Source: Saccostrea echinata (Eukaryota). From it: 64,000 nt of DNA. Positions within the stretch are counted from its first letter, which is position 1, and each line of letters starts with the position of its first letter. The stretch is from contig NW_026889753.1 of assembly GCF_033153115.1 (NCBI RefSeq), forward strand, positions 2,232,001-2,296,000, written 5' to 3'. Positions 1-64,000 of this stretch are shown here, piece by piece. The notes beneath the pieces are model-generated. The model was not told the DNA's origin. It saw only the letters and a list, made by a program, of their open reading frames with translations, and made no database searches. Made by a program: the position numbers and the translations under genes.

Positions 1-3000
1 CCAATCCATGTTCACAATGGAGACACGGCCATTGTGACATTTACTGGTGTAGGCTTTGACAGACGAGTAATGGGGGATACCATGCCAGTCACAGACCAGC
101 AGGATATGACAGGAGTCCCTGGGGTCCAGAGTGTTTCTGTACCAGGACAGGTAAGGGAGAATTTTGTTTATTTAGATGTATTAATATACATGTAGTCACT
201 TTTTCAACACAGAGTAAATCCACTACGTTTATATCAAGTATAGTGGAAAAACATGAAAAACAGTACAATTGTACACCTTAAACACATGATAGATTAAGAA
301 ATTTTGAAATTTAAAGAACAAAAAACAAATTTATTATTACTTTAGAAATGTAGAGGAACAGGCAAAGGATTATAAATACAAAGGTCTTACTCAACTTATG
401 CTATACTGTATGTATTGGCAAGTTACATATAATACTAGTAGGAATCTCATTTTGCGATGTCTATTTTCAGCTAATGTACCTATCACAAGAGAGACTGTCC
501 TTTGGAAATCTGCCCCTATTCAGTCGAGCCAGAAGAATGGTGTTTGTTACAAACAAGGCTAAGGATCGAGATGTTTCATTTGAGTGGCATGTCACTTCAC
601 AAGCTGATGCCCAGGTAAATTTTTCATCTACAATACCGTGTCCTGATTTGTGTGTGCTAGAATATTTTTTTATGTTGTCACTGTTTTTATATTTATTTTT
701 ATGCACATTATAAACTTTGATTTCAGTCAGTTAGAGATGTAAGTGTTTTCACTGTTAATGTAGCATGTAAGGCTGTAGAGATATTTCATTTTAAGGTTGC
801 TTTAGTACAACATAGCTGAACACGAAAGATACTAAAAGGATCTAGTTGAAGATTTAGATAGCTGTTGAAAAATCTTTTGTAATTGATCTCAAGATGTTTT
901 ATACCCATTATTTGTCTTTTATTTTTCCAATAAAGATTAATAAGGTAAATTTTATTGATTGTTTGGTTGTTAAGATTTATACATTCCATGTTCTATAGAA
1001 GTGGAATTTTGAGCGAGACACAAATTTGCCATTTATCTTTTGAAATCAGTGTACATTTTTAGTGAGAAATTTTAACATTTTTTTTATTGTCAAGACATAC
1101 TGTATACAGGGAAATTTTTGCCCCCGTTTTATTTTCGCCCCTTTCGCCCTCGTTGCTTGTGGGCGAATTTAAAACGGGGCGATAAAAAAAGCATAATCTC
1201 TTAAGCAAAACTTTTTCTGGGTGAATGTAAAGTGGGGCAAAATTATTTGCAAGTGTGAAAGGTCGAATATAACACAGGGCGAAAATAACCCTGTATACAG
1301 TATACATATAGCTTCTACCTCAGAAACGGAATGAATTACTAGGGATATTCAATTTTTATGATGTCATTACTCTCTAGCTAATATTGCCTAAATTGAAACC
1401 TCGCTGAAAATTCTGCTTATGCTGTATTATTGGAATAATTTTGCAGGTTTCTGTGAAAAAAAGTTCTTATTTTCTATTTGTTCTGTTTTTACTCTACATT
1501 TCTTTTAGAAAGTATATTGGACTTTATTTTAGTGACAGTATTTTAACTGTAGACTCTTTATCCTGGTATACAAGTAAAAGAAATACAATGTATCATAGAA
1601 AAACAGTGATTTTGCTTAACAGCCAAGATTCTTAATGACTTGGTCAGTAATTTATTTCCTAATTAAATCTTCCCTCTTATACTGATGACATCTCTGATTT
1701 TCTGCAGTACCTATCAATCTCCCCAGTAAGAGGCAGACTGTCCCCAGGGGAGAGCCGCATGTGCCGTGTTGTTTTCATCGCCTGTGGAGTCCCATCCTTC
1801 TATGATTTGGATCTGGTTTGTGAAGTAAGTCATTCACAAACAATTTAAAAGATACAATATTCAAATTAAAATATAAACAAATTAAGGGGAGAATAAAATT
1901 TTAATATTCGAATTTTGAGCCATATGCAAGAGATAGGAAGTCTTTAGTATGTAATGAACCTTTGTTTGTTTTCCAACTCATGATGATTCTTTTGAGTTCC
2001 ACATTTTGAAATCTGTGCTTCAGCCACGTATCTCTCTCTACAAGAGTACATTTATTATTCATTTTATTAGCAGTTATTCCATGTTAACTTTTTTTTTTAA
2101 TTTTGTAGGCTACTGATGAACTAGAGATGGACAAATATAAGAAGGAACTGGCTGCATGGGAGAAAGAAAAATACCGACAGAAGTACGAGTTCTGTATTAC
2201 TGAGAATGATCTGGACGCTGACAAGAGGCTCTCAGACAATGTAGAAATTGTGGTAAGCATTGTGAAAATATAGAATGTTATTCCATGCTGTAGTATTTCT
2301 TCTTTCAGAGCCTGCAATATGTAAAAGAAAGTACTTCTGAAAGGAATATTTCTATGGTTTTTGCAGGAACGCTCCTCAAGCCGCCTCAGATCTATGGAGG
2401 AGATAAAGATGGAAGCAGAAGGAGAACTCACTAAATATAAGGTAACTTAATACAAAATGATGGACAGATTTACAATGTAAGTTGGCAATAATGACTTTGT
2501 TTGATATTGCAGCATGTATCCTGCAAATTTTTATTGATTTTCTGTAGACCCTTCCACCAATAAAACAGTTATCTCCCGATGAAAGGAAAGCACTGGAATC
2601 CAGGAAGAAGAAGAAGGAAAATGAGTTGTGGGAAAAACCCTCACCCCCAGTCCCCTTCCTCCTACACCTGGGACTGACCGCCAGAACCCATGACATCAGG
2701 GAGTTCCAGTCCACATTCCCTGAGGAATACAGAAACTTCTTCATTGACAGGTGATTAAATGCCTTATAAATAAAGCCAAATGTGAATGTAACAGTTATTT
2801 CCCATCTATCAGTAACTTTTTTACTATACATTTCAGGTCCATGAGTGAGAGAGTAAGCAAGAGTGGTGGTAGGAAGCAGGCCCTAGTTGAGAGCACCTCC
2901 ACAATTATACCCTGCAGTACTGGGGAGGCAGATGTCATATCGGGGGTTCTTAGCAATGTTCTGAGGTAATTATCACTTGTGTGGAAGTTTGCAAAAACTT

Positions 3001-4299
3001 TTTGAAAATTTAAATAGAAAGAAATATTCATTTAAAATATCTTTTTTAAAGAAGTCTTTAAAAAACACTCCACAGCCAAATTACTATAGAGTATTATAAT
3101 TACCAGGTAGCACATACAATATTTAGTGGAAATTGATTTTCAAGTTGGTGAAGATTCGATTTAGCACTTTCTGAATGTGCTCATTATATATATACACAAG
3201 CCAAACATCAATGTACTTGATTTAGTGGAAGCTGCTCTACACCAAAGGTGCTAAGATAGAATACACAGCCAATTATTATATATTTAAAGTAACCATTGGT
3301 GAATCTACATTTTTCAGAGGTTTATTAGATGACACCTTTTTCCACGAAGCTGTGAAAAAGGTCATCAATGATGACATTCCATTGTATGCTCAAATTGGTG
3401 AGAGACCTGCCACAGCCCCACCGGTAGAGATGAGGGCAGGGCCCAGTGGGAAGACAAAGTCAACTAAGGAGGATTCCCCACTGGAGGATGTCAGTCGTGT
3501 GTCCTCTGCCACACTTCCTGTTTCTCCAGAAGCCACGCCCCCTTCATCAGCTGGCAGTAAAAAGAGTCAGAAGAGTGAAAAGAAGGTCAGTTTTCTGCAA
3601 TTCTGTTCATATTTTCTAGACTAATCTTCACCAGCTAGTACATGTACTTGTTCTTGACATATCCATTTAAAAATGTTTGATTGTACAGTACATGATTTTA
3701 TTTAAGATTTCTTCATGTTTTCCTGTATTTCTTTTGAAGGATCATGTCTCTTATCAAAAATTTAAAAAATACAATCATGTAATTGCAACTACATATTATT
3801 TATAGAAGTCAAGAAAGTCCAAAACTCCACCAAAACACACAATGGAAGAAGTGGAAAAAGTGCAGAAGGAAGGAGCCAGAATAAAGGAAAAACAAAATGT
3901 CAAAAAGTTGGTATTTTTCACCTTTCGTAATAAAATTTTTGTTAATTTAATGCATAAAATAACTTGATGAAATTGCATGTAGTCATGTATATAACTGTCA
4001 GCAACCAGTGTAGGACAACAACAACTAAAAAATCCAATATGAAGGACTGACAGATCAATTGAGAATTAGATTTATGATGTTTGGTGGTAGGTAATGTGAT
4101 ATGTTTTCTATTTTGCAGGTTACCCGAGTTTGGCAATGCTGCAGAATCAATAATAGAAAATACACTGCTGAATATTGTAACAGAGGCATTGTCTGAGGAG
4201 TTTAGCATTACAGCTCGACCCCGATTTATCGCATTACCCAAGAGAACAGCATCAGCCAAAAGCAGACAGTCAAACCAAAATAATACAAAGAAAAACTAA
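1..4299 (+). CDS. CFAP65: Cilia- and flagella-associated protein 65 (CCDC108), 3' ten exons; gene starts upstream of the window
   Basis: Phase-consistent GT-AG exons: <1-150, 471-614, 1708-1824, 2109-2252, 2367-2441, 2548-2750, 2837-2965, 3318-3585, 3806-3906, 4119-4299 (TAA). Peptides LSFGNLPLFSRARRMVFVTN, PSFYDLDLVCE and terminal IIENTLLNIVTEALSEEFSITARPRFIALP resemble the CFAP65 C-terminus as I recall it ([28 protein letters not shown]). Confidence 0.85.
1100..1300. mobile_element. Tc1/mariner-type MITE in a CFAP65 intron
   Basis: TIRs CTGTATACAGGG...CCCTGTATACAG flanked by TA on both sides; internal GGGCGAA/TTCGCCC motifs. Confidence 0.8.
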
Positions 4300-4939
4300 A
4301 ACATGTTATTGAATTATTCAGCAAAAACATAATGCTGTGTATTTAAAAAGAGAAAAAAAAGTTTGCACCGCTGATCTGTGACACTGTTCTGAAACTTGTG
4401 TTGCTTTTTTTTTTTTTTTCGAGTGAAAGGGGAATAACATTACATATATTGTTTAATCTAGGGATTTTATATTTAATATATGAACATGTGAATATACTTA
4501 GAAAGTTTTGATGAAAACAAGTTATGAGAATTTCTCAAAAAAATGTGATATTTTTATAATAACAGTTTGTTGTAATGTTGTTGAATTTGTATTTATGTCT
4601 CTCTGTGACCTCTGCTCCGTCCATTGGCAATTTAATTTTCAATAAATGTGATACCTTTGTCTTGCTTCTTTATAAACCTCTAGTATATTATTTCCTGCAT
4701 ATGAGACACGTTTTTCACCGATGCTTGAATTTTATTGAAAAGACTCGAGCAACAAAACAATGCAATAAATATTTTTGGATGTCAATCAAGTCTATGATAA
4801 TAGTGAGCACCTCTCCTCAACTAGAGTTGATAAATATTCCAAAAATTTCCTTCCTGTTCCAGCAGGGCACACTAAAGAAATGCAGAAAAATAGAGATCTA
4901 TTTCACCCTTTGGATTAATATGTATCACAATTTTATGTT

Positions 4940-7320
4940 TCATTTCATTGCTATTGGCAAGTTGTGCAACTCGTCAACATTCTGTTCCTCCGGAGATTCG
5001 TCTTTCCTACTGCTCTGGAGTTTGTTTTCACCCACCATTATACCAGAGTTGTCTGCCTTTAGGGGTTGTTTGTCCTCTGTAAGATTTTTGCCCTCCTCAA
5101 TGATTTCATTCTCACCAAGTTGTTTGGCCTCGGAAAGGTCCTCAGTGTTTTCCATCTTTATGAGCTTTCGGGCCCTAGCAATTTGTTTGGCTTCATCCAT
5201 AATGTTCAATATTTCTGTTAAGAAAAGGTGTACTGTAAATATGTATGTAAAAAAGATGTTATTCATATAAATTCACGACCAAATAAAATCGCATAGATAT
5301 TTTAAAAAGCTTTGATTTTATTCACAACAAGTTTAACATTCTAGAAAACCGGGTCCTAAGACATGTTATGCTAACCGTTTTTGGTCACCATATTAATTCG
5401 TTAAGGTCAGTATTATTGCCATAGCTACAATATAAATAACATTTGAAAACGTACCGGTATCTAAATTTGTAAAATTAATTCAGTTGCCCTTGGAAAAAAA
5501 ACCTCCATTCTCTCAACATTTATGAGAGGGAGTATTTTTCTTAGGAGCCATCAATATCATCATACTGATATCTTACTGATAACTAACTGATATCTTACTG
5601 ATACTAGTATCAATTCAGATACATCGAACAGTAAAATTACACAAAAATAAGTTAAACTCCCAGTTTTACGCAATTCTTTTTTTTAACCCCCTTTACCTCT
5701 CAAAGATAATTTGCCATCTTTATTTCTGTCTCCAAGATTTATGAAACTCTGTGCGGTCTCCGAGGCCTTTTTTAATGGAAATTTGACCACGGCCAGATAG
5801 AAACGAAATATCTCGTCAAAGTCCAGTAGGCCATCCCTGTTCATATCCCCGAACTCCAGCATGGCGGCTGTCAGGTACTCGTCGTCAAAGTTGCCTATAT
5901 CCTACATGGTAATATGAATGTGCAAATAGGTTGTCGAAGTATTACAAAGCGCAGGTGCTTGGGGACAGAACCCTCCCCCTCCGCGTTCCGTACCCCAAGG
6001 GTCCTTGGAATTTTTATATAAAATATTTTTCTATGACACATTCACAAAGTATTACAATTGAATAATCTAAAATATAATCTAAAACAATGCTCTCTTTTAG
6101 TATCAGAGAGTATGAATTTTTATAAAAAAAATTATTTTATGTTATATTTTTGATTTTTCAATTGTAATACTTTGTAAATGTGTCATAGAAATATATTTTG
6201 TATAAAAAAAAGTCGGAGAACCCTTGGGGTGCGGAGGGGGGAGGGGTCCCGTCCCCAAGCACCTGTGCTGAAAACATGGAAGGTGTTAACAGAGAGGATT
6301 GATGTTACTTTTTCAGATTTATAATAACCCAAATATTTGCCCCACTTTTTACCCTGCTTAAATATTCTTGACCAATATCAGCAATTGTATACACAATCCT
6401 TCTTATGGAACTTATGAAATTAATCTATTTTTGCATTTCTCTTCTTTATATCTAGCAATTAATCGAATATTTACGGATAGTAAAAAAGGGATTAAAAATC
6501 GGACATTTTTTTGTAAAACTACGCTCCAAGGGTATGAAGTCTCGCTCTTAAACAACTAAGGATTATTTTTCGGTACGAAAAATTAAATTAAAAAAATTCA
6601 GTGAAATGTATGGAGATAACGAACAGTATTCACGCTCAAAAGTCCATTAAACAATACAAATTTTGGAGCAGAGCAAACACGGACCTCTAAAACATTAGAG
6701 GTGGGATCAGGTGCCATGTCTGGCAATTCAGACGATAGCTATTTTTCCAAGCCTCAGGAAAAACTGATTATCTAAGTATAAGCCGTTAATATTTGTCAAT
6801 TTCCAAAATTCACCAATTACTATGTCCCTTATGATCGAAGAATTTTGACTGAAGTTTATTTTTGAAGTTGGTCAATCAGCACTTTTCCCCAAAGGATCAT
6901 GTAAAATCCGAATTGGTTAAATGAAAAAAAAAAGTAAAAATTGTGTTTGAATAAAGTGTAAACTGAAATTATTTCACAATTAATGCATTTTATTATTATT
7001 TCGCCATAATGCCCAAAAATGATCTATATAAAGTTGTAGTGTTCCAAGAATTATTATTGCTGAAAAAAAATTACATAATCAGTTGAAAATAACCAAGTAT
7101 CGTATATAATACTGCTTACCATACGTCTGCCAACTTTCCCTGAAAAATTTTCTGCCTTTCTTATGAATCCGGACTTGCTTATCTTTAACCCTTCTCCTGG
7201 ACTAACATCCTCAGGTTTTGCAGAGTTAGGTTTCGATACACCAGCGGGTGCCGTGAGAACACGGATAAAGCACAAATAATAAAAAGAAATAAAATATAAG
7301 CATAAACGAATGGTTTCCAT
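4940..7320 (-). CDS. Secreted two-EF-hand calcium-binding protein (~226 aa) with an acidic tail
   Basis: Exons 7320-7120, 5901-5697 and 5214-4940 are phase-consistent with GT-AG sites. Hydrophobic N-terminus METIRLCLYFISFYYLCFIRVLTAP; EF loops DMNRDGLLDFDE and DRNKDGKLSLRE; E/D/K-rich C-terminus. Confidence 0.8.
5948..6269. mobile_element. Foldback MITE in the EF-hand gene intron
   Basis: Ends AGCGCAGGTGCTTGGGGAC...GTCCCCAAGCACCTGTGCT; the arms stay complementary nearly to the centre (ACAAAGTATTACAATTG / CAATTGTAATACTTTGT). Confidence 0.75.
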
Positions 7321-8827
7321 AGCAAGAACGGGTAATATAGGAACAAATGAAAAATAAACCCGACACAAGAGCAGCCAAAACGCTCAACAGAGTCCCAACA
7401 CCCTAACACCCACGGAAAACTCTTAATCCACTGCGCAATTACCACCAATTGTAAGAACGCAATATTCAATAAAAATAAGGCATATATATAGCAAATGCAG
7501 ATGAAGCGGTGATTGATAATTCATATATTGCTGGAATTTCAATATCGATAAAGACCAGCAATCCACATAGAAGGAAATAATCGACAAAATCATGACATCA
7601 TTGGATCAATTCGTAAATGTTAAGGGAAGCTCCAATCTGGCAATTAAGAAAATTAAAGTGAACAGACAACTAACTAAAATCCCTAGAGTCGCAGTCCCGG
7701 TCAAATCTACCATCAAATGGACCTCGTTTGTTTCCGCAGCCTTTATATAATGCCTTTATAGGAGAGACACGCGTAAATGTAATCAGGAAAATTCTTAAAA
7801 TTAATTAATAGTGCATTTTGTAATAAATCTTGCCAAAAATTACGAAGAAACGAGTTTCTGTTCGGTAAATTGCTGCTTTGAAATAACGATTTGTCTAGTT
7901 CTTTTCATCCGTCTTCATATATTTCGTGTTATTAATTTTTGAAACCATCGATGGATTTTAGGGAACTTGAATACTTTAATAACTACCTATTGTGCTTTAG
8001 ATTAAAACCATAGGCGAATGTAAAATAGAATGTTCAGTGATGAATTATATCGGGTAGATTAATAGGTGCTGGGAACGATATCCTTTGTTCTTTACCCCTC
8101 AATTTTCCTGGTATATCATAAAAGATGATTCAACAATGTTCATAGATTGTGTTCCGCGATTTAAAAGCTAGTAAGTATTCAAAACATATGCAGTATCACA
8201 AAGAATAAAATATTGCTTTTATCTGCGACTTTCATTTATTTTTCATATACTTTCAAAGAAATATTTTTCTTTAAAATATAACGAAGGAATATTTTGCCTC
8301 CCTTTGACTAGTCCTATACAATCTTACACAACAACTAGAAGAATCGTTTGGTCCCATGGAATAAAAACCTGTGGTTCAAGATTTCCTTTCCTTGGGAACT
8401 CCAGAATGGTGCTTATTACTCAAATACATAAACTATACTGTGTACTGGTGATTTTTTAAAAATGGAACTATCAAAAGGTTTTTGTCTATATCGTGTCGGT
8501 GACCAAACAAATGTCTGATCTACAGTTTCAGTGGCATGACTAAAACTTCATACATATTTTAAATATGATTTTTTTTCCGTATTCGAACAGAAGTTGACAT
8601 GGGATATCTGTAGCAAACAATTTTTGCTGAGAGAAGAATGAATGATTTATAACCTTCATTGTTCAACGCTCCAGCTCTGGAAACGGGTAGCTTTTCCCAA
8701 TGTCAATCACAAAAATAAAATTTGACAAACAAATCCATCTTTTATTATCACAGTATGCATAGTAATTGAACACAATATTCATTATACATGTATAAAGTTT
8801 TGCTTCATTAACATGAAACTTTTAATA

Positions 8828-11476
8828 TTAACAACAAAGCCGTTTGCTGTCTTCAAAATTGTTAAGACTCAGCAACATGGCCGCTCCGATCAACAATAAT
8901 TTTTCTTGTGCTTTTATCTTCTTCAAAACTGAAAAAAAAAAAACAATTGCAAGCAACCAGTAAAAAACTGTTGCAGAATGAAGAAAGTCCTGTAATCAAT
9001 CACATCTCTCATTTTACAGTATGCGGACGTTTTCGTAAATATATTATTATATGTTTAATGGGGAAAAGTGAAATCAAACAGTTGTTTCTATTAACAAAAC
9101 TACTCACATTCAATATGAATTTTATTTTCAAGTCCTACTAACTCTTCCGAATTATGAAACGATTTCTTAATAAATTTTGCAACGACATCGCCCTCCATAT
9201 CTTTAACCTGTAAAACAATAACAAAGAACCAATTGTGGGTGTTTCGGCTCTGGCACAAGTGTTCGAGAAAGCGCGAGTTTTCAAGATAAAGAAAGCAAAA
9301 CAAGGAAATATACCATTAAAAACTTACATCTACTGTGACGTTCATGAACCAACCACAGTACTGAGAGTAACAACAGTCATTGGAGAAAGTAAACAGAATA
9401 TCTCCTGTACGATCTACTATCTCAAAACTCGGTCTACAGCATGTCCGTCTGAAAACATAAAACGGCCATAAAATACCTTGCTACTTTGTACGTGCACTAT
9501 ATTTTGTTCTTGACGAGTCCATTGTAGTCGGTCAAAGCACTGTATAAATACCGTTTTTCTGCACGATTGTTTTCTCAATTGGATGGCACAGTTCTTTGTC
9601 TGATAAACTCTGTCTCTCTCTCTCTCTCTCCCCCCCCCCCCATGTCTCTCTAACTTTTGTCACAAAATCATATCTGGATCATAACTCTTGAACCTCATTC
9701 TAATTGAAACGAGTTCAAACTTCAGCATGTTATTGCTAATGACCTATAAAGGTGTATCATGATCCCGACTTAGGGTCACATACTGAAATCGTGTTTGGGC
9801 CATAATTTTCCCTAGGTTTGATAACAACTAGTCAAACAATTTTCTAAGTTTATGTCTATCTTGTATTAAAAGATAGCCAGCCAAGTCAAAACATTTCTGA
9901 AAGAATTTTTTTAAAATATCAAGAACTTCAAATAAACAAAGAAACAGAAAAACCTTTCTCTGATAGTTCCAATCCGAGAATGCGGATGATACACCGTAAG
10001 TTGTGGGAGAAAACAGGAACAAATGCAGCACCCTCTAAAGCTGATCGCTCTTCGAAATCTACCTACGTCATTTCCACTAGAGTCTTGTATACGTGTAGAA
10101 AGATCTCTTGCAGAACCAAGACACGAACGGAATAAGCAGACAAAGGCTATGTAAGAATAAGCATCATATAAGATAAGCAAATTATTGAAAGCCAGATGAC
10201 CATGTTCACGATGTTGCATTATCTAAAAGATACTTTCAGCTATTTCAAAGTTAAAAAGTGAGAATTCAAACCAATGACAGGACAGTATGTTTTAGGCTTC
10301 AAGTAATGTCTTGAATAGTGAATTGTTTGCATTAATTTTTAAAAATTTCCTATGAGGTATTTCTTTTTCTTTTGAAATATAACGTGCATTTTCCAAGGTA
10401 GTTGAACATGTTTCCCGATAATTTTTCGTTTGGCTCTGTTATGGTTTGGGCCGTGGATATCGCCCTGGATAGCTCAGTTGGTAGACCACCTGATTAGTGA
10501 TGCAGGGTTCCCGAGTTCGATTTCCGGTCCAGCCAAACCTTTTCTCCTTTCCCATTACATAATTTGACGCCGTTGACCACCCCTAGACTTGCAGGTGAAA
10601 GCCCTGCCAGGGGCGAACAAGAACTTGAATTGTGTCTTCGAGGGCGAAGACAGTTTACGGAGGGAGGAGTGTAATGGTTTGGGCCTTGGATATCGACCTG
10701 AGCTCAGTTGGTATAGAACACCTGACTAGTGATACAGGGGTCCCGGGTTCGATTTCCGGTGAAGGCATACCTTTTCTTCTTTCCTGTTACATAATTTGAT
10801 GCCGTTGATCACCCTGCAGGTGAAAATCCTGCCAGGGCCGTTGAAGACAATTTTAGGGATGGAGGAGTGTAATGGTTTGGGCCGTGGATATCGGCCTGGA
10901 TAGCTAAGTCGATAGAGCTGCTGACTAGTAATGCTGGGATTCCGGGTTCGATTTCCGGTCCAGCCATACCTTTTCTCCTTTCCTGTTACAATTCCAAGAC
11001 AGTATACACTTTTCTTCTATAGTAACTAAAAATTTTATTTAGGGATCTTTTAAATGTCCTATAGGCATATATATGAAATGTAAGTACCTTCTCTGATTTC
11101 AAACAAGAATTCATTGCTCCCGTTTCCATCATGTACAGTGTAAGCACCCCGACCAATACAACATGGACAAGCTACTGTAAACATAGGTTGATAAAATATA
11201 ACGATATTGCAAAATACTAACCACATTCATTGACCTTTTAAAATTTCAAACAGATTTTAGAAATTTGTAATACTATAGTAGTATAATATAAAAAGATCTA
11301 TGCCTACATCCACAAGCAGTAATCTCTTGACTTAGAATAATCCGGTCAAGATCCTCTATTGCCTCCAGTCCAGTTTCAAGCTCTGTGTTGTTACCGCCAT
11401 TCTCTGCCGGACTGAGTTGAGCAGACGGTTGTTTGGTTATTGTGGTACCATCACTGGACATTCTGTTATAGGACAT
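8828..11476 (-). CDS. Phospholipid scramblase family protein, paralogue 1 (256 aa)
   Basis: Six exons 11476-11308, 11174-11088, 10146-9954, 9448-9328, 9207-9108 and 8928-8828 total 771 nt of open frame. Motifs GLEAIEDLDRIILSQ, Cys-rich RGCCICSC and C-terminal EKLLLIGAAMLLSLNNFE parallel PLSCR GLEYL..D, CSSCCCPCC and KAVMIGACFLIDFMFFE. Confidence 0.85.
10441..10990 (+). repeat. Tandem array (~2.6 units of 198-233 bp) of degenerate tRNA-like sequences in an intron
   Basis: Units start ATGGTTTGGGCC at 10441, 10674 and 10872. Each has box A (TAGCTCAGTTGG-like), an anticodon-like loop with AGT, and box B (GTTCGATTTC). Confidence 0.75.
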
Positions 11477-11808
11477 GTCAAAATCATAACGCGGAAGAAA
11501 CAAATATCAATTATCAGTCACAACTTCTGTCTGTTTATAGTCATTGTTTGACAACAAGCGGGGGATAACTCGTATCTTTTAATTACATTTAAAACTCAAC
11601 TACACAAAATCCTCTTTGAAGCATGAACGAAATATCGATCCACGTATGTAAATCATTTAGAATGATTTAGAAGTTTTTTTTTTCAAGCATGAATAAGTTT
11701 GTTTTATGTAGCTTAAAATCGTTGACGTTTTGGTTTCGCCTCAATATTGATACTTGTTTCGGTAATATTTTTTTTAACTCATTATATAATAATTACAGAA
11801 GGTATTCA

Positions 11809-12240
11809 CACTGGCGGATTTAAGGGGGGGGGGGCGTGGGGGGCGCACGCCCCCCCTAAAATTTTCAAAGTATGATATGACTAATATCAATAATGCCATA
11901 CTTTGGTATATAACAAACCAATACCGCTATTTTTGTGCCTGGTTTTACTCTTAAAATACACGAAAACCCAGGAGCTTCCGGGGGCTTCGCCCCCTGGGCC
12001 CCCTCTATTCAAAGTACGATATGACTAGTATTAATAATGCCAAACTTTGGTACGTATAAACTAACCAATACCCCTATTATTGTGCCTGGTTTTACTCTTA
12101 AAATACACGAAAACCCAGGAGCTTCCGGGGGCTTCGCCCCCTGGGCCCCCACCAGGGGGCCTTAAGGCGGCCCCCAGACCCCCTGCCTGAACAAAGTTAT
12201 CCACGCCCCCCCCTAATCACAAATCCTGTATCCGCCCATG
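11809..12240. mobile_element. Non-autonomous DNA transposon (MITE) with 5-bp TSD
   Basis: Ends CACTGGCGGAT...ATCCGCCCATG; TSD ATTCA at 11804-11808 and 12241-12245; G/C-run subtermini; internal ~140-bp tandem duplication. Confidence 0.8.
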
Positions 12241-12380
12241 ATTCAGGTTCGAATTACATGGAGTATCCCTCTCCCCAGAATCGCACTCATTTACACTTTC
12301 ATAGTAAATGCACTGGCAAACTGTTTATTACCATTGCCTTCTACGAAACCTACACTATATATGCCATGGTATCCCGATAT

Positions 12381-13632
12381 TACGATGGCCGATATGAGCC
12401 GTCAAATTACAAGTAAGAGTAACCCTATTATGTGCGCAGAATTAATTGACTTTAGCAGTAATACCTGATTCATTTTGTACAAGTACATCTTTGTCAATGA
12501 CAAAACGCTTGTACTTGTAATATGAATTTGTACATGTACAAATCTTGAGACAAAATACATTTGAAACTACTTCAACATTTCTCAGATTTATTGGGGAGAT
12601 TATCCGTAAACTTAGAAAGGGTTTAAAACAAAAACACGTGTTTTTTTTTGGGTGGGGTGTGTGTTAAATAAATGCTTATTTTTAATGATATTAAAAAGAG
12701 CAAGACTGTACTTTCACATACGTCGTATGAGATCACGACTCTCGGATTTTTCCATCAAAGAATATTTTGTGTCTTTATTCAGGTTCCTCATGTTTTTTGT
12801 TTGATTAAACCTCTTTCACGGCAACGCAATATAGAAATTCATTCTTAGGCCTAAAATACTAGTTAAAGATTCCAGAGAAAATGAAGCTGAATCTTTAAGT
12901 AAGAAGTTTATTCATTTCCTCATTCTATTCTTTTCCTTGTTCCAATGAAAAAAAAATAAAGGAGAAAAAATATTAATGGAACAAGGGAAAGAGTAGAATG
13001 AAAAATAAACAAAGTTCTTACTTACGCAGATCATCGAGCGACAATCTTTCATCTGAAGGGAAGGGAAATACTAGAGATGCAGCTTCATTGTCTTTGGAAT
13101 CTTTAACCAATATTTTGGGACCTACGAATGAATTTTAATATTGCGTTGTCGATAAGGAAATTAAAATCAAACCAAAACACGAGGAATCTGAATAAAGACA
13201 CTAACAAAATATTCTTTGATGGAAAAAATGTAATGTTGAGGTCTCAGACGACGTATGTGAAAGTAAAAATAATCTCGCTGCGTTTTATGATTATTAAAAA
13301 ATTAGGAATACAGCATTTATTTAACAACAACAACAAAAAAAAGGGGGGGGGTGAAAAGAGAAGAAAACCAGACACACGTGTTTAGTTTTAGTCCCTGTCT
13401 TAGTTTACAGATAATTTCCCCAGTAAATCTGAGGAATGTTAAGTAGTTTCAAATGTATTTTGTCTTAAGATTTGTACATGCACAAATATATATTACAACT
13501 ACAAGCGTTTTGTCATTGACAAAGATGTACATGTACAAAATTATATAGCTATTACTCCTAAAGTCAATTAATTCTGCGTACACAATAGAGTTACTCTTAC
13601 TTGTAATTTGACGGCTCATATCGGCCATCGTA
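12381..13632. mobile_element. 1.25-kb foldback element (arms of ~600 bp)
   Basis: Ends TACGATGGCCGATATGAGCCGTCAAATTACAAGTAAGAGTAAC and its reverse complement; the arms align inward to a centre near 12960. Confidence 0.85.
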
Positions 13633-13646
13633 CGATAGGGCCATTT

Positions 13647-13847
13647 GCAAAAGTGTAACAGTGCGTTAGTAGCAATTTACGCGCTAGCACGAAGTGACAA
13701 CGCAAAAGTGTAACAGTGCGTTAGTAGCAATTTACGCGCTAGCACGAAGTGACAACGCAAAAGTGTAACAGTGCGTTAGTAGCAATTTACGCGCTAGCAC
13801 GAAGTGACAACGCAAAAGTGTAACAGTGCGTTAGTAGCAATTTACGC
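13647..13847. repeat. 55-bp tandem minisatellite, ~3.6 identical copies
   Basis: Unit GCAAAAGTGTAACAGTGCGTTAGTAGCAATTTACGCGCTAGCACGAAGTGACAAC starts at 13647, 13702, 13757 and 13812. Confidence 0.95.
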
Positions 13848-14049
13848 CGGCGCGTAGTCACTTTGCGCTAACGCGTTATAAATTGCAAAGGTGCAATGCT
13901 AACACACAACACGCCATCACGCTAGATCGCAACTTTACACAAGACGCTGTCGCGCTTACACAAATCACGCCGTCACACTAAACCAACTTTATACAATGGA
14001 TTGTGTTTTAGCGCGACGGCGTGTTGTATAAAGTTGCGACTAGAATGTC

Positions 14050-14500
14050 AAAAATATTAAAAACTGAATAATGATTCTGAAGAATTTCATCCTTTGAAAG
14101 GGAACCGTGAGTTTAAGTTGGATTTTACAGATGTGTGTTAAAGCCAAGTTCTTATAAAATCCAGTTGTAATAATGCGCTTTACAAAATTTGTTACAAGCC
14201 TGCTGGAACTATAACATATTGTTCATGTAATCTTCCTAATTCCTTTATCACTTCCACTTTTAATTGAAAACGCAAGGATAGATGGTATGTTTTTGTCTTT
14301 TATTTTTCTACTTACGATTGTTAGTATACTTCTAAAACACATAATTCATTTTGACAATCTGTCGAGGTTTTCCCCTTCATCGTCTATCGTCTAATTCGAA
14401 ATTCATAATTGATATGACGTTTTGGCGCCTTGTGTGAAAGATCATGGCTCTCTGAATTTCTGATCTTTTAAAATGATTGCATTTAGGCCGCCATTTTCAA
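14050..14500 (-). mobile_element. Degraded Penelope-like retroelement fragment
   Basis: Paralogous to 16100-16500 (remnant coding for VPADKACNN...AHYYN-type peptide); frameshifted. Confidence 0.55.
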
Positions 14501-15739
14501 CTATATTCAATATCAGTAATACTAGTAATGTCTCCAGAAGGACCATATCTAAGAATATATAAAATTAAGGATAATTTTATTTTAGATGGTCAATATCTAG
14601 GCACTGTAGGATTAGTTGTAATTGAAAGATTTGCTGCAAAGGTTGAGGAATATCTGTAGGAAATGCAGGATGTAGTCTTAAAATATGAATGCACTAGACT
14701 TTTTATGATTAAGATTGTCACTAATATTTACAGCATCTATTTCTTTTTTTTTTTTTGAAAACAATATGAGACAAAGGTATAATGCAGAATTTTCGTGAAT
14801 AAATATTTCTGGAAGAAAATTTGAATCATTAATCTACATATTATATCAGAAAAGTATATATGCCTAATGCTACTGAAAAACTAGAATAAAATTTAATTGC
14901 AGATTTCCTAACACAAATAGCTCTCTAATTATCTTCATTATATCTGTATGTGTTTTGAAAATCTTGAAGAGGGGAATGGATATATATCTTGAATTTCAGT
15001 TCCTAAAAACTTTCTACTTACCCATTTGTCCATTTGTCCACCGTTCGTTCATTGTTTGTTCACATTTTGCGTTCACCAGCCACTCGCCTTCACCATTCAC
15101 AAAGCGTTCAGCGTTCGCTCACCGTGCGTCATCATGCGTTCAGCGTTTACTCATCGTTCAGTCTTTGTTTCTCCTTTGTCATTCCGAACTCCAAAGTGAA
15201 GGAATCAATTCTTCTTAAATGAAAAAGGAGTGAGTGCGCAAGGGTTACAGGTTTAGAAATAATATAAATGGACATTTCTGAAAAAATATTATCTACAATA
15301 ATATTTATTCAAATACTATGTTGTTGTAAATATATTTTGTTAGAAAGATGTTGAAAGATTAGATAAAAATACGGCAATATGCATACATGTATTTCAATCA
15401 TCGCGAAATCTTATTACGTGGCATAGGCCCTGTTATTCTTCAGTGTAAGATGTTAAAAAGATTTTTCTACTCTTTCTTCAAATGAAAAATTTTGACTTCG
15501 CTTTGTGGCTCCTGCCTAGTACAAAGGGGTTATGATTTAAACAGCTTGAATCCACAAAACATTGGGATGCTTTAATGTCAATTATTTGACTAGCATGGCA
15601 TTGCTGTTCTTGAGACAAAGAATTTTAAATATTTTTATTTTCCTGTACTCTAGCATTATGATGTAGATTTTTTTATGCTATGAATAATACCAATGTTTCA
15701 CATGTGTTTTACCGGCTATGATTTTTTTTTTCAAATAAC

Positions 15740-16640
15740 GAAAGCCTTGTTTTTTTATTTATCTTGAGGAAGGTTGTATAAAGTGTAGAAAAGTCGGACG
15801 ATTTGATGTTACTGACATGAAACATTGTAAATTTTCTAAATTGAGAATCCGAATCTGATTTACATTACTTCTAGAATACGCTGTAGCACAGTACGTCTGA
15901 AGTTTCTCCTTTACAGCAGTTAATATTTTTGGAAGGAGTAAAGGGGCTTGGTGGAGCATTTGGTGGACCCGGCAATGTATCTTTGTTTGTAAGGATTTTT
16001 ATGAAGTTTTGGAATCCAGTATAGGTAGGGTAGATCGAACTCACCTTGGTTGACTGAAATGTTAAAAGTATCAAACACTGAAACATGATTTTGAAGAAAA
16101 TTAACTTTGGAAAGTAAACAACAAGTGTGATTTGGATTTCCAGACGTAGAATTAAATCCACATTCTTCTAAAATACAGTTATAATAATGGGCATTGCAAA
16201 CAAAAACGATATTGTTACAAGCCTTGTCGGCTGGAACCGTATAACATATCGTTCATGAACTTTTTCTAATCCTTTTTTCACCTTCTATTTAGTAAAAACG
16301 GAAGGGTAGATGGTTCGCATATTGCCTTTTGTATTTCTTAATATACGATTCTTTAATGTATTTCCAATACACTTAATTCATTCTGACAAAGTGTTTAGAT
16401 CCACCTTTTCATATTTAACAAAACGAGTGGCATAATCTCCTACAAAATTCATAAAAGAATTGAAGTTCTGCCGCCAATTGATAGATCGGGGCCCCCTGTA
16501 TTTAATTGCTTTTAGGTCTTCATTTTCAACTATATCGACATCATCAGTAATGACGTGTCCAGCGGGATGTAGTTGAAAGAAGAAGTGCAAGAACACTTAA
16601 GAGGGTTTTGTTTTAGATATTCAGTATCCAGGCACTGTAA
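15740..16640 (-). mobile_element. Degraded Penelope-like retrotransposon reverse-transcriptase fragment
   Basis: Frameshifted remnants VPADKACNNIVFVC, HKNPYKQRYIAG, KILTAVKEKLQTYCATAYSRS and DFSTLYTT. Confidence 0.7.
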
Positions 16641-16679
16641 GGTTCGTTTATACGTGAGAAGTTTGGAGGCTACAGTTTG

Positions 16680-16978
16680 TTTTTGTTTGTTTATTGTTGA
16701 ACGTCCCTCTCGAGAATTTTTCACTCATATGGAGACGCCACCACTTGCCGGTGGAGAGCTGCAAATTTTGACCTATACTCGGCACTTAGGGCCATTGAAC
16801 AGTTAGGGATCTTTTTCGTGGCAGCACCTACTGCGACACGGGACCTCGGTTTATACGGTCTCATCCGAAGGACCGGTCTCCACGTCCTACAGTGGGATTC
16901 GAAACCGCGACGTAAGGATCAACTCCTTACTCCGCTACTCTAGAGCGAACGCTCTAACCACTGCGCCACTTTGGCGAC
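16680..16978 (-). mobile_element. tRNA-derived SINE (Deu/Nin-type core)
   Basis: Head with box A (TGGCGCAGTGG) and box B (GTTTCGAATCC); core GTCCTTCGGATGAGACCGTATAAACCGAGGTCCCGTG; (AAAC)n tail; short AGTTTG duplication. Confidence 0.85.
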
Positions 16979-19701
16979 AGTTTGGGAATATCTAGATCTG
17001 TAGGAAATGCAGAGTGTAGACTTCAACTTGATATATGGTGGAATGTAAGACTTTTTATGATTAAGAATGTTACTAATGTCGACAGCATAATTTATATTCC
17101 TTTGTTGCAAATTTTAGTTTAAGGAACCGACGAGTTGAGTCATCTTGTAGGTCATGCATATAGTGGTGATTTTTCCTCGTTATGCAACCGATTTTAAACA
17201 TGTACCGCAGAAATAAATGGGGAGAAATCTTTACAATAATGAATTAAAGTATGCTTTAACCAACGTATATTCGTAAGGAAAACAGTGTTATCTACACCTC
17301 AGTGCCCAGTATAACAAGTTTAATTTGGTTGAATAATGAAGAAATCGGCGCATGTTGACTTTAAATACGAGGACCAACGGGAAATAACTCTTGCTTAAAT
17401 CTCTTCGATGGAACTGTCTATTGATTTCTCATGTATATATAAAATTTTGATGACCTAAAAAAAAAAGTCTAAATTAAAAGTTTAAATACGAGAATTTACT
17501 TAACTCTTTCGAAAGGATTTCGTATGGTATAGATATTGATGATAAACTTTGGATTTCCCTTAAACACATTGACGAAATTAATGATAACGAATATATTTAT
17601 ACATATTTTTTTTAAAAAATACTTTTTTTCCCAAAGATATTACTTTTTTCCACTTTCTCCTTTTAAAAAGCCCGTGTCACTCTCTTTATTCGGATGTTTA
17701 TGAATAATTTTAAGAGCTGTTTATCTGTATGAATACTGTTTCTATTTCTATCCTAGTCCAGAAGCAGATTGGAGTCAGTAAGAGTCAATCACCCAATTTA
17801 TTACTGAACACAAAGCAGGAAATACCGTAAGTCACAGAAGCTCAATTTAGGAAGTATCTTTTTAACTCTTCCTGGTCGTATAATGTTTTTTTTGATTGAT
17901 AAAAACACCACTATTGGTATTTGCCTCTGATACATTGCAAATTTTCAGTTGTCCTGAAAAATGGGGACTATGATTGGTATTAAGAAAGAGATGTAAAATA
18001 AACAGTAAAGAAATGTTTATCTGTTTTAATCAATGTACAATATGGGAACCCATAAAAGATTACCTACCTGTACAATTCTACTCTTTGAATATAAAATAGT
18101 CAGTAGTGTTTACATTATAGAAAAGATAAAGGACAACAATAAAAAATGGTAAATATAGAAACAAGAGGTATTTTGTTGGAGTTTCTTGGAGAATATTGTA
18201 CAGAAAAAATTATAATAAATTCACTGGAAAAATATAATCATTGGTTTTTATTGTGGATGTAATCGGAAAACACAATTATTGAATAAGTATAACTCCTTAA
18301 TTGCTCTGATAAACTTGAAAATTGATGAAACTGAGTACAACATATCAATTATGTAAAACAATATACAATATTTTAGTGTGATGTTATAAAAGTATAATAA
18401 TATACATTGTTAATATATATTTTATACAGAAATTATTTAAAATTCATGACTTACTATTGTAATTTTTTAGGTTTATTATTGTATACTTGCATCACGTTGT
18501 TTCGATGCTATTCGTAATGTTTGCATTGCTTTATACTGAAAAACAAAACACATCTAAATATGAAATCGTTCTTCATCATAATTTATTATTTTAAAAGGGT
18601 TGGACCCATATTATAAAACATCATATCTCAGAGAGAAGTTTTTCTGACGCTTTTTTTTGTTCTTTTTAAATACTTGTTTCCTGCTGCATATATATTTGTA
18701 TTTATGTGAAGCATAAAGTAATTTATAACATCTCTATCATGAAATATTAATTTTGTATTTTCCGGAATTTGTCATTCCTGCAGTTTAGTTTCTCATCTTA
18801 CAGAATCCATTACTCCTGATCACGTGATCTTTGTTTACTGTAATTTTAGAAGGGAGAAGATTTTGACTCTCCTCCTCCCCTTCATCCCCCAGTGCCAAAA
18901 TGTTTAAATGAAGCTAGTCACATCATGTTTGGACATTTTGCTCAAATTGTGTTACAGTTAATGTCAATTTAAGATTGTTACTTGTTCTTTTGTTACACAT
19001 ACCTCTTTGCAACCTTTATAAACTTGGTTCCAATATTGTTTTATTCAAGCTAGTCCCATTATTTGCCATTTTATTTTAAGTATGGGCAGCATGTTTTTTA
19101 ATCAAGTCCCATCTTTTTTGCCATTTTTTAGTCATGCATTATTGATTGTGTATACCTATACAGTTTTATATGCATAATTGTTCTACATTTATTAGGGCAA
19201 ATTTAAGATATGCACTTCATCTTGTATGTACTTTTTGGGTTGTTTTTAATTTTTTCCTTGTAACAGGTGTAACATATATTTAATATTAAACAATACTGCC
19301 GTATATTTATATTGTTTTTTACTTCATTGGCATTTGTAATAAATGCTCTTTTTCAATTCAAAGTATGTTGTCATCATCTTTTGGCAAAAAACAGAGCAGA
19401 GTAGATTCTGGTAGAAAAATGAAGAGAAGGTATTTGAAGTTAAAAAAGACGATGGTATAAATATATATTTCTCTATTTTCGAAAACATTATCTTCCTGAT
19501 AACGTTTGAAAAAAAATGTGTTTCGTCTATTTTCAGTTGAGATCGTCGCAGAACTGAAGTTATGCACCATGTAAAGCATCTTTGAGCTTCCCTGACAATC
19601 ATTGGTAGGAATATGATAGACATGCAAAGGCTATACTTTAACTTGCAGGCATGGTTTAGGTTTCAATTTCTACTAACATAAGTATAAAAGCATACTTTCA
19701 T

Positions 19702-19703
<2 letters not shown>

Positions 19704-19784
<81 letters not shown>
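19704..19784. repeat. (TA)n microsatellite
   Basis: About 40 uninterrupted TA units. Confidence 0.95.
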
Positions 19785-19790
<6 letters not shown>

Positions 19791-20046
19791 GTACCTTTTC
19801 TCTAAAAAGAAATTGTGTTTTTTACTTCCTTAGATTGCAATATACAACTATATTTGTTTCTTGATTAATTTTTAAAACAGGTAATTCAAATTAAAAAAAG
19901 GAAACTTTTGCAGGAAACTTGTTTTCTTTGGGAAATTTAACACAGTGCTAACCCATTCATTGATTACACAGTGTATACTTCAGTAATGCATTCTTTCACA
20001 ATCAAAGCTTTTTTGTTTTTGAGAGAACTTCTAGCGAAACCTTGGT

Positions 20047-20333
20047 TTGTTTGTTTGTATGTTGTTCTCATATTTTTCACTCATATGGAGACGCCACCAC
20101 TTGCTGGTGGAGAGCTGCAAATTTTGTCCTATACTCGGCACTTAGGGCCATTGAGCAGTGAGGGATCTCTTCGTGTCAGCACCTACTGCGACACGGGACC
20201 TCGGTTTATACGGTCTCATCCGAAGGACTGGTCTCCACGTCCCACAGTGGGATTCGAACCCGCGACGCAAGGATCAACTCCTTACTCCGCGACTCTAGAG
20301 CAGATGCTCTAACCACTGCGCCACGCGGGCGAC
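20047..20333 (-). mobile_element. tRNA-derived SINE, same family as 16680-16978
   Basis: Highly similar to the 16.7-kb copy; 13-bp TSD GCGAAACCTTGGT at 20034-20046 and 20334-20346. Confidence 0.9.
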
Positions 20334-20702
20334 GCGAAACCTTGGTAATTATATCAAGTGAAATGACAGTCTTCCGCATCATAAGCAGTATTAAGGAGAA
20401 TCCTTTTCCTGTATCAGCATTCTAAATACCACATTTACAGTAGTGATGTACTCAGAAAAACGAAGTTGATATGGGTAAGCTGTAACAAACAGGTTTTATT
20501 TTGAATGAAATAATGCTATTTATATAACAACTGCTCAACAGCAAATCACTGCAAAAAATCTCTAACGCTCGTCTTACAGAAAGCATTTCAAATCTCATTG
20601 ACAAATATCATTTTATAGAAAAAAATCTTTTACACAGCACATAAACTAAACGTTAAGTATAAATGCGTCGATTTTGGCTGTATACGCAGAAAGTTTTGCT
20701 TG

Positions 20703-22310
20703 TTAACAACAATACCGCTTGCTGTCTTCAAAATTATTAAGACTCAACAACATGGCCGCTCCAATAACTAATAACTTTTCTTGCGCCTTAATCTTCTTCA
20801 GAACTGAAAAATGCACAGACAGTCATTATATACTGTTAAGAACGAAGATGAAGAGAAAATTCAAACGTTACTTTAAAGTCTTTTTTTCAATACACATTTC
20901 AATTTATGTGTTAAAAGATTATTTTAAAGGTGGAATCGAAAACTCTTCTAGATAATAGATTACTCACATTCAATGTGAATTTTATTTTCAAGTCCTATCA
21001 ACTCTTTCGAATTGTGGAATGATTTCTTAACAAGTTTAGCGACAGTTTCGTCATCCCTATCTTTGATCTATAAGACAATTATGAAAAAGAGGAAGTTATA
21101 CTTCAAGTTACAGTAAAACATTTTCAATACTGACTTCGTTAAACAAGAAATTCAAACAAAGTAAACTATCCAAACAAACTTACATACACTGTGGCGTCCT
21201 TGCACCAACCGCAGTACTGGAAATAGCAGCAGTCATTTAAGAAAGTAAACAGAATTTCTCCTGTACTATCTACAATCTCAAAACTCGGTTTACAGCATGT
21301 TCGTCTGAAGAGAAATTAAATTATATATACGATGTAACATGTATCTCTTCAATATTCACTAGATTTTTTGTCATCTGAGTAAAGTTCGAACACAGTCATC
21401 TTTAGACAAGCGGATTGAATATATCTTATTGCTAATTACGTAGGAATTGGGCAGAACTTTTTAAGTAGTCGTCTTAACGACAGTTATAAATAGATAAATT
21501 CCAACCCCAAGATCAAAATTCAAGAAATCATCATGATATTTGAATTCTAAAAGGAATAGAAAAGGCGTAAAAATAATCATTTTCAATAGTTTTTTTTTTT
21601 TTTAGAGGGAAATTGTTAAGTATGGTACTTTTATGCCAGTTACATAATAGTCAAACCATTAAGGTTTAAAATTAACCTTTCTCTGACAACTCCTAGAAGT
21701 GAACGAGGCGGGTGTTTTACAATAAGTTCTGGGGTGTCACAGGAGCAAATACAGCAGCCCCTAATGGCCACCTCTCTAAGAAATCTTCCTACGTCATTGT
21801 CGCTGGCATCCTGCATACGTGTAGTTAGATCTCTCCCAGATCCAAGACACGAGCGGTATAAGCAGACAAAGGCTAGGAGAACAAAATAAACAATACATAG
21901 ATCAATCAACGAATTACATTAAAACACGCAAATGAGCTAATTTTTAGGGATGAATCCGAAGTTCATTTTCAGAATAGTTCAGATATAAAGAGAACATTTT
22001 GTGAACAAGGCTTCGATATGCACTAAGATTTTGCTTTCAACCTTTTCTTGTGGTAAGACGTGTTTAAATCAAGTTCACATTTTGTTTTAACTATTATAGG
22101 ATTTGCCAAAAACAAAAAGGCAAATTACTTAACTGAAATCGAAAATTTTATGATATACGGTTGGTATTTGGGTTGCCCAGGTGTTGGAATTATAAAAAGT
22201 TGAAGCCTTTAGCCAATACTTAACCAATTTAAAGTTTTAGTTTTTCTAAAGGGGAAAAAAGAAGAATTTCCAGTTCTTTAAATTTTGTTGATGAATTACA
22301 TCCTCCATAT

Positions 22311-22361
<51 letters not shown>

Positions 22362-23254
22362 TTTGATATGTATCATTTACGCTATTTGAATAAAAGATTT
22401 TTCATCTATGACAAAATGAAGTTTGTATATATAATACTTGTAATAAACATTGTATCAGTCACATATTTCGAGTGTAGAGTGGGAACAAATTTTAAAGTTT
22501 ACACAACTTTAATTAACAATGTATTAAATATTAAATACTCAAATATACATGCAAATATATACATGTATAGATATAATATTAGTATGAAAAGTTTAATATA
22601 TAGATATATATACCATCCGTATGAAAACATTATTTAAAAAATTCTATGCATATGCTTAAGAAATTTATATGAATTAATGTGCTTCTTAAAATAAGACAAA
22701 CATTTTCACAACTGACTTATATAAATAATTTTATGGTTAGCAATTTAATTATTGAGATATTTACGTCGTACCTTCTCTGATTTCAAATAAGAATTCCTCG
22801 GTTTCGTTTCCATTATGTACAGTGTAAGCACCTCGGCCAATACAACATGGACAAACCACTGAAAAATAGGGTTGAAAAAATAAACTAATCTGAATTTATT
22901 TGTTTATTTATAATTGGTAACTGAGAAAGTATTATAATTTTTTATTATCATATTGCAAAATACCATCATCAATGAAGAGAAATCGCTTCTTTAATTCAAC
23001 TCCTAATTTGTTATTTTAAGAACAAATTTCAGGAAATTATTTTCACGTTTATAATTCTGGTATTCAAATTATTGACACCTACATCCACAAGCAGTTATTT
23101 CTTGACTTAGAATAATCCGGTCAAGATCCTCTATTGATTCCAGTCCAGTTTCAAGCTCTGTGTTGTTACCGCCATTTTCTGCCGGACTAAGTTGAGCAGA
23201 CGGTTGTTTGGTTATTGTGGTGGTACCATCACTGGACACTCTGTTATAGGACAT
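20703..23254 (-). CDS. Phospholipid scramblase family protein, paralogue 2 (258 aa)
   Basis: Six exons 23254-23083, 22858-22772, 21872-21677, 21304-21184, 21067-20968 and 20803-20703 total 777 nt; same intron phases as paralogue 1; ends LLVIGAAMLLSLNNFEDSKRYCC*. Confidence 0.85.
22316..22357. repeat. (TA)n microsatellite
   Basis: About 20 TA units in a scramblase-2 intron. Confidence 0.9.
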
Positions 23255-24200
23255 GTCAAATCATGACGCAAGGAAAGACAAAGACTAGGATTAAATTAAA
23301 GAATGCATGTCTGTTTACAATCGTCGTTTGACAACAAGCGGGAGATAACCCGTACCTTTAAAATGGTATTTTAAAAACCAACGAGATTTATGTCTTTTCT
23401 TTAAAAAAAAAATTAGCAAAATATCCATGTTTAAAGGTGAATAGTCCAGTCAATCAACATGTTACGTGTTCCACCCTAAAAAAAAATAGCAACAGAAAAA
23501 TTTCTTCACCAGCAGTCTCCAACATCCTCCCATATAAGAAAATCCAATCGGGCAAAAGATAATTTTGCAATAACACGCCAGGCTGCCGTAGTCGCAGCTA
23601 CGCTTGTAAACAACCACAAAAATCGATTGTTAGTGTGTTTTACAAACAAAAGAAGTTAATATAAAACAAAGATTCCTTCAAGGTATTCCAAAATACAACA
23701 AAATACACATTTTATGCCCAAGTGTATAAATAATTTCAATCCAGCCAGTTGACCAAACTGCATATGTATGGGAAGCTGTTCTAATCATCACTGTTATGTA
23801 TAATTGATAATAAAACAAGTTATTTTCAATATAATTGCAGTATTAATCATGTGACAATTTTATTGAAAGCTTGTACCATGATTTTAATAAAATAAGGTCA
23901 ATTAAACACTTCACAATCGAAGAATTCTGTTCTACTGTATTGAAGGATAAATGCAACAATTTCTGCTAATAAATGTTATAATAGTTTAATTTTTAAGTGG
24001 TGAAATATATAACATTTATGATTATCAGATGTTAGAATACTAAGCTGCATATCGGTACGAACATATGCCCCCTCCCCCTTTCCTTAACCTCTCTGGATGA
24101 CAGACATAAAATTATATAGTCATGTTAAAGATTTTTTTCTAAATTTAAAAAGGAAGACACGAGTATAAGTTTCGTCACAATCAATAGACGCATTGCACAG

Positions 24201-27200
24201 ATGGTCATGTCTGTGTTGGTAGTAGCCCAGCTTCTGAGTTTGTTTATATCAAATGGGAAATGTTTACAATTGGTAAGTGGTGAAAAAGGTCAATAAGATA
24301 TAATCTTTATATTATTTTAAATGTATTTTTATGATACTTTCAAAAGTATGATTGATTTAAGTCTTATCGAAAGTCTTATGAATCGAAACTTTAAGAAAAA
24401 ATTGTGAATTAAAATTGTTAATTTAATGATGGCGTTAAAAATAATTTATATACGTAATTATTAATTTAAAAGCTAATGTTCATTTTTATGGTTTTTTTTT
24501 TTTTTTTTTTTTTTCAACCTTTCATTGAATCTTCAGTTTTTTCACTAACTGAAGTAAAGGACTGACAAACTGTAAAGAAACAACAATCATTAATCATCAT
24601 ACTGAGTATGATATGTAAAGTACAACTCAACCAGTGAACAAGAATACTGTAGTATATAATGAAATAAATGATATAATGAAATTACAAAAATGATCAAAAG
24701 ATCAACCCTGGGATTCATCATTTGATTGATTTGACCACGTGTTTCTATGTGTTGCTTTCTTTTCAAAGGACCAGCGTGTCACATGTTGTCATCTCTTGAA
24801 CAAAGAAATCAATTATTGGACAAATGTTCTGCGTTGCAGTTATTTAAAAAAATTCTATATTGAAATCAGCGCACTACTAATAATGAGATCGGTAATAAAA
24901 TTCAAAAGATTATTTTTTTCTATTATTATTAGAGAGACTTGCGATATGCGTCAAATTAATGTAATATATACGAAAGAATAATCTGTTTTTTCTTTTACAC
25001 AGAATGAAGAGGGTAAAACAGAGACGTTGTCAGTTGTAGTAGATTCCAAAACACACAGACAGACTGACATTATACAGATTATAGAACCACCGAAATCAGT
25101 TCAAGATTCACAAAGACTGAAAATATCGTACCACTGCAGCGACAATAAAGTGTTTGGGATAGAAATCATTACAAACACAGAGAGTCAGGCAAAGAAAAGA
25201 CTGTTCCACAGAGCCTGGAGATGTAAAAAGACTAAAGACATTAACAGAGTATTAACAGTAAAAGCGCATTTTCCAAAGAGATATGCGTTTAAACCAGATA
25301 TATTTCAAAAATATTACGAATTTTTGTCGGACACTAAAATCCGTGTGTGGATTTTAGATGAATGGCAATGGCAGACGGCAAAACGCCACCACGACGCGTT
25401 TATGCGAGCTTTTGTGAAAGCTAGTTATCTTGTGGAATACCCGCCACCTTTTTCCAGACCAAGAAGAAATTTTGAAGATGTTTGTGTACCATGGAACACT
25501 CAATTACTTTTTGATATGTTCTTAAAATTGATACCGAAATGCTCACACGAAGAAGGTATGCTACATTTCACAGTCTATACATTGGTCTATCTAAGATATA
25601 TTAGGCATGTAATGATAAATGTTTTTTTTGTAGATTCTGTCGAGATTATAAAGTTCCCGGCTGTGATGACTGGCCTTCCTTACGGTATTGTGAGAACCTT
25701 TCAACCTTACAAAGACCCTGAGCTAGAAAATGGGAGGCGGTTAATGCTACAGAGTCCAAGGTAAAAGTCTTATTGCTATCAATGACGATTATTTTTTCGA
25801 CTTCTATAATCTATACACGAATAACAAGGTGTCTAGTCCCAAATGGAAGCTTTGTGAATTTGTATTACCCAACTCAGTTACCGATACTTATAAATCTTTT
25901 TTCATAGTTGCATGTTTAGGCGTTCAGGAAAATAAAATAGTTTTGAGCTAGTAATGCCTTATATATGCCAAATCCATTTTCACAAACAAAAATAAATGTT
26001 TTCCCTTTTCTCTTTAGTTTTACACTGTCTGTGTGGTTGTATGTGTTGGAATACTGTCGAGACGGACTATGTGGCATCATCACTCGAATAGACAAGATGT
26101 CACGTTATCTGACGCCATTGATTTTTCTGACGAAAGATGGTAATCCATCAACATATCAGTTTTAAATCTGTCATCAAAAGTGGATGGTGTAAATGTTGTT
26201 TGGTGTTTGAATGCAAGATATCTTTACATGTTGTGGAGGGGTCTTTGGTGAAATGAACGAAAGTCTTTGCCTTGTTTAGACAAAGAATCTTAAGATTCCT
26301 CAGCAAATTTGGTGAAAAATGCATATTTTATATGTTCTTGATTTTATTTTATAAATAGATTGGAACACTTTTCAAATGGACATAGAAAGATAACAACAAT
26401 AATAATGAAACCGTTACGGTAGCTCAGTCGGTAGAACGCTCGCTCCGTGATCAGAAGGTCGTGAGTTCGAATCTCGGTCGTGACTGACCTAAGTCGATAC
26501 AAAATAGGTGGCAACTGTTCCTTCGCCAAGTGCTCGGCACTTTGAAGTGAAAGTTGCGGGTCCTTCGGACGATACCTTAAAAAACCGAGGCCCCGTTTCA
26601 CGGCAGGCGTCGGAACGATAAAGATCCCTCACTGTTCAATAGCACAGAGTGCCGAGTAAAGGTCTAAATTTAAAGCCCTTCGCCGGTACATGGTGACGTC
26701 TCAATATGAGAGAAAAATTCTTGAAGAGAACGTTAAACAACATACAATCAATCAATAATAATGAATATTATAAAGTGACAGATTTCCTAAAAAGTTTTAA
26801 CAGCTTTAAACTTACATGACTCGCTAGTTTTAAATGTAAAAGTACTCAGACTACTCAGTATTGAAACGTTGAAGATTATCTTTGATCCTGTTACATACTG
26901 TAGGGAGTTTCCACATTCAGATCACCCAACCTCATGGACAAGATATAGCAGCTATCACTAATTTCAACGTACCTCTGCACCAATGGTTTAGATTCGTCTT
27001 TACTCTTGATAACCAAATGGTAATATAAAAATGAAGAAATAAATTGAATGAGACTGCAATACATTCCTGTGTCTTTTTGTTCATTCACATTATTTAAGAA
27101 AATATCATTAAATTGCTGTTTTATTCTAAAAACAATATTATTATAGGATATAATGCATAAATTTTCAGTGGACAATAACATTTCATCATGGATCGGGTTT

Positions 27201-30200
27201 CAATAAAACATTTGAAACATCATTCCGGTAAGTCTGAAACAAATACTGTATCAAGATGCATGTAGTTTGTTCTGTTTGATGTGGTAAAATTCCTATGAAC
27301 TCAAATATCGAAAACCATCCTAGTGCAAAAATTCAAATTTCAACAAAGATATTTATTGTTTTAAGGATCCCCGGGTCAGTGTATATGAACGACACGGAGG
27401 GACTCATGGTTGTTGGAGGAATGGAAGGCATGTCCGCTTTTAGAGGTTACGTAGGTCAAGCCACATATTACAGAAATCAGATCAAACAACCTACCCAGGT
27501 AAGTTGATTCTCCATTGAGAGAATAACAGGTTAAGTAAACAGATTTTTCTGTGATGCATCTGGCAGTGATATTTTGAAATTAATAGAAATAAGTTTCGAA
27601 CCTTCCCTGAGAAATTTGAGTATAAGAAAAGATGTACACATGTAATTGGGTGTAAAAACTGTTCAACTATATTTCCCTGTGTGATATAGATACCTTTTCC
27701 GGGTCCCCAACATCCAATGTTTGAGCTGCAGCTTTCTAGACGGGAGGACAAATGTCTCTCTTTCCTACAGTGGACAAAAAAGAGATTAAGAGTTTACAAA
27801 CTTAGAAGACTACGTGACGAGTACAAAAGTTAGTTAGCATGAGCCATAAATATTAAAAAAATACTATTTTACGCAGAAAAAATCAAATATTTAACAAAAA
27901 CTTATGCCATATATATTTGATATTTAAAATACTTTAGGGAGCTCTTTCCAATATTTTGCAACCATCCGTCAACGAACTCTGAACCAAATTTCAAGGAACG
28001 ATTCCTGTTTGTATTTGGACGCCCCTGCACCCAAAAGTTACAGGATTCTGGATCAGGTCCTCAGGAGATTCCGTTTGGCCTCAGATATTAGTGACTCGAG
28101 TTTGAAGCTGATAGGTTCCAGACTATTTAAAGTTCTAAAAAAGAAAATAGTGAGTATCCCATTTGTTTCTTAATTATATTTTCATGATGTACTAAAAGAA
28201 AGTAATACAAAACATAAATAATAAAAAGCAACGCATAACTGTCAACAATAATATTTCATTTATAACTGAATTTTAATGAAGTGTTTCTTCAGGACGCTGA
28301 TGTATATCGCACCGGCAGACTTTTACCAGTGTTGAAGCAAAGCGCCTGTCTGGGCGACAACGACGCAATGTTTCTCGTGGCAGTTATCCTGAACAACGGT
28401 TTTCTAGTCAAAGCCGACGAAATGCAGGTACTATAATTTTACTTCTTTCTTAAGATTTAGTATGTTTTTAAATAACATACTTCTATTAATGTATAAAACT
28501 TATGCCGACAGGCTTTGGCTTACTTAATGATGGCGGCGTTAGACAACCATAGACTGTCATTTCTGGCAATTGGAAATAAACACAAAAACGGACTGGACAC
28601 ATTACCATTAGATCTGGAACAAGCATACAGTAAATGTCCAGTCTCTTAATTTTTCACTTTACATTCTAATTAGTTATATTCATATATTTGTACGATTTTG
28701 TTCATTCACGTTGGCTTCAAATCTAAATATACTTTTTGTAGTGTATTTTAAGTACGTAGCTGATACGACGAGGGAGGACCGTGAAAAACATAAAGAAACC
28801 GATGTAAGATACTGGTACAAAAATTACAATTATTTTAACACTTTTGATTAATTGTACTCATATAAGAAAGAATTTATTAAACAGGTACTCACTGAATCAA
28901 TACGTCTGACAGATGACGCCAATCTTCGAGAGCAGACGGACGAAGATGGGGATGTATTTCATTGGTGGATCCATCAGGCAAAGAAAGGCGTGTTTACAGC
29001 ACAGGTAATCCAAAGAAATTCACATTTATATTATTACAGTTCCTGCATGAATAATTATTTGGATTTAGATAAATATAAATGTCGATAAACTTTTCGAAAG
29101 AAGAAATCTGAGGTGTTTCATTTAATTAATTTTACACTTTCAGCAACACGTTGCCCGGATGATGTTTTGGGGTACACAGGGTTTAAAACGTAATGTGCAA
29201 GCAGCTGTCGAATATTATAAGATGGGTGTTGAATCGAAAGATCCCTCTGCCATGTATGATTATGGTGTATTATTGATGAGGGTAAATATGATGGCTTTCT
29301 TATCATAATCACATTTGTAATAAAATTATCGTTTATATCTTTTTAACAAGTTGTACATATTTACTAGGGGCAAGGGATGAAGAAAAATGTATCTGAAGGT
29401 TTATCTCACATTAGAAAATCAGCAGAACAGGTAAAAGTTTTCACTGTAAACCATCTTTTCCTTTGTATTTCCTTTCTTTCAGGATTTTATCTTTTGGGCA
29501 TATTTACAAGAATCTTTCGCATTATTGAGAGTTCACAAATCCTAATTGTAGTGAAATAAAACTAAAGTTAAGCTTAATTCCTTCACAGAAACAATATTGA
29601 CCCTTTTGTTGTGTTTGCAGGCAAATGAAGGAATTTTGGATTTTTAAAAAAAATAATTTATCATATTCCTCAGCATTTAGTAATACTAGTATTTTAAATA
29701 AGATCTTTACCTTTAAAAATCTTCATTTGTGAAATGCAGAAAAATCCAGAAGCCTTGAATGCCCTCGGATGGTATGCGATGAACTTTGGTAGGAATTTCA
29801 CTCAGGCAGCTGCATACTTTGAAGATGCATATCGCCATGGCAATCCAGATGCCGCTTTTCATCTGGGAATTCTGCATCTCCATGGGAACTACCCAAATAA
29901 AACAGCTGACCCTGTATGTAAGAATATTTGACACTTTCATTTTTTTGTCTGTAAATCCTACACTATTTAGGATATCTTTAATTTGTATTTTTTAACATCT
30001 TCTGTAGGATTTGGCGTTGCAGTATTTTAGTTATGCGGCTACAAGAAATCAGTTTGATGCGGGAATAAGCTTGGCCTATCTTCATCACAAGGGAACTCCT
30101 CGCTCCAGCAGAAACATAGAAATGGCTGTAGAGTAAGATTCAATTAAAATAATTCCCTATAATTTAAATTATGAAATCTTTCTTTTTTGCTTCACAATAG

Positions 30201-32389
30201 TTAAAAGAAAAAGGTACTAAACCAATTGTCATACTAGTTCAAAGGGTTTCATTTTTTTTCAGATGGGTTAGATTTATCGCAGAGAAGAATCCACATTTAG
30301 GACTAGTTCTTCGCTCTGGCCTCCATTCATACAGACATGGTGATCAGTAAGTCAAACAGTAAGGACACAAAGGTCAGATACGAAACTAAAGCACTAATAT
30401 ACACTAAGAAGTGTTAATATTTAAATTTTTGAACTGATTTTGTTGTCGTTACAAAGATGAAAGTGAAGCCAGGTTAAATTATTCATTTGCATTCCAACCA
30501 GAAAATATTCAAACGCCATTAAAAAATCATGTTTTCTTAAAGGAAGAAATAAGATAAAGCCACAACGTCCAAAAATGACTGTAGTGATGAAATTACTCAC
30601 ATATTTGCTAGACGTTTTGAACTGTAAGATATAATTGTTCACCTATTTTCAGTTTTCTCGCCATGTTGTATTATATGATGGCCGCTGAAGCTGGGATAGA
30701 AGTAGGAACTTTCAATTTAGCGTGGCTGTGTGAAGAAAATAAAGTACTCTTTAAATCGCTCTATAGCAGACTTTATTCTTAAAAATAATTTTTTTTTCAA
30801 TATGAAAGAGTACAGTTTTTGTGGGTAGAATGTTCTTTTCTTTTTGCATTTTGTTCCTATTGTGATGACTATAATACTTGGTGTTTTTATTCACGGAATG
30901 AAAATTATGTATTTCAACAATCAATTTACAGTAAACAATATCATTGACAGGATGGGACTTCCTCATTTATTGAGAAAGATTGTCAGTGGAGGAACTACAA
31001 TCTGTCGACGCGGAGAGAACACCATTTTGTTGATTCCTACGGTAAAACAAAACTTGTACAAAAAAGTTTGATGTAATGCACTCAATTTTGGGATTTTCCT
31101 CAAAACTTATTTTATACTACATGTATATACTATTAATATTTTAACCCGGAAATGGGTACTACATTTAAACTTAAACCCATTAAATAAATACTTAATGCGA
31201 GGATAATCATATAGTGTATTTCCAATTGCTCCATAAATAATGTTTCGCTCTGTTTATTCGTCACCTAAAATAAATGCTCTCTGGGTAAAACATTGATGTC
31301 AAGAGCGATATGAAACAAAACGAATTTAGAAATAAGCTTCCTGGTTGCTTAAAATATTTTCTTTAATAAAAAGTACTTTCGATGATATTTTGTAGAATTT
31401 GTGTAAATTGCAATTTTCCAGCTTTTCTAAAAATGGGGGATTATTATTGGTACGGCTGTGGAGGACAAAGAGACGCCGACAAAGCGGCGGAATTTTATAC
31501 TCTGGCTGCGTCAAAAGGAGACCCTCAAGTACTGATTTAGCCTGCATAATTTTGGAAAAAATGTTTAATCTTTTATATCTTCGTGTTAAACCATGAAATT
31601 GAAAGAAAGTAAAACAACACTAATGTATACTCTTTTCTATGATATTATGAAAAATTTAATAATTTATAGAATTTTAAAGTACACTAACACGAGTGTTATA
31701 CTAGTGCTATGAAGCTAATATAATGAATTTTATTCTGTTTAAGGGCATATTCAATCTGGCTTATATTTTCGAAGAAGGTGCTAAAATTTTTCCACACATA
31801 TGGCAGAAGCTGAGAATACCAAAATACCAACAAAGTTCTAAGTTTGAAATCCTTCATCATCTTTACTCAAGGTTTGTAGGTCAAAGTAGGAAAAATAACT
31901 TCTGTTGTCCCTCTTTACTCTCTCATTTCCTGTTGCGCTATAATCTCTCGCTGAACGTTTATTTTTAGAAGATCTTATTGTAATGTGTTCTTTTTTTTGT
32001 ATTTTCAGATGTCGAGATTCTCCAAAGACCGAAGCATATATACCGTGTACGGTGTCTCTGTATAGAATTTTTCTGAGAAAAAGTTGGCAAGAACATGAAA
32101 CGATGATAAAGGTATTGTCCTATAAGGATTTTAAATATAATTTCCTGTAGAAGAAAAAGTTTTTCCAAAACTCATTTACTGCGTAGCAATACAAAGTTCA
32201 ATACTTTTAATACTTATAAATTATAATTTTTAATGAAAAAGAAGATAAATTTACAATTCTTGTTTTTCTTCATTTCAGATAACTAGTTTTGCTGTAGTTC
32301 TGTTCTTAACCATTGGTAGTATTTATTTTTTAGTGTTTTATTTAAAAAATCATGTAAATGAACATGCTAATTATGCAGATGTTTTATAA
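24201..32389 (+). CDS. SEL1L3: Protein sel-1 homolog 3-like (signal peptide, LamG-like region, SEL1 repeats, C-terminal TM); ~24 exons
   Basis: Signal peptide MVMSVLVVAQLLSLFISNGKC (24201-24272); large exon 2 from 25003; LamG-like FTLSVWLYVLEYC and LMVVGG; SEL1 repeats such as NPEALNALGWYAMNFGRNFTQAAAYFEDAYRHGNPDAAFHLG and MAAEAGIEVGTFNLAWLCEE; last exon 32279-32389 encodes a TM helix then TAA. Internal exon boundaries are approximate. Confidence 0.8.
26410..26752 (+). mobile_element. tRNA-derived SINE with Meta-like plus Deu-like cores (BivaMD-like)
   Basis: Box A GGTAGCTCAGTCGG, box B GTTCGAATCTC, core GGTCCTTCGGA...AAACCGAGGCCCCG, (CAAT)n tail, TSD CAATAATAATGAA. Confidence 0.85.
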
Positions 32390-34338
32390 AATGAAGAAAT
32401 AAAAGGAAAAGAAATATATGAACTAGACATTGAAATTGTTTCATTTGTAATTATACTCGTACATTATCATAACGTCTGATGAAGTATGATTCATGAACGA
32501 ATAAATAAAAGTATAAATTAGTTCTGGTGGGATTATTTTTTTAAATGTTGACCCTGATACTGAACTTTGATGTTCTTTGATCTCTATTTTAAAGTACCAC
32601 ACAGACATAAATATCCTGATTTGAATAAGGAAATGATGATGTAATTTAATGAAAACTTGGTGATGATAGAACTGCTCCTGTCAGCAGTTTTCTAGTTGTA
32701 TATTATTTAAGAAAGGAATTGAAAATACAGACCGGGAATATTGCATCAGATGGTGAAATCCATGATGAGGTATTTTTCAGAAATTACATAATTTATGATA
32801 TGAGAGATCTATGTTTTGACTGGACTAAAAGTATTTCTCACATTTTATAACTGATACCTGCACACTTGATAATGCTTATAACTACAAATCAATAGTTGTT
32901 TTAATATAAGGTGATGAGTAATGTCCCTTTGTTCCACTGACAAAAAGCAATTTTGCTAGCAAATTCTGGGTCAAAACAACGAGATTGAAGAGAATTACCA
33001 TTCGCTTTCTAATTGTAAACTTTTGACAATTTCAAGTTATATACACATTTTTTTCTTTCAGAAGATTTTTATGATATGTATAAGTATCATTATGAATTAT
33101 GAATTCATTAGAATTAATTAAACCTCAAAGTTTCTGACTGCATTTCACATTATTTGTTCAAATATTTAGCTCATAAGATATGATTCCTCACAAATACGAA
33201 TAAAAACATTTGATTTAAATGCCTTGCAGTTCTTTATTCAGAACAATAAATATGAATTGGGTGACTAATTAAAGTTTTATTTGTAAAGTCTTTCTTGCAT
33301 ATGCCAATAAGAAATCTCAACCAAAGTTGTTTTCTTTAAAATATCCACCAAAACTGCGCATGTAAAACTCTTCGAGAAATGAAGTAATAATAATTATATA
33401 AAAAAAATTCACATAGTTCATCGTCGTCATTTTGTTTAATTTAAAACACCTGTACCAAAAAAAAAGATAATAAAATGGACTAAAAAATACTTCTCGTTAT
33501 ACTTTAAGAATATTTAAAAAATTTCGTTTATGTAGGAAAAGCAAAAAATCTATCCAATATGATGAGATGAGAGGTGAGATCAGATGCCATAGAGGAGTAA
33601 GCATCCCCCGTCAAACCAGATACACCCGCCGTGTGCTCTTTGTCATGACCGGGTAAACAGAGAAATCCGTAGTAAATTTGATACGAAAAAAATATACCCT
33701 AACAATTTTTATGAAAAAATGTCAGGCATTATTCGACCTTACTACAGATTGTTTTGCAAACTAAGATCTTAGTATCGACCATAGAATAAAAAGCATTTTA
33801 AGACCATTTATCTCTCCGTTTAAAAAGAGGTTTCCTGGATTATTTACTTGAAGAACATAGAACTAGTCTCTTCCAATTCTTCTTTGTAAAAATATGTTAC
33901 AAACATTTTGTACAACGTTCATTGCCAGTTTGATGTTTATTGTAAACAAAGAATTGTTCTCTTAGCATTGACAAAGAAGTTTCAGATTGTTGTGGATCGT
34001 TTGTCAATTTTATTTCCTTTTTGGTTCACAGGGGAAAATTGAGTTGTTGAATGAAATATGTAGAGATAACGAACAGTATTCAAGCTCAAAAGTCCATTAA
34101 ACAATATTAAAATTGATTTCTTTTTTCTTTTTTTTAAAATCACTTTTCTTTATTATTTTCTTTTAATATATATTCATTGATGTAAATATGTTGTAATTGT
34201 TGTTTTGTTTATCAAATCTCCAAATGGGGGAAATAAAGATTGAATGAACTGGATACAAAAGTAAACATACAATACACAAATAAATAAAAAAAATGATGAA
34301 ATTTACATAAATTCGAATGCAAATTTTAAAATGACTTC

Positions 34339-34392
34339 TTCATAAACCTGAAGATGGATATGTATACACCCAGAAAGCTCTAGTTTAATGAA
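34339..34392 (+). ncRNA. Minimal type I hammerhead ribozyme-like motif
   Basis: TTCATAAAC-CTGAAGA-[TGG...CCA stem II]-GAAA-GCT-CTA-GTTTAATGAA: intact CUGANGA and GAAA core, stem I with one bulge, very short stem III. Confidence 0.6.
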
Positions 34393-34753
34393 ATTTGGAA
34401 GCTTTAGCAATTTTTAAATATAGCAACAGTTGATATAGAGGACACAAAGGATAATAAGGTAACGATTAGAATATGTTATAAGTGTTGAACATTTATTAAA
34501 TATTCATCAATAAAATTAAAACAAACAACCAAGCAAAATCATGAACATAGCAAAACCTGAAAATTATGATATACGTTTAATACACAAAAGATAGGAACGC
34601 ATTAAGCGTTATTTAAAATTAAAAAAAAAATGTTTATTACAATCTATGCTGCCGTTTTGAGAGTTAGTAATGCCTATGGTTAGTAGAATATTGCCATTTC
34701 TTTGTCACTGTCATTGTGCGAAGAGATTCCGACAGAAGCTGCCGCCTAGTAAT

Positions 34754-35552
34754 CTAGACCTCCATCATCTTTGAAAGACGTTGTCGGATTTTTAAGGTAA
34801 GAAATCTAGACACACTTTCCCTGACAAGTTCATCTTCAAAATTCAGCCGAAGTTGTTTCATACATTTTAAACCCATGGGGATTTTGAACATATTTCCACC
34901 AAATTCGTTCGGAAGAATGACCGGTACAATGGTACAAGGCGTTTTCGTATACAGGGACTCCATTACAACTTGATTGCTGGAAAACCCAGGCCAATCACAC
35001 TCACAAAAGTCTTTGGTCAGTAACACGAATGCCACAGAAGAAGTTTGGAATGCCTCGTTTATACTTGAGATTCTAGGGTCATCAAACAGAGCAATCTGGA
35101 AACAATTTTCATCCCGGAGGATGTCTCTTTTTAAACTTGATAAAAAATTTAGGGCTTTGTCTTTGTCATTTGGACTATAGACAATTATTGCATCGTAAAG
35201 TTTTTCGCCAAAAATTGGTTCACTTTTGCCCTAAAATACAGGAAAAATAAATTAAACCTCTATATGATATATACATAATTATGTATATGCAATCAGTTCA
35301 GAAAAAAATTCTGAGAATGAGGAATCGAAATTAAATTATTGCCATTTTTTAACTATAGAAACAAAATTCTTTTATTATGTATATGTAGAAAATGTGTCCG
35401 ACACGAAGTAAGAAAAAAAAATAGACTTAAATTATTGCATTTGATTTACATCGTGCATAAAAAAATTTAAAAAAAAAATTTAAAAGATTATTTAATAGAA
35501 ATTTAGGCAATATTAACCACTAAAAAAGCAGCAAAAATATTATACTTGCCAT
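34754..35552 (-). CDS. TIR-domain-only protein, TICAM/TRAM-like (gene A, ~159 aa)
   Basis: Open exon 35230-34754: GKSEPIFGEKLYDAIIVYSPNDKDKALNFL...VAFVLLTKDFCECDW...TIVPVILP...FKIPMGLKCMKQL. Box-1-like YDAIIVYS. The start ATG (35552-35550) is inferred via a GC-AG intron. Confidence 0.75.
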
Positions 35553-36661
35553 GATGTCTTCTCTCTTCAATTGAAATAATTTAATAGGTAAAAATTGCGA
35601 CGCGGACTAATTTTTATCGGAACTGAAGCCACGGAAATGCGTATTCTGGGGTCCTATTTTTAGCTACAAAATCCCCTATTGAAAATAGATGCCTTAGCCT
35701 GTTTGAAGCAGGCAGGCAGCATACAGTTCAAGTTCGAAAAAAAACGTAGTTTTTGAATAGGAAGAGTAAAGTGAAATAAGTATTTTTCTGTTTTCCATTC
35801 ATTGTGAAAAACTTCAACTTTTTGAAATGTGATCAAGATCTATAAAGATAGTTAGATACTAATAATAATCGGTACAACGTGGTGTGAACTGAATATGGCA
35901 TTCAATGCAGTGGATTTTAATATTACCCTAGAATCTCTGTAAAGATAAATTAAAGCGAGGATTCACTTTTGAGCATCAAAAGAGACACGAATATGTCAGA
36001 AGTTTCTCCCCACAGTTGATTGAAATCATTTCACTGATCAATATTGAAGAGAAGAAAGAGAAGGTAACTCTTCCCGTTGTTTTATTTCTTCTTTCGTTTT
36101 GCTGAATTAAATTTTCGGAGCTAAAAATAGATTGTGTGAAATGAAAATTTTAGATTCCAGGCAAACCCAAAATTATTAAATAATGTATTGGGTGTAAAAT
36201 TTTCTATAATGTTGATTGTACTGCACCAGTCCTATTGATTTGATACGGACATAAGAAAAATAAATAAATAAATAAATAAATAAATAAAATGAAGGGGAAA
36301 AATAACAATACAGTTATTAGATTAAAAAATACGTTTCAGATTTTCATTTTTTCAGCTGTACTATTCGAAAAATGTTCAAAAATGTTCAAAAAATGTACTT
36401 TTAATTTTGCACGATATGATATGCTATCTTTTTGGAATCTCTTAAAAAGATTCATAACATTTTTTTTATTATCCTTTATCAAATATAATCATTATATTAT
36501 TAAGTACGTTGAAAGTTTTTCTGATTAGAATTTAAAGTTTTAGGTTTAACAAGTATTTCAAATTCAAATTTGGGATTTTTATTCAAATTATCTTTTTTTA
36601 TTCACAAAAGAATAAAATTAGAAATTGTTGTTCATGGAGTTACTGTTCGTAAATTCAAAAA

Positions 36662-36692
<31 letters not shown>

Positions 36693-37917
36693 CTGAAATC
36701 CTGAGCCCATGCACATATATTTGAATATAATATTTTATCTTTTTTTTAAAAAAAAAAAAAAATTTTTTTAAATTTTTTTTTTATAAGTATTGATTTAAAA
36801 AAAGAAAGTTGAAATTTAACGATTTCTTTGATCACTTCCGTTTTTTTTTTTTACAATATACTTAATAGGCAATTCAATTCCGTTTCCATGTCTTAAATCA
36901 AATCAACTATTTAAAACTTCCGGTTTTAAATGATAATAAATAAATATTGTTGTATGACACAACTACCTTAGGCGAATTAGTATAATGTATTTTCTTAGAA
37001 TGCCACTTTTTACTTCACTGTACTTCATATTCAAATCTTAGCACAATCTTTTTTACCAGTATTGTATTTAACCCAAATCAAATAAATCAAATTTCCTTCC
37101 AAACCGCAAAAATTCCTCACATACAATCTAAAATATATAATATCAAATAAACGCAATGCATAATACCACTGTATTTTTATTGAATGTTATATTGTTAAAA
37201 GTGACATAAAATTGACATATAGGCCCGATGGGCGGGATGTTTAAATTCCTATTATATGTATATTTACTGTTGTGATTGTACATAGCAGATGTCACTGTAA
37301 TAAATCATTTACTTACTTATACTTACCTTTTTAAAAAATATATTTAGATGGTATAAATTACTGAAAATAGTGAATAGAATAATGGCGATTACAATAAATA
37401 TCCCACTTATTTTAATGTGTGCATGTATAGATGGATGAATGATGTTAGTTTGGTATTTTAGATTGAGCTGACAAAATGACAACACTGCACAATATATCAA
37501 CATACCTTTATTTATACGGCAAACGATACAAACCTTTTCTTTTTACAAAGACCCTGCTGCTAACTGACCTAGAGGTTAAGTATACAATCTAACTCAAGTT
37601 TAATATTTTCATTTTTGCAGGTTATTCTAAATTTGGTGTTTTCCCATTTTGCACACATTTGTTAATTAGGCATAAAACAATAAGTGTAATTTTTTTGGAT
37701 AACAATTATAGTCTGTTTTGTGTGATTTACCAATTTTTTTTTTTAAACTATTGTATTATTTAAAAAAATTGTACATATAATGTCCCCTTTTTATAGATAC
37801 TTAAAAGACGTCCCCTGAGGTATTCTACTAAGCTTTACCACATATAAGTGGATTTATTGAAAAAAATAACTCGACAGTTCAAACTAAGACAAATGAAAGC
37901 TGAGAATTGAGAATTCA

Positions 37918-38052
37918 NNNNNNNNNNNNNNNNNNNNNNNNNNNNNNNNNNNNNNNNNNNNNNNNNNNNNNNNNNNNNNNNNNNNNNNNNNNNNNNNNNN
38001 NNNNNNNNNNNNNNNNNNNNNNNNNNNNNNNNNNNNNNNNNNNNNNNNNNNN
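37918..38052. other. Assembly gap (135 N)
   Basis: Run of N. Confidence 1.
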
Positions 38053-41000
38053 AAGACAAAATAATTGATTAAAAATAACGATTTCATATTATATATTTAA
38101 TGTATGGAATGGCGGCAAAGTGGGAAGCTGAAAAAATGGAATAATTACAGAATCATAATGATGATTTTCTATTTTACAAAAATAATTATCTTGTTTTAAA
38201 TTAGCTGCAAGATATAAATAAGTATGACATTGCTTTTTGTTTTCATTTTCCCCTATTCAACGATTATAATATGAACTATAGAAATTAATTTTCTGACTAC
38301 TTGCACCATTCCCGTTTCACACACAATTTTCCTACACTTTTTCAATTTTCAATAGTGTGCAAAACGCTAATAATCCTTATATTTATATCCTTTGATCATA
38401 ATTATTATTACATGTATTTCAGCTTTGAAAATAAAGAAGATAATTTTTAGCTGAGTACTGCTAACTAGGCACAACGGAGTTAAAAAAAGTTGCTGTTACG
38501 GCATAAATCTGGATATAACAAAAGATATTTTCATTCGATTAGGAATTTTATTTAAAAGATTTGGCATACTTTGCAGTATTATTCATATAACCATTTCGCT
38601 ATTTGAATACATGATGTACCATGTGTTTTGAAATTTTGAAATTTCTGAGAAATAACATAATTTTATTGACTGGGAAATTGTTAGCCTGTATTTTAATTTC
38701 ATTATCTAGAAGAATTCTCGGAATTTTAATGATATTTTGTACACTGTTACAAACCACAAAATTCTTGTATTCAGCATATACTTACAATCCATTACTTACA
38801 GTAAACCCAATCCCAGTTGTAAAGTTTATAGACAATAAAAATGTTCAAACCACAGTAAACCCAATTCACAATGTCACTGTATTTTTTTTTAATTGAATGT
38901 TATATTGTTAAAAGTGACATACAGGCCCGATGAAGCGGGTGTTTGAATTCCTATTATGTGTATTAATGTTACGATTGTACATAACACATGTCACTAAAAT
39001 AAACCATTAATTACTTTATAAAAATAAGTCGCTTAATATTAATCACGAGATTTCAGGTATTGACATGTCTCTATATTTATTGTCGGTCTGTTATTTTGTA
39101 ACATGAGGTTTGCATTTTAAACTTTGATGTGATTTGTAAAAGTATGTTAAAGTGTCACTAAATGATTTTTAGATGCTGTTTTATTGGGTTTTGATAAATT
39201 GGATTAAAAATTGGTATACTATATTTTTTATGTATAAAACTGCAGATTAAGTACTTATTTTATGTGATTTTTATCAGAATTTTTTTTTTTATGAATTTCC
39301 AGATTCATAATTATAATTGATGATTTGTTAAAAGTCATGCATTGTTTCATCTTTACTGAAAGAGTAGAAATAGAAATCCTCGCAAATGACTGGTGTAAGG
39401 TGTTTTATGAAATAAAGATTGCAAACCAACAGCAATCTAACTGAAAACAAATTCTTAAAGTTTTAAATGTGATTAGTCAAGTTAAGCCACCGCAATATAC
39501 TTAATAACACCTTCTCTAAACAAAAAGTATAATTTGGAATTTATTCCCCAATACCCGTTACAACAATAAGAAAAAAGAACAGCTCATCTTATAGGTTCAT
39601 TAGACGTTTCAAGAATTTTGAAGTTTTTTGGGGGGTTAAATGTAAATGTGAAGCATGTTAAAATAAAAAAAACATTCTTCAAAACGCAAACAACCTGTAA
39701 ATTTTCAGTTATCTTAACTGAAACAGAATGATAAACAATGGAAATTTACATCTTGAAGGAAAATTTCCAGCGCCATTGAAGTGATGCATGTAAAAATGTA
39801 TTGTGTATGTTATTTTGTGACATGAAGTTTGCATTTTGAACTTTAATATGATTTGTTAAAATTAATGATTTTTTTTTGTGGGGATGGGGGATTTTTTACT
39901 GTATGTTGCTTGATTACGATGTGTTATGATGCTGTTTGAATAAAACCGCATTCAATATTTTGTTTTAAGTTTTTAATAAAGAACAATCAGAAGTTGGGAT
40001 TTCTATGTAAAACAAACACAAATGACTAATAGTCCCCTTCACTCAAATGAAACTCATTTGATGAATAATGAACATAAATGCTGAAAAAGCTGGTGTGGCC
40101 CCAAATTAAGCATATGGCAATTTAAAACTACAATGAAGATAGTCATATAATAACAATGTACATATATTTAACAATTTGTAATCACTGAAGTTGCATTTAT
40201 TGCACAAAATCTGAGGTTGCTTCAAACTATATAATTCAACAATTAATAAGTTGACATATTATGTACTTAATGTTCCTTAAATTGTGTAGAAGATAGATGT
40301 GACTTTCTAGTGCATTGTACTTCATCAAATTTTAGATCTTTTTTTTTTTTACCAATAGTATTGGATAAAACATCATTGTCAGATTAAGACAATACCAAAT
40401 TTCTTGTAGTAAATTTTCATATTAGGCAAATCGCGAAATTTTTCTACTCAGCATAAGTTACAGTCTATAATATATAGTAAACGATATGCATAATACCCAA
40501 TGTACATAGCAAACATGCTTGTCTTAAATTATATATTTTTAAAAGTGACATATGGGCCGGATTGACCGGTTGTTTAAATTCCCAATGTAAAATTTATTAT
40601 ATATGATATAACACATGTCAATATAATAAACAAATAACTTACTCCACATGGATAATTTTAAATGTTTCTTACCTGCATGTTTTCAATAATTACTGTATGA
40701 AAATACAAACCATACAGTATTTAGGGAGGAAAAAAAGTGTTCTTGTTAATAAATAATCATACGTAAGACATAACCCCCCCCCCCCCCGGTAAAGAAAGAA
40801 CAATTATGGAAAGGATTTCATTTAAATTTCCTTCATTATCAGTTGCAAAGTAATAATGATCGTAAAAGTGTATTGATACAAGAATAAACACTCTCAGCTG
40901 TAAAATTTTAAGATACATTTGAATTTAGGTGATGGCATCTATGAATTCAATTCGTTAAAATAATTTTCAATATATCTTATATGGTTGGAAGTATATATTG

Positions 41001-41438
41001 CTAGAGTTTCTAAAGTTAGAGATATCGTTTCGTTATTCGGATCTGTCTAATAAACTGCAATTCGATAGATACATTGTTTTTTTTTTCTTTTCTATTTTTG
41101 ATACTTGTTATTTCTTCTTGTGATTTTTCTGCTGTATTTGATAGGTTGAGGTATCTCATATTTATCTGCAGTTATATTGGATAACTAATTTTGTTACCCG
41201 AAAAATAATGGTAAAATTATCTTTTACATTAAAAATGAAAGTAGGAATTAATTTCTGAAAAACAAACCAGATGTGCTACTGTAGTTTCAAGAAATCAAGA
41301 AAAGGCCATAGAATGCAATAATGAAAGACTCTGTCGCCTCTAAAAATAGATATTCATAAAATGAAAATAACCATCTTATAGTATAAAGTCAATGCTCACT
41401 TGTTATCCTTGATAATGTTATAAACTGACAAAAGTAAC

Positions 41439-41879
41439 ATGAAAGCAGTAGTTGAAAATGCTATATCATCAGATATCTCCAGGATCATATTCATTTATTC
41501 CAAAGAAGACCAGGATGAGGCTAACGAATTTCTGGAACATTTTCAAGGCATCGTTCTTACATCAGAAAGAAACTTTGAAGTAACATTTACAACGCTTGAT
41601 GAAGAATTATTAGACAAATCATTTGAACAGTATAAATTTGCTTTTCTATTCCTTACAAAGTCATTCTGTGAAGATTTATGGCCAAAAATGTCATCGAAAG
41701 ATTTTGTCAGAAATTTGTTGTACGGAATGGATTGTAATTGTATTCTGACACCAATATTTACAAAGACAAGGAAAACAGCCCATTTTAAGATTCCTTTGGG
41801 ATTGAACACCTTGAAAGGACTCAGATACTGTGACAGAGACGAATTTTACAAAACCTCTGTACTTAGGTTATTTAAATGA
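41439..41879 (+). CDS. TIR-domain-only protein, TICAM/TRAM-like (gene B, 146 aa)
   Basis: Single-exon ORF: IIFIYSKEDQDEA...FAFLFLTKSFCEDLWP...ILTPIF...FKIPLGLNTLKGL. Clearly paralogous to gene A (LTKxFCExxWP, FKIPxGL). AATAAA at ~41930. Confidence 0.8.
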   Translation: MKAVVENAISSDISRIIFIYSKEDQDEANEFLEHFQGIVLTSERNFEVTFTTLDEELLDKSFEQYKFAFLFLTKSFCEDLWPKMSSKDFVRNLLYGMDCNCILTPIFTKTRKTAHFKIPLGLNTLKGLRYCDRDEFYKTSVLRLFK

Positions 41880-43379
41880 ACAAAAATATTATAATTGACA
41901 AATGGAGATTCACTGACTTTTGACATTGAAATAAAGGTTTTGGGTCAATTTTATTAAAAGTTTGTTAATGAAGAGTTCACCCCTGGTCTGTCATAAGTTT
42001 TATATATGCATCGTAACTTTGACATTTACATAATTTTTTTCTCCTAAAGGAATTTTATTTTGACTTTGAAGTGTCAATTGATGCAGACCAAAAGATGATT
42101 TAATTTCACACACTTTTTCTGTATTCAACGTCAAAGAAGTTTTTCTATCATTTTAAATGATCTTCAATATTCCAGTTATCCCTATAATCATTCAAAGAAA
42201 GCCACAATTTTATCTGAAAAGTGTTTTTGTTTATTTATGATTTAATTTAGATTTATTTCATATATGATTGGAACAAATGTTTAACATTTTGGTTGTTATG
42301 TTTGCAAAAGTTTATGCTTTTATGGATATAAATTGATGTTTATTATGCGATTATGTTTTTTACATCTTTTAGATATCTCTGATTAATAATTAGTAAGATT
42401 TTGATGTAAGTTATCCATGCTGCCCCCTCCCTCCCCATAAGAAGGTTTTTAAATTTTTTTTATTCAATTAGCATCACTCGAGTTTTGAGCGGGCCTGTGC
42501 ACTTTTCATCTTTCTAGAAGAGAGAGAATTTCCTTGCTGAGGGCTTCTTTTTAGGGCATTTACTCATGATATTCATTTTTTTGATGAAATGAATATATTG
42601 TGTTGTGAGTAGTAGATCGTCAATTTATTATCATCAAGGGCGATTAATTGTCATAAAAAACATTGTAATTCCAATTAAATTTTAATATAACAAATCATCG
42701 AACAGTGTTCATGTTTTAGATATGACATTATTATTATTCAATTGTATTACATGTATATGACATTACAGAAAAATGTTGAATAAGAATCAATTTTCGGTCA
42801 ATGTAGTTCTTACGTATTTAAAAATGCTTTCAAGGCTTTGAACTTAGTACCTTTGCGATGTGTTTAAACCCTAGACTGAAATTATCAGTTTAAATATAAT
42901 ATTCATGCTTATTTGTGTAACAATACAACATCAATTCATAAAAAATGACAAACCAAATGTTTAAAAATATGATATATGCTACATAGTATGTTAAATTATA
43001 TAAAATATACATAGCTGATGAGTCATGAATGGATATACATGTACATATGATGGAAATATTAAAGTCATATACTTGTATGGCGTATTTTTTTTTTTATAAG
43101 TTCAGACTAACTTAACTTAAAAAGATCTTTCTATTTGTTTTATTACTTTATATAAAGATAGGACTTTCCTGTAAATTACACAATTTAAACAATCACGTTT
43201 CAAAAATATTAGAAATTTAAAACAATTACCGATTTATTTACCGACTCCGCATTTAAATATCAGACACAGTAATTATGGAAACATGAGATTATTCAAGTTC
43301 AAATTGCGTGAAAATTTTAATTTGAACGTAAATAACATATATCATGTTTGTCTACACTCATTCTCGTGTTCTTTGTCAC

Positions 43380-43737
43380 CATTCACGGTAGCTCACTCGG
43401 TGGTAGCTCACTCGGTAGAGCGCTCGCTCCGTGATCGGAAGGTCGTGAGTTCGAATCTCGGGCGCGACTGACCTAAGTCGATAAAAATAGGTAGCAATTG
43501 TTGCTTCGCAATGCGTTCGGCACTTTGAAGTGAAAGTTGCGGGTCCTTCGGATGAGACCTTGAAAACCGAGGCCCGTGTCACAGTATGCGTTGGCACGAT
43601 AAAGATCCCTTACTGCTCAATGGCCCTGAGTGCCGAGTAAAGGTCAAAATTTGAAGCCCTTCACCGGTACATGGTGACGTATATATATGAGTGAAAACTT
43701 CTCGAATGGGACGTAAAACAACATAAAATCAATCAAT
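43380..43737 (+). mobile_element. tRNA-derived SINE, same family as 26410-26752
   Basis: Duplicated box-A head GGTAGCTCACTCGGT, box B, Deu-like core, (CAAT)n tail. Confidence 0.85.
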
Positions 43738-44381
43738 CTCGTGTTTTTAATTTTTAGCTCAGATACGCCATTTATAGCTTTAATAAACAATGAAAAAGTA
43801 AGGTTTTTGGTAAGATTAAAAAAAGTTGCCGTGTTCAAATTGATAAAACTATTTGGTTATGTTAGAGTTATATATTCAATAATCTCTATTTCTGTAATTC
43901 CTGTATTACCACAGAAGGTTTTCATTTTTATTGACGCGAAAGATATAATATACTTTTATCAATTTAATGTACATTCAATATTTTTGAATCGTATAAATCA
44001 AAAGTTGAAGAAGATAAAAATTCAGTTATAATTTTAAATATTTGGAAAGTTTAAATGCCTGAACAATGTTTGCTGATTGAAAATAAGGTTATGATGTGTA
44101 TGTTTTTGAAGGTTTTGAAAACCGATGAATTAGAGTTACGATTCGCTCGTTAATAAAGCATACATGTTTCTAATCCTGGATCACAGGAAAGTGCAGTGCT
44201 TATAAATAGTTTACTTCCCATTCCCAGGAATAATTCTATTTTCAGTTTGAATGCTCTCAGTAGGTTCATTGGAAGTTACTGGTAAAGGACGGACATTTTA
44301 TAATTCAAGTAAAAATTATAATAATAAAAAATGAAAAAATGAGAATTTTGAAATGCATAGGATTTTACCAATTAATTTTAA

Positions 44382-44727
44382 AGCAATATGAGCGGCAACT
44401 TTGATGTCGAAAATTTTTGTTGCAATATTGTAATTAACTTTTTCAATGACAGGAAAAAAGAACAGTTATAAACTTCTGTTGTTCATATTTGCGATGGAAG
44501 AAGTATTTATAAGCTTTGATAGAAGCAAAGTTACATTAATTTATTGTCCTGTACAATATTGATTTCTTATATAATGCTATACATTCCATTGCACAAAAAT
44601 TCTTTCTTTTGAAAAAGATTTAATACTTTATTTAGTCTAATTGGTCACAAAGGTTTAAATTACATACAGATTTATCATAGCAGCACAATTTAAAAATAAA
44701 ATTTTCAAAAATGCAGCTCATATTGCT
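44382..44727. mobile_element. Kolobok-like MITE
   Basis: TIR AGCAATATGAGC...GCTCATATTGCT flanked by TTAA on both sides. Confidence 0.7.
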
Positions 44728-45989
44728 TTAAAGACTGTTTGGAATTCATAAAAAGGTTCTTTCTAATATGTATTTTATTGGATATTGACAACAGCTTGAT
44801 TGGTGTTCTGTAAACCTAGGAAAAATGACAAACAACATTATGAAAGCACTAATTGCACGTAGTAAGAGTCGAGTTTTGTGACCAATGATGATATAAAATC
44901 CATCGGTTAAATAGTTATTTGAAGTGGACACGTTTATATACATATACATATCAACGCCATTTTTATTAAACTTATATACATTGTACATGTACAGTATTCA
45001 CTTACATGTATGCTACTTATACTCAGGTTATGAGCTTGTTTTGAAATGAGTACGAATTTGATTTTTAAAAAATAGATTATTGATTAAAAGAGACCCAGGG
45101 AATAGGCAAATTTCAAGAACTCTGAGAAGTGATCGTTTCTTAGTCTAGAGGAAATCAAAAGTTTGCCAATTCTGTTATTGATACAATATGTCGTATATTC
45201 AAAATGCCAACAAATGAAAAGAGGAAACAACTAAAGAAAATTAAACTAGATAAGAAGCTAGGTTGTCTGAGCTAACCGAATTTCCAACCGAATGCAAAAA
45301 TGCAACATAAATTTAAAAAAAAAAACTTCGTGCACTTGCCCACGGTTTGCCAGTCTTTTCGTTTATCGAGAAAGACTTATGATTGATTTGATAGACTTGC
45401 TACCCTAGGCAGACTTACGATTCGTTGAGAAACGACTGTGCTTTCAGATCCTGAATGGATATGACGGAAACATTAAAAGAAATATTTTTGGTCAGATTAA
45501 AAAGGACTTATTTGTCCAGAGTCATTGACCTGAAACACATAATAAACTTTTATTTATGTAATGTGCATTATATATATTTTTGAATCATAATGTTCATATT
45601 TAGATATTTTGAAAGTCTGATTGCCCGAAGAACAATAATTGCTGATTAAAAATGTAAGGTTGTAGTATTTTTTTTTTTCAATAGCGATGAATTAGTTACA
45701 ATTGAAATAAAATATACATGTTAATAATCATTGATCGGAAATGCAGTGCTTGTGGTTTCCACTAGATATTCTATTTTCATTCTGAATGTTTTCAAAAGGT
45801 TAATTTGTAGTTTATGGTAAAGGATGACATTTATTAATCCAAGCAAATAGGAAACAAATCTGAGTTAGCCCTATTTTGAATTTTGCAGTGCATAAGGTTT
45901 TAACAATTATTTTTAGTTCTTTTTACCTATTGTATTGAATATTGACGAAATATTCAGTAGGTGATCGAAATATTTTTGTTTTCTCTTCA

Positions 45990-46205
45990 AATATTTTTCG
46001 ATAAATTGGAACGCCACTAATCACCTTCAGAAGGCCTCTATTCGGCAACTGGGCAGGTAGGGAGTTTGTGCCACTATCTACTGCTACAAGACCTCGATTT
46101 ATAGGATCTCATCTAAACGACTGGTCTCTACGTTCCTTGGTGGATTTGAACTCGCGACGTAAGGATCAACTCTTTACTCTGCGATTCTTACCACTGCGTC
46201 ACGCT
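45990..46205 (-). mobile_element. Degraded SINE of the 16.7/20-kb family
   Basis: Decayed matches to GACCTCGGTTTATACGGTCTCATCCGAAGGAC and GCGACGTAAGGATCAACTC. Confidence 0.6.
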
Positions 46206-46552
46206 CTTAAATGTAAAGTACATGAAAAAAGAACATTACGAATCTACAAAAGCCGAGTTTTGTGACAACTGATGATTTTAAAATGGGCACGTTTATATCA
46301 AAGACTCAACACCATTTTAAACTAATGAACTTGATTTGTACAGTCTTCACAACAAAGTCGTCTATGAATACTGACGGAGAGAATCAGAACTCTGAGGATG
46401 TTCTGTAGTCTAGAGGAAACCTCAGCACTTCGTCACAACTCTGTTACTACAATTTATCACATATTTAATATGCTAAGGGTATTATAATGAAAGTGCAATT
46501 AAAAGAAAACTAATAAAGAAGGTTGTCTAATTAGCAATGTATATTTAGTCGA

Positions 46553-46805
46553 CATGGCCGTAGGAACCGGGGGGGGGGGGCACGGGGGGGCCGTGCCCCC
46601 CCAATAATTTTGCCGATATATAGATTACTATAGTAAACATAGATACTATCAGCTTGTGCCCCCTCAATAAAACCGCCTGATGACCTTCTTTTTTTTTTTT
46701 TTTTTTTTTTGCTTGTCAAAAAATTTTTGGTAGTGCCCCCTCAACTGTCAACTGAAAAATGTTTGGCTGTGCCCCCCCAAACTGAAATTGCTTCCTACGG
46801 GCCTG
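46553..46805. mobile_element. MITE with 5-bp TSD
   Basis: Ends CATGGCCGTAGGAA...TTCCTACGGGCCTG; TSD GTCGA at 46548-46552 and 46806-46810. Confidence 0.8.
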
Positions 46806-46956
46806 GTCGAATAAGTTGATACCTTTGAAATGCTATGTGCATTAACAAAACAACTGTTCCGTCAGTCTGCTTACAGCATTGCGCAACCACATGCATCGCA
46901 AGTCTGCGTAAGGTAGTAAGTCTATAAAAACAATCGTAAGTCTTTCTCAATAAGTG

Positions 46957-46964
46957 TATAAAAA
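46957..46964 (+). promoter_or_regulatory. Candidate TATA box of the vWA gene
   Basis: TATAAAAA about 60 nt upstream of the ATG at 47018. Confidence 0.45.
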
Positions 46965-47017
46965 GGACGCCATGAAAAGAAGCATTTATTCTTAGACGAA
47001 GTTACAAGCAAGATAAA

Positions 47018-48699
47018 ATGGCAGTACCACCAGGTGGTCCGATAGAAATTTGTTTCTCGTTTGACACAACTGGCTCTATGTCAAGTTCCATCAATGCGGT
47101 TAAACAGAATGTCCAGGAAATGATTCAACGGCTGCAAACGGACATCCCCGGTATAAGAATCGCCGTATTTGCTCACGGAGATTACTGTGATAGGAAAACA
47201 TCTTATGTCACCAAGTATATAGATTTTTCCACGGATCTGAATGAACTGTGTAACTGGGTCAAAAGCGTTGGGTCCACTGGAGGCGGGGATTCTGATGAGT
47301 GTTATGAGCTGGTCTTGCACCAGGTACAAACTTTGTCTTGGACACCTGGCACACAGAGGGCGCTGGTGATGATAGGAGATGCCCATCCTCATGACGTGAA
47401 CTACCCAGACAACAAACTGAAATTGGACTGGAAGGAAGAAGTGGAAAAATTAGCAGTCATGGTAAGTAAATTATTTTAGTTCTTTATGCCAACCATTTAA
47501 TGCAAACTTTCAATGTTTTGGACTCCTGTTTTTGTATGACCATGTCGTCAGATTTTATGCAGAATACCACATGCTGTATTTCAGGGTGTGCGAGTGTACG
47601 GTGTACAGTGTCGATCTGGTGACAAAAGAACAAACGACTTCTACCAAACACTGGCCGACAAGACAGCTGGCAGACGAGTAGAACTGGAGCAGTTCTCCAA
47701 TCTCTTTGACTTCATTATGGCCATCTGCTACCGAGAGCAAGGCGCAGAGTTCCTGGACATCTATGAACAGGAAGTACGGGCCAGAGACGCTAGAATGGGT
47801 GTTCATGAGGATTTGAATGCTATGTTCGGAGCACTCAAAGACGATGAACCTTCCACATCTTCATCTAGCAAAGTGGAAGCATCGTCTTCAAAGTCCAGAA
47901 CACTTCCCTACAAGCCGGTCCTGAAAAAGGTGCCTTCACTGACAAAAGCTGCATCCGTAATAAAACTGAAGAAAAAGAATTCTTCCATTCATGCAGTAAA
48001 GAAAACAGTTTTTAAAAAGACTAGACCTTCTGCATTGGATAGAAAGAGAGCAAAGCATCTGGTCATTTCATGCAAAAAGGTACTAAAACTCACATTATTA
48101 TATTTATTAATCAATATATCATTAGGATTCCAAACTTTGGACAGTCATATTAAGTGTAAAGTATTTAATCTGAGGCTGATATTCAATGTATATACAACTT
48201 ATTTCAGCTCAACACTCTAAGAAAACTAAAGAGAGAAAATGTTGCCGAGACAAATTTCTCACTGAACAGGATTCATTGGTCCCCGTGGGAACTAGTTATT
48301 TCTCCCATTAAACCGGAGGATGACTCGGTGTGGACAGAAAGACATCGAGGAAGAAAGGGTTTCAGAAAATCCACCGTCTGCGGAGGAAAGACATTCCCTG
48401 CCGCTGTGTACGAGTTCTCTGTGAGGAAACCATCTGATTCTAAACGTTATGTTACCTACTGTAAACTTTCCTCGGGATTCACCAGTACAAGGTGCTGGGA
48501 ATCCAGACTCTTGTCCGATTCTGACGTTCGATCTCAAGTGAACAAAGTGGTGTCTTTGGGATATTCTATATTTGTTCGTAGATGTTTGGTGACTGACTCT
48601 AACAAAAACACCATTAAGAAATCCCTTCTCAGATATGACTATGCTTGGAGACCTGTACATGACTTAAGATCTTCTCCCAGGGATATCAATATGGGTTAA
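47018..48699 (+). CDS. vWA domain + basic linker + degenerate GIY-YIG-like (plant ET/HRT-type) domain protein (~476 aa)
   Basis: Exons 47018-47461, 47585-48079 and 48208-48699, all phase 0. MIDAS DTTGSMS, GGGDSDECYE and MIGDAHPH. C-terminal WSPWELVI...AVYEF...YVTY...ESRL...GYSIFVR...LLRYDYAW. AATAAA at ~48798. Confidence 0.8.
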
Positions 48700-49717
48700 A
48701 GTTGTCTAAAAACAATCTGTATAATATGTATTTTGTTAATTAATAATTTTTGGAAATTTTTTGTTGTTGTACCATGTATAATTTGTATTAATATGGAATA
48801 AATAAATATCAGTTTTATGCTGTGTCTGATGTATACAACGTTTCCGATGTTTGATATATAATATCATTTGAATGAGGAAGGTTATTTAATGAAGAATCCA
48901 CGCTTTCCTTTACTGGGAAACATGGCGCATTTGAGAATGATATTATGACATATGCAATCTATTCAGTTCCTAATGATAATTCAAAGCATACAAACAAGAT
49001 AAAAGTTGTGAAAGTTACTCTTATTTTTATGAAAATTTTTGTAAAGTGAGAATATTAAAATAACAAAAAGAAAGAAATAAAATATTTAAATAAAAAATTT
49101 TCAGGTTTAGATATAGCTTTTAATTTTTCTGAAAACTGAAAGGAAATTATTGTGGTCATGAAAGATTGAGAGAAGAACTGAAAGAATAATGACATTTTTA
49201 TGTAGTGATTTTTTAATTGGTTTTTCCAAGTGAAATTGCAAAGTCCTGTGATATTAAAAACACGAAAGTATAAAGGAAATGTCTAATACATGTACTTAGG
49301 AAGAAAAGAAAAGGAAAAAGAAACAACTCTAACGTTAGAACAGTCTACAATCGTTTTCTTCTCCTTAGAAAGTAAAATAGCTATATGGTTTATAACTTTA
49401 AATTTCGAATACATAGCTTCCTCCGTTAAATGCAGGGTAATCTAGTGAATCAGGAGAACTGGTTGATCTGTTGTTCGGTGTTTCTGAGTTCAAATTAATT
49501 GTTGTTGGCGTTTTGTCATTGGTGTATACTACTACATTATTATAGTTTACGATTATACTAATCAAGATTAACTATTGAATTGTGTGAACTTGAATGAGTC
49601 TAAATGTTTAGCGATGTTATGAGAGTATAAGACTCTCTAAACAATTCATTTCGCTTGCTTAAAAGCTATTTTAACTGTTTGAAAATAATTCTTTGCATCA
49701 TCTGAAATAACGTATCC

Positions 49718-50596
49718 AACAAGAGGCCCATGGACCACAACGCTCACCTGAGTCAATATGGCCCTGCCGTTCTTCATCAGCAGATTTTTTTCTCCTGTAT
49801 ATTTCTATATATTTACATTTCCAATAAATTTCCCTTATGATTCTTTACAAAATAGAATACAGTTCATTTTCTCATGAACTACCATGGATGAGCATGAATA
49901 TCTCCATTGTTACGTCATAATACCCTACTTGACGTCAAAACTATAGTGCAAACTGTTTTGCTTTAAAAATGACAGTTGAATGGCGTTATTTGTGGCAAAT
50001 CATCAGAAAAATAATGTAAATATAAGAAATGAATTTAATTTTTGAAAATTCATGAGGTACATGAACTACAACGCTTCACGCCGGCATATTTATCAAGAAG
50101 CGCTAACGCGCTTCATGAAATATGCCGGCGTGAAGCGTCGTAGTTCATGTCCTCATGAATCTTCAAAAATGAAATTCATTTCTTAAGTAAAACTTTGCTC
50201 CCCTGTTGTATCCCCATCCTACCCCCATTTGATTTGAACTTGAATCTAAAATATCTGAGGATACTTCCATATCAATACGACTAATCATGGCATTGTTTTT
50301 CTTGAGAAGAAGGTTTTTAAAGATTTTTTTTTCTCCTATATATTCCTATGTAAGTCTTTGATCCCCCATTGTGGGCCCACCCTATCTCCTTGGGTCATGA
50401 TTTGCACAAACTTGAATCTACACTGTGTAATGTTTCACGTGGTTTCACGTAAGTTTCAGCTTTTCTAGCCCAGTGGTTCTTAAGATGTTTTTTAAATGAT
50501 GCCACCAAATTTTCACTAATTTTTAATTAAATCCCCTTGAAAGAAGGAGTGGTCCTTCATTTGAACAAACTTGAATACCCTTCATCCAAGGATGCT

Positions 50597-50635
<39 letters not shown>

Positions 50636-50734
50636 TCTAATGACAAGTTGAAAATGTGAAAAATTTAGACGGACAGCTAGACGGACGCCAGACAAAATGT
50701 GATTGAGCTTTCAGCTCAGGTGGGCTAATAAAAA
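49718..50734 (+). mobile_element. Helentron/Helitron-type non-autonomous element with Cg170-like satellite monomers, interrupted by an insertion
   Basis: Start AACAAGAGGCCCATGG...GCTCACCTGAG; ~166-bp monomers (AAACTTGAATCTACAC...GGTTCTT); GACGGAC microsatellite; end GAGCTTTCAGCTCAGGTGGGCTAA. Confidence 0.75.
50023..50185. repeat. ~160-bp near-perfect palindrome within the nested insertion
   Basis: TAAGAAATGAATTT...CGCTTCACGCCGGCATATTT / AAATATGCCGGCGTGAAGCG...AAATTCATTTCTTA. Confidence 0.85.
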
Positions 50735-51502
50735 TTTCTTCTAGTACTACTAATATGTTTGGTTCATATTATAGAAGTTTCCAAGAAATCAGGTTATTCA
50801 GTGTTTAGACAAATTAGATGGGCGATTTATGACAGAGGCACACTGTATTCCTGGCAATATGTTTTGATTTTAAATTGTTTATTTCAAATATTACATCATC
50901 AAAGATTTACAAGCCATCATATCAAAGGAGTCCGTCCGATTTCTATTACATGAATTATTATTATTATATTATTTTGAATCAGACACTGAAGAAGACTTGA
51001 ATCGAATTTTTGCCTGCTGTCCAATCCCTTTCCTTCTGGAATAATAGGATTTCACCATTAAAGGTTAAATCCATTTATCAAAGGGAAAAACTTAATTTTT
51101 ATATAAATACGGTGTTGTGGGATTGTTTATTTTGGTCCTGCGTCAATTAGTCTTCACCTCAACACATTTTGCTTACGTCATAAGTGCACAGATCCATCAT
51201 CAGTCGAAGCAGACGTTTTCAAAGGTAAGGACGGAATTTTACAGTGGTGTGAATTTTCGATTGTTTTTAGCTAATACTTTTACTTTTTGTCAAGAAATTG
51301 TTGTAATAAAATTTTAAATGCTCTTTTATGGCATATTTATCCAAATTAAATCATCGATGCTAACAAATTTCGTAGATATTTGTTGATTTTAACAGGCACT
51401 CATGTACACGTGCATTCAAAGTTCAGTGGTCATATTACATTAAAGTTTGATGACAACCCATGGTTAACGGATTTTCTCTTTGGTTATATTTCGAGATTCG
51501 AA

Positions 51503-52516
51503 ATGCCTAAGCGGAAGACGGCGAGTCAGACCCAGGCTCAGCCACGGAAACGAGCAGGGAGACGTCTGGAGACAATTTCCGAAGTTCCTCCGTCGGCGAG
51601 CATCACGGACGGAACGGTCCAGCCTATCAATTGCCCTTCTGATGTACAGGCTACTGCACCCACGATAATGCCTACCAACGTTATGCCACCCTACCAACTT
51701 CAGGATCTGGCTCAACGCATTTCCACAATTTTGTCTGAGCGAGAAGACCCAGCCCAACCTCAGGGGACAGAAGGTATTCCTTCATCCAATGCGAACATAA
51801 GAGTTTCTAGTTATGATAATGATTTGGGGCATAATGTATCCAACAACATTAAACTCAAAATTGCCAATGGCGAATATGTTAATTTAGCTTCATTAATCAA
51901 CAATAAGCTCGAAACTGACCCCCATGATGATACTAGATATTTCTCACTGCAAAATGGCAATTTGGGTTTATCATCAAAATCTAAATTAAAACCCATTACT
52001 GACATCCAAATGTGGACAGATGCTTTTCTTGTCTAAGCAGCCATTTATGTGCTGGCTCGCCCCATGGAAAACGCTGCTCTGTTTAAATATATCCACACAA
52101 TACGTCTCAGGGCAAGCCGGGTTAATGGCCTGGGTTGGCGGGACTATGACATTCAATTCAGATTGAAGAAAGACTGCAACCCTTCAATGTCATTTGCGTC
52201 AGTTGATCAGGAGCTTTGGCTCCTTTACATGTATAACAATGCCCTTCACCGACAGCCTGCTATTCAGCCATCCCAACCCTTAAAGTGTTATGATTTCAAC
52301 TACAAGGGTTATTGTTCAAGGCTAAACTGCCAATATAGGCACTGGTGCATTTTATGTTCACAACCCCATCCTTTTACAATGTGTAGAACCACTACTAGAA
52401 ATTCATTAAATTTTAGATCTGGGAACTCTCAGTCAACCTGGCGTGCTCAATCAACAGTCAAGCCAGCTACTAGCAGTTTCAGAACCCCCTCCTCAACACC
52501 AGTTAGACATCAGTAG
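51503..52516 (+). pseudogene. Ngaro gag-like ORF1 with a premature stop
   Basis: MPKRK...IANGEYVNLASL...WTDAFLV*(TAA 52034-52036)...GWRDYDIQFRL and a Cys/His finger (CYDFN..GYC....C.YRH.C..C...H). Confidence 0.75.
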
Positions 52517-54133
52517 TATTGCTTACAGTCCAATCAAGACTTCAGTTTTATCAGATTGTTTGACTAATTATCCTGACACAGAAAATGCACATGAACTATT
52601 GCAAGGGTTTCAATTTGGTTTTAAATTAAATTACCAAGGTCCTAGACAGCCATACAACTGTAAAAATCTTAAGTCTTTGAGTTCACTTACTACAGAAGCC
52701 ATACAATTAGTCAATAAAGAAATAAGTTTAGGTCGGGTTGCTGGCCCATTTTTCTGCCCTCCATTTCTCAACCTAAGACTGTCCCCCATAGGTATGGTAC
52801 CTAAAAAAGATGGTACATTTCGTCTTATTCATCATTTGTCCACCCATTTGGTGATAGTGTGAATGACTTCATTGATCCTCAGTATTGTTCAGTTAAATAC
52901 ACATCATTTGATGAAGCTTTGAGAATGTTGGAAAAGTTAGGTCCAGGAACTTTTATGGCTCGTTTAGACATTAAGAATGCTTTCCGTTTGCTACCAGTTC
53001 ATCCCTCTGATTTTGAGTTGCTAGGGTACAAAATCAACAGCAGTATTTATATCGACAAGTGTATGCCATTTGGCTGTTCTGTGAGTTGTGCTAAATTTGA
53101 AAAGTTTGCTTCCTTTCTGGAATGGTGTTTAAAACAAAAGAGTCAATCTGATAATGTAGTCCACTATTTGGATGATTTTTTACTAGCAGGTGCATCTGGG
53201 ACAAAGCAGTGTCATTATTTAGTCTCAACATTTACCAATCTATGCAATGATCTGGGGGTCCCATTAGCCCACGAAAAAACCTTAGGTCCTACAACAAAAT
53301 TGGTATTTTTAGGCTTGGAAATTGATACAGTCACAGAGACTGTTAGTATCCCCTCAGAGAAGCTGGGTCAGCTTTATGATCAGCTCAGTTATTTCCTATC
53401 TGGTAAAAAAGTTACACTTAGGGAAATCCAGTCCCTCACTGGCCTTCTAAATTTCTGCATTAGGGCAATTCCAGCGGATCGAGCATTCATCAGGCGCTTG
53501 TATGATGCCACTGTTGGGCTTAGCAAGCCTTATCACAAGAGACGCGTTACTCAGGAAATGAAGCAAGACATACAAATTTGGTTAATGTTCCTAGAAACTT
53601 TCAATGGTACAACATCATATAGACAAGTAGACTGGGCCAGTGACTTTCAATTAGAGTTGTATACAGATAGCGCTGGTTCGGATAAACTAGGGTGTGGGGC
53701 TATTTTTGGAACTCAATTGGCTTTTTTAACATGGCCAGAATCTTGGCAAGGGACTAGCATATTAAAGGACATTACCTTTTTGGAACTGGTACCCATAGCA
53801 ATGGCATTGTCTATTTGGGGAGATCAGTTGGGGGAAAAGCGAGTTATTTTACATACTGACAATATTGCACTTGTCACTATTTTAAATACTAAAACATCCA
53901 AATCACACAGAGTTATGCATCTCTTAAGGGTTTTGGTCTTGAAGGGCCTCATGCACAATATTCAATTTAAAGGGCAGCATATTAGGGGAGTGAAAAATGT
54001 TAAGGCTGATTCTCTTTCTCGTCTTCAGTGGCACAGATTCAGACAGGTCTTTCCAGAAGCCGACCAACTACCTACGACAGTCCCAGAATCATTTCTCAGA
54101 CTCATCTACAACATCGAGCCCAAGAATTGTTAA
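52443..54133 (+). pseudogene. Ngaro RT/RNase H ORF2 with a frameshift near 52840
   Basis: VPKKDGTFRLIHHLS / SVNDFI in different frames; LDIKNAFR, MPFG, YLDD; RNase H LYTDSAG, LEL, TDN, ADSLSR. Confidence 0.9.
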
Positions 54134-54993
54134 ACTTTTCCCTATCAGTAAACACGAAAAAGCTATATCAGGCAGCATTGCAGCAGTTCAGTTATTTCTG
54201 CGAAGTGTACAAGTGTAATCAATGTTGGCCACCAAATTCTAAAGACCTAATTCATTTTGTAGCTTATCTTTCATTTAAGCAGTTCTCTCCAAGCACAGTT
54301 AAAACATATATGGCTGCAATATCTTATTTTTGCAGAATCCAAGGTTTACTAGATACAACAAAATCGTTTATGTTACAGAAGGTTCTACTTGGGTGGGGTC
54401 GCGTTAGCGCTAGGAAGGACATTCGCAAACCTATCACTATCAACATACTTCAAAGCATTTTGTCTATCCTCCCCTAAGTATGTAGATCTGACTATGAGTC
54501 GGTGTTATTTAGTACACTGTTTTGCTCGGCATTTTTTGGTTACTTTAGAATTGGGGAGCTTGTTCAGGATTCTAAAGACCAACCCGGTCATGCTATCCAA
54601 GCAAGTGATGTCAGATTAACAACCAACAATACTATTGTAATGTCCTTAAGTCACTCCAAAACTGATCAAGAAGGGAATGGGGCCACAATCACATTAATTC
54701 CTTCTAGTCCAATCTGCCCAATTCAGTTTCTGCGCAAATATTTACTTTTAAGACCACATGCTAATGGGGCTTTTTTCATTCATCTGTCGGGCTGTCCAGT
54801 GACCAGTTATCAGGCAGAGTCTGTATTTAAAAAGGCTATAGAAATGCTAGGCTTAGATACTAAAACTTACAAGACCCATTCCTTCCGTATTGGTGCTGCT
54901 TCCCATGCTTGGGCTAGTGGTACAAGTCAGCAAGATATAGCGGTCAAGGGTCGTTGGAAATCTCAATGTATGTACCGTTATTTTAGAAAATGA
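54028..54993 (+). pseudogene. Ngaro tyrosine recombinase ORF3 with an in-frame stop (54475-54477)
   Basis: FFGYFRIGEL, HSKTDQ, HSFRIGAAS and GRWKS..MYRY catalytic motifs. Confidence 0.9.
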
Positions 54994-55173
54994 GCTTTTA
55001 AATGTCATATGGTGCAAAATGTGCAGTTCAGCAAGTTAAGGTAGCTTTACCTTTACTGACTAAGACTACAGTTTTTCTTTTATGTATGCTCAGGTGTAGG
55101 AGTGAAATATTGAGTACAGAAATTTTTGTATTCTTCCTTTTTTCTTGTTTTTCAACATGATTTTGTATTGTAG

Positions 55174-55804
55174 ATATTAGAATTTGGATTGTGGGTTCTT
55201 CCATTATTAAAAGGGCCTTTTGCCAGGCAAGGCAATCAGATTTTAGAGCCAACCTTGAACTAGAAAGGCATCATGCATCCATATTTTGGCAGGGTAAGGG
55301 GGGTATGAGATGGGCTGAAGTTATGCCAAAGGTTAAATTCTTATTAAAATTAGAAGACCCTCCTCAGATTTTAGTATTGCATTGTGGAGGCAACAATATT
55401 CCTGATGCTAGGGGTGACAAGTCAATCAAATTAAGATTAAATATTAACACAACCTTGGTCAGCTTGGCTAAGCTGTTGCCAGATACCATTTTAGTGTGGT
55501 CTCAAATCCTCCCCCGCCAGCATTGGCGTGGCGGTATTAACCAAAAAGCCTTGGACAAGGTTAGAAAACGCCTGAATAGTTTCATTGCTACGACATTAAT
55601 TAGGTCCGGGGGGGAGTATATTCGTTATCCCTAAATACACTTGGCAAGTCCAGAATTGTTTGCTCCCGATGGAGTGCACTTGTCCGAGCTTGGCAACCGT
55701 TTGTTTTTGTATCGCCTTCAACAAGGCTTGCAGACATTTTTAACAAATCCTTCTGAAAAATTGTCACCAAAACTAGGGGAGTTTGGGCCTTGGCTGCGCT
55801 ATGA
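55174..55804 (+). pseudogene. SGNH/GDSL hydrolase ORF4 of the Ngaro element, frameshifted near 55632
   Basis: IWIVGSSII (block I), GKGG (block II), LHCGGNN (block III), DGVHLS (block V, in the shifted frame); preceded by a splice acceptor. Confidence 0.75.
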
Positions 55805-58164
55805 CTAGTTAGTGGGTCATAGTTTGCCACAAATTGGTGGCTGCATTGAATTTATGAGTGCTACTCATTTGCATTTACATACCCAGTTTTGTTGAAATTT
55901 GCAATGCAGGCGATGCTTTCGCCATTAAAAAATTGTCTTGGCAAACTGCAATTTTTTCTTGTTATTACCTGCTGTTAATTGGGAATGCATTATTTGTTTT
56001 GTTTGGGGATGGGGGGTTTTCTATCGAAGCTACTGGTGGCGCAGACTATGCCACCGCATAGTCTCGTGGCGGCTTTCAGGCTTACCAGTAGGCTCAATGG
56101 ACTTGCTTGATATATATCCGATTATTTTGTCTGAAACTCTATTATTATGCTGTGAACATCTGTTCCCAGGGTTCACCATTTGCATTTTAAGGGATGCCAT
56201 ATAAGGCTATATATTGATGCCTCGGCTCCCTCATTTTAAGCGGCCATGGCCCATTCAGCCAAATAAAAACAAATTCAATTTGATATTTTCTTGTTGTAAT
56301 TACTTACTTTATTTACTGGGTATACTGGCACTCCCTGTTAACTTTCATCTTTGATAAATATTGTTTAAATAAATTCCTATTACCAATGACTGTATTCCTT
56401 GAAAAATATACGTCTTTGAATCAGTAAATATCTTGCATACAAATACAAATTTTATATTTCTGGAAAATAAGAACACAATTTAGCCGATTCTAAAATAAAT
56501 AAATGGTTCCATGGTTGACCATCTGACGATTAATTTTAAATGATAGGAGCTAATTGTAGAGCCGAATTAGGGTTCATTTCCTCATTATATGAGTATTTAT
56601 ATAATGATTTTTATGTTAAAGATCAAATTTTAGTGGTAACGTTTCCGCATTCCTGACACATCTGTAAACATTAATTAATTATTTTTCAATCCAGGGAAAC
56701 CAAAGTTCAAAATAATTTTATTTTGATGATTCCATGGATCACTTTCGACAAGATATTTATTTTTAGTCGAGTTAAAAAAGGGCTTTGTCATATTTTTGAT
56801 GCAAGAAAGTAATATTTTTAAGCTTGGTATTATTTGTCTATATTTTAATAATGCAATTTATTTCAAATTAATGTGCATGATTTTCTATCCTGAATAATTT
56901 GATTCAGATTTATTCTTCGATTAAAGAGAACAATGAAAATTAAATCATATCAAAATTTCACATACAGAAAGATATACAAAGTACCTACCTTATCCTCTTC
57001 CTTTTTTTACTGATTATAATTTGATATGATATGATATTATATATGCATATATACGATTTTCTGTGGTAAGGCATTGGAGTTAATTTTAATAAGTGTGTTT
57101 TGATTTTTTGCTAATTTTATTTTCAATCTTTTAGTGAAACAAGAGTTTGATGAAAGAAATATTCAATCACAAAAATGGAGATTCTTTTTATATATATATT
57201 TTTGTAATTTATTGGTTATCATCCCGCCCCCTTAATTTTCCATTCTGTCTTGTTCCGCGTAATTATGCAGCTAAAATAGTGTTTGTTAAAAGAGGACCAA
57301 GGTGTCATTTTGAAGTATATGATCTTCTACTTGTATTTAAATGATTTCATTAATTAAAAAAAATTGAGATTATACCTAGAATTTCCATGTTTGCAAATTT
57401 ACAAAGGTGTATAGATTTATTTACAAAATAAACAAGACCCTTGAAAGAGAAAGTGTTGGATATGAAAAATATATCCACTGAGTGTTATTTATAAGATAAA
57501 GTGTAAACAGGTCATAAAATAGTTTTTAAAATGCCTTGAAAAATCCCTATATTATATATGAAAAACACTCTTCGATATTGTTCGCTTCATTGCAGGGTCG
57601 TGAAACTGGGAGGATTTACCTATATTGATATCTATAAAATATATATTTTAAAATATTATAATTGCAATTGATTATAAACATTTTATTAAGATTTCCAAAG
57701 ATAAACAAAATGACATCTGAGAATGAGTTCAATGCCCATTTGAATTATATAAACATTTATTCTTCATTGCTCTGGTTTAAAATAGATGTAGAAATTTACA
57801 GGCACTAAGGTTCAGAAATATTTATGTCTCATGAAAATTTTCATCATACAATGAATGAATGAAGCATTATGACTGAATGTATATAAATTAAACTACTAAG
57901 TTTTTGCTAGGTCTTGGAAATTCTCAGATAAAAGAATATTAAATCTGTACTCGAAATGTATCCATGTTTCATGTCTGTTGTATTGTAGGAGTCGAAATCT
58001 GTTGGAAGTTTATTAATATTTAAAATATAAATTATGGTTAGTTTAAAAGAGCAGCAATGTTATATGTATTTCTGCCAACTGAAATTTGATATAAAAAATT
58101 CAACCTATTTCAGAGCATGTTTTATGAGAATCAAATGCTTTATTAGTAATGGTCGAGTGTAAAT

Positions 58165-58570
58165 TTCATGACTTCAGCTTTTCCATCGTCAACTTTCCTT
58201 ATTTATATAGCAACATTCCAAGTTCACATACGGCAAAAGGTGATTATGATTCCCACTGATTCGATACGTAAGAGCATGCCCTGAATATGATCAATTCTAA
58301 TGAGGCAAGCTTCTGTTAAAAAAGTTGATGTTACAAGGATTTCAACAACCCTATTTAAAGTAATCTTTTTCGCGAATTGCACGGTAGTAATAATGACCTT
58401 GTTTGTAAATGAAACCTATCGTTGGATCGTATTTTTCTGACGTTTCATACCATTTGTCATAGCTTTATTACTCCTCTTTGGCACCTGATCCCACCTCTGG
58501 TGTTTCCAGGGGTCCATCTTTTGCCCTGTTCACGATTTGTTTTGTTTACTGGATTTATGAGATCTATCAC
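58165..58570 (+). mobile_element. Penelope-like retroelement 3' fragment
   Basis: Remnant DFSFSIVNFPYLYSNIP...LIRYVRAC, plus the terminal motif GGCACCTGATCCCACCTCT (related copies on the opposite strand at ~6690 and ~33570). Confidence 0.65.
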
Positions 58571-59559
58571 TTTTACATTAAATAGATACAATCACTCTTA
58601 CGTTTGTCGAATTAAAGCTCCAAGACTGCCAAACTCACATTAAAGATGAGTCAGTCAAGAAAAAAATATAATGTTCTGTTAACGATTTGAATTTATAGGG
58701 TAGAGGACAACGTAAATTGATATTTCTGTCAAGTTTATTCATGCATAATTGTCATTGTTGGATTTTAAATCCTTGAGGAATTTTGACATTGACAGGTTTC
58801 TTGGTATAAAAGAATGACATGAGCTGTTTGATTGGAGAATCGCTTGGTTTGCTATTGTTGAGCAGTGCAATACCGAGAATACACAAACTCAAGCTTGGCC
58901 CATTACTATTATGTACATATGTACCACATGAAATCAAAGGAATACGAAGCAAATCAAGCAGGGTTTTGAATACAGTCAAACCTTGTTATCTCGAGCTCGC
59001 TGGAACCGAGAAAAAATTCCCAGTTATCCTAGAATGTGAGATTTTGAAAATAAAATACTTAAAGATACTTAAAGATAAAATGATAGAATTTGGTCAATAG
59101 GAGTGTTCCTTCGGAAGTAGCCCAACAGCATCTGCCATTTTAATAGATACGTTATAAGAGCCGCTTCATCAGGGGTCTACCTTATGCGCACATCAATCAA
59201 TCTCTGAATTTCGTTTGATTTTCATTTTAATCTAGTGATCAAACCACATATGTGTTCCCGTATTTACTGTATGCAACCTTAGGAGGAGTTGTGAATACTT
59301 ACAAACTTAACTATGTTGTATGTAATTCCATTATCTAACAAGTCTTTTCTTATCCCCTTTCTTTAGCCATTAAAAAAAAAGATCCGGTCTATTTGCAGAA
59401 TTAATTTTTTGCATGGTAAGTTCTATTTCTGATTGTTTATATCTTTTTTTCCAAATAGGTATTGAAATCATTAAATATAATTTGAAATACGAAAGAAGAC
59501 ACATGAGATTCAGCCCCTTTCTCATTTCACTTTTAACCTTTGCTGGTTGATATTAGGGT

Positions 59560-60160
59560 TAGGAATGTTAAGTAGTTTCAGATGTATTTTGTCGTAAGAT
59601 TTGTATATTTTAGGAATCACTGTCTAGTTAGTAGAGTATGCCAGGGCATCAACGATAGTTGGAAACGTGGGATAATTTGCATAACGTTTGAAGACAGTGA
59701 TTCCTTATATTTCCATTGCATTGTGAAATAAATTTGTAAATTTAGATTTTAAAAATGTAGACTAATAGATTTAAATTACACGAGGTCTCCCATGTCAATT
59801 TGATAGTCCCCGCCCAGTGACGTCAAACACAAAGACAGCCGCACGAGCGTCAGACGCTAAGACATACGCACGAGATTAACATGCATATTAGGCCTCCTAT
59901 CGCTTGGCGAAATTTGCATCCCGGTAGAATGATCAAGAAATCAAGTCAATTAACTTTCAAAGAGTTATCACAGAGAAAACAAATAGAAATGGAAATATAT
60001 TTAAATATATATTGCACCTACGTGTACATGTATTTTGTCTTGTACATGTACAAATACATGATACTGCATGATAGTACATGTATTATTTTAGTCATTTAAT
60101 TTTCCGTACATGATATAGCTCCTCTATTTTGTCATTTGAGGGTTGATATTGGCCATCGTA
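59560..60160. mobile_element. Partial relative of the 12381-13632 foldback family
   Basis: Shares GAATGTTAAGTAGTTTCA.ATGTATTTTGTC.TAAGATTTGTA and the terminal GGCCATCGTA. Confidence 0.5.
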
Positions 60161-60988
60161 CTAAAACGATATCAAGTTTTAAACAGAATGTTTAAGAAGT
60201 TCATCACTCTTCGGTTGCCACAGTGCAATCTTGCAATAGCCGTGTGTTGTCTATTAAATGTCGCGTTTACTCTAAGATGAAATTTTATCTTTATTTTGTC
60301 TAGTCAAAGTACTTTTTTTCTCAATAAAAACAACATTTTTTGAATTTTTTTTCTATTAACCGAACATATCCAAGGAACACCTGGTAGACACCTTGCCGAC
60401 TGCCCTAACTCTTCTAAAGTCAAACGCTGCATACCCAGTCATGTTCTTTCTGAGTTTTTATTGAATGCAAATACATGTATAAAAACACAATTTAAAAGAA
60501 ATAGATGGAAATTTATTCCTTTAAAAATGCAAGCAAAATGTTCATGCATTCAATGAAATAGTTATACTTCGGTTATCGTTTAGTAACTAGTATTAACCAG
60601 CTCGGGCATTTAAACATCTTACTTTTAATCATGTTTATATATTAGATACATCTTAAACAATTTTTGAAAAAGTAAAAAAAAGTAAAAAATTATTTTCGAT
60701 GATGGGTTTAAGTAATATTATCAAGTATATATTATATATTTTGCTTATACAAATATAATTGATAATCTATCCGATTGAATTCTTATGTAAGATTGCAGAC
60801 GTGGAAATAAGAACATGTAGGCGCCCCAAAAATTCTTCTTCCAAAGTTATAGTAAAGTTGAACGTAAAATCATAGGTATTTGATTGCTTTAATTGATATT
60901 TCTAATAGAAGTTAAAGAGACTAAGTGCTTCTTTCTAAATGCAATCTTTATAGAAGAAATCTTTAAGGTTAGGGGTAGGGGCTGATAT

Positions 60989-63316
60989 GGGTGAATTAAA
61001 AAAAAATGACCAAACGCATATTTATCAACCCACACTAAAAATACAGGCAATGAAAATAGATTTCTATGTCTCAGCATATGTCTTTAGATAGTGTCTAAAT
61101 ACCTGCCAAATATCTCGTTGATATCTCAATTAACAAAAAAGTTATGCCCAAAAATGATGCTAAAATTGTCAGGAGTGCAACACCTTTTTGTGACATTTTG
61201 AAATTTCAATATTTTTTGGAGATCTGTGAAATAAAAAATAATGCTTCATGTTGAAAATAGAGACTTTCCTGATAATATTCAAAGTATTGAGCTTTAAATG
61301 TGGACTGTTGAAACTTTTGTTTAATCAAGTTGTGGTCATGGCTGATGTTTAAAAAAATGTTATACCATGTCAGGAGTGCAACAGAAAAACTGTAGTGTTG
61401 CCAAAAAAACATCGATTGTAAAATTCTGATAGAAAATTAAGACAAAAAAGAATTTTGGAAGTGTAAAATAATAACTGATATACATTTTAAAACTTAAAAA
61501 TGTTATATAAATCATAAGCAGCATTAATGAGAGTCAAGTATATGTGCATACCCAAAAATGTCAGGAGTGCAACATTTGATGTTTTGCTTCCAAGCATGAA
61601 AAAACTATTATCATTATATGATTTTCTGATTTTTATTTTGGAAAATAAAGACACAAAGAACATCTTTACCAAATAGATTTATCAATTACCGGATCTGTCT
61701 GTGCTTCAGATCCATATTTCTATGGTCAGGAGTGCAACACATTTTTTTAAAGATTCAAGTATTGTGACAAAAAGACTTCTATTCATGCTTAGAAGTATTC
61801 ATTAATTAATGATGATCTTTTTGTATAATTTAATGCTATATTATTGACAGTTTTATTATCAAAATCCTTCCTTTTTCAATTTTATCAATTCAGATGTGTT
61901 TTTATCTTTTTGTGATTTTTTTAATGAACGTTAAAAATAAACACACTAAAACATTGTCATAAAATTCAAGTAATTCCTCCTCAACTTCACTGAAACAACA
62001 GAACAAGTTCTTATGTAATTTTCACTTCACAATTCTACTTTAAAGGCCCCAATGCTTTTGGTCAGGAGTGCAACAAATATGTTAGAATTATAAATCATCC
62101 AATAAGAATAAAAATAAAGAAAAAATGATGAGTAGAATTTTTCTGGTGGGTTACTGTGTTTGTCTTCTAAAGGAAAATATGCTTTAAAATATATTTTATC
62201 TTCTAAATATACATTTAAGCTAGTTTTTTGGCATAAAATAGGGTATAATTCCAGATAAAATGCGAATTTTAAATACTTTCATCTGTTTTAATTATGAAGT
62301 ATTGGACTATAAGTATTGCACATTTTCATTACCACTTGATGTTGCCAACACTTTATGAATTTTTGTGTTCTATGGTTTAAATTTTAAACTTTACTGCAGT
62401 CAGGAGTGCAACAAAACTGCTTCATAATTACCAATGCTTTTTAACTATCTTTTCTAAAAAATAAGTTGAAAAAAAATGCTTGATACTATTTGATGTTCAA
62501 AACACTATGTCTATCAACAAATTACAGAAATTCTACAGTCAATTCAGGGAATAATTTTCATCATATCACATATATTTTAAATACAATTTATATATATTAC
62601 ACTTTGCAAATAATCATGTTTTAAGGTCTTCAAAATATGAAAAACCTGCTGTAAACGATGAAAAATATCAACACGACAAATTGATTTAGAAAGTAAGAAT
62701 GGGTTATTGTGTGTTATAATTTTTAAAACAATGTTAAATAAAATACATATCAGATGTCAGGAGTGCAACACAATAATGTAACATAGGGTGACTTCAAAAT
62801 CTAGTATTTTTTGTAAGAGAACTCGTATATAACAATTCTTTTTTGGCTTAGATTTAAAGAATTGACTTGAACGGACAAAAAAGTGAATTTTGGGGAATTT
62901 TATTGCTTCATATTTTTTTCATATTAAAACTTTTCAAACCAGAATTGAAAAAATAATGTAAAATAACAATCAAAAAGCCAATTTTTTGTCACATGTACAA
63001 GAGAAGATACTCATTCAAGGTCTAGATTTAATCATTTATACCCCTTTTACCATTTTGAAGCATAAAATACTATAATTTCTTGTGATTATGTATTTTAGAA
63101 AGTCTTTTAAGGTGTAATGATATTTTCTTTTTTCAAAAGAAATTTTACTAATAAAATTTCTGAAACTTTTTAATCCAATTGTCTATTCTATTGCCACTTC
63201 AGGATTTTAAACTAGAATGCATTTGCAATATGATGATATAAGTGAAAAATATGTTATAAGTAGTTGAATTTTGCCAAAAAAATTCAGTTTGGTGGTCATT
63301 TTTTTTGAATTCACCC
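60989..63316. mobile_element. 2.3-kb non-autonomous TIR DNA transposon (Sola2- or ISL2EU-like ends) carrying seven copies of a 15-mer
   Basis: TIRs GGGTGAATTAAAAAAAAATGACC / GGTCATTTTTTTTGAATTCACCC flanked by ATAT on both sides; no transposase ORF. Confidence 0.75.
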
Positions 63317-64000
63317 ATATGGCAGCTATTTTGCATGATTTTTAAGAATAAAATACATTACCGGTATAATATTAACTTAAATTTCACCCACAAATGATAT
63401 TTCTTTCGCTCTCACTTTATCAAACTCTTGGCTTTGAAGATGTAAAATGTACTTTGAACCTAAACAAGAAATATCTGAATATTCTTATTTATTTAGAAAA
63501 AAGGCCTTTATTTTTCTTTGAAATTTAAAGATGAATTGATTCAATGAAAATGATTTTGGCAGAATGTCAAACATTTGACGTATTTACGGTATGAAATCCT
63601 TTAGGCCATTGACGTGACAGGGAACTTAAAAAAGAACAAGTCAGACAAAAATTTCCTTATTACTGAAACCACTAATATTATCAGTATTACGAGACTGACA
63701 ATAATCATGTAATATGATACACTTGTCCATAAAATATTAATATATTTATTTTTTCTGATCCGGCTTGTTGGGTAAATTCCTGTCAATAGTAACTTTAACT
63801 AATTTACTTATTATTGATAAAGGCAAGGGGTATTCACAATAATCTCTAAATTTCATCTTTTACGTGAACACAACAGTACGGTTCGTTCATTGGATATTGA
63901 CTGCCAATCAACACTGTTGTTTTGTTTTTGGATTAAATGTATCCTCAGTTCCGAAACTGTTTGTGAACAGCAACAATATTGTCTATTTTTTAATTTTAAA

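Follow-up and report, generated by a model that had tools for sequence, protein, structure and literature searches.

In plants, the GIY-YIG domain of ET2 is reported to nick DNA, and the ET genes are presented as plant-only (PMC6585611). For the GIY-YIG nucleases, the roles of individual residues are described in PMC3045582: the tyrosine of the GIY motif acts as general base, a helix glutamate anchors the metal, the arginine is required, and a side chain at the position of the YIG glycine would clash with the substrate. In the same account, Hpy188I supplies its glutamate in trans. The fold is also reported without enzymatic function, in the GIY-YIG-like domain of ANKLE2, and the title of a supplementary figure of that report states that the protein does not bind dsDNA (PMC13179284). 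A fusion of a vWA domain with a GIY-YIG domain was not found in full-text searches of the literature (subscription journals and supplements being outside their scope), and PMC1564403 makes no mention of such a family for the terms searched. This agrees with the preliminary description of the present locus, which knew of no characterised animal protein with this architecture. The family to which this locus belongs is a real and old, apparently undescribed combination of known domains, and its genes are labelled in the databases as 'uncharacterized', 'VWFA domain-containing' or R811-like.

The window analysed is a stretch of 64,000 nucleotides of the genome of Saccostrea echinata. The gene under study, hereafter the solo copy, occupies positions 47018-48699 of the forward strand, where three exons separated by GT..AG phase-0 introns encode a product of 476 aa (Table 1). 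The encoded protein is identical letter for letter to RefSeq XP_061170135.1 (P0284) of Saccostrea echinata, which is annotated as uncharacterised, and both the three-exon gene and all the motifs quoted in the preliminary description were found in this translation. The NLS-like runs of the linker were recognised by eye only.

Table 1. Coordinates, within the window, of the parts of the solo copy and of its flanking signals.
Feature	Position	Strand	Evidence or remark
Upstream block common with the tandem-array copies	46884..46967	+	74% identity to array unit, 86 columns
TATA-like site, putative promoter	46957-46963	+	Sequence, inside shared upstream block
Exon 1, aa 1-148, first part of vWA: D16-x-T18-x-S20, D91, E94, D121, H125	47018..47461	+	Pfam scan, translation
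Intron 1, 123 nt, GT..AG, phase 0	47462..47584	+	Absent from X3 and X5 contigs; position common to C20 and C15 paralogues
Exon 2, 5' part, aa 149-234: remainder of vWA and helical extension	47585..47842	+	Extension also matched in bacterial/phage relatives
Exon 2, 3' part, aa 235-313: Ser/Lys-rich linker	47843..48079	+	Net charge +19; disorder predicted 239-293
Intron 2, 128 nt, GT..AG, phase 0	48080..48207	+	Absent from X3 and X5 contigs, shorter side 255 letters
Exon 3, aa 314-460: ET/PF19239-type GIY-YIG-fold domain	48208..48648	+	Profile homology and predicted fold
Paralogue-specific tail and stop	48649..48699	+	10/16 aa differ vs array copy; domain 2/147
AATAAA, putative polyadenylation signal	48797..48802	+	Sequence

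Several other features were observed in the window. A tyrosine-recombinase retrotransposon, which we take to be Ngaro, lies in several pieces at 51350-55631 (+), with open reading frames for a gag-like protein with a CCCH finger, a reverse transcriptase (PF00078), an integrase-like protein and a weak SGNH-hydrolase. Two divergently oriented exons, at 34757-35230 (-) and 41424-41876 (+), are 34% identical to each other and give weak PDB matches to TIR domains (E 0.5-0.9); they are possibly divergent TIR-domain genes. An open frame of 260 aa at 24982-25761 (+) has no Pfam match, and the long imperfect palindromes at 50023-50185 and 5948-6269 are likely MITE-like repeats.

The vWA domain with an intact MIDAS that the preliminary description proposed for the N-terminus is borne out by the Pfam scan, in which exon 1 matches PF25106 with an E-value of 8.9e-11 and PF25106/PF00092 score above the cut-off. 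The seven residues given for exon 1 in Table 1 do not vary in any of 100 aligned relatives. The MIDAS-type motif has here the form DxTxS, which is a variant of the DxSxS motif, and the model of the domain matches an integrin beta I domain with Z 18.8. The closest vWAs found outside the family are those of a coral-cluster protein (55% identity) and of bacteria (44-49%); identity to viral vWAs reaches 46%, and that to the other vWA of this genome is 29%. Among the Atlas features, relatives of this vWA also occur in fungal, rotifer and parabasalid clusters. A Pfam scan of the 476-aa protein found no kinase domain.

The C-terminal domain was compared in the preliminary description with the ET/HRT-type GIY-YIG domain of plants. 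Measured by Pfam directly, the likeness is weak: exon 3 matches PF19239 with an E-value of 0.0028 and 17.9 bits, under the cut-off of 21.4. Among relatives, 42 of 100 match this profile at E<=0.1, with a best value of 5.2e-6; P0167 clears the cut-off at 23 bits, and three of the best 120 of 1,039 database matches bear a PF19239 flag. The link is made by P0121, a protein of the clam Mercenaria (XP_053393955.1), which is the top match of the C-domain profile and itself matches PF19239 with an E-value of 1.3e-45. It consists of an HTH and, after it, a tandem series of PF19239 repeats, six or seven in number, of which the last alone has the full catalytic set (canonical Gly, Arg, Glu and Asn), and it may be an active animal ET-type GIY-YIG protein. 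The repeats of P0121 match the family profile over 140 columns with an HH probability of 99.05 and an E-value of 2e-18. Exon 3 reaches 50.7 bits with a profile made only from the six repeats of P0121, whereas none of 500 shuffles exceeds 8.6, and the last repeat retrieves exon 3 directly (E 3.8e-6). A word search with this last repeat gave no match among shorter proteins or viral contigs. In the Atlas a plant ET2-like cluster heads its structural matches (TM 0.73, PF19239 in 100% of the members), followed by bacterial clusters and by a mollusc vWA cluster (123 members, TM 0.68).

The structure prediction and Foldseek comparison that had been proposed to check the fold also placed GIY-YIG chains at the top. 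The exon-3 model (pLDDT 92) was searched against 48,161 chains, and the first match was T4 EndoII, with 111 residues aligned at an rmsd of 3.4 and a Z of 7.1, a modest score below the level of 8 that the tool rates as unremarkable. T4 EndoII is the sole chain at Z>=5; besides it, five GIY-YIG chains are within the top 25, where Hpy188I, UvrC and I-TevI rank 3, 5 and 6. Foldseek places Hpy188I first in the PDB with an E-value of only 0.12, and the best viral match in the structure search has an E-value of 6.5e-5. Neither exon 3 nor the family profile matches any sequence in the PDB, and exon 3 alone gave no usable match in the Atlas. The assignment of the C-terminal domain to the ET-type GIY-YIG family, a transitive link made through the PF19239 profile, P0121 and the predicted structure, is firm by way of P0121 and weak by Pfam alone. 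It is the chain of sequence matches that carries it; the structural score taken alone is modest.

The state of the catalytic site was scored in 251 domains, namely those of 250 of 257 proteins and that of the solo copy, with seven proteins dropped for partial cover and P0121 kept apart. In the solo copy the tyrosines Y381 and Y397 are retained, the YIG glycine is replaced by K399, and the positions of the metal glutamate and of the asparagine are occupied by K450 and R461. The loss of the last two, already proposed in the preliminary description, extends to the family, where the glutamate motif is found in 1 of 251 domains and the asparagine, scored by motif, in 34; the YxG motif is present in two. 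The same description took the arginine to be retained. The candidate helix arginine is indeed present here as R413, in a stretch where the alignment to the canonical repeats is unstable, but it does not appear to be a feature of the family as a whole, being found in 42% of 119 relatives. Read with the published mechanism, cutting has likely been lost because the metal glutamate and the YIG glycine are gone, and the C-terminal domain is probably nuclease-dead.

The full-length model, with two confident domains, a disordered linker and a pTM of 0.57, is consistent with the absence of a fixed packing between the domains. On balance, we lean towards reading the solo copy as a host gene of an old lophotrochozoan family, the product of which would be an intracellular adaptor tethered to nucleic acid. 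Judging from fold ancestry and charge, the basic and disarmed GIY-YIG-fold domain would grip DNA or RNA, and the vWA, connected to it by a flexible basic linker, would use a bound metal to dock a partner protein. The site would be intracellular or nuclear, because the protein starts directly with the vWA and contains basic runs. Defence or chromatin would be the most likely setting. A hint of defence comes from the tandem amplification of the gene and from its viral and multicellular bacterial relatives, and one of chromatin from the Lys-rich linkers and homogenised arrays. A more specific picture can be offered only tentatively, in which lophotrochozoans would have swapped a disarmed ET-type GIY-YIG domain onto a vWA module common to multicellular bacteria, jumbo phages and giant viruses, and so obtained a lineage-specific chromatin adaptor or sensor of nucleic acids, with the homogenised oyster arrays providing high dosage for an unrecognised arm of innate defence or of early-embryo chromatin. 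Against the adaptor reading stand the tyrosines, which are mostly kept, the glutamate that follows the GIY tyrosine, which is invariant in the family (251/251), the members in which no vWA was detected, the modest structural scores, the glutamate that Hpy188I takes in trans and the reported lack of dsDNA binding by ANKLE2.

Alternatively, the C-terminal domain could be a scaffold for protein interactions that has lost the binding of nucleic acid, as proposed for the GIY-YIG-like domain of ANKLE2 (PMC13179284), which provides a precedent; we consider this rather unlikely. The residues R322, W337, W340, E382 and W460, which are invariant and common with the canonical repeats, may be structural and would then suit a scaffold. 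However, the net charge of the domain is more positive than that of its canonical relatives, at a median of +20 in the family versus -2 to +9 in the repeats of P0121, and basic residues have entered the former active-site columns, lysine or arginine being found at the glycine column in 182 of 251 domains.

Whether the solo copy is itself in use is a separate matter, on which the other copies in the genome bear. At the start of the same contig (G000:C4:1-41267, L015-L019) lies a head-to-tail array of at least 11 copies with a period of 3,756 bp, which extends off the contig start. Its full units are 99.8-100% identical, ten copies encode products of 480 aa and one has a premature stop at 455; no tRNA was found within the array. 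Two distant paralogues (C20 and C15) lie on other contigs; each contains the vWA and the C-terminal domain, with its first and last introns at the same positions as in the solo copy. In Magallana gigas there are several near-identical records of 478 aa. When the solo copy is compared with the array, pN/pS is 0.037/0.206 overall, with 0.015/0.16 for the vWA, 0.086/0.36 for the linker, 0.006/0.15 for the C-terminal domain, which points to constraint on it, and 0.41/0.64 for the tail of 16 aa; exon 3 contains tracts free of differences. Both types of tail are present in S. cucullata, where that of P0280 resembles the tail of the solo copy. The C-terminal domain of the solo copy differs by 2 aa from that of the array and by 14 from that of the like-tailed S. 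cucullata protein, a pattern that would fit patchy gene conversion or a faster change of the S. cucullata protein.

In contigs of the runs X3 and X5, which come from two studies and are RNA according to the guess of the tool, both introns are removed exactly at their GT..AG ends. These contigs are not identical to the solo copy, since their exon 2 shows one insertion and one deletion, each of 3 nt, of the kind that marks the array copies; the X5 contig also has an array-type tail, and the exon-1 part of the X3 contig shows one difference from the window in 404 nt. Of the contigs that are nearly identical to the solo copy, some retain part of intron 1 and the others depart from exon 1 at 47430 into a repeat. 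Splicing is demonstrated for close relatives of the solo copy, exact letters excepted, so that the joining of exon 3 to exon 2 assumed in the preliminary description holds in the contigs of these relatives and not for the exact letters of the solo copy. The deepest contigs of samples X1 and X2 exit exon 1 at 47430 and resume, with an overlap of 3 nt, in a repeat matching 49751; this junction is possibly a 2.3-kb deletion allele or an assembly chimera.

These observations could be read as those of a functional family in which the solo copy is a little-used or decaying duplicate that owes its likeness to the array to gene conversion. The array-type marks on the spliced contigs, the departure of the deepest contigs matching the solo copy from exon 1 into the repeat, the diverged tail and the difference-free tracts of exon 3 all agree with such a history, which we nonetheless hold to be unlikely: the frame and the splice sites are intact, the overall pN/pS is low, and a paralogue with a similar tail exists in S. 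cucullata.

That the domain still cuts or nicks nucleic acid, at a remodelled site in which the acid has been relocated (E411 or D457) or the glutamate is supplied by a partner, is also unlikely. The GIY tyrosine is retained in 215 and the YIG tyrosine in 134 of the 251 domains, E411 is found in 77% and D457 in 84% of 119 relatives, and Hpy188I sets a precedent for a glutamate given in trans (PMC3045582). Nonetheless, the glycine, arginine, glutamate and asparagine have eroded together, and a side chain at the position of the glycine should block the phosphate (PMC3045582).

The breadth of the family bears on its origin. The array protein found 1,039 matches in a database search, and the best 120 of them all have both domains; those named among these 120 are from bivalves, gastropods, a chiton, the brachiopod Lingula and two nemerteans. 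The annelid Owenia also carries the C-terminal domain, which brings the animal phyla of the family to at least four (Mollusca, Brachiopoda, Nemertea and Annelida). The profile of this domain matches 339 clusters at E<=0.001, the best 150 of which were listed, and every named carrier is a lophotrochozoan (names were available for 30 proteins from among the matches listed). The profile search yielded 138 new matches to the domain, 24 of them long-armed with no detected vWA and 84 short or fragments. Three intronless full-length family members (L204, L205, L206) were observed on metagenome contigs of 1.9-7.9 kb, and these group with or resemble mollusc proteins.

Outside the family, proteins with a vWA of the same subtype have a different partner, here called the B domain. 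This domain of about 125 aa (GRGFYEF...QSTS; for example L182:3640-4050, L207, P0264 and P0055) accompanies the vWA in cyanobacteria, myxobacteria, planctomycetes, large phages, giant viruses and corals, and lies C-terminal to it in 75 of 80 bacterial, 54 of 80 viral and 67 of 80 metagenome loci. It has no Pfam match and no sequence match in the PDB, and a profile comparison detected no resemblance between it and the GIY-like domain (HH probability 0.1), which is itself found at none of 160 bacterial or viral vWA loci. The genes that neighbour the bacterial vWA, DNA ligase and others, recur in at most 40 of 240 loci and form no shared operon, and their recurrence is apparently due to kinship. 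A SWIM and a RING finger stand at the N-terminus of the vWA + B protein on the giant-virus contig L070, and the protein on the giant-virus contig L074 has a similarly long N-terminus; the R811-like names of some mollusc members can probably be traced to giant-virus vWA + B proteins such as that of L070. Both arrangements meet in animals: a coral protein (P0264) has the order B-vWA-B, and the Lingula protein P0055, the sole carrier of B among 258 proteins, the order B-vWA-GIY.

In a tree of the vWA, which is unrooted, comprises 50 of about 370 rows with the longest animal branches left out, and has a bootstrap that is not fully settled, 20 lophotrochozoan rows and one unassigned long-branch metagenome row form one side (100/97), and this side together with two corals is split from 27 microbial and viral rows (99/92). 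The likely founder of the family is an ancestral animal vWA gene, comparable to those that corals have with the B domain, that gained a C-terminal ET-type GIY-YIG domain. The preliminary description raised a horizontal or viral origin, for which, if meant as recent, there is no support: the fusion is of old date and occurs widely among lophotrochozoans, with intron positions common to old paralogues, and the animal vWAs stand apart from the microbial ones in the tree. A recent acquisition, or a passage as cargo of a mobile element, would account for a vWA that is closer to those of bacteria and viruses than to the other vWA of the genome, but is highly improbable against best matches that are all two-domain and, where named, lophotrochozoan, the same vWA in corals, the tree split, the lack of the GIY-like domain at the bacterial and viral loci and the common introns of the paralogues. 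An ancient transfer into early animals may have taken place.

Compared with the known systems, the oyster domain belongs with that of plant ET1 and ET2 in the same domain family, PF19239, by transitive profile homology and predicted structure. It differs in lying C-terminal to a vWA and in the erosion of the catalytic glycine, arginine, glutamate and asparagine; no Cys/His-rich ET repeats were found in Pfam scans of the oyster protein, in which 16 aa follow the domain. Described in plants, the ET-type GIY-YIG domain is in this way extended to animals, in canonical-looking form in the clam repeat and in disarmed form in a family now defined in at least four phyla. With T4 EndoII, Hpy188I, UvrC-N and I-TevI, its best structural matches, the domain shares a core of hairpin, helix, linker strand and helix; it differs from them in an identity of 6-11%, in the missing metal glutamate and in an extra N-terminal segment with RE..V..F and W..W. 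ANKLE2, in its uncharacterised domain 1, likewise presents an animal GIY-YIG-like fold without nuclease motifs (PMC13179284), although in another architecture and apparently in another GIY-YIG lineage. Both the C-terminal domain and the vWA are small and soluble, and suited to direct assays of binding and nuclease activity. The microbial and coral vWA + B proteins have the same vWA subtype and helical extension, at 40-55% identity, and the B domain, which occurs in bacteria, phages and giant viruses as well as in corals, offers a second target for study. The microbial proteins carry it at the C-terminus, where the oyster protein has the GIY-like domain, and Lingula provides a visible intermediate of this domain swap.
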